Part shown: positions 1 to 42,653 of the stretch, in pieces | How the letters are laid out: the number at the start of each line of letters is the position of its first letter | Position numbering within the stretch: the stretch's first letter is position 1 | NCBI GenBank assembly: GCA_031371805.1 | Contig: JANMKB010000441.1 | Location: 1-42,653 of the forward strand | Direction of reading: 5' to 3' | Source of the DNA: Blastocatellia bacterium | Lineage (GTDB): Bacteria > Acidobacteriota > Blastocatellia > RBC074 | Length of the DNA: 42,653 bases | Notes under the pieces: generated by a model | The model's database searches: none | What the model saw: the letters and a program-made list of their open reading frames with translations, nothing else | What the model was told of the DNA's origin: nothing | Translations under genes and position numbers: made by a program

Positions 1-1
1 T

Positions 2-382
2 CAATTGACTGCGCTCGGCCTCGGACAATCAACGTGCATCGGCATTGGCGGCGACCCGATCATTGGGACTTCGCAACGGGACGCGCTGGAGCTTTTCAAC
101 TACGATCCTGACACGCACGCCGTAATCATGATTGGCGAAATCGGCGGCACTGCCGAAGAAGAAGCAGCGGATTACGTCAAAGCCAATATGACCAAACCCG
201 TCGTCGGCTTCATCGCCGGACAAACCGCGCCGCCCGGTCGCCGCATGGGACACGCGGGAGCGATCATCGCCGGAGGCACAGGCACTGCCGCCGAAAAATT
301 CACCGCGATGGAAGCCGCCGGAATTCACATCGTGAAAAGCCCGGCAGAGATGGGTGCGAAGGTCAAAGAAGTTTTAGGGTAA
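2..382 (+). CDS. sucD: succinyl-CoA synthetase alpha subunit, C-terminal part (5' end lies outside the window)
   Basis: The frame is open to the window edge. The translation ...[10 protein letters not shown]...[13 protein letters not shown]...[21 protein letters not shown]... is the conserved SucD C-terminal half, including the phosphohistidine loop MGHAGA. Confidence 0.9.
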
Positions 383-400
383 ACTGCTGGATAAATTTTA

Positions 401-1345
401 ATGGCTAAAATAAAAGGTACGTCTTTACAGCCTTATCCGCGTCGTCAGCCAGATGGTTATTTGGCTGACGATTCTTTATTTCCGCTACCAGAATCTTCCA
501 TTACGGCAGAACAACTTAATGCAGCTATTACCAGAGCTTTTGAGCGTGCATTAAAAAACAAAAGTGGCGAGGAAAAAAAACTCCCACAGTCACCCGAAGA
601 ACTTGTCACACTTTGTTTGCAACATTTGCGTCAACGAAGTGATCCTGTCCTTAGCCCATTCTTTTTTAGCCACTGCGATGTTGATGAAATCTTTGAGTTA
701 GATGCGATTGCCCATGAAATGCAAAGACGCCGCATGAAAATTGGTCTTTTCTATCAATATTTAGTAATTGAACTAATGCGCTACCGCTTTCCGCTGACCT
801 ATGATGGTAAAAAAGAAGGCGATGTTGAAGCTGATATTGATACGCCAAATTTTTCCAGAGGGCTGCGACTATTCATGTCTGTGAAGAAATCTGCGGATAC
901 AGTAGGGGGGCAGGACGTGGGAGGAATGATACGGCGGCTTGAAGCAATGGCAGCAGAAGATAAAAATTTAACCAGACCTTATTTATGTGTCGCCTGCATT
1001 GCCACACCTCCCGGTGGTAAACTTCGCGCCTATACTGATTCACGACTAATGCGGCGCAATAATGAAGGGTATCCATATTCTCCAAATTGTGAGATATGGC
1101 TGCCAGGATTTATTTTTCCCTTTATTTCCGGCCTACAGCCAAAGGATATTTACAAAGCAGCATTTGCAAAAGTAGGTGAATTTTTGCCATTTTATGCACT
1201 TTCCCAACGTAAAGAATGTGCAGCCTTGTTGACACAAGAACTTAATAAACTTGGATTGGTAGATGAAAATACTGGTAAAATTGCTCCTGCTAAATTTCAG
1301 GCGTATATCAGTCAAATGACCATTAAAAAGGAAAAGCTAAAATGA
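401..1345 (+). CDS. hypothetical protein, candidate type II restriction endonuclease partner of the adjacent methyltransferase
   Basis: 314-aa ORF whose stop overlaps the methyltransferase start by 4 nt (ATGA at 1342-1345). It is visibly AT-richer than sucD. There is a possible PD-(D/E)XK-like core (GDVEADID ... FMSVKKS). No family was recognised with certainty. Confidence 0.45.
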   Translation: MAKIKGTSLQPYPRRQPDGYLADDSLFPLPESSITAEQLNAAITRAFERALKNKSGEEKKLPQSPEELVTLCLQHLRQRSDPVLSPFFFSHCDVDEIFELDAIAHEMQRRRMKIGLFYQYLVIELMRYRFPLTYDGKKEGDVEADIDTPNFSRGLRLFMSVKKSADTVGGQDVGGMIRRLEAMAAEDKNLTRPYLCVACIATPPGGKLRAYTDSRLMRRNNEGYPYSPNCEIWLPGFIFPFISGLQPKDIYKAAFAKVGEFLPFYALSQRKECAALLTQELNKLGLVDENTGKIAPAKFQAYISQMTIKKEKLK

Positions 1346-2256
1346 CGCTTCCATCACTCAAAACTACGCTGAGAAAAGTAGATGCTACCTGCACCGTGAT
1401 TCAGGGAGACAGTCGCAATGAATTACAGGATTTCGCTGATCAGGTAGATTTAATTGTTACCTCGCCACCTTATGCCGATGCACGGCGCAAGCATTATGAC
1501 AGCGTTCATCCTGATAAATTTGTTGAGTGGTTTCTGACTTTTCATGAGCCATTTTTCAAGGCGCTAAAACCGGAAGGCAGCTTAGTCATCAATATCAAAG
1601 ACAAAGTAATTGATGGTGTCCGGCATCGTTATGTGTGGCGGATGATGGACGCATTGTGTGATCAAGGCTGGCTCGCGATTGAAGATTATATCTGGCATAA
1701 AACAAACCCAATGCCGGGAGCTTGGCCTTCACGATTAAGCGACGGCTGGGAATATTGTTTTCATCTGGCAAAATCCAAACGCCCTTATTTCAACGCCGAT
1801 GCAGTACGCAAACCGATTGGCGATTGGGTTGAGTCACGTTTACGAAAATTAGGTGGGAACGATTTGAGCCGTCACAATTCTGTCAATGAAAGTGGCTTTG
1901 GGCGTGATATTTCCAAGTGGGTTGGCAAGCAAACGGTTTTACCTTCCAACGTCATCAGCCGCGCACTGGTCGGCAAAAACAAAAATCATCCTGCCGTGTT
2001 CCCGGTTGATTTACCACTATTTTTTATCAAGCTTCTCTCACCCGAAAATGGTTTAGTCGTTGATCCATTTGGCGGCAGTGGCTCGACTGGCATTGCTGCG
2101 CTCTCGGTCGGGCGTGACTGTGTTTTGATTGATAACAACCCGCAATATTGTCAGGCAGCGATTAAAAGATTACGTGAAGAAGCGATGGCGCAGGATCGTG
2201 AATTAATCCCTGCGCAACGCACGCTTTATGAAGTCATACAAGGAAAAGATTCATGA
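1342..2256 (+). CDS. DNA methyltransferase, beta-class amino-methyltransferase (N4-cytosine or N6-adenine)
   Basis: Catalytic motif IV SPPY (nt 1462-1473) lies N-terminal to the AdoMet motif I, DPFGGSGSTGIAA. This order defines the beta group. SPPY rather than DPPY leans towards m4C. Confidence 0.85.
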   Translation: MTLPSLKTTLRKVDATCTVIQGDSRNELQDFADQVDLIVTSPPYADARRKHYDSVHPDKFVEWFLTFHEPFFKALKPEGSLVINIKDKVIDGVRHRYVWRMMDALCDQGWLAIEDYIWHKTNPMPGAWPSRLSDGWEYCFHLAKSKRPYFNADAVRKPIGDWVESRLRKLGGNDLSRHNSVNESGFGRDISKWVGKQTVLPSNVISRALVGKNKNHPAVFPVDLPLFFIKLLSPENGLVVDPFGGSGSTGIAALSVGRDCVLIDNNPQYCQAAIKRLREEAMAQDRELIPAQRTLYEVIQGKDS

Positions 2257-3362
2257 CACACGCCACAACCGCAGGCACAGCCGCATATCGCAATCGTTTT
2301 GCTGACACTCTTGCAGGAGGACATTTTCGCCAGGCGCAGGATTTATGGATGTCTTCGCTGGGGCTGGGTTCATATCTTGGTGAAACCGATGCTCGCACGG
2401 ATGAAGGCTACAGGGCGGCGGTCAAACGGACTTTTGATTTGGGCTGCAATGTGTTTGATACGGCGTCGAATTATCGGTTGGGACGCAGCGAGAAAAATTT
2501 TGGCGCGGCGTTTGCCGAATTAACGGCGGCAGGCAAACTGGCACGTGAAGAAATTATCGTCACGACTAAAGGTGGCTATTTGCCCTTTGAAAACGGGATG
2601 CCACGCACTCAGCAGGAATTCGTCGCGTATCTCGAAAATACTTTTGTTAATCCAGGCATCTGTAGCCTCACGGATTTTGTGCAGGGTTCGCATTGTATGA
2701 CGCCGGGCTTTTTGCAAAACCAGCTCAGCAACAGCCTGCGCAATTTGCAGCTTGATTGCATTGATGTTTATTACCTGCACAATCCCGAATCACAATTTGC
2801 CGAAGTCACAAACGACGAATTTTATGCTCGCTTACGTGCGGCCTTTGAATTTCTTGAAATCGCTGTGGTCAGCGGAAAAATTAAAATGTATGGAACCGCC
2901 ACCTGGAACGGCTATCGCACCAGTTCCCAAAGCGGTGATCATCTTTCACTCGAAAAAATCGCAGCCACTGCCCGCGAAGTCGCAGGCGAGGATCATCATT
3001 TCAGAGTCGTGCAATTGCCCTTCAATTTGGCCATGACCGAAGCCCTGACGCTCGGCAATCAAACTGTAAAAGGGCAGGCGTTGTCCGTGCTGGAAGCGGC
3101 GAAAGATCTAGGAATTACAGTGATGGCGAGCGCTTCGATGTTTCAGGCAAGACTGGCTTCGGGCCTGCCGCCAGTTGTGAGCGAAGCGTTTCCCGGCTTA
3201 CAAACCGACGCCCAGCGAGCGATTCAATTTACACGTTCGACGCCGGGCATCACGACGGCATTGATCGGCATGAGCCAAGTCGCCCACGTCGAAGAAAATC
3301 TTGCCGTCGCACAAATCAATCCGGCGACAGAGGCTGAATTTTTGCAGTTGTTCGCACAATAA
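2253..3362 (+). CDS. aldo/keto reductase family oxidoreductase
   Basis: 369 aa with AKR hallmarks (FDTASNY, GRSEK, ...IDVYYLHNPE...). The start overlaps the methyltransferase stop (ATGA at 2253-2256). Confidence 0.85.
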   Translation: MTHATTAGTAAYRNRFADTLAGGHFRQAQDLWMSSLGLGSYLGETDARTDEGYRAAVKRTFDLGCNVFDTASNYRLGRSEKNFGAAFAELTAAGKLAREEIIVTTKGGYLPFENGMPRTQQEFVAYLENTFVNPGICSLTDFVQGSHCMTPGFLQNQLSNSLRNLQLDCIDVYYLHNPESQFAEVTNDEFYARLRAAFEFLEIAVVSGKIKMYGTATWNGYRTSSQSGDHLSLEKIAATAREVAGEDHHFRVVQLPFNLAMTEALTLGNQTVKGQALSVLEAAKDLGITVMASASMFQARLASGLPPVVSEAFPGLQTDAQRAIQFTRSTPGITTALIGMSQVAHVEENLAVAQINPATEAEFLQLFAQ

Positions 3363-3367
3363 AATTC

Positions 3368-4405
3368 TCACCACAGCTTCCATTTTTTCGGCTCTGGTTT
3401 GGCTGGAGTTGTTGCGTCTTCCACGACATTTTTTTCTTTCTCAACTGGCCTGGCGCGAAATGGCGTGAAGCGTTTTTGTAATCCATGTTTTTCAATCAGC
3501 GCCCGCACCCTTTGTTTACAGGCCGCGCATTTGACCGGATCAACCATCAATAAATAATTTGCAAACCCATTCAGCGAAGCCAGAACGTCTATGGACGAGT
3601 GCTAGGCTTTTCCTTCTGGCCCATCTTTTTCAATTTGAAACAACACGGCGCGAAAGCGTTTCAGCACTTTGCGATCAATGCTCAATTTTTGGTTGACGAC
3701 AATGCCTGTCACTTCCTGTTGGCGGGCGCGGCGTAACACTCTGGTTTTCGCGGGATGAATTTCCAGGCCTTCGTGCGCGACAATCGCGGCGGTTTTCTGT
3801 AAGACATTGCAAATATTTTTTTTGCTCTCGCCCGAAGTCGAAAACGTCAAATCATCCGCATAGCGCCTGTACACAAAGCCCATCTCGTCAGCCATATTTT
3901 GCAATCGGCAATCCAACCGATGACATAAAATAATTGTAATCGCGGGGCGGGTCGGAGCGCCTTGTGACAAATGCCGCTCACTTATCGCGACAAAATAATT
4001 TTTGCCATCAAGCGTAACTTTTTCGACTTCGGGTTCAGAGCAAAGCAACCCGAAAATTGCGGCGATGATTTGTGCGATCAACGATTTGGCGGCATCGTCC
4101 GGCAACGCAGAAGAGCGCAACAAATTCCGTGCAAATTCGCGTGTGTCCTCGAATGGGCTTGTGACTAATAGCAACAAAAATTGCTTATCGCTAAGGAAAG
4201 GATTGCGGCCTGCGTCAATCCAACGATGTGCCTGTTCATGGGCTTCGTCATTCTGTGCAAAGACGCGTTTGGGTGGCGGTGATGCGCCGCCTTCGGTATG
4301 CACAACGCGATAGCCTTTTTTCGTTTTCTCGTTGCCCAGTGCAGCAAACGCTTTGTCCGCCTCAGTTCGTTTGACAGGCGAGGTAGTCTTTGTCCCTTCT
4401 TTCAA
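3368..4405 (-). pseudogene. retron/defence-type reverse transcriptase-like gene interrupted by in-frame TAG codons (probable pseudogene)
   Basis: The 267-aa ORF 3602-4405 carries LSQGAPTRP (motif B'), RYADDLTFS (YADD at 3851-3862) and QEVTGIVVNQ (VTG motif of retron-like RTs). The motif-A position reads LLLLVTSPFED, with no aspartate. The TAG at 3602-3604 is followed in the same frame by a thumb-like continuation (LNGFANYLLMVDP..., through ORF 3368-3550). A second in-frame TAG lies at 4424-4426, upstream. Confidence 0.6.
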
Positions 4406-4647
4406 ATTCGCGCCATGCCGCCCCTAACGAAAATTAACGACATAAGTGTCTGCGCCAACTTCGCACAAATCTATCTTGTAAACTTTGTCAAAATTACCTT
4501 CACGAAAATGCAGTGAGGTTTGCTGAATCAGTTTCATCACGCAAGAAATAAGGGAGAGGAAACATTGACTTAGCTGGGTCAATTTGCGAGGCGTCATCAC
4601 CCTGCAATCCATTTTTTTCTCAAGCGAAATTTTTGCGAAATTTTCCC

Positions 4648-5103
4648 TTAACGAGGCAGCAATGAATGAGGTGACGGACGATGAACATAAACGGTATTGC
4701 CTTCGATCCGATCAATTTTTACGGACTCGCCAACTTGCAACGGCGCTTCATCGTCCATCGGAATCGCTGTCCAGACTGATCCAAAAGCTCTGATCGCGGC
4801 TTCATTGCGTGTCCCCTGGCTTGGCTCAACGACTTGTACGATTTCTCCAATCATAATTTCGACGCCGGTTTTAAGGGCTTTGCGTCGGCTGATGAATTTT
4901 TCAAGAATTGTTCGTGAGGCAATGACCAGGGAAACCGAAATGGCGAGAAAAATAATGATTTGCGCGGACACGTTATGCAAGCCAAGCAAGGCCAGCAATG
5001 CTGTAACGCCTGCCCCAATGCCAAACCACAGCAAAAAGAAACCCGTCGTGGCGACTTCGCCAGCCATCAGTAATGCCGCAATCACGAGCCAGATAATCCA
5101 CAT
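4648..5103 (-). CDS. NfeD-family membrane protein
   Basis: 151 aa. The N-terminal half is hydrophobic helices (WIIWLVIAALLMAGE..., FLLWFGIGAGVTALLALLG...). The C-terminus is an NfeD-type OB segment (GEIVQVVEP...GSVWTAIPMDDEAPLQVGESVKIDRIEGNTVYV). Confidence 0.65.
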   Translation of the reverse strand: MWIIWLVIAALLMAGEVATTGFFLLWFGIGAGVTALLALLGLHNVSAQIIIFLAISVSLVIASRTILEKFISRRKALKTGVEIMIGEIVQVVEPSQGTRNEAAIRAFGSVWTAIPMDDEAPLQVGESVKIDRIEGNTVYVHRPSPHSLLPR

Positions 5104-5237
5104 ATAAAATCAATCCTCACGCAAGCGGCATGCTATGACAGGGACAGACCTCGCACAAGAAAATTTGGCGGACGGGCAGTTATTCTCCAGGCATTTTTCC
5201 TGTGCTACTATGTACTCGTTTTTTATTTGAGGAAAAT

Positions 5238-5798
5238 ATGAGCGCATTATTAGCCAGACGACCATTCACGACTACGGAATATTATAAGCTGCTCGAAACA
5301 GGTTTTTTCACCGAAGACGACCGTGTTGAGTTGCTTGATGGAGAAATAATTACGATGTCACCAATTGGTCCCCGACATGCCGCCAGCGTGAAAAGATTAA
5401 TCGCTTTTCTTAATCGGAAAATTTCTGCGGATGTATTAATTGGAGCGCAAGACCCGATTCATCTCAATCAATACTCTGCGCCACAACCAGATATTTCTAT
5501 TCTTAAATTCCACGCTGATTATTACGCCAGTGGTCATCCTGAGCCGGAAGACATTCTTATTGCCGTTGAAGTGGCCGATAGTTCCGTTGATTATGACCGC
5601 CAAATCAAATTTCCCAAATATGCGCAGGCAGGCATCCCTGAAGCGTGGCTGGTGGATTTGGTCAATGATCGCATTGAAATTCATGCGCTGCCGAATGAAG
5701 GGATTTATCAGGAAGTTCGCATTGTCCTCCGCCATCAGAAAATCATTTCCCGCATCCTGCCGCAATTGAAACTGAAAGCAGAAGATATCCTCGGCTAA
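5238..5798 (+). CDS. Uma2-family (DUF820) putative endonuclease
   Basis: TTEYYKLLETGFF...RVELLDGEIITMSP...PDISIL...IAVEV.D.S...D...K...YA.AGIPE.W is the Uma2 pattern. ATG 5238 is preceded by GAGGA. The upstream TTG extension at 5202 is unsupported. Confidence 0.8.
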   Translation: MSALLARRPFTTTEYYKLLETGFFTEDDRVELLDGEIITMSPIGPRHAASVKRLIAFLNRKISADVLIGAQDPIHLNQYSAPQPDISILKFHADYYASGHPEPEDILIAVEVADSSVDYDRQIKFPKYAQAGIPEAWLVDLVNDRIEIHALPNEGIYQEVRIVLRHQKIISRILPQLKLKAEDILG

Positions 5799-6601
5799 GC
5801 ATTCGCCACCATTGCAAGTTTGATTTTATCGGCGGCGGCTAAGGTTTGCTCTCGATCAAAAATTAACGTCTTATCCGCCGTCACCGACATCGCTGTCACA
5901 TTACATTCCTGGATCGTCGTCATCGTCTTCAGCCCAATTACTGGCACATCAAATCGCATGTCCTGATTTGGCTTGGCGACTTTAATCACGGTCAATGGAC
6001 GCCCGCGTACCAATTCCGCCGCACGTCGAATGGTTGCGTCTGTGCCTTCCATGGCTTCGAGCGCAACGACTGCCTGATTTTTCACAGCGATAGTTTGACC
6101 GAGGTCGAGCCGCGCTAATTCATGCGCGACGTGCAAGCCGTATTCGATGTCGGCAATTTCATTTTTATTCGGAGTGCGTTTTGTGAGTGTTCCAGTCCGT
6201 GCCAGCAATGGTTGCAAAAACGTCGTCGAGTCAATCAGGGTGATGCCTTCGCTGGCAAGTTCATCGGCTACAGCGCCAAGCAGTGCATCCGTATTGCGAC
6301 GCTTGAGCCGCGCCAACATCTTTGCCATCCGCAAATCCGGCAGCGCATTCAACTTGAAAATCTGGACGTGTTTGACCTGCCCCGCCATCATCACGTGCGT
6401 GACATTTTCGCGCCTGAAAAATTTGATGAGCCTGCCCAGTTGCCCAACGCTGACCGATTCAAATGTTGAGGCAAACGAACTGAGATTTTTGTCCGCCTCT
6501 TCGCTGATCGCAGCCACCGCTAATTCGACTCCTTCCGCACGTGCACCATCAAGCACGAGAAAGGGGAAACGTCCGTTGCCTGCGATGATTCCGTATTTCA
6601 T
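5795..6601 (-). CDS. lpxI: UDP-2,3-diacylglucosamine diphosphatase LpxI (DUF1009)
   Basis: IIAGNGRFPF N-terminus, LDLGQTIAVKNQAVVALEAMEGTDATIRRA and VKVAKPNQDMRFDVPVIGLKT match the LpxI family pattern. Confidence 0.8.
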   Translation of the reverse strand: MKYGIIAGNGRFPFLVLDGARAEGVELAVAAISEEADKNLSSFASTFESVSVGQLGRLIKFFRRENVTHVMMAGQVKHVQIFKLNALPDLRMAKMLARLKRRNTDALLGAVADELASEGITLIDSTTFLQPLLARTGTLTKRTPNKNEIADIEYGLHVAHELARLDLGQTIAVKNQAVVALEAMEGTDATIRRAAELVRGRPLTVIKVAKPNQDMRFDVPVIGLKTMTTIQECNVTAMSVTADKTLIFDREQTLAAADKIKLAMVANA

Positions 6602-6995
6602 ATTTCAGCCTCTGATAAAAGTACCACCTAATCACTCATTTTAGCAGTGTCTGGCAAATCTCAGGTTAAAGAGATGCACCTATGGTATTTTCTGGTGAAA
6701 TATTTATTTTGTGTTTTATTGCCAAGACTGAATATGATCCAGGACGGGAATGATAAGTTGGCAATGATGAGGTAGTTCGACTTTCGATTAATTAGCGGCG
6801 TTGTTGCACGAATCCAAGCGCGTGTTTCGGTACAAGGCGATCTGTGGAGCCCACTTAAGGACGCGCAAACTGGAAAACCAATTCAACGAAATGTTTATTA
6901 AATGTGCGCTCCTCAATCGGATGACGCACCTCGGCATGCCGGACAGTTACAAGGTCACCGGCTGAAAGAAAGTCTTTCCGTCAAGGGCTCGGCAT

Positions 6996-7717
6996 TTATG
7001 CAACAACGTCACGCAAGTCTGTTGAGCGTAATATGCCCTGCTTTACCCAGAATACTTCTTCAGCCTGAATACTATAACCGTGTTTTGTTTTCGGAAGATC
7101 AATACTTATTGATGGCATTGAAGATAAAGGTAGTACATTATGAGAAACATCGCCACGCAGCTTGCAAGATATTGACCTAACCATGTTCGAGAATGAATTC
7201 TGAACACCAGCTTGACGACGTTCCTGGTCGCTCCATCTGTGCCCATAAGTATTTATTCTATCAAACACATCATTAACTTCCACATCGGAGCCTTCCTCAT
7301 CACTGATAAAGCTAGAGTATAATCTAGTAAGATACTGATTTCTTTCACTGTCAGAAACGGACCATTCTTCTTATCTTCGAATAGAGCATCGTCGGCATTT
7401 TTCTTTGCAGTTGGGAAGTTATTGACATTGAAATATCGACTTTCCAGATCGGCGAACAAATTCTCGATAAACGATAGTATGGCCTGAAGTCTTTGTAACC
7501 CGTCAATGATTTCATATGTTCCTGGTTCACCATCACGTTCGGCTATCAGAATAGCTGGAATAGAGTATTTCTTTAATATTGATTCGATGAGTTTTTGTTT
7601 TTCGGTCAGCGTCCAAACAAGTTTTCTCTGATACTTTCTATTTACGAATAACTTGTCCTCTCTGTACATCAAGTATAGAGATTGTATTGAGGTTGGTAGA
7701 GATATTAGTTCTGCCAT
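6996..7717 (-). pseudogene. DUF262 (ParB/GmrSD N-terminal-like) protein, frameshifted and C-terminally truncated
   Basis: ORF 7253-7717 has YQRKLVW...IPAILIAE...IIDGLQRLQAI (DUF262 core). The expected next conserved block (FDRINTYGHR.SDQE) is in another frame, in ORF 6996-7283. No nuclease C-terminal domain follows. Confidence 0.7.
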
Positions 7718-8136
7718 AATATTGTTATTGGAAGATATAGATTTTGCTAACTAACAAATAATTCTACGACCGGAAAGTCATACAACTTCACGACATTTAG
7801 CCAATAGAACTTGATCTGTGAAAGCTACGCTTCACAAATCAATTAATCCTTAATTGCTATCCAGGATCAAAACAGTACGGGGCTGTGAGATTTTGCTGAA
7901 GGCGCATCTTAGCAGTTTTTTATTTCCGGCAATAGAAATTTAGTTTCGAGTTTCGGGTTTTGCGTTTTGAACACGAGTTCACCAACCAGGAATATACCTA
8001 TTGATGGATTTACGGGCATAGCCCAAAACAGAGAAAGTATCTCCTCGGTTGTGGCTATGCCCAACCGACCAGCAGTTTTTTAGGCGATTTGATCCAAATC
8101 ACGCGCTATAAAAATTTCAATTTTTGCTTGCCTAAC

Positions 8137-10113
8137 TTAATTACTATTTTTTGCCAGTACCACGGGCGACATCTCCAGGCCGCGAACTCGGCCAAAAAAT
8201 TCTCGCACTAAAATATATTGCTCCGCCGGAATCGTGATGGTTTTGATTTCCAGATTGCGCGTGAAAATCAGGTAGCCGTCTTTGACTTCGTAACTTGTCT
8301 GGAACTTGCCAAAGGGTAACTCAAATTTAGCGGCTTCGGGCATTTCATCTACTTCAAAACCAAGGGGCAACTTGATGCGAATGGTTTCGGAAAAGGCCTG
8401 AGATTCAAGCACGACAGGGTGTTTGCGTTTTGGCTCGGTCAAATCAAGGCGGATTCGCTGGGAGACGAAGGCGGGTTTGAAAACCAGTAATTTGCCACGC
8501 ATGGATTGCGCAAAGTCATTCGCCGAAAATTCGACATCCAGATTGAACCTGCCTTCGACCGGACTATCTGTCGGTTCGATTTTGGCAAACTTTGCCCCGG
8601 TGACGCCACGCGTGATCCAGGTCTCAATCATTTTAGAATATTCAGGACGAGCCAGCGCACGAAACATGCGGCGTTCGTTGACGGCGGATTGTCCGATGGA
8701 ACGCTCGTTGAATTTGGCGGTCATTGCACCTTCCGGCGTGAGCGTAATTTCAGTCTGGCGGACAAGTTTATTTATCTCTGGCGTGGTCACCGGCATGCGT
8801 ATTAAACTGCCCTCGCTGCCGGCGGCAATCAAGGCCCAACTTCCTTGTTCGTGATCCGGCAAATCTCCCACCGGAGTGTCGTCATCCGTTGCATCAAAAA
8901 TCATCAAACGTCCTAATTTCGGGTGTGTGATGATGGTCGGAGCTTTGGTTTCATCGCTGACTTTGATCGCAATAATGCAATGATTAAATTGTCCGGGTGA
9001 CGGTAATTCTTCGCGGACAAAATTAGGATCACCGGAATAAATGCTGACCGGATAAGCGGTGATGTTCAGCGCCTTGAGCATCGCGCGCATCAGATTGGCT
9101 TTGTCTTTGCAATCGCCATAAGATTTTTTAAAAACATCCAGCGAGGAATGCGGACGATAACCGCCGCCGCGTCCCGTGCCAATTTGAATCGAAACATATT
9201 TGATATTTTGTGCGTAACGACCTATCGCCTGAATTTTCTCGAACTCAGTTTTCGCATTGGCCGTAAGCTCACGCGCTTTGCCTGCGAGTGCATCATCAAG
9301 TTGAACCTGCGGGTCGGACAACTCGCTCATAAATTGCGAAACATCTGTCCAGGTCTCAAAGGTGCGCAGCATTCCTGCGCTTTTGCCAGCCGCGGGAAAT
9401 ACCCTGATGGTAATGCGCGGCACCAGATTGGAAATACTTGGGCTGGCTGATTCGTGTTTGATTGCTTCCAGATTCCTGGCTTCCCAGGTATAAGTCGAAC
9501 CGTTAATGGCTGGCTCGACTTTGGGATAGTTGAAAACTATGCCATCCGCACGCCAACCGTTGGGAACGGTGACGCTAATGGTTGAAGCCAGGACTGGATA
9601 TGCGCTGCCAAATCCCCAATGAAACTGCGAGAAGATTTTTTTCGACTCGACTACAGTCTCATATCCAAAAACTGCGCCAGGTTCAGCATCATCCTTGCCG
9701 GAAATTGCCCTGAATCGTGCTTCGTCATAGACATCGCTATCGTCCAGGACGCTATCCATCGTCTGCTCTTTGCCGTATTTGATGACTTGCCCGGAGGGGC
9801 GAATCATCCAGGCTTTCATCTCTTTAACTTTTTCTGATTCGGTGTTGTAAACCGTCCGCGCCAGTGCGCTTTTGGCTCCGTCGCGGGAAAGAATACGGAT
9901 AGCGTGAGTGGTGGTTGTTAACACTCGCCCGCTTTCTTCCACGGTGATTTTTTGATCGTCGTTAACGGTGACGACTTTGACTTCTTTATCGTAGGTTGGA
10001 ACGCTGAGCGCCGCTGCCTGGCGTAACCAGGCCGGGGCGTCATCGCCAGCCAGCCCTGGAATTGCGAAAACCAAAAGAAAGAGCGCGTGGAAGGTGAAAG
10101 CTTTGTTACGCAT
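8137..10113 (-). CDS. exported DUF3857 / transglutaminase-like cysteine protease-fold protein (catalytic triad intact)
   Basis: Signal peptide (FLLVFAIPGLAGDD). Transglutaminase core: YGDCKDKANLMRAMLKALNI (Cys), FNHCIIAI (His), MIFDATDD (Asp). Confidence 0.75.
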   Translation of the reverse strand: MRNKAFTFHALFLLVFAIPGLAGDDAPAWLRQAAALSVPTYDKEVKVVTVNDDQKITVEESGRVLTTTTHAIRILSRDGAKSALARTVYNTESEKVKEMKAWMIRPSGQVIKYGKEQTMDSVLDDSDVYDEARFRAISGKDDAEPGAVFGYETVVESKKIFSQFHWGFGSAYPVLASTISVTVPNGWRADGIVFNYPKVEPAINGSTYTWEARNLEAIKHESASPSISNLVPRITIRVFPAAGKSAGMLRTFETWTDVSQFMSELSDPQVQLDDALAGKARELTANAKTEFEKIQAIGRYAQNIKYVSIQIGTGRGGGYRPHSSLDVFKKSYGDCKDKANLMRAMLKALNITAYPVSIYSGDPNFVREELPSPGQFNHCIIAIKVSDETKAPTIITHPKLGRLMIFDATDDDTPVGDLPDHEQGSWALIAAGSEGSLIRMPVTTPEINKLVRQTEITLTPEGAMTAKFNERSIGQSAVNERRMFRALARPEYSKMIETWITRGVTGAKFAKIEPTDSPVEGRFNLDVEFSANDFAQSMRGKLLVFKPAFVSQRIRLDLTEPKRKHPVVLESQAFSETIRIKLPLGFEVDEMPEAAKFELPFGKFQTSYEVKDGYLIFTRNLEIKTITIPAEQYILVREFFGRVRGLEMSPVVLAKNSN

Positions 10114-10159
10114 AGTAGTAATGAGAAATATTCAGATGAGAGGAGTCTCACCTGAAAAA

Positions 10160-12151
10160 TTATTTTGCACTATTGGCTGCACTTGCGGCATTAAATTTCA
10201 GGGTTACCTGATGGTTGTCCTGCGTGTGCATAGTATCAAAAATTTGTTTCAGCGACGCGTAACTTTCCAGTGGAAATACCATGCCATTGACTTGCAGGTT
10301 GCGTTTATAAATGAGCGCTTTCTTGTCGGTCGAGATGGCCAGCGAAACTTTATATTTGACGACATCATTGGCATTGAATGAGGCTGGCGACTCGGCATTA
10401 TCTAATTCAAAACCATCAGGTAGATCAATTTCTACGGCGCTGTTTTCCGCATAAGGATACTCAAAATAAACCGGATATTTCCGTTCGTTATTGGTAAAAA
10501 TGGCGGCTTCTCCAAACTGGAAAAAGGCTGGTTGCAGAAACAGTCGCTTGCCCGTGCGGGTCGCGTAATTGACAACTTTAATGTGAAAAGCGTAAATGAA
10601 AGGCTTAATGGGGTCAGTCACATTTTCGATTTTGATATTGGTAATTTCCGCCGCACCGAGATGTCTTTTGATCATGTTTTTTAATGTTTCTTCACGTTTT
10701 TGCTGGGAGTCCTGATCGTTCTCCTCTTTCATTATGGCAGCGAGGTGTCCGGTAAATTCGATGGTGGCATCGCCTTCTATGGAGCCGTCTTCGTTGAGTT
10801 TGAATTTGCCGGCAGTTTTTTCGACCGATCTTTCCGCCGTTGACAGTGGCAATTGAATAAATTCTGGTTCTTTCGAATCAGTAATCAAGCCTTTGATTCC
10901 TTCATGTTCCCAGGGAACCATGCCATACGGAACATACGTGGCCGAAGGAGCAAAGAATTTCCAATCGTTATTCGCTCTGACCGCAATTAAACGGTCATCA
11001 AGAAAATAATCGTCGGCAAAATTCGGATTGAAGAAGACATCGCTCCGGTCAGAAGTTAACACGACGCGTGCCTCAAATCCGGCTGCCGTTGCCAGCGCGG
11101 CGAACAGCAAATCTATATCTTTTTTGATCCCGTAACCGTGTTTGAGCGTGTCCGCCGGGGATTTATTTTCCTTCATATTTTTGCGATCTTCATCCGTGAA
11201 GGTCGAAGCGTCATCATAAATATATTTAATTTTGCTGCGACAATAATTTAACAGGCGTTCCAGTTTTTGATTGGGGTCAGTGGCTTCGGCAATTGTTTCA
11301 GTCGCGGATTTGCGGATGTCATCATTGACCTTCATCGCCGCCTTGTATTCGTTGAATTCTTTCCTGCCTAATTCTTTCCAGTATTTTTCCGGTTCACGTT
11401 TTGTATCTTCTGAGTAAAACAACAGCATCCAGGCACGCACCTCATTGGCCGGAATCATGCGCGGCTCTTCTTTGAAGGCGGGGACATTACTGAGCGAAGT
11501 CATCTGAAATTCTTTCTCTTTGACCAGCGCGGTTGGGTTGCAATGAAATTGCATCGCGCGCATTTGATAAGTGTTGCTGGGCAATGGCTTGATGTAATAC
11601 TTGACGATCTGGACGGGAACGTCCTGTTGAAATTCAAGGCGGGTGTGATAAGAGGTCGGACGTAATTCGCGGTAACGATATTCGATGATGGCCCCCGGCT
11701 CCACGCCCGGCATCGCAAATGATTTGGCGTTCACTTTTAATTTGCCAAGTTTGACGATAGTGCGCTCGAAGATCGCATCTTTTTTCAGCTCCAGAATGCT
11801 GCCGTCCGGTTTAATCGTGCGTCCCTGAATGTCGGCAATCCGCGTCTTGCCCCAATAAGGCAAATCAATTGTACTTTTCTTTTCTTTGCCCCGCTCGGTA
11901 AAGATTTTGATGCGCAGATAATGCGTGAAAACAGTTTGCGCTTCGCCGTAACCCTGGAACTCGTCGGCAACTTTGACTTCCCAGAAAATTGCTTCGGCGT
12001 CGGCATCCTTTTCGACCATTGGCGTTTTCATTGCCAGATGCGACGGATCAATTGGTTTCCAATCGTCTCCGGCAAATGCAAGAGGGGAAATGAAAAGGGT
12101 AATAAAAATTAGTGACAACAGCGGCTGAAAAATACGGTGAGAAATGGTCAT
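10160..12151 (-). CDS. exported DUF3857 / transglutaminase-like paralogue with all three catalytic positions substituted
   Basis: Same architecture as the neighbouring gene. The aligned positions read GYGIKKD (Cys->Lys), LDDRLIAV (His->Asp) and KFFAPSA (Asp->Ala). The start is placed at ATG 12151, which has GGAGGA 5 nt upstream and is followed by a signal peptide. The longer ORF to 12340 runs through a repeat element. Confidence 0.7.
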   Translation of the reverse strand: MTISHRIFQPLLSLIFITLFISPLAFAGDDWKPIDPSHLAMKTPMVEKDADAEAIFWEVKVADEFQGYGEAQTVFTHYLRIKIFTERGKEKKSTIDLPYWGKTRIADIQGRTIKPDGSILELKKDAIFERTIVKLGKLKVNAKSFAMPGVEPGAIIEYRYRELRPTSYHTRLEFQQDVPVQIVKYYIKPLPSNTYQMRAMQFHCNPTALVKEKEFQMTSLSNVPAFKEEPRMIPANEVRAWMLLFYSEDTKREPEKYWKELGRKEFNEYKAAMKVNDDIRKSATETIAEATDPNQKLERLLNYCRSKIKYIYDDASTFTDEDRKNMKENKSPADTLKHGYGIKKDIDLLFAALATAAGFEARVVLTSDRSDVFFNPNFADDYFLDDRLIAVRANNDWKFFAPSATYVPYGMVPWEHEGIKGLITDSKEPEFIQLPLSTAERSVEKTAGKFKLNEDGSIEGDATIEFTGHLAAIMKEENDQDSQQKREETLKNMIKRHLGAAEITNIKIENVTDPIKPFIYAFHIKVVNYATRTGKRLFLQPAFFQFGEAAIFTNNERKYPVYFEYPYAENSAVEIDLPDGFELDNAESPASFNANDVVKYKVSLAISTDKKALIYKRNLQVNGMVFPLESYASLKQIFDTMHTQDNHQVTLKFNAASAANSAK

Positions 12152-12281
12152 TATCGTCCTCCGAAGGCTAAATCGGTTAGCAGGGCAAATAAAGTTTGGC
12201 ATAACTAAACGGCAGAGAGATGAGTCGGGGATCGGACGACAGGATATTAGAACGAGTAAGGAAGTTGGGCAATAAAAAAAT

Positions 12282-12436
12282 GGTGGTCGGTGATTAGTGG
12301 TCGGTAAACTGTTCAGTCTCCCCCTGCCGCGTAGCGGCATTTGACTGTAGCCGTGGGTTGAAACCCACGTCTAAAGTCAGCCGCCACTACGCGGCGAAGA
12401 GGCCTGACGTTCCCCTGACTACTAACCACCAATCAC
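12282..12436. repeat. ~155-nt imperfect palindromic intergenic element with heptamer-repeat arms and a central hairpin
   Basis: The left arm GGTGGTCGGTGATTAGTGGTCGG (12282-12304) and right arm CTGACTACTAACCACCAATCAC (12415-12436) are inverted heptamer tracts. The inner arms are GCCGCGTAGCGGC...TGACTGTAGCCGTGGGTT / AACCCACGTCTAAAGTCA...GCCACTACGCGGC. The centre is the perfect 8-bp stem CGTGGGTT-GA-AACCCACG. Confidence 0.7.
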
Positions 12437-12439
12437 TTT

Positions 12440-13804
12440 TTACTCATCATCCCGATAAATCTTTAATTTATTATGCAGGGTTTTGAGGCTGATTTTTAGC
12501 ACATCCGCCGCACGGGTTTTGTTATTGCTGGTTTTGAGCAATGTTTTCAGGATCAATTGGCGTTCGGCTTCATCCAGCGGAATCGGGATTGGCAGGGTGA
12601 TTGAATCTTCGTCGTGCAGCGAGCGTCCATCAAAAAGCTGAGGTGGCAAATGCTGTTTTTCGATTTTAACACTATCGCAAACGACGACGGCGTGTTCGAT
12701 AACATTCCGCAATTCGCGGACATTGCCAGGCCAGGGATAGCGCGAAAAAATTTCCAGCACTTCGGGCGAAACCAGACGTGCGGTTCGTCCGTGCCGTTCG
12801 CGCAAGGTATCAACCATATGCTGCACCAGCAAAGGAATATCGTCGCGACGGTCACGCAACGGTGGCAATTCCATGTGGATGACATTTAAGCGATAGAGTA
12901 AATCTTCGCGGAGCATCATATCGCGGACGGCTTTGTGCGGGTCTTTATTGGTGGCCGCCAAAACTCTGGTGTCAATGGACACTTCTTTCGCGCCTCCCAG
13001 GCGGCGCAATTTTCGATCTTCCAACACGCGCAGTAATTTCGTTTGTAAAGTGATCGGCATCTCAGCGATTTCATCCAAAAACAAAGTGCCATTATTGGCG
13101 AGTTCAAAACAACCTTCGCGCCGCGCAATCGCTCCGGTGAATGCGCCTTTCTCGTGTCCGAACAATTCTGATTCCATTAAGGTTTCAGGAATTGCCGAAC
13201 AATTGATGGGGATGTAAGCATTGGCGGCGCGTGAACTAAGCTGGTGAATAGTTTGCGCGACGATGTCCTTACCCGTTCCTGATTCACCGGTGATTAAAAC
13301 GGACACCGAAGAATTCGCCACTTGTTCGATAGTCGTGTAAAGCTGGCGCATGGCGAGCGACGCGCCAACTAATTTACCGAAAACCCCGTGCTCACTAAGC
13401 TGACGACGAAGCTGAGTATTTTCTCTTTGGACGGAGGAGCGTTCAATGGCACGTTGCAGGACGATATGAAGCTGGCGTGTGTTGATGGGTTTTTCAAAAT
13501 AATAAAATGCACCTTCTTCCATCACCGCCCGCATCGCGTCTTCGATACTGGCCTGACCTGTCAGGAGGATTACCGCCGTATCAGGATATAATTCGCGCAA
13601 TTTCGTGAGCAGTCCAAAGCCGTTCAGCCGGGGCATGAAAATATCGCTGATGACCGCGGCCGGTAAGAATTCCGCCGCAATTGTCAGAGCTTCTTCGCCA
13701 TCGGCGGCGACCTGTGTTTCATAACCCCAATCGGAAGCCAATTCACTTAACCCAGCGCGTGCGGCGGGTTCATCATCCACAATTAAAACTCGTGCTTTGC
13801 TCAT
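12440..13804 (-). CDS. sigma54-dependent response regulator (NtrC family: REC - AAA+ - HTH)
   Basis: [13 protein letters not shown] receiver start, Walker A GESGTGK, the GAFTGA loop (EKGAFTGA), and a C-terminal Fis-type HTH ([21 protein letters not shown]). The start is placed at ATG 13804. Confidence 0.9.
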
Positions 13805-14067
13805 AATAAGCAAGTGTAACATGGTGAAAACGGCAGGGGAAAAGAACGGGGAGGAGAAGTTTATTCCGGCTGGAAAAATCATCACCTGGGCTGCCTGCAC
13901 GCAGCTTTTGATTTTGTGTGTACCGTCGGCAGCTACTTAATATTTTGCTTGCTCTGGTGTGTGGATAAAGCTATCGTGGCGCACAGATTTACTGCTGGTA
14001 AGTGGCCTTGCTACAAAAAATCTTCGCAACAACCCACCCTGATAAATAAGGAAAATACCGCTCACTA

Positions 14068-14992
14068 ATGATTGGCATTGATTATCTCAGCAGGCTTTAC
14101 CAACGACATGGTTTTGCTCTCGGTATTACATTGATCGGGGCAGCGATTTTTTTTATCGGCTGGTAGGTGCTGCTTGATCTTCGCCGGGCAAATGGAGCTA
14201 CGCGACAGAAGTATGCGGATTCGGTGCACGATCTGGATTTATTGGGTGAATTGCAATACCTGACGCAGGAAGTGCACCGTCTGATGCTTATTCCCTCACC
14301 ACCAATGATCCCAATCGGCAGGTTAAATATTCTGACGAAGCCCGTGCCGCTGATGTCCAGGTGGCACAGCTGATCGAAGATTACCGGAAAGCTGATACTG
14401 CCAAAGCAGAAGAACAAGCAGTGCGTCAGCTCGCGCAGGACTGGCAGCAATATCTCATTACCCGCGATGAGATGATGTCCCTTATTCTGGCTGGGGATAT
14501 TCGAGCGGCAGTTGAACGTGACTTGCGCGAAGGCGCTTCATTCTTTGAGCGGGCGCGTGACGACCTGAAAAAATCAAGGCACAGTACAAATCAGAAGCGC
14601 AGTTGCAAATTACCGCAGATGCCAACTCGGCGCGCTATTCTTTTATCAGGATGATAGTGGTTCTCTGTCTGACCCTGATTCTGGCAGGGGTGATAATCCT
14701 CACGCTTCAGCGGCGGATGCTGGCGGCAGTGCGGAGAAAAGCCGAACAGTTACGCGAAGCCATTAATTTTACAGAAGCCGTAATTTCCCACGCCGGCGAG
14801 GGCATCGTTGTTTATGATCGTGAGATGAAATTTAAGATGCTGAATAAATTGATGGCGGAAAGCCTGGCAGTCTGTCGCAAAATAGCGGAGCGGCACGGCG
14901 GGACGATCACAGCGAAAAGCCAGCCGCAACAAGGCACCACTTTTATCGTTGCCCTGCCAGCTCATCAATCAAAGTCTGACCGACTTAATTAA
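14068..14992 (+). pseudogene. sensor histidine kinase remnant (4-helix-bundle sensor - TM - PAS start - HATPase tail)
   Basis: ATG 14068 opens a TM segment, followed by an in-frame TAG at 14164-14166. There is a frameshift near 14290-14360 and a second one in the A6 run at 14567-14572. The PAS start (AVISHAGEGIVVYDREMKF) is fused directly to the extreme C-terminus of an HATPase domain (AVCRKIAERHGGTITAKSQPQQGTTFIVALP). No H-box is present. Confidence 0.7.
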
Positions 14993-15528
14993 ATTTATCT
15001 GAGGTAAAGTGTTGCAAGAAATTGATAAATATCTTTTTTACTTGATCTTCAATGGCAGTCTGGCTATTCTCTCTCAGCCTCGTAGATTGCCTTGAAAACT
15101 CACGCTAGCCCACAATTCCCGATTGAGACTAAGTGTCCCCCATTGAAAAATACTTAGGAGTATCTGTGCACAAATCTATTAATTCTCACCACATCTCAAA
15201 CTGTAATCCCCTGATCCTGCCTGCGGCGGCGGAAACGGAATGGCGCTTTAGTCATACTTTTTCTGCGCGCCCTGAAGTTTCAATGCGACTGACGATTGGG
15301 ATTGGCCTGATCGCATTTTTGCTTGTGGCAGTTCGGGCCTGGTAAGGACAAAAAATTCAGACCCGAAATATTGAAGAATCGGCCCACACTCAGGTCTCAT
15401 GTTGTTTCCCTTAACCTGGAATAAGTGGGACCGGAAATATGCAGCTATTGCACTTGATCAGGCCACGGAAAATACCCTGGCTTTTGCCGCACACAAATTA
15501 AATTAAGCGGAAAAATTGAAGGCTATTT

Positions 15529-15987
15529 ATGTCCAGCGCTAGAAATTCAATCAAGATCATGGTCGCAGATGATGACCCGGATGACCGCATGTTTATGCGC
15601 GATGCGCTGGAAGAAAGCCGGCTGGCAAATGATTTGGAGTTTGTCACGGATGGCGAAGAGTTGATGGATTATTTATATCGGCGCGGAAACTATTCTAACC
15701 TGACCAGTGATTCTCGGCCCGGATTGATTTTGCTTGACCTGAATATGCCCCGCAAAGATGGGCGTGAAGCACTGAAAGAAATTAAGGCTGACCCGGATTT
15801 ACGGCAAATTCCCGTTGTCGTTTTAACCACCTCAAAAGCGGAGGAAGACATTTTTCGCACTTATGATCTGGGGGTTAGCTCCTTCATCACCAAACTCGTG
15901 AGCTTTGAAGGGTTGGTTGAGGTGATGCAGGCTTTAGGTAAGTACTGGTTTGAAGTGGTGGAGTTACCGGCACGAAGGAGCTACTAA
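15529..15987 (+). CDS. single-domain response regulator (receiver only)
   Basis: IMVADDDPDD...LILLDLNMPRKDG...PVVVLTTS...K is a receiver domain of the Rcp1-like type. Confidence 0.85.
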   Translation: MSSARNSIKIMVADDDPDDRMFMRDALEESRLANDLEFVTDGEELMDYLYRRGNYSNLTSDSRPGLILLDLNMPRKDGREALKEIKADPDLRQIPVVVLTTSKAEEDIFRTYDLGVSSFITKLVSFEGLVEVMQALGKYWFEVVELPARRSY

Positions 15988-15990
15988 TTT

Positions 15991-18129
15991 ATGCATGACA
16001 GTCCGGTGAAGGTGTTACTGGTGGACGACGACGAAGATGATTTTGTTGTCACTCGTGAGCTATTGATGGACAGTGACCGGGGCGCCTTCAACTTAACTTG
16101 GAAATCTAATTACGAAGATGCTCTGGCTGCCATGCAGGAACAGCGGTTTGACGTTTGTCTGATTGATTATCGGTTGGGCAAACAAACAGGCTTGGAATTA
16201 TTAAGCGTCGCCAGACTGCAGGGCGTTACCGCACCGATTATTTTGCTGACTGGTCAGGACGACCGCGAAGTTGATTTTGAAGCGATGAAGGCCGGAGCTG
16301 CAGATTATCTGGTGAAATCACAATTAACCAGTTCGCTGTTGGAACGTTCCATTCGTTATGCCATCAAAGATGGTCAAACGCTCGCCGCTTTGCGAGCAAG
16401 CGAAGAACGCTACGCTTTAGCGGCGCTCGGCGCTAACGATGGGTTATGGGATTGGGATTTGAGAGGCGATGAAACTTATTTTTCCTCACGCTGGAAATCC
16501 ATGCTGGGATATGCCGAAGAAGAAATCGGCAATAGGTGTGAAGACTGGTTCAGCCGGGTACATCCTGAAGATTGCGAGAGCCTGAAAAGAGAGCTGACGG
16601 CTCATTTGGAAGGGCATACACCACACTTTCAGCACGAACACCGGATGTTGCATCAGGATGGAAATTATAGCTGGATACTGAGTCGCGGGATTGCCGTCCG
16701 GGATTTATCCGGTAAAGCTTATCGCATAGTTGGTTCTCAAACTGACATTACGGATCGCCGGCAGGCAGAAGAGAAGCTCGTCTACGACGCGTTTCACGAT
16801 GGTTTGACAGGCCTGCCCAATCGTCAAGCGTTTATGGAACGCTTGCGGCGTTCCCTTGATCGAGTACGGTTAGGAAGTGATTATATTTTTGCCGTCCTCT
16901 TTCTTGATCTGGATCGGTTTAAGATTATCAATGATAGTTTGGGGCATCAGTTGGGAGATAAATTACTCGTTGAAATTGCGCGCCGTTTAGAATTATCACT
17001 GCGACCCAGCGATATGGTGGCGCGGTTAGGGGGCGATGAGTTTGTCATTCTGCTTGATCATTTAGACGAGGCAAGCGATGCCGCATATATTGCTGAACGA
17101 ATCCTGAAACTCCTGGCTGCCTCTTTTACGCTGGATGAGCGTGAGGTTTTTACTACCGCCAGTATTGGTATTACCTTGAGTTCGGCGTTCAGTAATTCAG
17201 CTGAAGACTTGTTGCGCGATGCAGACACGGCGATGTACCGTGCGAAGGGAAAAGGCAAAGCCCGCTTTGAAATTTTTGATCCGCTGATGCGTGAACACGC
17301 GATTCAACTCATGCAAATGGAAACGGATATGCGCCACGCCCTGAGCAATCAGGAATTCATTTTGCATTATCAACCGATCATTTCTTTTCAAAGTGGCAGG
17401 TTGACCGGATTTGAATCTTTGATTCGCTGGAATCATCCTGAAAATGGAGTCATTTATCCAGGCGAATTTATTCCCCTCGCCGAAGACAATGGACTGATCA
17501 ATCCTATCGGTCGCTGGGTTTTGTACGAATCCTGCCGTCAGTTGCAGGTTTGGCAAACACAATATCCGCAATATCCGCCCCTGACGATCAATGTCAATAT
17601 TTCCGCCCGCCAATTTTCACAACTAAATCTGATCGAAGAGATTGCTGCGACCTTGCAGGACACCGGATTATCGGCTTCGTCCCTGAAGCTGGAAATCACC
17701 GAAAGCGTGATTATGGAAAACGCTGAACTGGCGGCGAAAATGTTGAATGAACTCAAAGCGCTGGGCAGCCATTTAGCGATTGATGATTTCGGCACGGGTT
17801 ATTCATCCTTCAGCCACCTGCATAAATTTCCGATTGATACACTGAAAATTGATCGTGCCTTTGTGAGCCGCATGGACACTTCCCCTGACAGCGCCGAAAT
17901 TGTACGGACGATTTTGATGCTGGCGCATAATCTGAAAATGGAAGTTGTTGCCGAAGGAGTCGAAACGTCAGCGCAGGTCAAACAGCTCAAGGAATTGGGC
18001 TGTGATTTCGGCCAGGGCTATTTTATTAATCGCCCCATGGATGCTGAGTCCGCTACCAAACTGCTTGCTGAAGAAGCCAGGCTACCACAACGCTCTCTGC
18101 GTCCGGCGCTGGAACTGGCAGTTCACTAA
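15991..18129 (+). CDS. response regulator with REC-PAS-GGDEF-EAL architecture (c-di-GMP turnover)
   Basis: REC (VLLVDDDEDD...DVCLIDYRLG), PAS (ANDGLWDWDL...), GGDEF intact with the RxxD I-site (RPSDMVARLGGDEF), and EAL-domain blocks (FESLIRW, EITES, DDFGTGYSS, KIDRAFV, AEGVET, GQGYF). Confidence 0.9.
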   Translation: MHDSPVKVLLVDDDEDDFVVTRELLMDSDRGAFNLTWKSNYEDALAAMQEQRFDVCLIDYRLGKQTGLELLSVARLQGVTAPIILLTGQDDREVDFEAMKAGAADYLVKSQLTSSLLERSIRYAIKDGQTLAALRASEERYALAALGANDGLWDWDLRGDETYFSSRWKSMLGYAEEEIGNRCEDWFSRVHPEDCESLKRELTAHLEGHTPHFQHEHRMLHQDGNYSWILSRGIAVRDLSGKAYRIVGSQTDITDRRQAEEKLVYDAFHDGLTGLPNRQAFMERLRRSLDRVRLGSDYIFAVLFLDLDRFKIINDSLGHQLGDKLLVEIARRLELSLRPSDMVARLGGDEFVILLDHLDEASDAAYIAERILKLLAASFTLDEREVFTTASIGITLSSAFSNSAEDLLRDADTAMYRAKGKGKARFEIFDPLMREHAIQLMQMETDMRHALSNQEFILHYQPIISFQSGRLTGFESLIRWNHPENGVIYPGEFIPLAEDNGLINPIGRWVLYESCRQLQVWQTQYPQYPPLTINVNISARQFSQLNLIEEIAATLQDTGLSASSLKLEITESVIMENAELAAKMLNELKALGSHLAIDDFGTGYSSFSHLHKFPIDTLKIDRAFVSRMDTSPDSAEIVRTILMLAHNLKMEVVAEGVETSAQVKQLKELGCDFGQGYFINRPMDAESATKLLAEEARLPQRSLRPALELAVH

Positions 18130-18260
18130 TCCCTCTGAAAACTCCGTTTTCGTCACGCGTCGCAAACTGGAAAGTTTGCGCTACCTTTGCCGTCTGTTTA
18201 CAAACCTCGCTTTGCTTTGCATACTACCGTTGCTTTACTCACTAACCACGGAGGCTTTGT

Positions 18261-18611
18261 ATGCAGGAAACTACCAAAGATGAACGAATGTGGGGAATGT
18301 TATCCCATCTGGCAGCATTAGGCGTGTTTGTTTTTCCCGCCTTTGGCAACATTATTGGCCCACTCATTATCTGGCTGATCAAGAAAGATCAATCCTGGTT
18401 TGTGGATGATCAGGGCAAAGAATCGCTGAATTTTCAGATCAGTATGACGATTTACTTATTCGTGGCAAGTGCCACAATTTGTATTGGGATTGGGTTGATC
18501 GTGCTGCCTGTTTTATTTATCGCGGGAGTGGTTTTCTCAATTATTGCTGCGCTCAAGGCCAACGAAGGCGTGGTTTATCGTTATCCTCTGACGCTCAGAT
18601 TAGTTAAATAA
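18261..18611 (+). CDS. DUF4870-family small membrane protein
   Basis: ERMWGMLSHL...PLIIWLIKKD.S.FV..QGKESLNFQIS is the DUF4870 pattern. GGAGG lies 8 nt upstream of the ATG. Confidence 0.7.
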   Translation: MQETTKDERMWGMLSHLAALGVFVFPAFGNIIGPLIIWLIKKDQSWFVDDQGKESLNFQISMTIYLFVASATICIGIGLIVLPVLFIAGVVFSIIAALKANEGVVYRYPLTLRLVK

Positions 18612-18619
18612 AATAGATA

Positions 18620-20752
18620 TTATGGCTGACAGTCTTTGATTAATTCCGCGACAATGGCGGCGACTGTATGTTCATCGGGTTGAATATGAACGGTGAGTCC
18701 GCAGCGTTCGGCGGCTTGGGCTGTGACCGGGCCGATGCAGGCGATGCGAGTTTTTGCCAGATGCGCGGCCAGGTGATCCGAATCCAGCAGCAACGATAAA
18801 TTACTGACCGTTGAAGGACTGGTGAAGACGACATAAGTGGCCTGTGCGCGTGAAATCAAAGTGATGACTTCTTCGCCTGAAACATCCGGCAAAACATTTT
18901 GATAGGCTTCGACTACATCCACTGTCACACCTAATTTCTCCAGCGTTGGGCGAATCACATCACGGGTTGCTTTGGCAGCAGGCAGCAACATTCGTGTTCC
19001 GCGCATTCTTTGCCCCACGCCAAATTTTCTGATAAATGCTGCGACCAGACTTTCCGCTGTGAATTTTTCCGGCGTCAGATCAACCTGCAAATTTTCCTCG
19101 AGCAGTTTTTCCGCCGTCTTCTTGCCCACTGCGCAAATTTTCAGCGCCGCTAATTCGGCTCGTCCGTGCTGTAATTCATCAAACCGCCGCAGAAAATAAT
19201 TCACGCCATTGGAACTGGTGAACACCAGCCACTGGTAATTCCGCAGGTTCAGAATCGCCTGATCCAGCGCACTCCAATTATCGGGCGAACGGATTTCGAT
19301 AGTTGGGCAAACGATTACTTCAGCGCCGCAAGTTTGCAGAGATTGTGCCAGCGCATCTGCCTGATGACGGGCACGCGTGACGATAATCCGTTGCCCGGAA
19401 AGTGGTAGCGGTGCAATTTCAGGTTGGGGGAAATCATCAGGAGTTGAAATGACGGGCTGCTCTTCCAGTTGTAGCGGCGCAGCTTGAATTGATTGCGGGT
19501 CAGCAGAAATGACGATTTCGCCGACCGCCGCTGGCGCTGCAATTTTTGCCTCAACTGTGTGAGGTGCCTCAATCTTTTCTTCGACAAGCGCTGGCGCAGG
19601 AATTTCTTCAAAGTATGATTCTTCAACGGGCGGAACAATTGCCTGTTTAGTCAGGATTGGTTCATAACTTGTTTCAGGGGCTGTGCGGGTGGCGGTGTTA
19701 TTTTCACCGAGCGAATTACTATTTACTGAAGTTCGGGCAACCACAGGAGCCTCTGCCCAGACCTCGTCATTTATCTCATACGCCCCTGATTCGTTTAGTA
19801 ATTCATACGCGCCGGCGGCGATCAAATGACGCGCTAATAAGCTGCCGATTTCCTCGCTTTTGTATTGTGAGCCAGTCACATCGTGCCTGACCATTTTTGT
19901 TCCCGGTGTATTGCAAACCAGCGCTTCCAGGCGCAAAGAATTACTATCAGCAGCCGAACCCACCTGGCCAAAAGCCGCAATCGGAACAGCACAGCCTCCG
20001 CCCAGGCCGCGTAACAAGGCACGTTCGGCTTCGACTGCGTTGCGGGTCGGCCAATGATTCAGCCCTTCAATTAAAAAATTTGTGCGCTCGTCTTCGATGC
20101 GGGTTTCAATCCCCAACGCGCCCTGTCCCACGGCGGGCAGCAATTGATTGACGGGAATAAGTTGCGTGATGCGCGCACTGTAACCCAAACGATTCAATCC
20201 GGCAGCCGCCAGAATAATTGCATCATATTCGCCCTCTTCCAGTTTACGCAGGCGTGTTTCAACATTGCCGCGCAGTTCAATCGTTTGCGCATCCGGGCGC
20301 AGATTTTTTATTTGCGAAGCGCGACGCGGGCTACTGGTTCCAATGCGCGGTTGCACCGGCAGACTTAAAATTGAATTTACTCGTGTGGTCAGGCGGCGAT
20401 TGACGATCAACGCATCGCGCGGGTCTTCGCGTTTTGTGACGGCTCCCAAGTGCAAGCCTTCCGGCAAAGTAGTCGGTAAATCTTTCAGACTGTGGACAGC
20501 CAGATCAATCCGGTGGTCGAGCAGTGCTTCTTCAATTTCTTTGGTGAACACACCTTTGCCAGGCATGCGTGACAGCGACGCTTCGGTGAGAGTATCGCCC
20601 GTAGTTTTTATGATCTCGATTTCGACGGTGAGGCCATCGTGCAACCGTTCAAGCTCTGATTTGATCCAGTTCGCTTGCCAGAGTGCGAGCCTGCTGCCAC
20701 GAGACCCGATTATCAGGTTCGGCATATTGGAATTACTTATTCGGCGGGACAC
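18620..20752 (-). CDS. hemC: fused hydroxymethylbilane synthase (HemC) and uroporphyrinogen-III synthase (HemD) with a long low-complexity linker
   Basis: N-terminus: IGSRGSRLALWQA...TTGD...GGGCAVPIAAF (HemC, cofactor Cys). C-terminus: RIIVTRARHQADALAQSL...VFTSSNGV...VFTSPSTV (HemD). The two are joined by roughly 120 aa of P/E/A/V-rich sequence. ATG 20725 is an alternative start. Confidence 0.85.
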   Translation of the reverse strand: MSRRISNSNMPNLIIGSRGSRLALWQANWIKSELERLHDGLTVEIEIIKTTGDTLTEASLSRMPGKGVFTKEIEEALLDHRIDLAVHSLKDLPTTLPEGLHLGAVTKREDPRDALIVNRRLTTRVNSILSLPVQPRIGTSSPRRASQIKNLRPDAQTIELRGNVETRLRKLEEGEYDAIILAAAGLNRLGYSARITQLIPVNQLLPAVGQGALGIETRIEDERTNFLIEGLNHWPTRNAVEAERALLRGLGGGCAVPIAAFGQVGSAADSNSLRLEALVCNTPGTKMVRHDVTGSQYKSEEIGSLLARHLIAAGAYELLNESGAYEINDEVWAEAPVVARTSVNSNSLGENNTATRTAPETSYEPILTKQAIVPPVEESYFEEIPAPALVEEKIEAPHTVEAKIAAPAAVGEIVISADPQSIQAAPLQLEEQPVISTPDDFPQPEIAPLPLSGQRIIVTRARHQADALAQSLQTCGAEVIVCPTIEIRSPDNWSALDQAILNLRNYQWLVFTSSNGVNYFLRRFDELQHGRAELAALKICAVGKKTAEKLLEENLQVDLTPEKFTAESLVAAFIRKFGVGQRMRGTRMLLPAAKATRDVIRPTLEKLGVTVDVVEAYQNVLPDVSGEEVITLISRAQATYVVFTSPSTVSNLSLLLDSDHLAAHLAKTRIACIGPVTAQAAERCGLTVHIQPDEHTVAAIVAELIKDCQP

Positions 20753-20979
20753 GGCGGAAGATTACCGTTTTTTGTCACCTGGCGCAATGCTTAAATCTCA
20801 ATCGGAGCTAACCTTGTAGTGGGTAGCAACTTTAGTTATAGTGTGCGGCGTTCACAAACAGTGGTCAGTGGTCAGTGCTGCGTGGCTTGTTGTCCAAAGC
20901 CTGATTAAAATTGTCGTCTTTGTCGTTACACTTAATCATTACACCAGCCGCTCACCACCAGCCACGATTCACTACTAAT

Positions 20980-21933
20980 ATGACCGATTACGTTGCGAAC
21001 ATCGCCAGCCAAATCCGAACAGAAATTCATAAAGTCATTGTTGGTCAGGACGAAATCATTGACCAGATTTTGATTTGCCTTTTTGCTGAAGGTCACGCCC
21101 TGCTTGAAGGTGTGCCGGGAACCGCTAAAACGCTGCTCATCAAAACGCTGTCAAAAGTGATCGGAGCTTCTTTCAATCGCATTCAGTTCACGCCTGATTT
21201 GATGCCGTCAGATATTACAGGCACGAATGTTTTTAATCTTTCTACCGCGCAATTTACTTTGCGTTATGGCCCTGTTTTTACGGATTTGTTATTAGCCGAC
21301 GAAATTAATCGCACGCCGCCGAAGACGCAGGCCGCTTTACTGGAAGCGATGGAAGAGCGCCAGGTTTCGATTGATGGTGAAAGCCACCAGCTCTCGCCGT
21401 TATTTTTAGTACTCGCCACAGAAAATCCGATTGAATATGAAGGCACCTATCCGCTGCCCGAAGCACAACTTGATCGCTTTATGCTCAAAGTTCTTATTTC
21501 TTATCCGACCGCTGAGCAGGAGTTACAAATTGTCGCCAACTGGCAGGCCGGATTCAACGCCCGCAAACTTGAATCCGCCAATTTGCAACCCTTAGCTGAT
21601 CCCGCAACAATTGCCGAAGCGCGGGCGGCAGTTCGTCAGGTAATCGTTGAGCCGGGAGTGCAAAAATATTTAGTAGATATTGTCCGACGCACCCGGGAGC
21701 ACCCGAACATGCATTGGGGCGCCAGCCCGCGTGCGTCTGTCGCTTTATTGCTGGCAAGTAAAGCACTGGCGGCAATGCGCAGTCGTGATTTTGTCACCCC
21801 GGATGATGTGCGCGATGTCGCACGTCCGGTGCTTCGTCATCGGGTCGTCATGCGCTCTGATGCAGAAATTGAAGGCATCACCGCTGACCAGGTTATTGAT
21901 GAAATTTTAGTCTCGGTAGAAGTGCCGCGCTAG
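20980..21933 (+). CDS. moxR: MoxR-like AAA+ ATPase
   Basis: [33 protein letters not shown] (Walker A), LLADEINR (Walker B), and [22 protein letters not shown]. The start is placed at ATG 20980; the TTG at 20911 would read through a repeat tract. Confidence 0.9.
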
Positions 21934-22015
21934 TAACCAGTGGATGATCAGGAGTCAGTGAGTTGGGAATAAAATTCTGGCAAACTCACTAACCACCGAC
22001 CACTGACCACCATTT

Positions 22016-23335
22016 ATGCTTTTCACCCGCCGCTTTTTCATTCTGCTTGTTATTGGTATTTTCCTGCCAGTAATCACCTGGCCATGGATGGGGAGCCGGT
22101 GGTTATTGATTGCGTGGAATGTCGCCTTATTTTTAGTAGCGTGGCTGGATTATCGGCAAATGGAAAATCCCGCGCAAATTCAGGTTACGCGCAATTTGTC
22201 CAAACGCTTCATCATCGGCGCTGAAAACGAAGTCCATCTTGCCCTGACAATTCGCCCTGCCCGCGAAATTACCTTTACCATTAAAGACGAATACCCGCCT
22301 GATTTAAAATTATGTGGTGCGCGAATATTGACCGCGAAGGTACCAAAAAATTCGCGCCAGCCTGTGCTGCAAAGTTATCAATTGTTTGCGGCGGCGCGTG
22401 GCGATTATCATTTTGGCGATGTGATTTTGCGCTGGGTTTCGCCGCTGGGCTTAGTCATAAAACAAACCCGCATCGCAGCGCAACAAAGCGTTAAAGTTTA
22501 TCCAAATCTCAGCGCGGCCAAACAACAGGAATTGTTGGCACAACGCAATCGCCTGATGCAGATGGGCATTCGGCGCACGCGCTTAAAAGGGCAGGGCCGG
22601 GAATTTGAAAGCCTTCGCGATTATGTACGCGGTGATGCGTTGCGGCATATTTCGTGGACAGCAACCGCCCGGCGCGGCAAATTAGTCACGCGGCAATATC
22701 AGGCTGAGCGTAACCAAAACATCGTTGTGTTAATTGATGCCGGACGCCTGATGACTTCGCGGATTGATGATCTTTCCAAACTTGACCACGCTATCAACGC
22801 GGCTCTGGCGGTCGGCTTTGTCGCCAATCGTGGGCACGATAATGTGGGCTTATTAGCCTTTACTCGCGAAGTCGTCACATACTTGCCACCGGAACAGGGG
22901 AACGCGCAAATCAACGCCATGCAGGAAGCGTTGTATAACTTAAAGCCCGGCATGATTGAGCCATCTTATGCCCGCGCTTTTCAATATTTTTCCAAACATT
23001 GTAAACGTCGGTCACTGGCAATTATTTTGACTGACCTGATTGACCGCGAAGCTTCGGCGGAACTACTGGCTTATACCGCTACTTTACTTCCACGCCATTT
23101 ACCTTTGATTGTTACTATCGGCGATAATGATTTACGCGCCTTAACCTCGGAGCCTCCGCAAGAGGTAGTTGATGTTTATCGTCAAAGTGTCGCGGAAGCA
23201 TTATTGCAACAACGGGAAGAAGCTTTGGCGCGCATTATTGAATTAGGTGGCTTAGCCCTGGATGTCCCCGCCGGGCAACTTTCCTTTCAACTGGTCAATA
23301 AGTATTTGGAGGTAAAAGCTCGCGGCTTACTTTAA
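22016..23335 (+). CDS. DUF58 domain protein (MoxR partner, VWA-like fold)
   Basis: Two N-terminal TM helices, then [29 protein letters not shown]...[10 protein letters not shown], the DUF58 signature. It lies directly downstream of moxR. Confidence 0.85.
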
Positions 23336-23358
23336 ATAGTCAGCCTAATTTACAAGCA

Positions 23359-24894
23359 ATGCAAAGCGAAACTACTAATCGAAAAGCACAAATAATTAGT
23401 ACGACAGCGTTTATTCTGGCGGTACTTGCGGCAATTTTTCTACGCCTTTACTTACTCGAACTAAAACCATTACATCATGACGAAGGAGTCAACTCGCACT
23501 TTCTTTTGAATCTGGCGCATGATCATAAGTATATTTATGACCCGATCAATTATCACGGCCCGACACTTTATTACTTTACTTTGATTTCGCTGGCGATTTT
23601 TGGCGAAACAGATTTTGCTCTAAGGGTTTATCCGGCAATTTGTGGCGTCCTGACCGTACTCTTAATCTGGGGATTACGGAAAGGCTTAGGCTTAGTTGGT
23701 ACACCTGCCGCCGCCTGGTGCCTGGCTTTGTCACCGGGACTGGTTTACTTTTCCCGCGATTTTATTCACGAATCCTCGTTCGGGTTATTTACTGTCGGAA
23801 TGATTGTTGCGCTTTATCACTGGAAAAGTACGTATGGAATTATTTTCTTTTCGATCTTTACCGGGTTACTATTTACGACCAAAGAAACATCAGTTCATAG
23901 TACAATCGTTTTATTATTATCAGTTATCGCATCCTTACTGTGGGAATGGCTAAGAAAACTAATGAATGGAGACAGGCCAGCTATACTAATCCCTCAGCCT
24001 GGCTTACACCGTGATTTATTATTAAGATCATTGTCAGGATTTCTTAGCATCTTTGTTATTATTTATCTTAGTTTCTATACCTCATTTTTTACTAACCTGC
24101 GCGGCCCGTATGATTTCCTGCGCTCAGTCTTTATGTGGACAGGTCGGGGAGTAACGGAACATATCCACGATCACGCCTTCACTTATTACCTGGGAGTTTT
24201 GATTAAGCTCGAATTACCTTTTGTGATTGCCCTGGTAATTGGCATAGGTATTACCTTATGGCGCGGCAGCAGGTTTGGATTGTTTACTATGGCGTGGGCT
24301 TGCGGGATGGTTTTAGGCTATTCACTTATCCCTTATAAAACTCCCTGGCTGATGGTAAGTATGTTAATTGCCCTGGCGGTATTTAGCGGTTATGTGGCGC
24401 AACTTATCTTTGAGATTTTAAAATATACGGCCCCGCAATTGGCCTTTATTGCAGTTTTAATTAGCTTTGCCCTCCCTATTGCGAAAACTTCCTGGTCGGT
24501 AAATTTTGTTAACTATGACGATAATAATAACTCGACAGGTTACGTAAAATCTTTCGGCGAGAGATTGAAGCTCAGAGCCTATTCGGATACACAGTACGGC
24601 TATGTCTACGCACAAACAGACAGAAATTTACTTAAGCTGGTCAATGAGATTACCCAGGTCAAGCCCGCCTCAATTCATATTTCATCGCCGGATTACTGGC
24701 CACTGCCCTGGTATTTGCGGAATTGGACAATTACTGGCTATACGCAGGAGGTGCCGGACAAATTTTCCGGCCCACTGTTAATCGCCACTGCCAGTCAACG
24801 AGAAGATGCTGAGCAAAAATTACAGGGACATTATCGTTCGCAGGAATTTGTTTTGCGACCAGGGGTTAACTTGATTCTGTATACCAAAGAATAG
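23359..24894 (+). CDS. polytopic membrane protein, GT39/ArnT-like glycosyltransferase fold (TIGR03663-like)
   Basis: 511 aa with at least 10 hydrophobic segments. The N-terminal LRLYLLELKPLHHDEG motif is typical of PMT_2/TIGR03663-type proteins. The function is inferred only. Confidence 0.5.
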   Translation: MQSETTNRKAQIISTTAFILAVLAAIFLRLYLLELKPLHHDEGVNSHFLLNLAHDHKYIYDPINYHGPTLYYFTLISLAIFGETDFALRVYPAICGVLTVLLIWGLRKGLGLVGTPAAAWCLALSPGLVYFSRDFIHESSFGLFTVGMIVALYHWKSTYGIIFFSIFTGLLFTTKETSVHSTIVLLLSVIASLLWEWLRKLMNGDRPAILIPQPGLHRDLLLRSLSGFLSIFVIIYLSFYTSFFTNLRGPYDFLRSVFMWTGRGVTEHIHDHAFTYYLGVLIKLELPFVIALVIGIGITLWRGSRFGLFTMAWACGMVLGYSLIPYKTPWLMVSMLIALAVFSGYVAQLIFEILKYTAPQLAFIAVLISFALPIAKTSWSVNFVNYDDNNNSTGYVKSFGERLKLRAYSDTQYGYVYAQTDRNLLKLVNEITQVKPASIHISSPDYWPLPWYLRNWTITGYTQEVPDKFSGPLLIATASQREDAEQKLQGHYRSQEFVLRPGVNLILYTKE

Positions 24895-24896
24895 TA

Positions 24897-25000
24897 GGTA
24901 CAGTAGGCGTCCCGCCTGCTGAAGAGGCTGATATTCACAAGTGCTTTCAGGTAAATCTGTACCCTAACCTCATTGGACAGGCGGGACGCCTATCCTATAC
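24897..25000. repeat. REP-like inverted pair of the GATAGGCGTCCCGCCTGTC unit (copy 1)
   Basis: Left arm TAGGCGTCCCGCCTG at 24904-24918 and right arm CAGGCGGGACGCCTA at 24978-24992, separated by 59 nt. It lies immediately after the stop of the preceding gene. Confidence 0.8.
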
Positions 25001-25078
25001 TTGCAAATTCTCACAACCTTTGTGAATACTTCATCGTACTCTTGGATACTCTTTTGGTTTTACAACTTCGGAGCACTC

Positions 25079-26623
25079 ATGAAAAAACTCATTGCGGCTT
25101 TTATTTCCTTATCGTTTGCCTATTGTTTGAATTCGATTACTGTTGCCCAGTCACCTGACAAAATCCTCAAACAAGCCATCAAGGCAATGACCAATGGGGG
25201 TGGCGAAAAAACGCTCAGAAACGTCAAATCCTGGCAAGTCAAAGGTACAGTCACACGCACAAGCGATGGCGAATCCGGCAAATATCAGGCGGCGGCGATG
25301 TTGCCTAATTTATATACTGAAATGTTCGATTTGCGCGGACTGGAAACAAGTGTTGGTTACAACGGTAAGTCAGGCTGGGGCCGCGATTCACGCAACGGGT
25401 TGCGAACTATCACAGGCGAGGCGAGCCGCGATTTCCAGGCCGAAGCTGCGTATCGAAACTCATGCTGGTTGGATTACAAAAAAGAAAAAGCCAGGCTTGC
25501 GTTTGCGCCGTCAATAGTCAACGGAAAACGCGTCAACACCGTCGTACTGACGACTGCCAAAAATGTGAAGCTCAAAATGCACTTTGACCCGACTTCGAGC
25601 TTGCTCGTGCGCGAAGAAATGTCAGCGGGTGCAGTCACAAAAACCTTCGATTACTCCGATTATAAAGCCGTAGACGGAATCATGGAGGCCCAGACAATCA
25701 TCGCCACTATTGATAAAGAAGTTTATGAAATCAGGCTTGACCAAATCACTCATAACCCAGCGCTGGATCGCGCTGCTTTTGATTTTCCAAAAATCTCCAG
25801 CGAGCCGTTGCCGGACATTGCAGGGTTACTGAAAGAGGTCAAAGCCAATGAAGATCAGGTAGATGATCTGCTCGAAAAATATACCTTTACTGAAAAACAA
25901 ACTGACCGCGAAACGGATCAAACGGGGCAGCTCCGCGAGAAGGAATCGAAGGTTTACGAGTTGACATTTTATAAAGGAAATCGCATCCGCCGACTGATTG
26001 AAAAGAACGGGAAACCGCTTTCGCCCAGCGAGGTTGAAGACCAAAATAAGCGTATTGAGAAGCGTGTCCGCAACCTTGAAAAACGTGAGACTGAAAAAGA
26101 AAAGAAAGCAGGCAAAGATCGTGAAGTCGCGCAGGAAACGGATGGAACGCCTGACGCTGAGCGTGGGAAAAGGCCTTCGATTTCGGACATTTTACGAGCT
26201 TCAAAGCTGGTCAACCCGCGCCGTGAACGCTTTCGCGGACGTGAGGTCATTGTCTTTGATTTCGAGCCGCTGCCTGGATATAAACCGCAAAAAGATTACG
26301 AAAAATTCTTTGGCAAAGCCGTCGGCGCTATTTGGGTTGATGTTGCCGATAAACAAGCTGCCCGTGTCGAGGCACGTTTAGTGGAATCCTACAAAGTCGG
26401 TGGAGGCCTAGTGGCTTCACTGAAAGAAGGCGCAACATTCATGCTGGAAAAGGATCGCATCAATAATGAAATCTGGCTGCCAACGCGGGCAGATATTAAT
26501 TTATCGGTGCGAGTTTTACTGGTGAAAGGCATCACGGCAAATACACTGATTGAGTTTGGTAACTACCAGCGATTTAATGTGGATGCTGAGAAAGAAAAAT
26601 TGAAAGACCCGACGAAGCCATAG
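25079..26623 (+). CDS. secreted hypothetical protein with a central K/E-rich charged segment
   Basis: ATG 25079 is followed by a signal peptide (KKLIAAFISLSFAYCLNSITVAQ). The middle region is EKRVRNLEKRETEKEKKAGKDRE. No family was recognised; the flanks may be LolA-like. Confidence 0.6.
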   Translation: MKKLIAAFISLSFAYCLNSITVAQSPDKILKQAIKAMTNGGGEKTLRNVKSWQVKGTVTRTSDGESGKYQAAAMLPNLYTEMFDLRGLETSVGYNGKSGWGRDSRNGLRTITGEASRDFQAEAAYRNSCWLDYKKEKARLAFAPSIVNGKRVNTVVLTTAKNVKLKMHFDPTSSLLVREEMSAGAVTKTFDYSDYKAVDGIMEAQTIIATIDKEVYEIRLDQITHNPALDRAAFDFPKISSEPLPDIAGLLKEVKANEDQVDDLLEKYTFTEKQTDRETDQTGQLREKESKVYELTFYKGNRIRRLIEKNGKPLSPSEVEDQNKRIEKRVRNLEKRETEKEKKAGKDREVAQETDGTPDAERGKRPSISDILRASKLVNPRRERFRGREVIVFDFEPLPGYKPQKDYEKFFGKAVGAIWVDVADKQAARVEARLVESYKVGGGLVASLKEGATFMLEKDRINNEIWLPTRADINLSVRVLLVKGITANTLIEFGNYQRFNVDAEKEKLKDPTKP

Positions 26624-26629
26624 CCAGGA

Positions 26630-26681
26630 GTTCAGAGTTATGCCTTCGCCGACATTCACGCCTGAAGGCGTAACTCTGAAC
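26630..26681 (+). terminator. 18-bp stem hairpin downstream of the 25079-26623 gene (no U-tract)
   Basis: GTTCAGAGTTATGCCTTC (26630-26647) pairs with GAAGGCGTAACTCTGAAC (26664-26681), with one G.U pair. The loop is 16 nt. Confidence 0.45.
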
Positions 26682-26781
26682 GGCTTGAAGCGAACCAGCT
26701 AAAAGTTTATTCTATCCTTCGTGAAGTCATCATATTCGTGATGATACAAACCAGGAACGCAGCTCATCGAATAAAAATTTT

Positions 26782-27972
26782 ATGTCTGAGAATCGCCCCG
26801 AAACTCCGGTCAGGCTTATGTCTATGGACGCCTACCGTGGCTTTGTCATGTTCTTAATGATGGCGGAAGTGCTGGAACTTTCGCATGTCGCCGCTGCTCA
26901 TCCCGGCAATTCATTCTGGAGCGTTTTAGCGTGGGGACAAACCCATGTAGCGTGGTTCGGATGTTCGCTCCACGATTTGATTCAGCCGTCATTTTCTTTC
27001 CTCGTCGGCGTCGCGTTGCCCTATTCCATTGCCAGCCGCATCACCAAAGGACAATCACAACCTGTGATGTTCGCGCATGCGGCGTGGCGTTCCTTACTAC
27101 TGATTTTATTGGGCGTTTTTTTGCGCTCGACGCATCACACGCAAACGTACTGGACATTTGAAGACACACTCTCGCAAATCGGCCTGGGATATTTAATTTT
27201 GTTCGCGCTTGGTTTTCGCTCAATGAAAACAATCTGGATTGCGTTCGCAATAATTGTGGGGGGTTACTGGCTGGCAAATATTTTGTATCCATTGCCGCCT
27301 GCCGGATTCGATTACGCTGCGGTCGGAGTCCCCGCAGATTGGGCGTATCACGCAACTGGCATCGCCGCGCACTTCAATAAAAATAGTAATCTGGCCTGGG
27401 CGTTTGATACGTGGTTTTTGAATTTGTTTGCGCGTGAGAAAATTTTTACGCATAACGGCGGCGGCTATGCGACTCTCAGTTTTATCCCGACGCTCGGCAC
27501 AATGATTTTAGGCCTGGTCGCCGGGCGCTGGCTGAAATCTGATCTTCCAAATAACGAAAAGTTACGCCGCTTTTTGTTTGCGGGAGTCATTGGCATCGCA
27601 CTTGGATTATTGCTGCACTTTGCTGGTATCTGTCCACTGGTCAAACGTATCTGGACGCCAACGTGGACGATTTTCAGCGGCGGCGCATGCTTCCTGTTAC
27701 TGGCATTTTTTTACCGGACGATTGATCTGAAGGGATGGCACAAATGGTCGTTCTGGTTGACGGTCATCGGGATGAATTCAATTGCGATTTATGTACTGGT
27801 GCATACGATTCAGGACTTCCTTATTGAATCGTTCAAAATCCATCTGGGGCAGAATATCTTCAAAATTTTCGGCGAAGGGAATCAGTACTTGCTGAGCGGA
27901 AGTGCAGTTTTGTTAACGTTTTGGTTAATTTTATACTGGATGTATAAGAAGAAGTTGTTCGTGCGGATTTAG
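26782..27972 (+). CDS. acyltransferase-3 / DUF5009 (heparan-alpha-glucosaminide N-acetyltransferase-like) membrane protein
   Basis: [18 protein letters not shown]-terminal motif and about 10 TM segments. Confidence 0.6.
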
Positions 27973-30002
27973 GGCAAGGCGATTGGCGGGCAAAAATGCG
28001 TATCATCAACGCGTCGCCGCCTGACTTCTTTTCTGGATGGTTTACCGACGGCGGGAACCTGATCTTTTGGATAGTAAGGTAAATTTCGGACGCCTCGATC
28101 ACGAATCAGCGGGTCACCGTTTTCGCGGTCAATAAAGAGAAAATCAATATCCACCGCTACTTTTCCCTTTGCTTCTAATCCGCTCAACTCACGCGGGTGA
28201 CCAAGCGTCGTAATAATTACGGAACAAATGTCGGCTTCGGCGGCGCTGTCTATGTCACCGGCTCGTGCTCCGCGCCACCCGCTCGGCCCGGCGTAACTAC
28301 TCGTATCTATGCTCAACGCGTGGAAGTGTCCAATTGCACAGGCCGCTTCAGAGCGGGAAACAATGGAAGCTTTATATTTTCGGTTATTACCCTGCTCAGC
28401 GGGAATTGCAACATACAGCGCAAGATCACGGTCGTAGTCGAAATAGCCTCCACCTTCGCGTGTTTTATCGTGGATGTCTTTTGATACCTCCCAGCCAAGT
28501 AACTCGTCCAAGCCGGGAAAGTCGAACGACCGTTCCAGAATATGAAGCTGGCTCAACTGGATATTTTTCATCCGTGCAAAATCGGCTTCTTCGGTATACT
28601 TCGCTTTGGCATCTGCCCGCAGCCCGGTCAGTTTGCGCAGGAGCCGATAAAAACTATTTGAGGAGGCGCTGTCTATTTGATTGTTCAGGTCTTCGATCTG
28701 GTCGTTATGGCGTCGTCTGACGATGCGTTTGATCTTGATTCCCTCGACTCGTGCCAGCAATTCCTTGCGATTCAGGAGCAGGGCTGTTTCCTCTTCATTG
28801 CGGCAAATCCGGTTAAGAAACACGAGGTCTGCGAGCGTGACTTCTTCACCAAGTTGCCGCACAATTTTGGCGACCTTTTCCCGTTCAAATTCCTGGGCAA
28901 GCACGACCACTCTGGACATGCCCCACACGTTGGTTGGAACAATGACCCCAATTTTGCGAATAAATGCTTTCGTCTCGCTGTATTCGGGGGATAAAAATAA
29001 TCTTAGTTTTTCGCCGTCGTGTTTGAATTCATAATAGGCATTGATGAAGAGCGGAGCTTTCAGCAGGTCAATGTCTGAGCCAAATTCGTCGAGTACTTTT
29101 TTGACAAAATCGGAAAATGTCGGGCAGCTAATATCAACGTCGTGATTATGTGCCCAGAGGGTGTATACGAGCGCGGTGAAAGGGCGAAAATGTTGCGCCT
29201 GCAACTTCATTCGATGAACGAAGGAAACAACTCCTGCAACCGAAATTTTCTGTTTGGCGGCCAGGACAAGCAGTTCCAGCGCAGGCGCCAGCGCATCATT
29301 CTTTTTATCTTCAGGCAGGGGCGCCGCAATGACATCGGCGAGGCGGTGGAAATCCTCCGGCCCTGATTTTCGATAAAGGATATTCGTTAGCATGAACGAA
29401 TCGCCGACACTTGACAGCAAGGGACCACAAACCTGACGGGGCAGGTTAAAGCGAGTGTGGAGCAGCTCTGCGTAAGTTTGGAATCGTTTTCGCATGAACA
29501 CGCCAAGCCAGTTCGTCGCAGCGATATTGACGAGTGATTCCGCCCCAAGTTTTCCTTCTCGATAATACCCCCCAAAATAACGTGGAATGAGACGACGTGT
29601 TTCATCGTCGTTCAGCACCTCAAAATATTCCATTAATTTAGGGCCATGCTGGGCAATCGTTTCGACATCGTCATCTTCCAGCCGCCCGCTTCTGGTGGGT
29701 GTTGCCAGCCCATAAATTTTCTTCAGCCTGAGGTAACGCGACGCATAATAACCATCAAGGAAAAAATGCAGTTTCTCATCCGCATCCGGCTCCAGCAGGG
29801 ACTGAATGTAATATTGCTTGACGTCAGTGAATTTCCATTTTTCCCTGAGACTCTCCTCTACTCGCTCCGCCATGGGGCGCGTCGGGCCGAGGCCAAACAT
29901 CTTTCGCCAGAGCGTAGGTTTGGGCTGATCAGTGCCAGTGGTCTTTCCCTGCTGTCCTGATGATTGATTTGTCTGTCCAGAATTTGATGATTGGAAAATC
30001 AC
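27969..30002 (-). CDS. large orphan hypothetical protein (677 aa) with a possible JAB/MPN-like C-terminal region
   Basis: Long intact ORF with no signal peptide or TM segments. The N-terminus is S/Q/G/T-rich and low-complexity. The C-terminal region [10 protein letters not shown]...AIGHFHALS...GPSGW...GD loosely fits E...HxH...S..D. The start is uncertain (GTG 30002 or ATG 29900). Confidence 0.55.
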
Positions 30003-30094
30003 GATTTCGGATTATAGGGGAAGCTTTGCCAAGTCACAAATGTTTCAGCGCCGGGGATGATTTTTTATGCCTGTAAATATTTCAGGCTGCCAAT

Positions 30095-30120
30095 CGTCAG
30101 GCAAAAGATTTTGCCTGACG
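30095..30120. promoter_or_regulatory. perfect 12+12 palindrome in a divergent promoter region (candidate operator)
   Basis: CGTCAGGCAAAA-GA-TTTTGCCTGACG. It lies between the divergent starts at 30002 (-) and 30267 (+). Confidence 0.4.
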
Positions 30121-30266
30121 ACCAGGCCTTGCGAGTTTTTCATACCTGTATCATCATTTTGAGCCAACAAATAAATCTTGCGCGACGCATAGAGAAAATT
30201 CCCTACGAACAACGCAAAAAAGAAAAATACAAAATAGCTTCGGGGGCGAAGTCGAAAAATTAATCA

Positions 30267-31745
30267 ATGCAACTCACTGATATTTTTAATCTCTCACTAA
30301 TTGGACGTGCTTCGGTTGCCGCCCTTGAATACGATTGCGCTGATGGAACTACGGCGACGCTGACGTTTGGTGAACTTGATGCACACAGCAATCGGATGGC
30401 GCGGTTGCTCACCTCGCGTGGATTTTCAAAGGGAGATCGCCTCGGTTTTTTTCTTTCCAATCGCGTCGAATTTATTGATCTCTTTCTCGCCTGCGTCAAA
30501 ATCGGCGTCATCGTCGTCCCGATCAATGTGCTTTACCGCGAACGCGAAATCAGCCATATCCTTTCCGATGCTGAACCAAAAGCAGTTGTGACGACTGCTG
30601 ATTTGGTGCAATTCATTCCTGAAGGTATAGACGTTTGGAAGGTAGATGAACTCTCGTTGGCGGCACAGGAACAGGATGGCGCAGCGGTGAGAATCGCACT
30701 TGACGGAGATGATCCGGCGGCGATTGTTTACACGTCAGGCACGACGGGAAAATCAAAAGGCGCGGTGCTGACACATAATAATTTTGCGTCGAATATGACC
30801 AGCCTGACGACGTGCTGGCGCATCACAAGTGAAGATTGCTATCTCGCCGTGCTGCCGCTTTTTCACGTACATGGACTCGGCAACGGCATCCACGTCTGGT
30901 TGGCGAGCGGCTGCAAAATGCGCTTGATCGAACGCTTTGAAATTGCGAAAGCGCAGGCATTATTTGAATCATTTCAGCCGACGCTATTTTTTGGAGTGCC
31001 GACAATTTATGTGCGTTTGCTTGAATTATCTGATGAAACTGCGAAACGAATTGGAGAAAAAACCCGGCTCTTTGTTTCAGGTTCGGCTCCGCTGCCAGCG
31101 CAAATTCTCGCAGCCTTTCACGCGAAGTTTGGACATACAATTTTGGAACGCTACGGCATGAGCGAAACGCTGATGAACATCAGCAACCCTTACGAAGGGG
31201 AACGTCGCGCCGGAGCCGTAGGCTTTCCGCTGCCGGGAATTTCGGTCAGAATTCTCAACGGTGAAATGAAGCCCGTGAATGATGGAGAAATCGGCGAAGT
31301 CTGGGTGAAGGGGCCAAATCTTTGCGCCGGATATTGGCGCCGACCGGACGCTACGGCGGAGGCTTTTGTTGACGGTTGGTTTCGCACTGGAGATTTAGGC
31401 GAACGTGCCAGCGACGGTTATTACACGTTGCGTGGTCGTCGGACGGAGCTGATTATTTCCGGCGGCTTCAATATTTACCCACGTGAAATCGAAGACGTTT
31501 TGCTCGAACAACCCGGCATTCTTGAAGTCGTAGTCTGTGGCGTTCCTGACGCTCGGCGCGGCGAATTACCAGTCGCCTACATCGTCGCCGATGAAAATTT
31601 TGATGAAGCCGCAGTTATCGAAGCGTGCAGTAAATCTCTCGCATCATTCAAACAACCACGCGCTTTTGTTAAAGTAGCAAGTCTACCACGCACAGCGTTA
31701 GGAAAAGTGCAGAAACATTTGTTACCACCCGTAAATGTAGGATAG
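30267..31745 (+). CDS. AMP-dependent acyl-CoA synthetase/ligase
   Basis: AMP-binding motif YTSGTTGKSKGAVLTH, then ...GYWRRPDAT...FRTGDLG...GRRTELIISGGFNIYPREIE...GKVQK. The stop TAG (31743-31745) lies inside the downstream repeat arm. Confidence 0.9.
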   Translation: MQLTDIFNLSLIGRASVAALEYDCADGTTATLTFGELDAHSNRMARLLTSRGFSKGDRLGFFLSNRVEFIDLFLACVKIGVIVVPINVLYREREISHILSDAEPKAVVTTADLVQFIPEGIDVWKVDELSLAAQEQDGAAVRIALDGDDPAAIVYTSGTTGKSKGAVLTHNNFASNMTSLTTCWRITSEDCYLAVLPLFHVHGLGNGIHVWLASGCKMRLIERFEIAKAQALFESFQPTLFFGVPTIYVRLLELSDETAKRIGEKTRLFVSGSAPLPAQILAAFHAKFGHTILERYGMSETLMNISNPYEGERRAGAVGFPLPGISVRILNGEMKPVNDGEIGEVWVKGPNLCAGYWRRPDATAEAFVDGWFRTGDLGERASDGYYTLRGRRTELIISGGFNIYPREIEDVLLEQPGILEVVVCGVPDARRGELPVAYIVADENFDEAAVIEACSKSLASFKQPRAFVKVASLPRTALGKVQKHLLPPVNVG

Positions 31746-31812
31746 GCGTCTCGCCTGTCCCGACTGAAACGAAGCGATCAGTCGTATTTTTTCGACAGGC
31801 GGGACGCCTATC
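31741..31812. repeat. REP-like inverted pair of the GATAGGCGTCCCGCCTGTC unit (copy 2)
   Basis: GATAGGCGTCTCGCCTGTC at 31741-31759 and GACAGGCGGGACGCCTATC at 31794-31812, with a 34-nt spacer. Confidence 0.8.
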
Positions 31813-31829
31813 GTACTTTGAGGTTTATC

Positions 31830-33425
31830 ATGAAAATAATCAAAATTCTCTCCACAATTTTTTGTAGTGGATTGTTGTTCGCTGCGCTCGCAGCACCGAA
31901 AACAAAGGACGCTGAGACTAAAGTCAAAATTGATTCAGGAATAATCACTGGGTCAGTTGATAAAGACATTCGCGTCTACAAAGGCATTCCATACGCCGCG
32001 CCGCCTGTAGGGAATTTGCGTTGGAAAGCTCCGCAAAAACCAGCCAAATGGATGGGTGTCAAAGTCTTCGATCAGTATGGGAACGCCTGTCCGCAATCGC
32101 CTTATCCGGCGACTTCGCTATACTTCAATAAAGCCGAAAAGATGAGTGAAGATTGTCTTTGCCTGAACGTCTGGACAGGCGCGAAAAAAGCTGGCGAAAA
32201 GCGCCCGGTGATGGTCTGGATTCACGGTGGAGCGTTGACGCGCGGCTCAAGCTCAATTTCTTTTTATGACGGTGCGGCGCTTGCGGCAAAGGGCGTAATT
32301 CTTGTTTCGATCAATTATCGCTTAGGCCCGCTTGGATATTTTTCACATCCGGCGTTGAGCGCAGAAGCGAAAAATAATGCCTCTGGCAACTACGGCATCA
32401 TGGATCAAATCGCCGCGTTGCAATGGGTGCAGCGCAACATCGCAGCGTTCGGCGGTGATCCAGGTCGCGTCACAATTTTTGGCGAATCGGCTGGATCGTG
32501 GAGCGTTTGTTCGTTAGTTGCTACGCCGCTGGCACAGGGCTTATTTCAGCGGGCGATTGGTGAAAGCGGAGGCGTCTTTGCTCCGATGCAATTTTTGAAA
32601 GACAAACGTTATGGCATTGCTTCTGCCGAAGAGAGCGGCACAGTTTTAGCGAAATCTTTGGGTGTGAGTGACGGAGCGAATGCATTGCAAGAGCTACGAT
32701 CAAAATCTCCTGAAGAGCTGATCGCGGCGTTTGACAAGAGCGGTAGTTCAGCGCGTGGAATTGTAGATGGCTACGTTTTCCCTGAAGAAGTCTATTCAAT
32801 TTTCGCCAAAGGCAAGCAGAACAAAGTACCTGTCATTGTTGGCTCAAACGCGAATGAAGGAACTTCTTTGATACCTCCGACGATGGTTCCGAAGACGTTG
32901 ACAGGTTACAAAGCCTATTTGAAAAATCGCTACGGCGAGATGGTAGATAATTTGCTGAAGGCATATCCGGCTGCTTCTGATGCGGAAGTAAGAAATTCTT
33001 TTTTAGGCGTATTCCGTGAAGAAATTTTCACCTGGCAAATGCGAACTTGGGCACGGATGGCGGAAAAATCGCAGACCAAAGCGTGGGTATATTTTTTCTC
33101 GAAAGTTCCGCCACGTCCTGACCGTGAAATTTACGGCGCTTATCACGCGGCTGAAATTCAGTATGCTTTTAATAACTTGCATCTCTCGCCGCTTGTGAAT
33201 GATAAATCAGATTTTGATGTAGCGAATGCGATGTCTGATTACTGGGTGAATTTCGCTACGACCGGAAATCCGAATAAGCCGGGCTTGCCTGTGTGGACGA
33301 GCTACGATGAAAAGAGTGAACCGTTCATCGAATTCGGAAACCAGATAAAATCCGGCAATCATTTGCTCAAACAGGAGAACGATTTTTTTGAAGCCTGGTT
33401 TGCGTCAAAGCGGGCGAATCCATAA
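31830..33425 (+). CDS. type B carboxylesterase (secreted)
   Basis: Signal peptide, VWIHGGAL oxyanion block and the nucleophile elbow FGESAGS. The start is ATG 31830. Confidence 0.85.
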   Translation: MKIIKILSTIFCSGLLFAALAAPKTKDAETKVKIDSGIITGSVDKDIRVYKGIPYAAPPVGNLRWKAPQKPAKWMGVKVFDQYGNACPQSPYPATSLYFNKAEKMSEDCLCLNVWTGAKKAGEKRPVMVWIHGGALTRGSSSISFYDGAALAAKGVILVSINYRLGPLGYFSHPALSAEAKNNASGNYGIMDQIAALQWVQRNIAAFGGDPGRVTIFGESAGSWSVCSLVATPLAQGLFQRAIGESGGVFAPMQFLKDKRYGIASAEESGTVLAKSLGVSDGANALQELRSKSPEELIAAFDKSGSSARGIVDGYVFPEEVYSIFAKGKQNKVPVIVGSNANEGTSLIPPTMVPKTLTGYKAYLKNRYGEMVDNLLKAYPAASDAEVRNSFLGVFREEIFTWQMRTWARMAEKSQTKAWVYFFSKVPPRPDREIYGAYHAAEIQYAFNNLHLSPLVNDKSDFDVANAMSDYWVNFATTGNPNKPGLPVWTSYDEKSEPFIEFGNQIKSGNHLLKQENDFFEAWFASKRANP

Positions 33426-33427
33426 GG

Positions 33428-33484
33428 TACAACAGGCGTCCCCGCCTGTTGCCATTTCGACAGGCGGAACGCCTATCGTACCTG
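33428..33484. repeat. REP-like inverted pair of the same unit (copy 3, compact hairpin)
   Basis: GGTACAACAGGCGTCCCCGCCTGT and GACAGGCGGAACGCCTATCGTACC, separated by about 8 nt. Confidence 0.75.
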
Positions 33485-33492
33485 TATTTCTT

Positions 33493-35256
33493 ATGAAAAT
33501 ATCCTGGTTATTATTGCTGATTTCTTTTCTGCTGTTTGCGGCCTGCAATCAGCTTCCAACTACCACTGACAAAGCAAAAAATCTTCACGATTTATTCAAA
33601 GAAGATTGGGAATGGCAGTTGAAAGAATTTCCTGAAATGGCTACGCGGCAGGGCGATAATCGCTACAACGACAAGCTGACTGACATTTCAATTGAAGCCA
33701 TTGAGAAACGTAAAATCCACGATCAGGAAATGCTCACGAAGATTCAGGCGATAGATCGCTCGAAGCTGGTGGGGCAGGATGCAATTTCTTGCGATTTGTT
33801 TTTGCGCGATAAGCAGATGGCCATTGAGGGGCATCACTTCAAAGAAGATTTTGCTCCACTCACGCAAATGAATGGGCCGCAAATTGACTTCCCCGGCGTG
33901 CTGGAAGATATGCCGCTCAGGACGGTTAAGGATTATGAAAACTATCTGGCGCGGCTCAATGCTTACCCTAAATACATTGAGCAGACGATAGCTTTGATGC
34001 AACGCGGCATCACCGAAAAATGGGTCAAGCCGGCGGTTCCGCTGCGGACGGTTCCGGCGCAAATTGAGGGGCAGATTTTTGACGATCCAACGAAAAGCGC
34101 AAGCTTCAAACCGTTCACAAAATTCCTCAATGAAATTCCAGAAACTGAACGCACACGCTTAATCGAAGCTGCGAAAAAAGCCATCAATGAATCGTTCACT
34201 CCGGCGCTGAAAAAATTGCACGGCTTCGTCAAAGACACTTATTTACCAGCCTGCACGCAGACTATCGCCGTTTCAGAATTGCCTGCTGGCAAAGAATATT
34301 ATGCGTATGCGGCGAAGCGCGAAACGACTACGAATTTGACGCCGCCGGAAATCCACGCCATCGGCAAACGCGAAGTCGAACGCATCCGCAAAGAAATGGA
34401 TGCCGTCATTCAGCAGGCAGGGTTCAAAGGTTCGTTTCAGGAATTTCTGACTTTCCTGCGCACTGATCCGCGTTTTTATTTCACCAAGCCGGAAGATTTA
34501 TTGAGCGCAACAGCTTTGATTGCGAAGCGGGCTGATGCTGAATTGCCGAAGTTGTTTGCCGAATTGCCGCGCAATACTTACGGCATCAAAGCCTTTGCGG
34601 ATTACGAAGCGCCTGCGCAAACTACGGGGCAGTATCGTTTAGGCGCGAGCGATGGTTCACGCTCCGGTTATTACATGGTCAACACGTATCGTTTGGACAT
34701 GCGCCCGAAATACGAAATGGAAGCGTTGTCGTTGCACGAATCCGTGCCGGGGCATCATCTGCAAATTGCGCGTGCACAGGAGCTGAAAGACCTGCCTGAA
34801 TTTCGCCGCAACGGAGGCTATACCGCATTTATCGAAGGCTGGGGATTGTATTCCGAAAGCCTGGGCGCAGAGATGGGATTTTACACCGATCCATATGCAA
34901 AGTTCGGACAACTGACATACGAAATGTGGCGCGCCTGTCGCCTTGTCGTAGACACGGGAATGCACACGATGGGTTGGACACGCGAGCAGGCAATTAATTT
35001 CATGAAGGAAAATACGGCGAAGAGCGAACAGGACATCATCGTCGAAATTGATCGCTACATCGTCTGGCCGGGACAAGCGTTGGCATACAAAATCGGCGAA
35101 TTGAAAATCAAAGAATTACGCGCCAAAGCCAAACAGGAATTAGGCGAAAAATTCGATGTGCGAAAATTTCATAATGCTGTGCTGGATAATGGACCGTTGC
35201 CGTTGGAAATTTTGGAGAAGAGAATTAATGAATGGATTGTGGCGCAGAAAAAATAA
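33493..35256 (+). CDS. DUF885-family lipoprotein (putative metallopeptidase-like)
   Basis: ATG 33493 gives MKISWLLLLISFLLFAAC (lipobox). The DUF885 blocks LHESVPGHHLQ and EIDRYIVWPGQALAYKIG are present. The upstream part of the tracked ORF is a translated repeat element. Confidence 0.8.
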   Translation: MKISWLLLLISFLLFAACNQLPTTTDKAKNLHDLFKEDWEWQLKEFPEMATRQGDNRYNDKLTDISIEAIEKRKIHDQEMLTKIQAIDRSKLVGQDAISCDLFLRDKQMAIEGHHFKEDFAPLTQMNGPQIDFPGVLEDMPLRTVKDYENYLARLNAYPKYIEQTIALMQRGITEKWVKPAVPLRTVPAQIEGQIFDDPTKSASFKPFTKFLNEIPETERTRLIEAAKKAINESFTPALKKLHGFVKDTYLPACTQTIAVSELPAGKEYYAYAAKRETTTNLTPPEIHAIGKREVERIRKEMDAVIQQAGFKGSFQEFLTFLRTDPRFYFTKPEDLLSATALIAKRADAELPKLFAELPRNTYGIKAFADYEAPAQTTGQYRLGASDGSRSGYYMVNTYRLDMRPKYEMEALSLHESVPGHHLQIARAQELKDLPEFRRNGGYTAFIEGWGLYSESLGAEMGFYTDPYAKFGQLTYEMWRACRLVVDTGMHTMGWTREQAINFMKENTAKSEQDIIVEIDRYIVWPGQALAYKIGELKIKELRAKAKQELGEKFDVRKFHNAVLDNGPLPLEILEKRINEWIVAQKK

Positions 35257-35302
35257 TGTAGTGTAAACTTTTAGTTTGCGCTGTGTGACAAGAGCTGCTT
35301 GA

Positions 35303-35993
35303 GGGACAATCAAGCTAGCTGATTCGCTTGCTACCGCGTTTTCTGAAGCTCTGGAATTATTTCAAAAATACGCAAAATTTCAAACCGTCTCTGCTGGCAA
35401 AGAATTATTCAGGCAGGGAGATGAAATTTATGATGTTTTTTTAATCGAAAATGGTTTCGCTAAATTAATGCGCCTGGGTGAAGAGGGGAACGAAAGAATA
35501 ATGGCTTGGCGTAAGCATGGACAGTTACCTGGTACGATCTCACTGCTTTCGCAAGCGGAAGCACCAGTAAACTGTAACCTGTTTAGTTGATTATCAACTG
35601 CTTCGTCTATCGGCTCTTTGCTTCTTACAACTCATAGAGGTAGACATCTTGTTTAATTGACACTTGTTGCGCGAAATTAGTCAGCAACGCAATCAATACC
35701 TAGTTCGTCAAGCGGAGTTGACAACTGTCTCGGCGCTTACAAATTTAGCGCGTGTGATGCTCGAATCCTATAATGACGATCTTCAGTGCAAAAGAACTCG
35801 CGTTCTCTTTCCTTTTTCGGACAAAGACCTTGCTTCGTACTTAACGATCACGCCTGAATATCTAAGCCGCCTTTATCGTGGCTTAGTAAAGGAAGGCATC
35901 ATTCATCGTCATGGTGGCGCAAATTTTGTGCTTGATAAAAAGCGTTTATGGCAAGAAGCAAAAGGGGAAAGAGGGGTATGGAAGCTTAGCTAG
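35303..35993 (+). pseudogene. Crp/Fnr-family transcription regulator, degraded
   Basis: A cNMP-binding block (AGKELFRQGDEIYDVFLIENGFAKLMRL) has no start codon after the preceding TGA. The frame is lost near 35565-35590. The next frame has an in-frame TGA at 35658-35660. Then comes the HTH half (DLASYLTITPEYLSRLYRGLVKEGII). Confidence 0.7.
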
Positions 35994-36036
35994 CGCGATG
36001 ATTACCGTATATCAAAAGACTTGATGTAGTTTAAGT

Positions 36037-36639
36037 TTGAACTTGATTTATAACAAGTCTATTGATGCAGGATCGGATTTTTCTGTTGATGGAAATGGGT
36101 ACTTACATGGCTGCTCCGTAACTGAAGACACTTATAGTAGCTATGGTCATCACTATAAAGCAACCAGTACACTATCAAGCCCGCATGGAAGAGTCGTATC
36201 CGCAAGTACAAGCTGGAATAGTAGTTATGCTTGCGCCTATGTTTCGCTAGACGTAACTTTAAGCGATGTGGGAGATTATACTGTATCAGGATTTCATGAG
36301 GGGTAATATCCTTGGGGACATTACTATACAGCAGGAAATACTACAGCGACTGCGGCAGCAGGTAGCTCACAGTCTTCGTATATAGAGACGGCTTGTAAAC
36401 TAGATAGAAGCAGTTGTACCTATGAGATAATCTCCCCTTGTGATGTAAAATGTAAACTGTCTGGGCCACAGGAGCGCTCATTTGATGATGACTATTTTCT
36501 AAGAATACAAGGTTGGGTGACTATTGCTGGTTTTACGATATGTTTGCCTTTAGCTGAAGAAATACATGGAATTGGCACACCCCCAGCCTGTAATAGTTAT
36601 CAACGTAATCAATTGATTATTTTTATTTCGAGGATGTAG
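36037..36639 (+). pseudogene. unknown Cys-rich ORF interrupted by one in-frame TAA
   Basis: ORF 36037-36306 ends at TAA 36304-36306. The same frame then stays open for another 110 codons (YPWGHYYTAGNTTATAAAGSS...CKLDRSSCTYEIISPCDVKCK...PPACNSY...) to TAG 36637-36639. Confidence 0.4.
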
Positions 36640-36779
36640 TTAACTTCATTAAGCCTTTTCAATTTTAACTTTTGAAATTGCGAAAAGCTGATTATAGCCT
36701 CTTAGTGGCTTGGGTAATTTTTTAACTTGCAATTCCCAAGCTGCACATAGTTTACAAAATTAAAGGAGCGAAAAACTCT

Positions 36780-37175
36780 ATGCAAAAAAAGAAAATATTG
36801 ATTTTGGGTTATAGCCTTTTGCTAGCTCTGCCCTCGTGCGGTTTCCTTCATGGTTACAATAGAAGTGTGCTCCAGGCAAAAGAAACAGTTCTTCGAGAAG
36901 ACTTGAAAATATTAAGAGAGGCTATTGGGAGATTTACCCAAGAAACACAACGCCGCCCACAATCTCTTAAGGAACTGGTTGATGCCGGTTATGTGAAGGC
37001 AATCCCTGAAGACCCCTTTACTCAATCAGCCAATACATGGCAGATCGAAATTTCTAAAACTCCTCCTCAAAAAGAAATGGCATTTATCGGAAATGAGGTT
37101 TATTGGAGAAATATGGATCCAACCGAAATGACACAAGATCCGAAGAGGATTGCAATTATTGCCAGGCGATTTTAG
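36780..37175 (+). CDS. lipoprotein with a type II secretion GspG-like (pseudopilin C-terminal) domain
   Basis: Lipobox LALPSC. REDLKILREAIGRFTQETQRRPQSLKELVDAGYVKAIPEDPFT matches the GspG-domain pattern. AAGGAG lies upstream. Confidence 0.5.
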   Translation: MQKKKILILGYSLLLALPSCGFLHGYNRSVLQAKETVLREDLKILREAIGRFTQETQRRPQSLKELVDAGYVKAIPEDPFTQSANTWQIEISKTPPQKEMAFIGNEVYWRNMDPTEMTQDPKRIAIIARRF

Positions 37176-37299
37176 GTGACATAAAGCGCATGAAATCACA
37201 CTTCAGCCTTTGACACGCTCAATCTCAGCGCCGCCTGCACACAACTTTTCTTCAATTTTTTGTAGGTGCGGTCAAGTCAGGTTTCTACCAACTGAAAGT

Positions 37300-38406
37300 T
37301 TACGCTACAGCGAGCAGGTGCTGGACAATTCTCGCACTCGCTTTACCGTCACCATACGGATTTACGGCTTGCGACATTTTTTCGTAGGCAGTTTTGTTCT
37401 CCAACAGAATCATTGTTTCCTGCACGATTTTTTCTTTGTCTGTGCCGACGAGTTTTACTGTGCCTGCCGTGACGCCTTCGGGTCGTTCGGTGACTTCGCG
37501 CAAGACCAGTACGGGTTTGCCAAGCCCCGGCGCTTCTTCCTGAATCCCGCCGGAATCGGTGATGACCAAATATGACTGCTTCAGTAATTGCACGAGAGGT
37601 AAATATTCCAGCGGCTCCAGCAGCGTAATATTCGTAATTTTTCCCAGCAATTCGCGCACAACCGTTTGCACGTGCGGGTTAAGGTGAACGGGATAGACGA
37701 TGTGAACATCAGGGCGACGCTCCGCAATTTCGCGCAGGGCTGCACAAATATTATGCAATGGCGCACCATGATTTTCGCGGCGATGAGCGGTGCCCAGGAT
37801 AATTTTTTTGTCGCGTGGAACGGCGGCGAGCGGCGAGGTTTCCCAGGCGTAAGGTTTTTCGGCAACCTGTAACAACGCATCAATTACGGTATTGCCGGTG
37901 ACAATAATCTGCGTTTCGTTCACACCTTCGCGCAGGAGATTTTGTTGGGAAATTTCTGTGGGCGCAAAATGTAAATCGCTAATACTTGTAGCGATTTTGC
38001 GATTAATTTCTTCAGGAAATGGCTGGTATTTGTCGAAAGAGCGTAAACCCGCTTCGACGTGACCGACTTTAATTTTGTGATAAAAGGCAGCGAGCGCGGC
38101 AACCATTGCGGTAGTTGTGTCGCCCTGCACCAAAACCCAGTCCGGTTTTTCTATTTGCAGGACTTTATCAAGCTTCGTCAACGCGTGCGCGGTAATCGTC
38201 GCCAGCGTTTGATTCGGTTGCATAATGTCTAAATCGTAATCGGGCTGTAGCGCAAAAAGTGCCAAAACCTGATCCAGCATTTTGCGGTGTTGGGCGGTGA
38301 CACAAACTAAGGAAGTGAGTTTTTCCTGATGTTTATTTAATTCTGCAATGACCGGAGCCAGCTTGATCGCTTCGGGACGCGTACCAAAAACAGAGAGAAT
38401 TTTCAT
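37300..38406 (-). CDS. wecB: UDP-N-acetylglucosamine 2-epimerase (non-hydrolysing)
   Basis: MKILSVFGTRPEAIKLAPV..., VQGDTTT, HVEAGLRS, AHRREN, LVITDSGGIQEEAP. Confidence 0.9.
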   Translation of the reverse strand: MKILSVFGTRPEAIKLAPVIAELNKHQEKLTSLVCVTAQHRKMLDQVLALFALQPDYDLDIMQPNQTLATITAHALTKLDKVLQIEKPDWVLVQGDTTTAMVAALAAFYHKIKVGHVEAGLRSFDKYQPFPEEINRKIATSISDLHFAPTEISQQNLLREGVNETQIIVTGNTVIDALLQVAEKPYAWETSPLAAVPRDKKIILGTAHRRENHGAPLHNICAALREIAERRPDVHIVYPVHLNPHVQTVVRELLGKITNITLLEPLEYLPLVQLLKQSYLVITDSGGIQEEAPGLGKPVLVLREVTERPEGVTAGTVKLVGTDKEKIVQETMILLENKTAYEKMSQAVNPYGDGKASARIVQHLLAVA

Positions 38407-38414
38407 AATGACGC

Positions 38415-38443
38415 TTGCAACCTAAAACCGTAAGCTTTACACT
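38415..38443 (+). promoter_or_regulatory. sigma70-like promoter for the tRNA-Leu gene
   Basis: TTGCAA (38415-38420), 17-nt spacer, TACACT (38438-38443). The tRNA 5' end is 13 nt downstream. Confidence 0.4.
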
Positions 38444-38455
38444 TCCAGCCGTTCT

Positions 38456-38762
38456 GCCGGGGTGGCGGAATTGGTAGACGCAACGGACTTATTAATTTGA
38501 GCACCGGGAGCGAAATCTCCCGTGTGAATGGAGTCAAATTCGGTGAACCCTTTTATCTGGCAACACCGAGCTAAGTTTGGAGTAACAGCTCCAAAAAAGT
38601 GTAGAGACTAGACGGCTCCCATCTGACTGCTGCATAAACGGTAAAAGGTGAAGGTATAGTCCAGACCACAAACTGGCAACTGTCAGGCGGCGAAAGTCGA
38701 AGTGGTAAGAAAATCCGTTGGAGCTTGTCTCCGTGCGGGTTCGATTCCCGCCCTCGGCACCA
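38456..38762 (+). tRNA. tRNA-Leu(UAA) interrupted in the anticodon loop by a group I intron (exons 38456-38490 and 38710-38762, CCA encoded)
   Basis: 5' exon: GCCGGGG-TG-GCGGAATTGGTAGACGC-A-ACGGA-CTT. 3' exon: AAAA-TCCGT, variable arm GGAG-CTTGT-CTCC, T arm GCGGG-TTCGATT-CCCGC, acceptor CCTCGGC (one G.U), A, CCA. The spliced anticodon loop is CUUAAAA. Confidence 0.88.
38491..38709 (+). ncRNA. group I intron (tRNA-Leu UAA type, no ORF)
   Basis: It follows exon U34 and ends in G (38709). The internal guide GAG (38499-38501) can pair with exon CUU, giving U.G at the splice site. Stems: CGGGAG/CTCCCG (38505-38522), GACTA/TAGTC (38606-10 / 38657-61, P7-like) and the GAAA-tetraloop hairpin CGGC-GAAA-GTCG (38688-38699). 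The core string GTAGAGACTAGACGG resembles the cyanobacterial intron core (from memory). Confidence 0.8.
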
Positions 38763-38771
38763 AATTCCAAA

Positions 38772-38818
38772 ATCAAAGCCTTGAAAAGTTGCACAACTCT
38801 TCAAGGCTTTGATTTTTT
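38772..38818. terminator. bidirectional rho-independent terminator between the tRNA and the convergent rhodanese gene
   Basis: ATCAAAGCCTTGAA (38772-38785) pairs with TTCAAGGCTTTGAT (38800-38813), a perfect 14 bp. It is followed by T5 on the + strand and preceded by an A-run, which gives a U-run on the - strand. Confidence 0.8.
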
Positions 38819-38839
38819 AGCAGACATTTTTTCTGTAGT

Positions 38840-39343
38840 TTACTTTGGCTTTTGCTCTTCAACCTCTCCGCCTGCATCTTTCCAGGCATTCAGCCCACCT
38901 AACAACGCGCTCACATTTGTATAACCAGCTTTCATCAAAATAGCAGCCGAACCGGCGCTTGTATGTTCGCTTGGTCAGGTACAATAAAAAATGAGCTTTT
39001 TATCTTTGGGCAGCTTTGGGTTTTTCCCGTCCTGGAAATCCTTATACGGAATATTCAAAGCGCCTTTGATGTGCATCGTGACGAAACTTGATTCATCACG
39101 AGTATCAATTATCACCGCCTCCTTTGCCTGCCTGGCCTTGATTGCATCCTCAGCTTTAATACGCGGCACGTTATCGTCCTGAGTGACGGGTGCGGGGCTG
39201 GACAAATCGCTCTGTGTCAGCGCAGCCGTCGCCGCCTGATCCTTGGCAGCGACAGTTTGTGAGGAGCCAGCACAGCCGACAGTCCAAAGCAGGAAAGTTG
39301 CCAGCAGGCTTCCGTAAATGAAAATGACCATTTTTCTCATCAT
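38840..39343 (-). CDS. rhodanese-domain lipoprotein with in-frame TGA (candidate selenocysteine; otherwise a nonsense pseudogene)
   Basis: Lipobox LWTVGC. Rhodanese fold blocks VIIDTRDESSFVTMHIKGALNIP and KKLIFYC-T-[TGA 38975-38977]-PSEHTSAGSAAILMKAGYTNVSALLGGLNAWKDAG. The frame is open to TAA 38840-38842, which sits 22 nt before the terminator. Confidence 0.6.
38942..38959 (-). promoter_or_regulatory. SECIS-like hairpin 15 nt downstream of the in-frame UGA
   Basis: The mRNA reads AGCGCCG-GUU-CGGC(U)GCU: a 7-bp G/C-rich stem with a bulged U. The apical G-U-containing loop starts about 22 nt after the UGA. Confidence 0.35.
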
Positions 39344-39570
39344 AATTCTCAATCCTTTGTGGCGTTCTCGTATGTAAACGAGTAAGTTTTTATTTTTGCA
39401 TTCAGCAGAAGCATAGTCTAGCGCAAATGTGACAAAAACATAACTTGAATTTTCACTTCGGCTCAGCCAGAATCATTAGTTGATTGCGAGCAACCCGAAA
39501 GCCTATTGATGAATCAGATTTCTTTTCCCCATTAGAAGGTCTGAACCAGGTGGCTGAGCGGAGTTTGAAA

Positions 39571-40587
39571 ATGATGAAGATAAAAAATAAAATAAAAACT
39601 ACTACCACCATAATATTTTTCCTGAGTGTGATCTTCCTGTGGACAGGTATGCGTCTTTGGGCGCAAACAGGCAGCTCCTCTCCATCGCCTGATCCTTCGC
39701 TCACGAAGCCAAAACAGCAAATCTCTTATCTCAAAGAGGGAGCGTTATGGTTGATGAAAGAAGATGGCACGGAAAATCGGCAAATTGTCCCGGCCCCGGA
39801 AGAATCCAGTGTGGCCAATCAAATCTGGGCTAAAGATGGGAAGAAGATTTATTTCAATATTGGCCTGAATGTTTATGCCTATGTTTTGCAGGAGCAAAAA
39901 GTCGAAACGTTGGGCGTAGTACAATTACCAGAAGGAATTTCCATTGATCGGGTAGAGTTGGGAAATGATAATAAAACGCTGCTCTTCCAGACAATTGATA
40001 GCAGCGATGTCATGAGTTCCGTATCGAGGGTTTATGCACTGTCAGTAACGACGCCTGAAACCCGTGAACTCAGCGTGGACGAATATCACGCCCTGGCTCC
40101 GGCCCAATCCACCATTGTTAGAAATGCAGGTGAGTTGTCAGTTTCGCCCGATGGTCGTTTTGTGTTGTTTGCGGAAGCGAATGAAAAAGATATTCAGCTT
40201 TTTATTTCCGACATCGAAACCGGCAACCGCCACCAGATTACAGACCTTAGCTCAATTAGTGATTTTGAACCTGCCGCCATGCCGGATGGTGGACGCCGCA
40301 TTATTGAAGCCACCTGGTCACCTGATGGTCATCACGTAGTTTTTGTTCCGGCGCAATCCTGTTCTGAGGGCGGTTTATGCGCAGGAAAAATGTATCTGGT
40401 GGACACCTGGGGTGGAGCGCAGTTGCAACTTGCATTAGAAATGACTGCGAATCTGGCGCAGGAATGGAATCACGAAAAGAATTTGCTGGTTTATGATGAT
40501 GGCGGCAAAATTTTAATTTCGGATCCGCTGGGACAGGTGAAGCAACTGGCAGAAGGAAATCTGCCAAAGTGGCAACCTGCGGTTTAA
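39571..40587 (+). CDS. periplasmic beta-propeller protein with PD40/TolB-like repeats
   Basis: ATG 39571 with GGAG upstream, and a signal peptide. Repeats of the SPDGRFVLFAE / WSPDGHHVVFVP type. Confidence 0.55.
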   Translation: MMKIKNKIKTTTTIIFFLSVIFLWTGMRLWAQTGSSSPSPDPSLTKPKQQISYLKEGALWLMKEDGTENRQIVPAPEESSVANQIWAKDGKKIYFNIGLNVYAYVLQEQKVETLGVVQLPEGISIDRVELGNDNKTLLFQTIDSSDVMSSVSRVYALSVTTPETRELSVDEYHALAPAQSTIVRNAGELSVSPDGRFVLFAEANEKDIQLFISDIETGNRHQITDLSSISDFEPAAMPDGGRRIIEATWSPDGHHVVFVPAQSCSEGGLCAGKMYLVDTWGGAQLQLALEMTANLAQEWNHEKNLLVYDDGGKILISDPLGQVKQLAEGNLPKWQPAV

Positions 40588-40630
40588 GAAAATAGCTGGC
40601 AAAATCAAACCGGTGAGTTTCCTCTTTAGC

Positions 40631-40975
40631 CTAATTGCTTAATTTGGGCATCGCCAGTTTGTTGCGCTCAAAAGCAATCGCGGCTCCGGTGTTGCCTTCG
40701 GAGTGATGCACAGTTTCCGTTCTGACGACTTTTCCGCGAAAATAAGTCGCTACCCCTTTGTACGGATCGTTACTTTCCAAAATTACAATCAACTCAATCG
40801 GTTGATCTATAATCAATAAATCGTCGGTCAGCACATAAGCGCCGCCGCCGCTCAGGTTCCATAAGCGGGCATCACGTTCAATGATTCCGCCCAGTGAATC
40901 TTTCCAGCGGATTTTCGCCGGAATGTCCAACTGGACACGATTTTCGCCTCTTCTCTCAATTGCTTCAATGGTCAT
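40631..40975 (-). CDS. PilZ-domain c-di-GMP binding protein
   Basis: RRGENR (RxxxR) and NLSGGGA (D/NxSxxG) at the usual spacing. Confidence 0.75.
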   Translation of the reverse strand: MTIEAIERRGENRVQLDIPAKIRWKDSLGGIIERDARLWNLSGGGAYVLTDDLLIIDQPIELIVILESNDPYKGVATYFRGKVVRTETVHHSEGNTGAAIAFERNKLAMPKLSN

Positions 40976-41262
40976 ATTAGGATGATTAGTATTTTGATAA
41001 CGCAGGGGAAAAATGAGTTGACCTTTTTTAGGGGCGTGTATTTTCTGTGGGGCGGCATAGTAACTAACTGAAAATTGTTAAAAATGCAACTACTCTCTGA
41101 ATAACTTTGCATTACTTTTCAGATTCGTGCGGTATAAATCAGAATTTATGCTAGTATTGCCTGACCAGTTGCTTAAATTTTTCTGCTCTGACCTTGCCCT
41201 AAATTGATTGGTAAATAGCCGAACTAAAATCTGTCGGCAATACGATTTTTGCGGGGGTGATC

Positions 41263-42285
41263 ATGCTTAGGACAGTTTTTTCCCGTTCCGTATTTTGCGT
41301 TTTACTCTGGTTGTGTGTCGTAGTATCTGCACAGCAAAAGCAACCCGATAAACCAGCACCTAAACCACCAGAACAACAACCTGTGGCCAAACCTGTGCCA
41401 CAAGCTGAAAAGAAAGAAGAATTTCAGCAGCCCGGGCAGCAGTCGCAGGGGCGTATCGACAAAATACGCACTGAAGTAGTAACGATGTCCGTAACCGTGA
41501 CTGATCCATACAATCGTCTGGTCACGGGACTGGATCGCCAGCATTTTGAAGTGTTCGAAGATAAAGTGAAACAAGGCATCGAATTCTTCAAAGACGAGGA
41601 TGTTCCGGTTAGTGTTGGTATTATTTTTGATGTTTCCGGTAGTATGAAAGGCAAGCTCGACCGTGCCCGCGAAGCGCTCAAGGCCTTCATTCAAACCTGC
41701 CACGATCAGGATGATTTTTTTCTCGTGGGATTCAACCAGCGTGCCAACCTCATCGCCGAATTTACTGATGGTGATTCCCTGACGAACAAGCTCACCTTAA
41801 TTAACCCGACAGGACAAACCGCGCTTTACGATGCAGCGTTTTTGGGGATCGAAAAGGTCAAACAAGGTCGCCACAATAAGCGGGCCATTCTCCTGATTTC
41901 TGACGGACAGGATAATTCTTCGCGTTATACTTACGGCGAATTGCGCAAATTACTGAAGGAAGCCAACGTCCAGATTTACAGTATTGGAATTGTTGAGATG
42001 GGCGGCGGCGCAGGCAGTTCGCTTGATATGCAGGGGCAGGGTATTCTGGAAGAAGTTTCGCAAACAACAGGTGGCAAAGCATTCTTTCCCCGTTCGGCAG
42101 CTGAATTAGAAGACGCAACCACACGGATTGCGCTGGAACTAAGGCATCAATATAGCATTGGCTATATCCCAACCAATGAAAACCGCGATGGGAAGTGGCG
42201 TAAAATTAGTGTCAAAGTGAATCCGCCACGCGGCTTGCCAAAATTAAACGTCAGGTCAAAAGAAGGCTATTACGCGATTCCTTAA
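41263..42285 (+). CDS. secreted VWA-domain protein (TIGR03436-like)
   Basis: Signal peptide, a Q/P/K-rich spacer and the MIDAS motif DVSGSM. The RIALELRHQYSIGYIP...GKWRKISVKV tail is typical of the acidobacterial VWFA-related family. ATG 41263 follows GGGGG; GTG 41257 is an alternative start. Confidence 0.8.
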   Translation: MLRTVFSRSVFCVLLWLCVVVSAQQKQPDKPAPKPPEQQPVAKPVPQAEKKEEFQQPGQQSQGRIDKIRTEVVTMSVTVTDPYNRLVTGLDRQHFEVFEDKVKQGIEFFKDEDVPVSVGIIFDVSGSMKGKLDRAREALKAFIQTCHDQDDFFLVGFNQRANLIAEFTDGDSLTNKLTLINPTGQTALYDAAFLGIEKVKQGRHNKRAILLISDGQDNSSRYTYGELRKLLKEANVQIYSIGIVEMGGGAGSSLDMQGQGILEEVSQTTGGKAFFPRSAAELEDATTRIALELRHQYSIGYIPTNENRDGKWRKISVKVNPPRGLPKLNVRSKEGYYAIP

Positions 42286-42332
42286 GGCAATCTGGCAAAT
42301 CCCGATGGCGCAGGATTTGCCAAGTCAGTCAC

Positions 42333-42653
42333 CTATTCATAATGTCTTTCCCAATCAGTCAGCCCTAAAAGTTTAAGCGTGTGTGCCGTTGCGTATCCAG
42401 TGACATCAATTTTGTGGTCTTCCTGAAATTTCCTCATCCCATTGAGAGTCTGATCATCATAAATCCCTGTCGTTGCTCCTAAATAATATCCCTTCCGTGC
42501 TAAGGCTTCCTGAATTTGAGAAATCCGCTCTGCATCCATTTTCTTCAAATCCATTCTTTTGTTAGAAACATTGGGAATGTTGGAAAACTGTAGCGATTTA
42601 ACTTCCTGACGATATAGCTCGTCCAATTTACGGGCTTCCAGGGAATTGTCTTC
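42333..42653 (-). CDS. peptidoglycan-binding (PG_binding_1) domain protein, 5' end outside the window
   Basis: ISQIQEALARKGYYLGATTGIYDDQTLNGMRKFQEDHKIDVTGYA is the PG_binding_1 pattern. The frame is open to the window end. Confidence 0.65.
   Translation of the reverse strand, partial: EDNSLEARKLDELYRQEVKSLQFSNIPNVSNKRMDLKKMDAERISQIQEALARKGYYLGATTGIYDDQTLNGMRKFQEDHKIDVTGYATAHTLKLLGLTDWERHYE

Follow-up and report, generated by a model that had tools for sequence, protein, structure and literature searches.

A tRNA-Leu(UAA) gene of a Blastocatellia bacterium with a predicted ORF-less IC3-type group I intron in its anticodon loop

Does the 42.6-kb stretch of Blastocatellia DNA analysed here (the window) contain a tRNA gene, and if its two halves are held apart by a group I intron, where does that intron belong? 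The original prediction, made from the letters alone, placed the halves of a class II tRNA-Leu 219 nt apart with the break between U34 and A35 of a UAA anticodon. It took the insert for a group I intron of the kind best known from cyanobacteria and plastids, and regarded its presence in an apparently non-cyanobacterial genome as either ancient retention or horizontal transfer. By default, ARAGORN called zero tRNAs in the window. When introns were allowed, an intron-tolerant search having been proposed together with the prediction, ARAGORN returned one single split tRNA-Leu(taa) at positions 38456–38762 of the plus strand, with a 219-nt intron, and the predicted break was confirmed to the base.

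Once the insert is removed, the joined exons form a perfect 88-nt class II cloverleaf (ARAGORN); it has the anticodon UAA within the loop CUUAAAA, a long variable arm and an encoded CCA. The exons consist of the same letters as the uninterrupted tRNA gene found at the same locus of one close relative, L247 (alignment A1 of the syntenic loci), and that uninterrupted tRNA scores 62.9 bits on the Rfam tRNA model RF00005 (cut-off 29). The junction reads CUU/a...g/AAAA and falls between positions 3 and 4 of the loop (nt 34 and 35), with U at −1 and g at omega, which are the features of the class Leu.3Ug of Williams. At the locus, the scanner called neither a consensus sigma-70 promoter nor a simple terminator. 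By eye, we could recognize one putative promoter and one terminator-like hairpin (Table 1); both putative promoter hexamers sit in conserved blocks across the syntenic loci (A1). The hairpin is possibly a bidirectional terminator, serving the tRNA on the plus strand and the rhodanese gene on the minus strand.

We drew the fold of the insert manually, taking as a guide the curated seed alignment that Williams (2020) provides for bacterial tRNA introns, and evaluated it in alignment A2, which contains the window and 101 relatives; the 99 scan-derived sequences among them are pairwise ≤92% identical. Every pair of the fold is a standard pair in the window. The P3–P8 and P4–P6 domains and the P3/P7 pseudoknot, as required for an IC3 core, are all present. 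The core string GUAGAGACUAGACGG (J6/7-P7-J7/3) is located at 38602–38616; P7 and its flanks, GUAGA... and ...GAAGGUAUAG, agree with the Azoarcus-type seed and with the Rfam consensus. All hallmarks listed in the original prediction, namely the U·G pair with the internal guide, omega-G, P7, the GAAA hairpin (38688–38699) and the core string, could be located in the sequence. The U·G pair of P1 occurs in 102 of 102 family members, and the fourth P1 pair covaries. The last pair of P4 is U-A in the window versus G-C in the family. The P5 region is short, with two clear Watson-Crick pairs only; the L6a loop, which is the site of an HNH gene in sister introns, is 6 nt long. P7 is invariant in A2 because its letters were fixed by the scan pattern; between the family of the window and the cyanobacterial-type introns, it covaries. 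One inner helix, P8a (38626–38629 with 38639–38642), was dropped from the fold, with 31% of its cells paired.

Table 1. Coordinates of the features at the split tRNA-Leu(UAA) locus (positions in the window)
Feature	Start	End	Strand	Basis and remarks
Putative tRNA promoter: TTGCAA, 17 nt, TACACT	38415	38443	+	Recognized by eye, putative; 8/12 consensus positions, under the scanner threshold
tRNA-Leu(UAA) exon 1: tRNA nt 1–34, ends in U34 (U−1 of the intron)	38456	38490	+	ARAGORN with introns; equals the 5′ half of the uninterrupted L247 gene
P1: exon CUU and intron A with internal guide UGAG (38488–38491 / 38498–38501)	38488	38501	+	U38490·G38499 forms the wobble at the 5′ splice site
Group I intron, 219 nt, IC3 type, without ORF	38491	38709	+	RF00028; nhmmer; covariation; blastn break versus L247
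P2 hairpin, GAAA tetraloop L2 at 38512–38515	38502	38526	+	9/9 pairs compensatory (A2); in MFE fold
P3 5′ strand GGAGUC, partner 38614–38619	38530	38535	+	4/6 pairs compensatory; 99.7% of cells paired
P4 UCGGU/ACCGA (38540–38544 with 38565–38569) around P5 (38549–38560)	38540	38569	+	99–100% of cells paired
P6 GCU/AGU and P6a hairpin UUUGGAG/CUCCAAA	38570	38600	+	P6a 7/7 pairs compensatory
P7 5′ strand G[A]GACUA, bulged A; guanosine-binding helix	38604	38610	+	Pairs with 38657–38662
P3 3′ strand GGCUCC; with P7, pseudoknot of the group I core	38614	38619	+	Hand-drawn fold and covariation
P8 CAUCU/AGGUG with lineage-specific internal extension	38620	38650	+	3/5 P8 pairs compensatory
P7 3′ strand UAGUCC	38657	38662	+	Hand-drawn fold and covariation analysis
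P9 ACCAC/GUGGU around P9a and P9b; P9b GAAA tetraloop at 38692–38695	38665	38706	+	P9a 5/5 and P9b 4/4 pairs compensatory; MFE fold
Omega-G, final intron base	38709	38709	+	Invariant in A2; sole boundary giving the loop CUU|AAAA
tRNA-Leu(UAA) exon 2: A35 to A73 and encoded CCA (38760–38762)	38710	38762	+	ARAGORN; identical to L247
Long near-perfect hairpin followed by T-run, terminator-like	38770	38818	+	Recognized by eye, putative; compensatory changes in syntenic loci (A1)

The alignment gives strong statistical support to the fold. In A2, 91.4% of the cells are paired, versus 30–42% when the partners are slid by 1–3 columns; compensatory changes are seen at 40 of the 65 pairs. The covariation is 0.296, compared to ≤0.086 for slid partners, and none of 500 shuffles reached a value as high. 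The MFE fold of the window sequence alone recovers P2, P3, P4, P5, P6a, P8, P9, P9a and P9b (z = −3.9). An nhmmer profile was built from 96 related introns, leaving out the window and its five nearest relatives; it gave one single match, at 38485–38709, which runs from end to end (221 of 221 positions, E = 3.7e-36). In permissive mode, the Rfam model Intron_gpI (RF00028) matches the insert over the full model with 37.1 bits (E = 5.8e-8). This value is under the gathering threshold of 50 bits, and Rfam reports nothing here at gathering thresholds; the sister introns L248 and L219 also score under the cut-off. As a curated score, the cut-off does not describe a feature of the structure. According to Williams 2020 (doi 10.1101/2020.01.27.920355), the Rfam seed contains no bacterial members, and thresholds of 18–20 bits were used in that work. 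As judged from its sequence, the insert is an IC3-type group I intron with no part missing, and its family suggests that it would splice itself.

The host is a soil acidobacterium of the class Blastocatellia. The divergent neighbour of the tRNA gene, wecB (37300–38406, minus strand), encodes UDP-GlcNAc 2-epimerase, and the best named homologues of wecB, with ≤81% identity, are from MAGs labelled Blastocatellia, Blastocatellales, Acidobacteriota or Acidobacteria; a look-up of the exact wecB protein gave no entry. The HIP1 octamer GCGATCGC has 0 copies in the window, versus 649 in 776 kb of cyanobacterial-type loci (∼6 expected). Both observations agree with the non-cyanobacterial genome assumed at the outset; the GAFTGA motif, which had been mentioned in the same context, was found on the minus strand at about 13147.

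The gene order VWA – PilZ – PD40 – rhodanese – tRNA-Leu – wecB is kept in relatives, and the state of the tRNA gene at this site varies among them. The intron is present in L248/L249, whose wecB is 83% identical to that of the window, and in L241 (81%), where the exons are degenerate. The tRNA-Leu gene is uninterrupted in L247 (95%), L242 (82%) and L243 (80%). In the blastn comparison of L247 with the window, two blocks were obtained, 96.1% and 93.2% identical, which meet at 38710 and 38491 with one shared base; L247 therefore lacks exactly the 219-nt intron. The wecB tree joins the window to L247 as its sister (100% bootstrap) and shows the intron-bearing and intron-less loci interleaved, which calls for a minimum of two or three events, be they gains or precise losses. 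Exon polymorphisms track the host, not the intron state (A1); no co-conversion signal was seen in the exons of the syntenic loci.

We consider it very probable that the locus is an active tRNA-Leu(UAA) gene of Blastocatellia, the anticodon loop of which is split by an ORF-less IC3 intron lying between U34 and A35; that it is transcribed, that the intron splices itself and that it has a history of homing, we infer. By analogy with the family, the precursor would be transcribed from a promoter ∼15 nt upstream. The intron would then fold into a P1–P9 ribozyme, whose two domains would be clamped to each other by the P3/P7 pseudoknot and the GAAA tetraloops of L2 and L9b. With U38490 held by the U·G wobble of P1, a free guanosine docked in P7 would attack directly 3′ of this base; subsequently, omega-G (38709) would take the place of the guanosine, and ligation of the exons would restore the CUUAAAA loop. 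The intron belongs to a large family of introns in the tRNA genes of bacteria, whose mobility would be maintained by homing endonucleases, and the site is empty in close relatives of the host.

Could the gene instead be a decaying, non-functional copy, with an intron that does not splice or a gene that is silent, and with UUA and UUG read by another tRNA-Leu(UAA) elsewhere? Such decay is seen in L241, whose intron lies in exons with deletions in the D-arm, anticodon stem and T-arm, and in which ARAGORN sees no tRNA; moreover, the present gene is the sole tRNA within the window, and the rest of the genome could hold an uninterrupted tRNA-Leu(UAA). However, the exons of the window are identical to the gene of L247, a relative with 95% identical wecB, and give a perfect cloverleaf, all ribozyme helices are intact, and the departures from the family consensus in P3, P4 and P6 are compensatory. 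Conservation extends to the hexamers upstream and the hairpin downstream. We therefore regard decay as very unlikely and return to the active gene.

How unusual is such a gene in an acidobacterium? Bacterial tRNA group I introns outside cyanobacteria had been described as rare in the original prediction. We scanned a genome collection using a pattern composed of the core, P7′, P9 and ‘G AAAAYC’, and found at least 120 GTDB species/genome loci with the intron core pattern. The matches listed are mostly from Alphaproteobacteria; 19 are from Acidobacteriota (Pyrinomonadaceae, Bryobacteraceae, Terriglobia, Acidobacteriaceae and others), and the matches listed also include 4 gammaproteobacterial taxa, one Chitinophagaceae (Bacteroidota) and one Planctomycetia (Planctomycetota). 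None of the 120 matches listed has a cyanobacterium in its title. Based on our own junction mapping, at least 108 of the 120 matches listed are tRNA-Leu(UAA) genes split after nt 34. The isotypes given by ARAGORN for the split genome loci (Phe, Ser, Tyr and others) were mostly splice-site miscalls, which junction mapping corrected to tRNA-Leu(UAA). The bare 15-mer of the core has at least 120 matches in viral contigs, and we suspect that some ARAGORN isotype calls on the viral split genes are likewise miscalls. In the literature, 5,292 bacterial tRNA group I introns have been catalogued, with Leu.3Ug as a classical type (Williams 2020, doi 10.1101/2020.01.27.920355); a literature search combining Acidobacteria and tRNA group I introns found nothing relevant. 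Since many non-cyanobacterial copies are known, the premise of a rare placement fails, and the intron of the window is genuine and belongs, as an ordinary member, to a known and widespread family. Using tblastn with five window proteins, no match to the window synteny was found in the 120 scan loci; the scan matches are therefore uninformative on this locus, and the synteny described above was taken from wecB homologues.

The nearest introns to that of the window are acidobacterial. The syntenic L248 and L241 introns have core p-distances of 0.084 and 0.116, and L144 and L190 (Pyrinomonadaceae) and L205 (Acidobacteriota) are at ∼0.14; every remaining intron compared is at ≥0.29. As cyanobacterial comparators, we used the result of a metagenome scan with the core string of the Sel1.Leu.3Ug seed, which we take to be cyanobacterial. 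The scan gave 94 loci, 84 of which have introns at the tRNA-Leu site; these 84 were deemed cyanobacterial because of their HIP1 density. Over ∼200 aligned sites, which are too few to resolve deep branches, the window lies at a mean p-distance of 0.44 (minimum 0.42) from 43 non-redundant cyanobacterial-type tRNA-Leu introns, and at 0.34–0.42 from the seeds that represent introns of tRNA-Ser, Ile, Arg, Thr, Lys and Met. Dropping the scan-pattern columns left this picture unchanged. The window is thus no closer to the cyanobacterial introns than to introns of other tRNAs; at the level of these alignments, nothing ties its intron specifically to the cyanobacterial one, and the alignment to cyanobacterial trnL introns that had been suggested brought out no special closeness. 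The P7 difference given in the original prediction is right: the helix is ACUC/GAGU, ACCC/GAGU or GCCC/GGGU in the 84 introns and ACUA/UAGU in the window. A text search for papers with the cyanobacterial core string found none. A direct phage source for the window copy was also considered and rejected, the tRNA-Leu introns listed from viral contigs being ≤73.5% identical.

Four acidobacterial relatives (L149, L202, L203 and L219) carry intron versions of 678–688 nt, in which the extra 459–460 nt are located exactly in L6a. This insert encodes, antisense to the tRNA, a protein of ∼155–161 amino acids counted from the start codon (the open frames have 163–170 codons), with the motif ELDHINGD...NLRLLCPNCH. 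Compared against PHROGs, the ORF matches phrog_10822 ‘HNH endonuclease’ over the full length (E = 4.8e-45); the Pfam HNH match is borderline, and the PDB search with the HNH ORF gave no meaningful match. Without the insert, the sister introns are 82–86% identical to that of the window. The intron of L159 (Chitinophagaceae) encodes the same HNH family in the sense orientation, and its gene was placed in the P1 loop from the printed sequence. We know of no characterised HNH homing enzyme with a bacterial tRNA-Leu gene as its target.

No intron-encoded homing endonuclease is present in the window copy, which has no ORF and an L6a of 6 nt. Being without endonuclease, the window intron is therefore at most passively mobile; we infer that it represents the ORF-less stage of a homing cycle. 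A broader scheme can be offered tentatively. In an ongoing homing cycle of Blastocatellia, the antisense HNH enzyme of L6a (phrog_10822), with a Shine-Dalgarno sequence that is the complement of the P6a stem, might drive the intron into empty alleles; the ORF might later be lost, as in the window, and the intron might finally be deleted precisely, giving the L247 state. Intron-bearing tRNA-Leu genes in phage tRNA arrays would be a possible vehicle between phyla.

Among the named systems, the Leu.3Ug seed Ncf2.Leu.3Ug shares with the window the host gene, the insertion point CUU/a...g/AAAA, U−1 and omega-G (Williams 2020). The two are similar in size; the Ncf2.Leu.3Ug row has 224 letters including exon CUU, corresponding to ∼221 nt, versus 219 in the window. 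They have the strings GUGUAGAGACUAGACGG, AUAGUCCAGACCACAAAC, GGCGGCGAAAG and GGUAAG in common, with a core distance of 0.33. Different from the Leu.3Ug type, in which P3 is CUGCUC/GGGCAG, P3 of the window is GGAGUC/GGCUCC; the window also has U-A for G-C in P4 and P6, its L2 is closed by a C·U mismatch, and its P8 is extended. It belongs to a distinct Blastocatellia sub-lineage within the Leu.3Ug introns.

The cyanobacterial and plastid tRNA-Leu(UAA) intron of the Anabaena type (Xu et al. 1990 and Kuhsel et al. 1990, as cited in PMC3984707) has the same insertion site, IC3 architecture and GAAA tetraloops as the window, together with the conserved J6/7-P7-J7/3 core. However, its P7 is ACUC/GAGU in 45 of the 84 loci, versus ACUA/UAGU in the window, and the core distance is 0.40–0.44. 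P9 is AUUCUC.../GAGAAU in the cyanobacterial introns and ACCAC/GUGGU in the window, and P4 is CUCAGG and UUCGGU, respectively; the cyanobacterial introns are also longer (228–425 nt), with extensions of P5 and P6. One tRNA-Leu(UAA) intron was reportedly described in 2002 by Vepritskiy and co-workers in a deep-subsurface gamma-proteobacterium, the host phylum of which differs from that of the window.

Like the window intron, the Azoarcus intron is small and has GAAA tetraloops in L2 and L9. In the Aol6.Ile2.5Ug seed, which presumably is the Azoarcus tRNA-Ile(CAU) intron, GUAGAGACUAGACGG is letter-identical to the window, GAAGGNAUAGUCC is nearly identical to its counterpart, and GUCAAAUUCGG(Y)GAA is common to both. 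The J8/7-P7′ string of the window, GAAGGUAUAGUCC, is one base off that of the seed. Owing to the identity of the first of these strings and the one-base difference in the last, the Azoarcus tRNA-Ile(CAU) ribozyme (Tanner & Cech 1996; cryo-EM structure in PMC13168695) is the best mechanistic model for the window intron. The two differ in the tRNA and in the insertion site, which is after nt 36 in Azoarcus; the Azoarcus intron has one single P9 hairpin, compared to P9/P9a/P9b in the window, and a canonical CCUAAG...UAUGG receptor in P5, and its core distance to the window is 0.36–0.375.

For the HNH-bearing sisters, the tRNA-fMet intron of Synechocystis PCC 6803 with its homing endonuclease I-Ssp6803I (Bonocora & Shub 2001, as cited in PMC3984707) offers a model. 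Here too, a group I intron of the anticodon loop is moved by its own endonuclease. I-Ssp6803I is a PD-(D/E)XK enzyme and is encoded in the sense orientation. In contrast, the enzyme of the Blastocatellia sisters is of the HNH type and lies antisense in L6a, and the window copy has no ORF.

These comparisons also bear on the age of the insertion. If the intron had been inherited vertically from a common bacterial ancestor, as the same insertion that is found in cyanobacteria and plastids, the shared U34|A35 site and the shared IC3 architecture would be accounted for; within the small Blastocatellia clade, the divergence of the introns does roughly track the hosts, with core distances of 0.085–0.12 at 81–83% wecB identity. 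Nevertheless, the distance to the cyanobacterial introns (0.44) exceeds that to the introns of other tRNAs (0.34–0.42), with the pattern columns in or out, close relatives differ in whether they carry the intron at one and the same locus, and the homing endonuclease encoded in the sister introns is from a phage-related family. We consider such ancient inheritance very improbable. Of the two origins named in the original prediction, retention is thus disfavoured by the distances, the presence/absence pattern and the HNH-bearing sisters, and the special interest attached to the phylogenetic placement is not upheld. That the halves and the group I-like strings arose by chance or from an assembly artefact is hardly credible, since the silence of default ARAGORN and of Rfam at gathering thresholds is set against the nhmmer match and the covariation, the intron at the same syntenic site in the independent assemblies L248, L249 and L241, and more than 100 homologous split genes.

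The split but probably active tRNA-Leu(UAA) gene carries one practical lesson: standard annotation misses it. According to its authors, tRNAscan-SE was not designed for the detection of group I introns (PMC8450103), and the default detectors were silent here; therefore, such genomes seem to be without tRNA-Leu(UAA) when an intron-aware step is lacking. The known range of tRNA introns is unchanged, because non-cyanobacterial tRNA-Leu introns were already known to be numerous. The locus provides a natural example of three states at one syntenic site: the endonuclease-bearing intron, the ORF-less intron and the empty site.

In the syntenic wecB locus L247, the intron is precisely absent from the tRNA-Leu(UAA) gene that is interrupted in the window, and the exons are identical to those of the window (see table for all features). 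The two loci are closely matched; their wecB genes, which code for UDP-GlcNAc 2-epimerase, are 95% identical and their DNA is 93–96% identical. Another syntenic locus, L241, retains the intron, and its tRNA exons carry deletions at the D-arm, the anticodon stem and the T-arm; ARAGORN found no tRNA at this locus, which represents either a pseudogene in the course of decay or an error in the MAG assembly. In the intron-bearing syntenic locus L248, one IS1595-family DDE transposase gene (3823–4575, plus strand) lies directly downstream of wecB; this gene is missing from the window arrangement.

Several tRNA-Leu(UAA) introns from the genome-collection loci with the intron core pattern carry an HNH endonuclease gene. 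Four of them (L149, L202, L203 and L219), from Pyrinomonadaceae and Acidobacteriota hosts, are 678–688 nt in length, with an extra 459–460 nt in the L6a loop of helix P6a. The insert codes for one HNH endonuclease of ∼155–161 residues on the antisense strand, belonging to the PHROGs family phrog_10822 (E = 4.8e-45). The GGAGG ribosome-binding site of the ORF is complementary to the P6a 3′ strand, and the complement of the P6/P4 core encodes the C-terminus of the endonuclease. The Chitinophagaceae intron (L159) is 761 nt in length and contains an ORF of the same family in sense orientation, located, by our reading of the sequence, within the P1 loop. One endonuclease family seems to have joined the tRNA-Leu(UAA) intron at two different sites.

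Coordinates of the tRNA-Leu(UAA) intron loci and of the flanking hairpin
Feature	Position	Strand	Remark
Hairpin, ∼20 bp, T-rich sequence on both sides	window 38770-38818		between convergent tRNA-Leu and rhodanese genes
Intron-less allele of the window's tRNA gene (window 38456-38762)	L247:1145-1232	-
Intron-bearing syntenic locus, degenerate exons	L241:2448-3000	-	GCA_046331525.1
HNH-bearing intron locus	L149:3416-4189	+
HNH-bearing intron locus	L202:4754-5519	-
HNH-bearing intron locus	L203:1569-2334	+
HNH-bearing intron locus	L219:3974-4739	+
HNH-bearing intron locus	L159:4136-4983	-
Example viral-contig split-tRNA locus	L001:857-1154
Example viral-contig split-tRNA locus	L005:6910-7207
Example viral-contig split-tRNA locus	L006:913-1211

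The core motif was also located inside an intron-split tRNA call in 85 of the 120 viral-contig loci (IMG/VR); 51 were called as Leu(taa), 29 were confirmed by stricter junction mapping, and identity to the window intron was at most 73.5%, all among the matches listed. Many of the split-tRNA loci stand in arrays with 5–14 other tRNAs, resembling phage tRNA clusters. According to one 2014 review (PMC3984707), the phage group I introns known by then were all in protein genes. At two genome-collection loci, among the matches listed, junction mapping also permits C at position -1; the anticodon would then be CAA, corresponding to the unusual Leu.3Cg type of Williams (2020).

The hairpin beyond the tRNA gene is kept in the syntenic loci with compensatory changes. 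It looks like a bidirectional terminator, but one simple terminator scanner made no call for it. The divergent wecB start is only 49 nt from the tRNA gene (38407–38455). With the terminator-like hairpin on the far side, any wecB promoter should therefore lie antisense within or beside the tRNA and intron (38456–38770, minus strand), and gain or loss of the intron would change the wecB upstream region by 219 nt. As originally noted, the sigma-54 activator motif GAFTGA is present elsewhere on the contig, at ∼13147 on the minus strand, in ORF 12440–13900.

At the gathering score, Rfam Intron_gpI gave no match in the window or in the two sister introns tested, those of L248 and the HNH-bearing L219, and default ARAGORN missed the window's tRNA-Leu(UAA) gene. 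Under standard annotation, such genomes would appear to be without tRNA-Leu(UAA).

What the first reader, a model, noticed from the sequence alone, without database searches (positions are those of the whole stretch)
38840..39352. Rhodanese lipoprotein with an in-frame TGA in the active-site loop and a SECIS-like hairpin: candidate selenoprotein
Seen directly: the tracked ORF stops at TGA (38975-38977), right after ...KKLIFYCT. The same frame then continues without stops for 44 codons (PSEHTSAGSAAILMKAGYTNVSALLGGLNAWKDAGGEVEEQKPK) to TAA at 38840. That continuation is exactly the missing C-terminal third of a rhodanese domain (...S.aa..L...G..nV..L.GG..aW). The strong bidirectional terminator sits 22 nt after this TAA and about 157 nt after the TGA.
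Fifteen nt after the UGA the mRNA can form AGCGCCG-GUU-CGGC(U)GCU. This is a G/C stem with a bulged U and a G-U apical loop, at a distance compatible with bacterial SECIS elements.
Established knowledge: rhodanese-type sulfurtransferases act through a loop cysteine, and Sec-containing rhodanese-related proteins have been reported in bacterial selenoproteome surveys.
Inference: the codon gives a C-T-U motif, which would correspond to a C-x-C in Cys homologues. A simple TGY->TGA nonsense mutation is the competing explanation. An exported (lipobox) selenoprotein would be unusual.
Basis: partly seen in the sequence, partly recalled or inferred. Interest (0 to 1): 0.72.

Follow-up and report, generated by a model that had tools for sequence, protein, structure and literature searches.

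The report
Selenocysteine rhodanese lipoprotein gene, mis-annotated
The apparent premature stop is a real selenocysteine codon in an exported sulfur-transferase-like enzyme; the enzyme belongs to a large family in soil Acidobacteria that databases list as truncated, so it is a solid new member of a kind of selenoprotein so far known only from prediction.

Summary
The minus-strand gene 39343..38840 has an in-frame TGA (38977-38975) after ...FYCT. It is followed by 44 sense codons that complete a rhodanese domain, a hairpin 15 nt after the TGA, and a strong terminator after the TAA.

The selenoprotein interpretation is supported. Of 105 homologous gene copies from MAGs and soil metagenomes, 95 carry TGA at this codon, 10 carry TGC/TGT and none TGG. 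The downstream frame is always open and shows a coding substitution pattern. The hairpin is conserved in 80 distinct sequences, with compensatory changes and frozen synonymous sites, and it is absent from Cys forms.

On four contigs of the same lineage (Pyrinomonadaceae/Blastocatellia), selB lies directly upstream of a family member. Profile alignment puts Sec on the canonical catalytic Cys, with an invariant Cys two residues before it (C-x-U). All family members carry export signals.

The closest curated family is NCBIfam NF041203 (rhodanese_LYCAU, CxU selenoprotein). It is the best hit at 84 bits, below its 115-bit cutoff, so this is a sister clade. GenBank annotates such genes as ~120-aa truncated proteins.

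Not shown: Sec machinery in the window's own genome, selenium in the protein, and the substrate.

The parts
38840..39343 (-). Complete gene for a 167-residue selenocysteine-containing rhodanese lipoprotein precursor (ATG 39343 to TAA 38842-38840, read through UGA at codon 123)
   Evidence: sequence, ORFs; Pfam Rhodanese spans the TGA; same architecture in 95 gene copies; database gene call starts at this ATG; P0245 is the same product read through
39272..39343 (-). Signal peptide and lipobox (MMRKMVIFIYGSLLATFLLWTVG|C24): predicted lipoprotein export signal
   Evidence: PROSITE-type lipobox pattern met; 47 of 84 family N-termini meet it strictly, and the rest show relaxed lipoboxes, type I signals or signal anchors; residues 1-55 disordered in the model. 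Lipidation itself is inferred.
38876..39151 (-). Rhodanese domain (residues 65-156), interrupted by the UGA at residue 123
   Evidence: PF00581, 64 bits vs cutoff 22.2, profile 3-101 of 102; confident model, pLDDT mostly >90, best PDB matches are single-domain rhodaneses
38981..38983 (-). TGT, Cys121: family-invariant Cys two residues before Sec (candidate resolving or partner thiol)
   Evidence: invariant column; aligns at position -2 relative to the canonical catalytic Cys
38975..38977 (-). UGA decoded as selenocysteine (residue 123), at the canonical catalytic-Cys position of the rhodanese loop
   Evidence: TGA in 95 of 105 copies, TGC/TGT in 10, TGG in 0; hhalign 97.8% and 97.1%: U aligns with C of the CG[SG]GFRS loop; TGA reproduced in independent assemblies
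38942..38960 (-). SECIS-type hairpin, 14-15 nt after the UGA: (A)AGCGCCG-GUU-CGGC(U)GCU; family consensus GAGCGCC(G/C)-GUG-(C)GGYGCUC
   Evidence: fold; synonymous sites frozen: GCC 80/80, NGU 79/80, NCG 80/80; Cys forms differ; 84.8% paired vs 32-52% slid; 5 of 8 pairs with compensatory change; 36 double-change cells, 0 of 500 shuffles; third-position entropy 0.75 in the hairpin vs 1.5-1.6 elsewhere
38769..38816 (.). Perfect 22-bp hairpin flanked by an A-run and a U-run: bidirectional intrinsic terminator shared with the convergent tRNA-Leu gene; lies after the full-length ORF
   Evidence: -31.7 kcal/mol, z = -7.28, 0 of 200 shuffles; hairpin alignments. Terminator function is inferred.

Best explanation
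This is an intact gene for an exported selenoprotein: a single-domain rhodanese whose catalytic cysteine is replaced by selenocysteine.

Decoding. During translation the UGA at codon 123 is recoded. The GC-rich hairpin starting about 15 nt downstream, with an apical G-U-containing loop, recruits SelB-GTP-Sec-tRNA(Sec), so Sec is inserted instead of termination. Translation then continues 44 codons to TAA, and transcription ends at the strong hairpin that follows.

Protein. The 167-residue precursor has a lipoprotein signal peptide (Cys24). The mature domain is therefore tethered outside the cytoplasmic membrane, in the periplasm of a diderm acidobacterium. The active site is C121-T-U123-P-S-E-H-T-S. 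Sec occupies the nucleophile position of the rhodanese loop. The invariant Cys two residues upstream is placed to form a selenenylsulfide with it.

Chemistry (inferred). A selenolate takes up sulfane sulfur or another electrophilic chalcogen or oxidant. The neighbouring thiol or an external thiol then resolves it. This would make the protein a selenol-based sulfurtransferase or redox protein.

Shown here: the conserved UGA, the Cys homologues, the translated downstream frame, the covarying hairpin, the selB linkage in relatives, the position in the fold, and the export signals.
Inferred: actual Sec insertion, lipidation, the selenenylsulfide cycle and the substrate.
For: 1. Forty-nine of the 120 best homologues are gene calls ending exactly at YC[TSAG]; full-length ones have C-x-C.
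2. At DNA level, 95 of 105 copies have TGA, 10 have TGC/TGT and none TGG. All continue 39-59 codons where the contig allows.
3. Downstream codons 13-36 show entropy 1.05/0.79/1.63 for positions 1/2/3, like the upstream codons. There are no stops in 83 sequences. Downstream aa identity is 53% vs 45% upstream.
4. Hairpin: 84.8% of cells are paired vs 32-52% in slid controls; 5 of 8 pairs show compensatory changes (for example the Ser codon switch AGC to UCC is matched by GCU to GGN on the 3' arm); synonymous sites are frozen. Cys forms lack the hairpin (local MFE -8.1 vs -11.4 kcal/mol, p = 0.005).
5. selB (TIGR00475, 380 and 386 bits, cutoff 242) lies directly upstream on the same strand in L030 and L034. 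The same arrangement occurs in GCA_037025625.1 (L174) and GCA_038210455.1 (L176). SelB orthologues are named Pyrinomonadaceae or Blastocatellia.
6. The best curated family is NF041203, rhodanese-related (seleno)protein, LYCAU motif.
7. U aligns with the catalytic Cys. The segment after the TGA supplies two helices and two strands of the fold.
8. TGA is an ordinary, though rare, stop in the window, and the Pfam-matched genes checked here cover their models without read-through.
9. Acidobacteria are known to have the Sec trait (PMC1794560).
Against: - selA, selB, selC and selD were not found in the 42.6-kb window, and the rest of this genome could not be searched.
- The three named assemblies that carry the closest TGA orthologues could not be tied to a SelB record.
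- SelA was not seen among named Blastocatellia hits (inconclusive).
- No Rfam family matches the hairpin.
- The window's hairpin has a GUU loop and a bulged 3' arm, weaker than the family consensus (whole-region z only -2.25).
- The product scores below the curated cutoff of NF041203 (83.9 vs 115 bits).
- There is no experimental evidence for selenium in any member of this or the related predicted families.
Confidence: 0.88

Rival explanations
1. The UGA is read through, but not as selenocysteine. A suppressor tRNA inserts Cys, Ser, Trp or another residue. Candidates are the unusual allo-tRNAs described in Acidobacteria, or a SelB-dependent tRNA-Cys of the selC* type. The product would then be a C-x-C-type (or other) rhodanese made by recoding.
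For: Acidobacteria carry allo-tRNAs proposed as missense or nonsense suppressors, and selC* tRNA-Cys may act as an opal suppressor in other phyla (PMC5389517). selA, selD and tRNA-Sec were not seen in any Blastocatellia locus fetched. Cys works at this position in 10 homologues.
Against: A position-specific, covarying hairpin at SECIS distance with an invariant apical G-U, together with selB placed directly upstream of family members, indicates SelB-mediated decoding. selC* genes were reported from anaerobic Firmicutes, Thermodesulfobacteria, Nitrospirae and Proteobacteria, not from Acidobacteria. If Cys were intended, TGC or TGT would be one mutation away, yet TGA is kept in 95 of 105 copies. 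The nearest curated family is annotated as a selenoprotein.
Confidence: 0.05
2. Termination at UGA is the main outcome. The functional product would be the 122-residue lipoprotein fragment, as annotated in GenBank. Read-through would be minor or conditional, for example only when selenium is available.
For: Public gene calls, including PGAP, end at the TGA. Sec insertion competes with RF2 and depends on selenium supply (PMC4513850 abstract), so some truncated product is expected.
Against: The fragment lacks about 40% of the rhodanese fold, including the active-site loop residues after U, two helices and two strands. The downstream 44 codons are more conserved than the upstream ones and evolve as coding sequence. 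The terminator follows the TAA, not the TGA.
Confidence: 0.04
3. A TGY-to-TGA nonsense mutation: a recently inactivated pseudogene of a C-x-C rhodanese.
For: A single-base change from TGC or TGT would produce it. Considered alone, the window sequence cannot exclude it, and the hairpin z-score is only -2.25.
Against: The same TGA is present in 80 distinct sequences down to about 30% identity, in several assemblies and in tandem paralogues, always with an intact downstream frame. TGA forms outnumber Cys forms about 9 to 1.
Confidence: 0.01

Closest known systems
[quoted passage not shown]
   Same: Single rhodanese domain. Sec lies two residues after a conserved Cys (Y-C-x-U). NF041203 is the best-scoring curated model for the window product and for 10 other diverse members tested. 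Like this gene, the family is predicted only by bioinformatics.
   Different: All 11 Sec-form members tested score 72-97 bits against a 115-bit equivalog cutoff, so this is a sister clade and not a member by NCBI's criterion. Here the loop is U-P-x-E-H-T-S, the proteins carry lipoprotein or signal sequences, and the hosts are aerobic soil Acidobacteriota (Blastocatellia/Pyrinomonadaceae). Whether NF041203 members are exported was not checked.
Other predicted Sec-rhodaneses: form 1 (UxxS, Geobacter WP_010941598.1), forms 2 and 4 (UxxG, 'rhodanese-related sulfurtransferase' of the Sargasso Sea and GOS surveys), the UxU form of the Olavius delta-1 symbiont, and TsoB (UxxxxU)
   Same: Rhodanese fold with Sec in or at the active-site loop. 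All were identified by conserved in-frame TGA plus Cys homologues plus a SECIS (PMC1088965, PMC1976440, PMC13188914).
   Different: Different Sec-flanking motifs, which the reviews treat as separate subfamilies. They come mostly from anaerobic Deltaproteobacteria or marine metagenomes. No selB adjacency or lipoprotein signal is reported in the passages read.
Canonical single-domain rhodaneses (E. coli GlpE; periplasmic PspE; YgaP; Francisella 6mxv; B. halodurans BH2092)
   Same: Same fold (Foldseek E 6e-9 to 1e-6, rmsd about 2.1-2.6 A). The catalytic nucleophile sits at the same loop position, followed by S-A-x-A-A. PspE is likewise extracytoplasmic (own knowledge).
   Different: Those use Cys and a cationic loop (C-x-x-G-x-R-[ST]) suited to thiosulfate. 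Here the nucleophile is Sec, the loop carries Pro, an invariant Glu and usually His with no Arg or Lys, and an extra invariant Cys lies at -2. This suggests a different substrate or a redox cycle rather than the classic thiosulfate:cyanide transfer.
Bacterial SECIS elements, prototype E. coli fdhF
   Same: A stem-loop immediately downstream of the UGA within the coding sequence, with a small apical loop containing an essential G-U. The spacing is compatible with the prototype: here the invariant G and U are nucleotides 26-27 counted from the U of UGA, against 23-24 in fdhF by my recollection.
   Different: A different sequence, one codon further downstream, with no conserved bulged U in the family consensus. 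No Rfam model matches. SelB binding is untested.

Membership tests
Bacterial selenoprotein gene (SelB/SECIS-dependent UGA recoding) | In-frame UGA conserved at the same column in orthologues and paralogues | tested here: met
   TGA in 95 of 105 gene copies, 80 distinct sequences
Bacterial selenoprotein gene (SelB/SECIS-dependent UGA recoding) | Cys-containing homologues with Cys aligned to the UGA | tested here: met
   C-x-C in full-length homologues; TGC or TGT in 10 copies; no TGG
Bacterial selenoprotein gene (SelB/SECIS-dependent UGA recoding) | Sequence downstream of the UGA is translated (open, conserved, coding substitution pattern) | tested here: met
   0 stops in 36 codons of 83 sequences; entropy 1.05/0.79/1.63 by codon position; 53% mean aa identity; completes the Pfam domain and the predicted fold
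Bacterial selenoprotein gene (SelB/SECIS-dependent UGA recoding) | SECIS stem-loop just 3' of the UGA, conserved beyond what the protein sequence requires | tested here: met
   Covariation and slid controls, frozen synonymous sites and absence from Cys forms, RNAalifold core stem
Bacterial selenoprotein gene (SelB/SECIS-dependent UGA recoding) | Sec machinery (selA, selB, selC, selD) in the same genome | tested here: inconclusive
For relatives, selB lies on the same contig directly upstream of the gene in L030, L034, L174 and L176. selA, selD and tRNA-Sec were not seen in the Blastocatellia loci fetched.
Bacterial selenoprotein gene (SelB/SECIS-dependent UGA recoding) | Selenium demonstrated in the protein | not testable with these tools
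   Needs 75Se labelling or mass spectrometry
NCBIfam NF041203 rhodanese_LYCAU (equivalog) | HMM score at or above the curated cutoff (115 bits) | tested here: not met
   83.9 bits with C and 77.1 bits with X at the Sec position; 72-97 bits for 10 other family members. It is the best hit in every case.
NCBIfam NF041203 rhodanese_LYCAU / review 'form 3' | Rhodanese domain with a C-x-U motif | tested here: met
   F-Y-C-T-U. The reviews define subfamilies by domain plus Sec motif.
Rhodanese domain (Pfam PF00581) | Score above gathering threshold over the full domain | tested here: met
   64 bits vs 22.2, profile positions 3-101 of 102; the structure model matches rhodaneses
Rhodanese domain (catalytically competent type) | Nucleophile (Cys or Sec) at the first position of the active-site loop | tested here: met
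   hhalign of the family profile against both 6mxv domains puts U on the loop Cys. One pairwise phmmer alignment gave the alternative register (domain 1).
Bacterial lipoprotein | Signal peptide with a lipobox ending in Cys | tested here: met
   The pattern [LIVMFWSTAG]2-[LIVMFYSTAGCQ]-[AGS]-C is met at Cys24 after a K/R-containing n-region. Processing and lipidation are not testable here.
Rfam SECIS or other described RNA families | Match to a curated covariance model | tested here: not met
   No hit at gathering threshold in the window. No SECIS family even at E <= 10 in 38300-39500.

The most novel reading that the evidence does not exclude
This exported C-x-U rhodanese is the principal, perhaps the only, client of the selenocysteine machinery in aerobic soil Pyrinomonadaceae/Blastocatellia. 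That would explain why selB sits directly upstream of it on several contigs, and would be the reason these bacteria keep the Sec trait. It would then be one of the most abundant soil selenoproteins: a periplasmic, membrane-tethered selenol enzyme. Its acidic Pro/Glu/His loop and vicinal Cys would serve a chemistry unlike classic thiosulfate transfer, such as persulfide or polysulfide handling, peroxide or chalcogen-oxyanion detoxification, or soft-metal binding. It is invisible in current annotation because every copy is called as a truncated protein.
Probability: 0.3. Interest if true: 0.62.

Novelty: new member of a known kind. Interest (0 to 1): 0.45.

Why it matters
- Annotation. A widespread gene family is systematically mis-annotated. 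GenBank and IMG list them as ~120-aa 'rhodanese-like' or hypothetical proteins, or as proteins with Trp at the site.
- Distribution of selenium use. It extends the predicted CxU Sec-rhodanese group to aerobic soil Acidobacteriota and to an extracytoplasmic, lipid-anchored setting.
- SECIS. It supplies a well-supported element (80 sequences with covariation) from a phylum with few described selenoproteins.
- Experimental handle. The selB-rhodanese pair would allow testing of what a selenol does in a rhodanese active site. No Sec-rhodanese has been characterised biochemically as far as the papers read here show.

Tried and rejected
1. Sec machinery in the window: ARAGORN, Rfam and Pfam on the larger ORFs found none.
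2. A second selenoprotein gene in the window: 38 read-through TGA candidates were listed. All but the rhodanese are antisense or out-of-frame stretches inside known genes.
3. Same-assembly proof for the closest relatives (GCA_009612815.1, GCA_016711965.1, GCA_033763135.1). GenBank accession blocks of SelB cluster members did not match those of the truncated rhodaneses.
4. SelA in Blastocatellia: the last homology search, with an acidobacterial SelA, gave named hits only from Terriglobales, Korobacteraceae and Acidobacteriota. This is inconclusive.
5. No selA, selD or tRNA-Sec lies within 10 kb of the selB-rhodanese pairs, and no rhodanese lies within 10 kb of selB in the 80 representative genomes.
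6. The 'C-x-W' proteins were considered as real Trp variants and rejected. There is no TGG among 105 copies, and P0245 is the window's product with W at the TGA.
7. Genome-wide TGA reassignment was rejected. Ordinary genes in the window need no read-through, and two end at TGA.
8. Cyanobacterial origin was suggested by the intron-containing tRNA-Leu(UAA) and rejected. Homologues and synteny place the window in Acidobacteriota.
9. The alternative register, with Cys121 as the catalytic residue, was seen in one pairwise alignment and is loosely compatible with the DSSP boundaries of the model. It is rejected in favour of Sec on the basis of two profile alignments.
11. The simple terminator scan missed the long hairpin; direct folding confirmed it.

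They served only to locate candidates; the SelB hits in L030 and L034 were then verified with TIGR00475.
Full report
**1. What is in the sequence.**
On the minus strand an ORF starts at ATG 39343. An AAGGA lies 9 nt upstream, and a TTG at 39352 is the mechanical ORF start. The ORF encodes MMRKMVIFIYGSLLATFLLWTVGC... and stops at TGA 38977-38975, right after ...LPKDKKLIFYCT. The same frame continues for 44 codons to TAA 38842-38840. With the TGA read as a residue, the 167-aa product matches Pfam Rhodanese from residue 65 to 156, that is across the TGA (64 bits, cutoff 22.2). Fifteen nt after the TGA the RNA forms AGCGCCG-GUU-CGGC(U)GCU. A perfect 22-bp hairpin flanked by A- and U-runs starts 23 nt after the TAA (-31.7 kcal/mol, z = -7.3). 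The only adjustments are the start codon, the product length, and the fact that the hairpin taken alone is only modestly better than shuffles (z = -2.25).

**2. The TGA is conserved, not a lesion.**
A search with the conceptual product returned 120 homologues. Forty-nine are gene calls of about 106-158 aa that end exactly at Y-C-[TSAG]. The full-length ones (about 150-190 aa) have C-x-C at that place.

DNA was fetched for seven such loci from MAGs and metagenomes. All have TGA, followed by 41-51 codons of conserved rhodanese C-terminus, except one cut by a contig end. A metagenome scan with a family alignment added 80 loci. Over all 105 gene copies the critical codon is TGA 95 times, TGC 8 times, TGT twice and TGG never. 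Database proteins with 'W' at this site are TGA read under another genetic code. P0245 is the window's own product with W there.

The window's TGA is reproduced in independent assemblies of separate sequencing runs. Downstream of the TGA there is no stop within 36 codons in any of 83 distinct sequences. Variability by codon position is 1.05/0.79/1.63 bits in codons 13-36, against 1.09/0.91/1.51 upstream. Mean pairwise protein identity is higher downstream (53%) than upstream (45%). The segment is therefore translated.

Ordinary genes of the window end in TAA (15), TAG (6) and TGA (2), and the Pfam-matched ones checked reach full model coverage without read-through. The genetic code is therefore not reassigned.

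**3. The hairpin behaves as a SECIS.**
In 80 distinct TGA forms, aligned without gaps from the TGA, the consensus is GAGCGCC(G/C)-GUG-(C)GGYGCUC at nucleotides 18-36. Three synonymous third positions inside it are frozen: GCC 80/80, NGU 79/80 and NCG 80/80. Third-position entropy falls to 0.75 bits there, against 1.5-1.6 elsewhere.

For the 8-bp stem, 84.8% of cells pair, against 32-52% when the 3' partner is slid by 1-3 columns. Five of eight pairs show compensatory double changes (36 cells), and 0 of 500 shuffles reach that count or the covariation score. The clearest case is the Ser codon AGC changing to UCC on the 5' arm. It is matched by GCU changing to GGN on the 3' arm, which alters the encoded residue there, so pairing is kept at the expense of the protein sequence. 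RNAalifold recovers the 5-bp core.

The ten Cys forms encode similar peptides with other codons. They lack the GUG loop and fold less well locally (-8.1 vs -11.4 kcal/mol, p = 0.005, n = 10). The apical G and U are invariant or nearly so, one codon further from the UGA than in the E. coli fdhF element as I recall it. No Rfam family matches. The window's copy has a GUU loop and a bulged U, a minority variant.

**4. Link to the Sec machinery.**
The window has no sel gene and no tRNA-Sec. A tblastn probe of all fetched DNA found a full-length SelB homologue directly upstream of the Sec-rhodanese, on the same strand, on two soil contigs (L030, L034). Both pass the curated SelB equivalog TIGR00475 (380 and 386 bits, cutoff 242). 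Their orthologues (67-75% identity) are named Pyrinomonadaceae or Blastocatellia bacterium by NCBI.

The same selB-rhodanese pair occurs on a 476-kb contig of GCA_037025625.1, with lipobox, TGA, hairpin and a 44-codon extension all present. It also occurs, cut by the contig end, in GCA_038210455.1. That copy is 42% identical to the window's protein. SelB is present in many species-representative genomes of the lineage, and Acidobacteria are on record as Sec users (PMC1794560).

What I could not show is SelB, SelA, SelD or tRNA-Sec in the window's own genome, or in the three named assemblies with its closest orthologues.

**5. The protein.**
The N-terminus is a lipoprotein signal, with the lipobox ending at Cys24. 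By a strict pattern, 47 of 84 family N-termini have a lipobox. The others show relaxed lipoboxes, type I signal peptides or a signal anchor, so the domain is extracytoplasmic throughout the family.

AlphaFold on the read-through twin gives a confident rhodanese domain (residues ~58-166) after a disordered linker. The post-TGA part contributes two helices and two strands. The nearest solved structures are single-domain rhodaneses and persulfide-carrier domains.

Profile-profile alignment to both canonical domains of 6mxv puts Sec on the catalytic Cys of C-G-[SG]-G-F-R-S (97.8% and 97.1% probability). The family-invariant Cys is at -2. The loop U-P-x-E-H-[TS]-S has an invariant Glu and no basic residue, unlike thiosulfate-binding rhodaneses.

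**6. Most likely mechanism.**
- Shown: a conserved UGA, a covarying hairpin at SECIS distance, selB linkage, and Sec at the nucleophile position of an exported rhodanese.
- Inferred: SelB-Sec-tRNA(Sec) binds the hairpin and inserts Sec. The precursor is exported and lipidated. The selenolate, more acidic and more nucleophilic than a thiol, accepts sulfane sulfur or reacts with an oxidant or electrophile. Cys121 resolves the adduct through a selenenylsulfide.
- The substrate is unknown. Conserved neighbours are uninformative: a PD40/Tricorn-like propeller, UDP-GlcNAc 2-epimerase and tRNA-Leu in one clade, and selB and a universal stress protein in another.

**7. Relation to what is known.**
Sec-containing rhodaneses have been predicted since 2004-2005. 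The 2022 and 2026 reviews list several forms, defined by domain plus Sec motif. One of them has a CxU motif and the NCBIfam model NF041203, 'rhodanese_LYCAU'. That model is the best hit for the window product and for ten other diverse members, but always below its cutoff (72-97 vs 115 bits). By the reviews' criterion (rhodanese domain plus CxU) this gene belongs to the known kind. By NCBI's equivalog criterion it is a sister clade. This explains why PGAP names the truncated halves 'rhodanese-like domain-containing protein'.

I therefore rate it a new member of a known kind. It is real and well supported, but not a surprise to a selenoprotein specialist. The points of interest are the size of the clade in soils, its export signals, the tandem paralogues and the selB adjacency.

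**8. Rivals.**
- A nonsense mutation is excluded by the comparative data.
- Read-through by a non-Sec suppressor (Acidobacteria have odd allo-tRNAs, PMC5389517) is not formally excluded. That is because selA, selD and selC were not seen, but it does not explain the hairpin or the selB linkage.
- Some termination at the UGA is expected under selenium limitation, but the fragment cannot fold as a rhodanese.

Noticed in passing
window 38456-38762 (+); intron 38491-38709: The convergent neighbour is a tRNA-Leu(UAA) gene split by a 219-nt group I intron between anticodon bases U34 and A35, the classic cyanobacterial/plastid insertion site, here in an acidobacterial context. ARAGORN and Rfam at gathering threshold both miss it (Intron_gpI 37.1 bits, E 1.4e-7, below the cutoff of 50). 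The syntenic tRNA-Leu(UAA) genes in L001 and L002 are intronless. No paper in the library combines 'group I intron', 'tRNA-Leu' and 'Acidobacteria'.
   Followed up: partly
L031, L035, L047, L050, L054, L067, L072, L079 (Sec+Sec); L057, L061, L088 (Sec+Cys): Many soil contigs carry two family members about 500-600 nt apart, either both with TGA or one TGA and one Cys form. This indicates repeated duplication and Sec/Cys interconversion within the family.
   Followed up: partly
L030 785-2698 / L034 935-2848 / L174 10001-11914 / L176 10001-11902: selB lies immediately upstream of the Sec-rhodanese gene and is followed by a convergent universal-stress-protein gene. selA, selD and tRNA-Sec are not within 10 kb. 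In 80 species-representative genomes no rhodanese lies within 10 kb of selB, so this is a clade-specific arrangement.
   Followed up: yes
GenBank MBK8313821.1, MBK7597186.1, MBK9706434.1, MBK6797085.1, MDX2030480.1, HEU0180078.1, MGH9937244.1; ENA P0245; JGI P0033/P0034 and others: Public annotation is inconsistent. PGAP and IMG-126-aa truncated 'rhodanese-like' or hypothetical proteins. Some ENA and JGI gene calls read the TGA as Trp and give full-length proteins with a spurious C-x-W motif.
   Followed up: yes
window 1342-7717: A cluster of mobile or defence-type ORFs: N6/N4 DNA methylase (1342-2256), a 267-aa reverse-transcriptase-domain ORF (3602-4405, minus strand), a Uma2-family endonuclease (5202-5798) and a GmrSD N-terminal domain ORF (7253-7717, minus strand).
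   Followed up: no
window, 23 largest ORFs: Stop codon usage is strongly skewed: TAA 15, TAG 6, TGA 2. By position, the two TGA stops appear to be 4-nt ATGA overlaps with the next gene (1342-1345 and 2253-2256).
   Followed up: partly
L003 4457-8387 (ERZ25039530 contig_2656): In one distant family member's locus, the Sec-rhodanese lies just downstream of an FdhD-like gene, a 793-aa molybdopterin oxidoreductase and a MobA-like gene. This may be a functional hint (sulfur or selenium delivery to a molybdoenzyme) or coincidence.
   Followed up: no
L002 5489-6616: Fragmented IS605-family OrfB/TnpB (Cas12f-like) ORFs lie near the orthologous locus in GCA_016711965.1.
   Followed up: no
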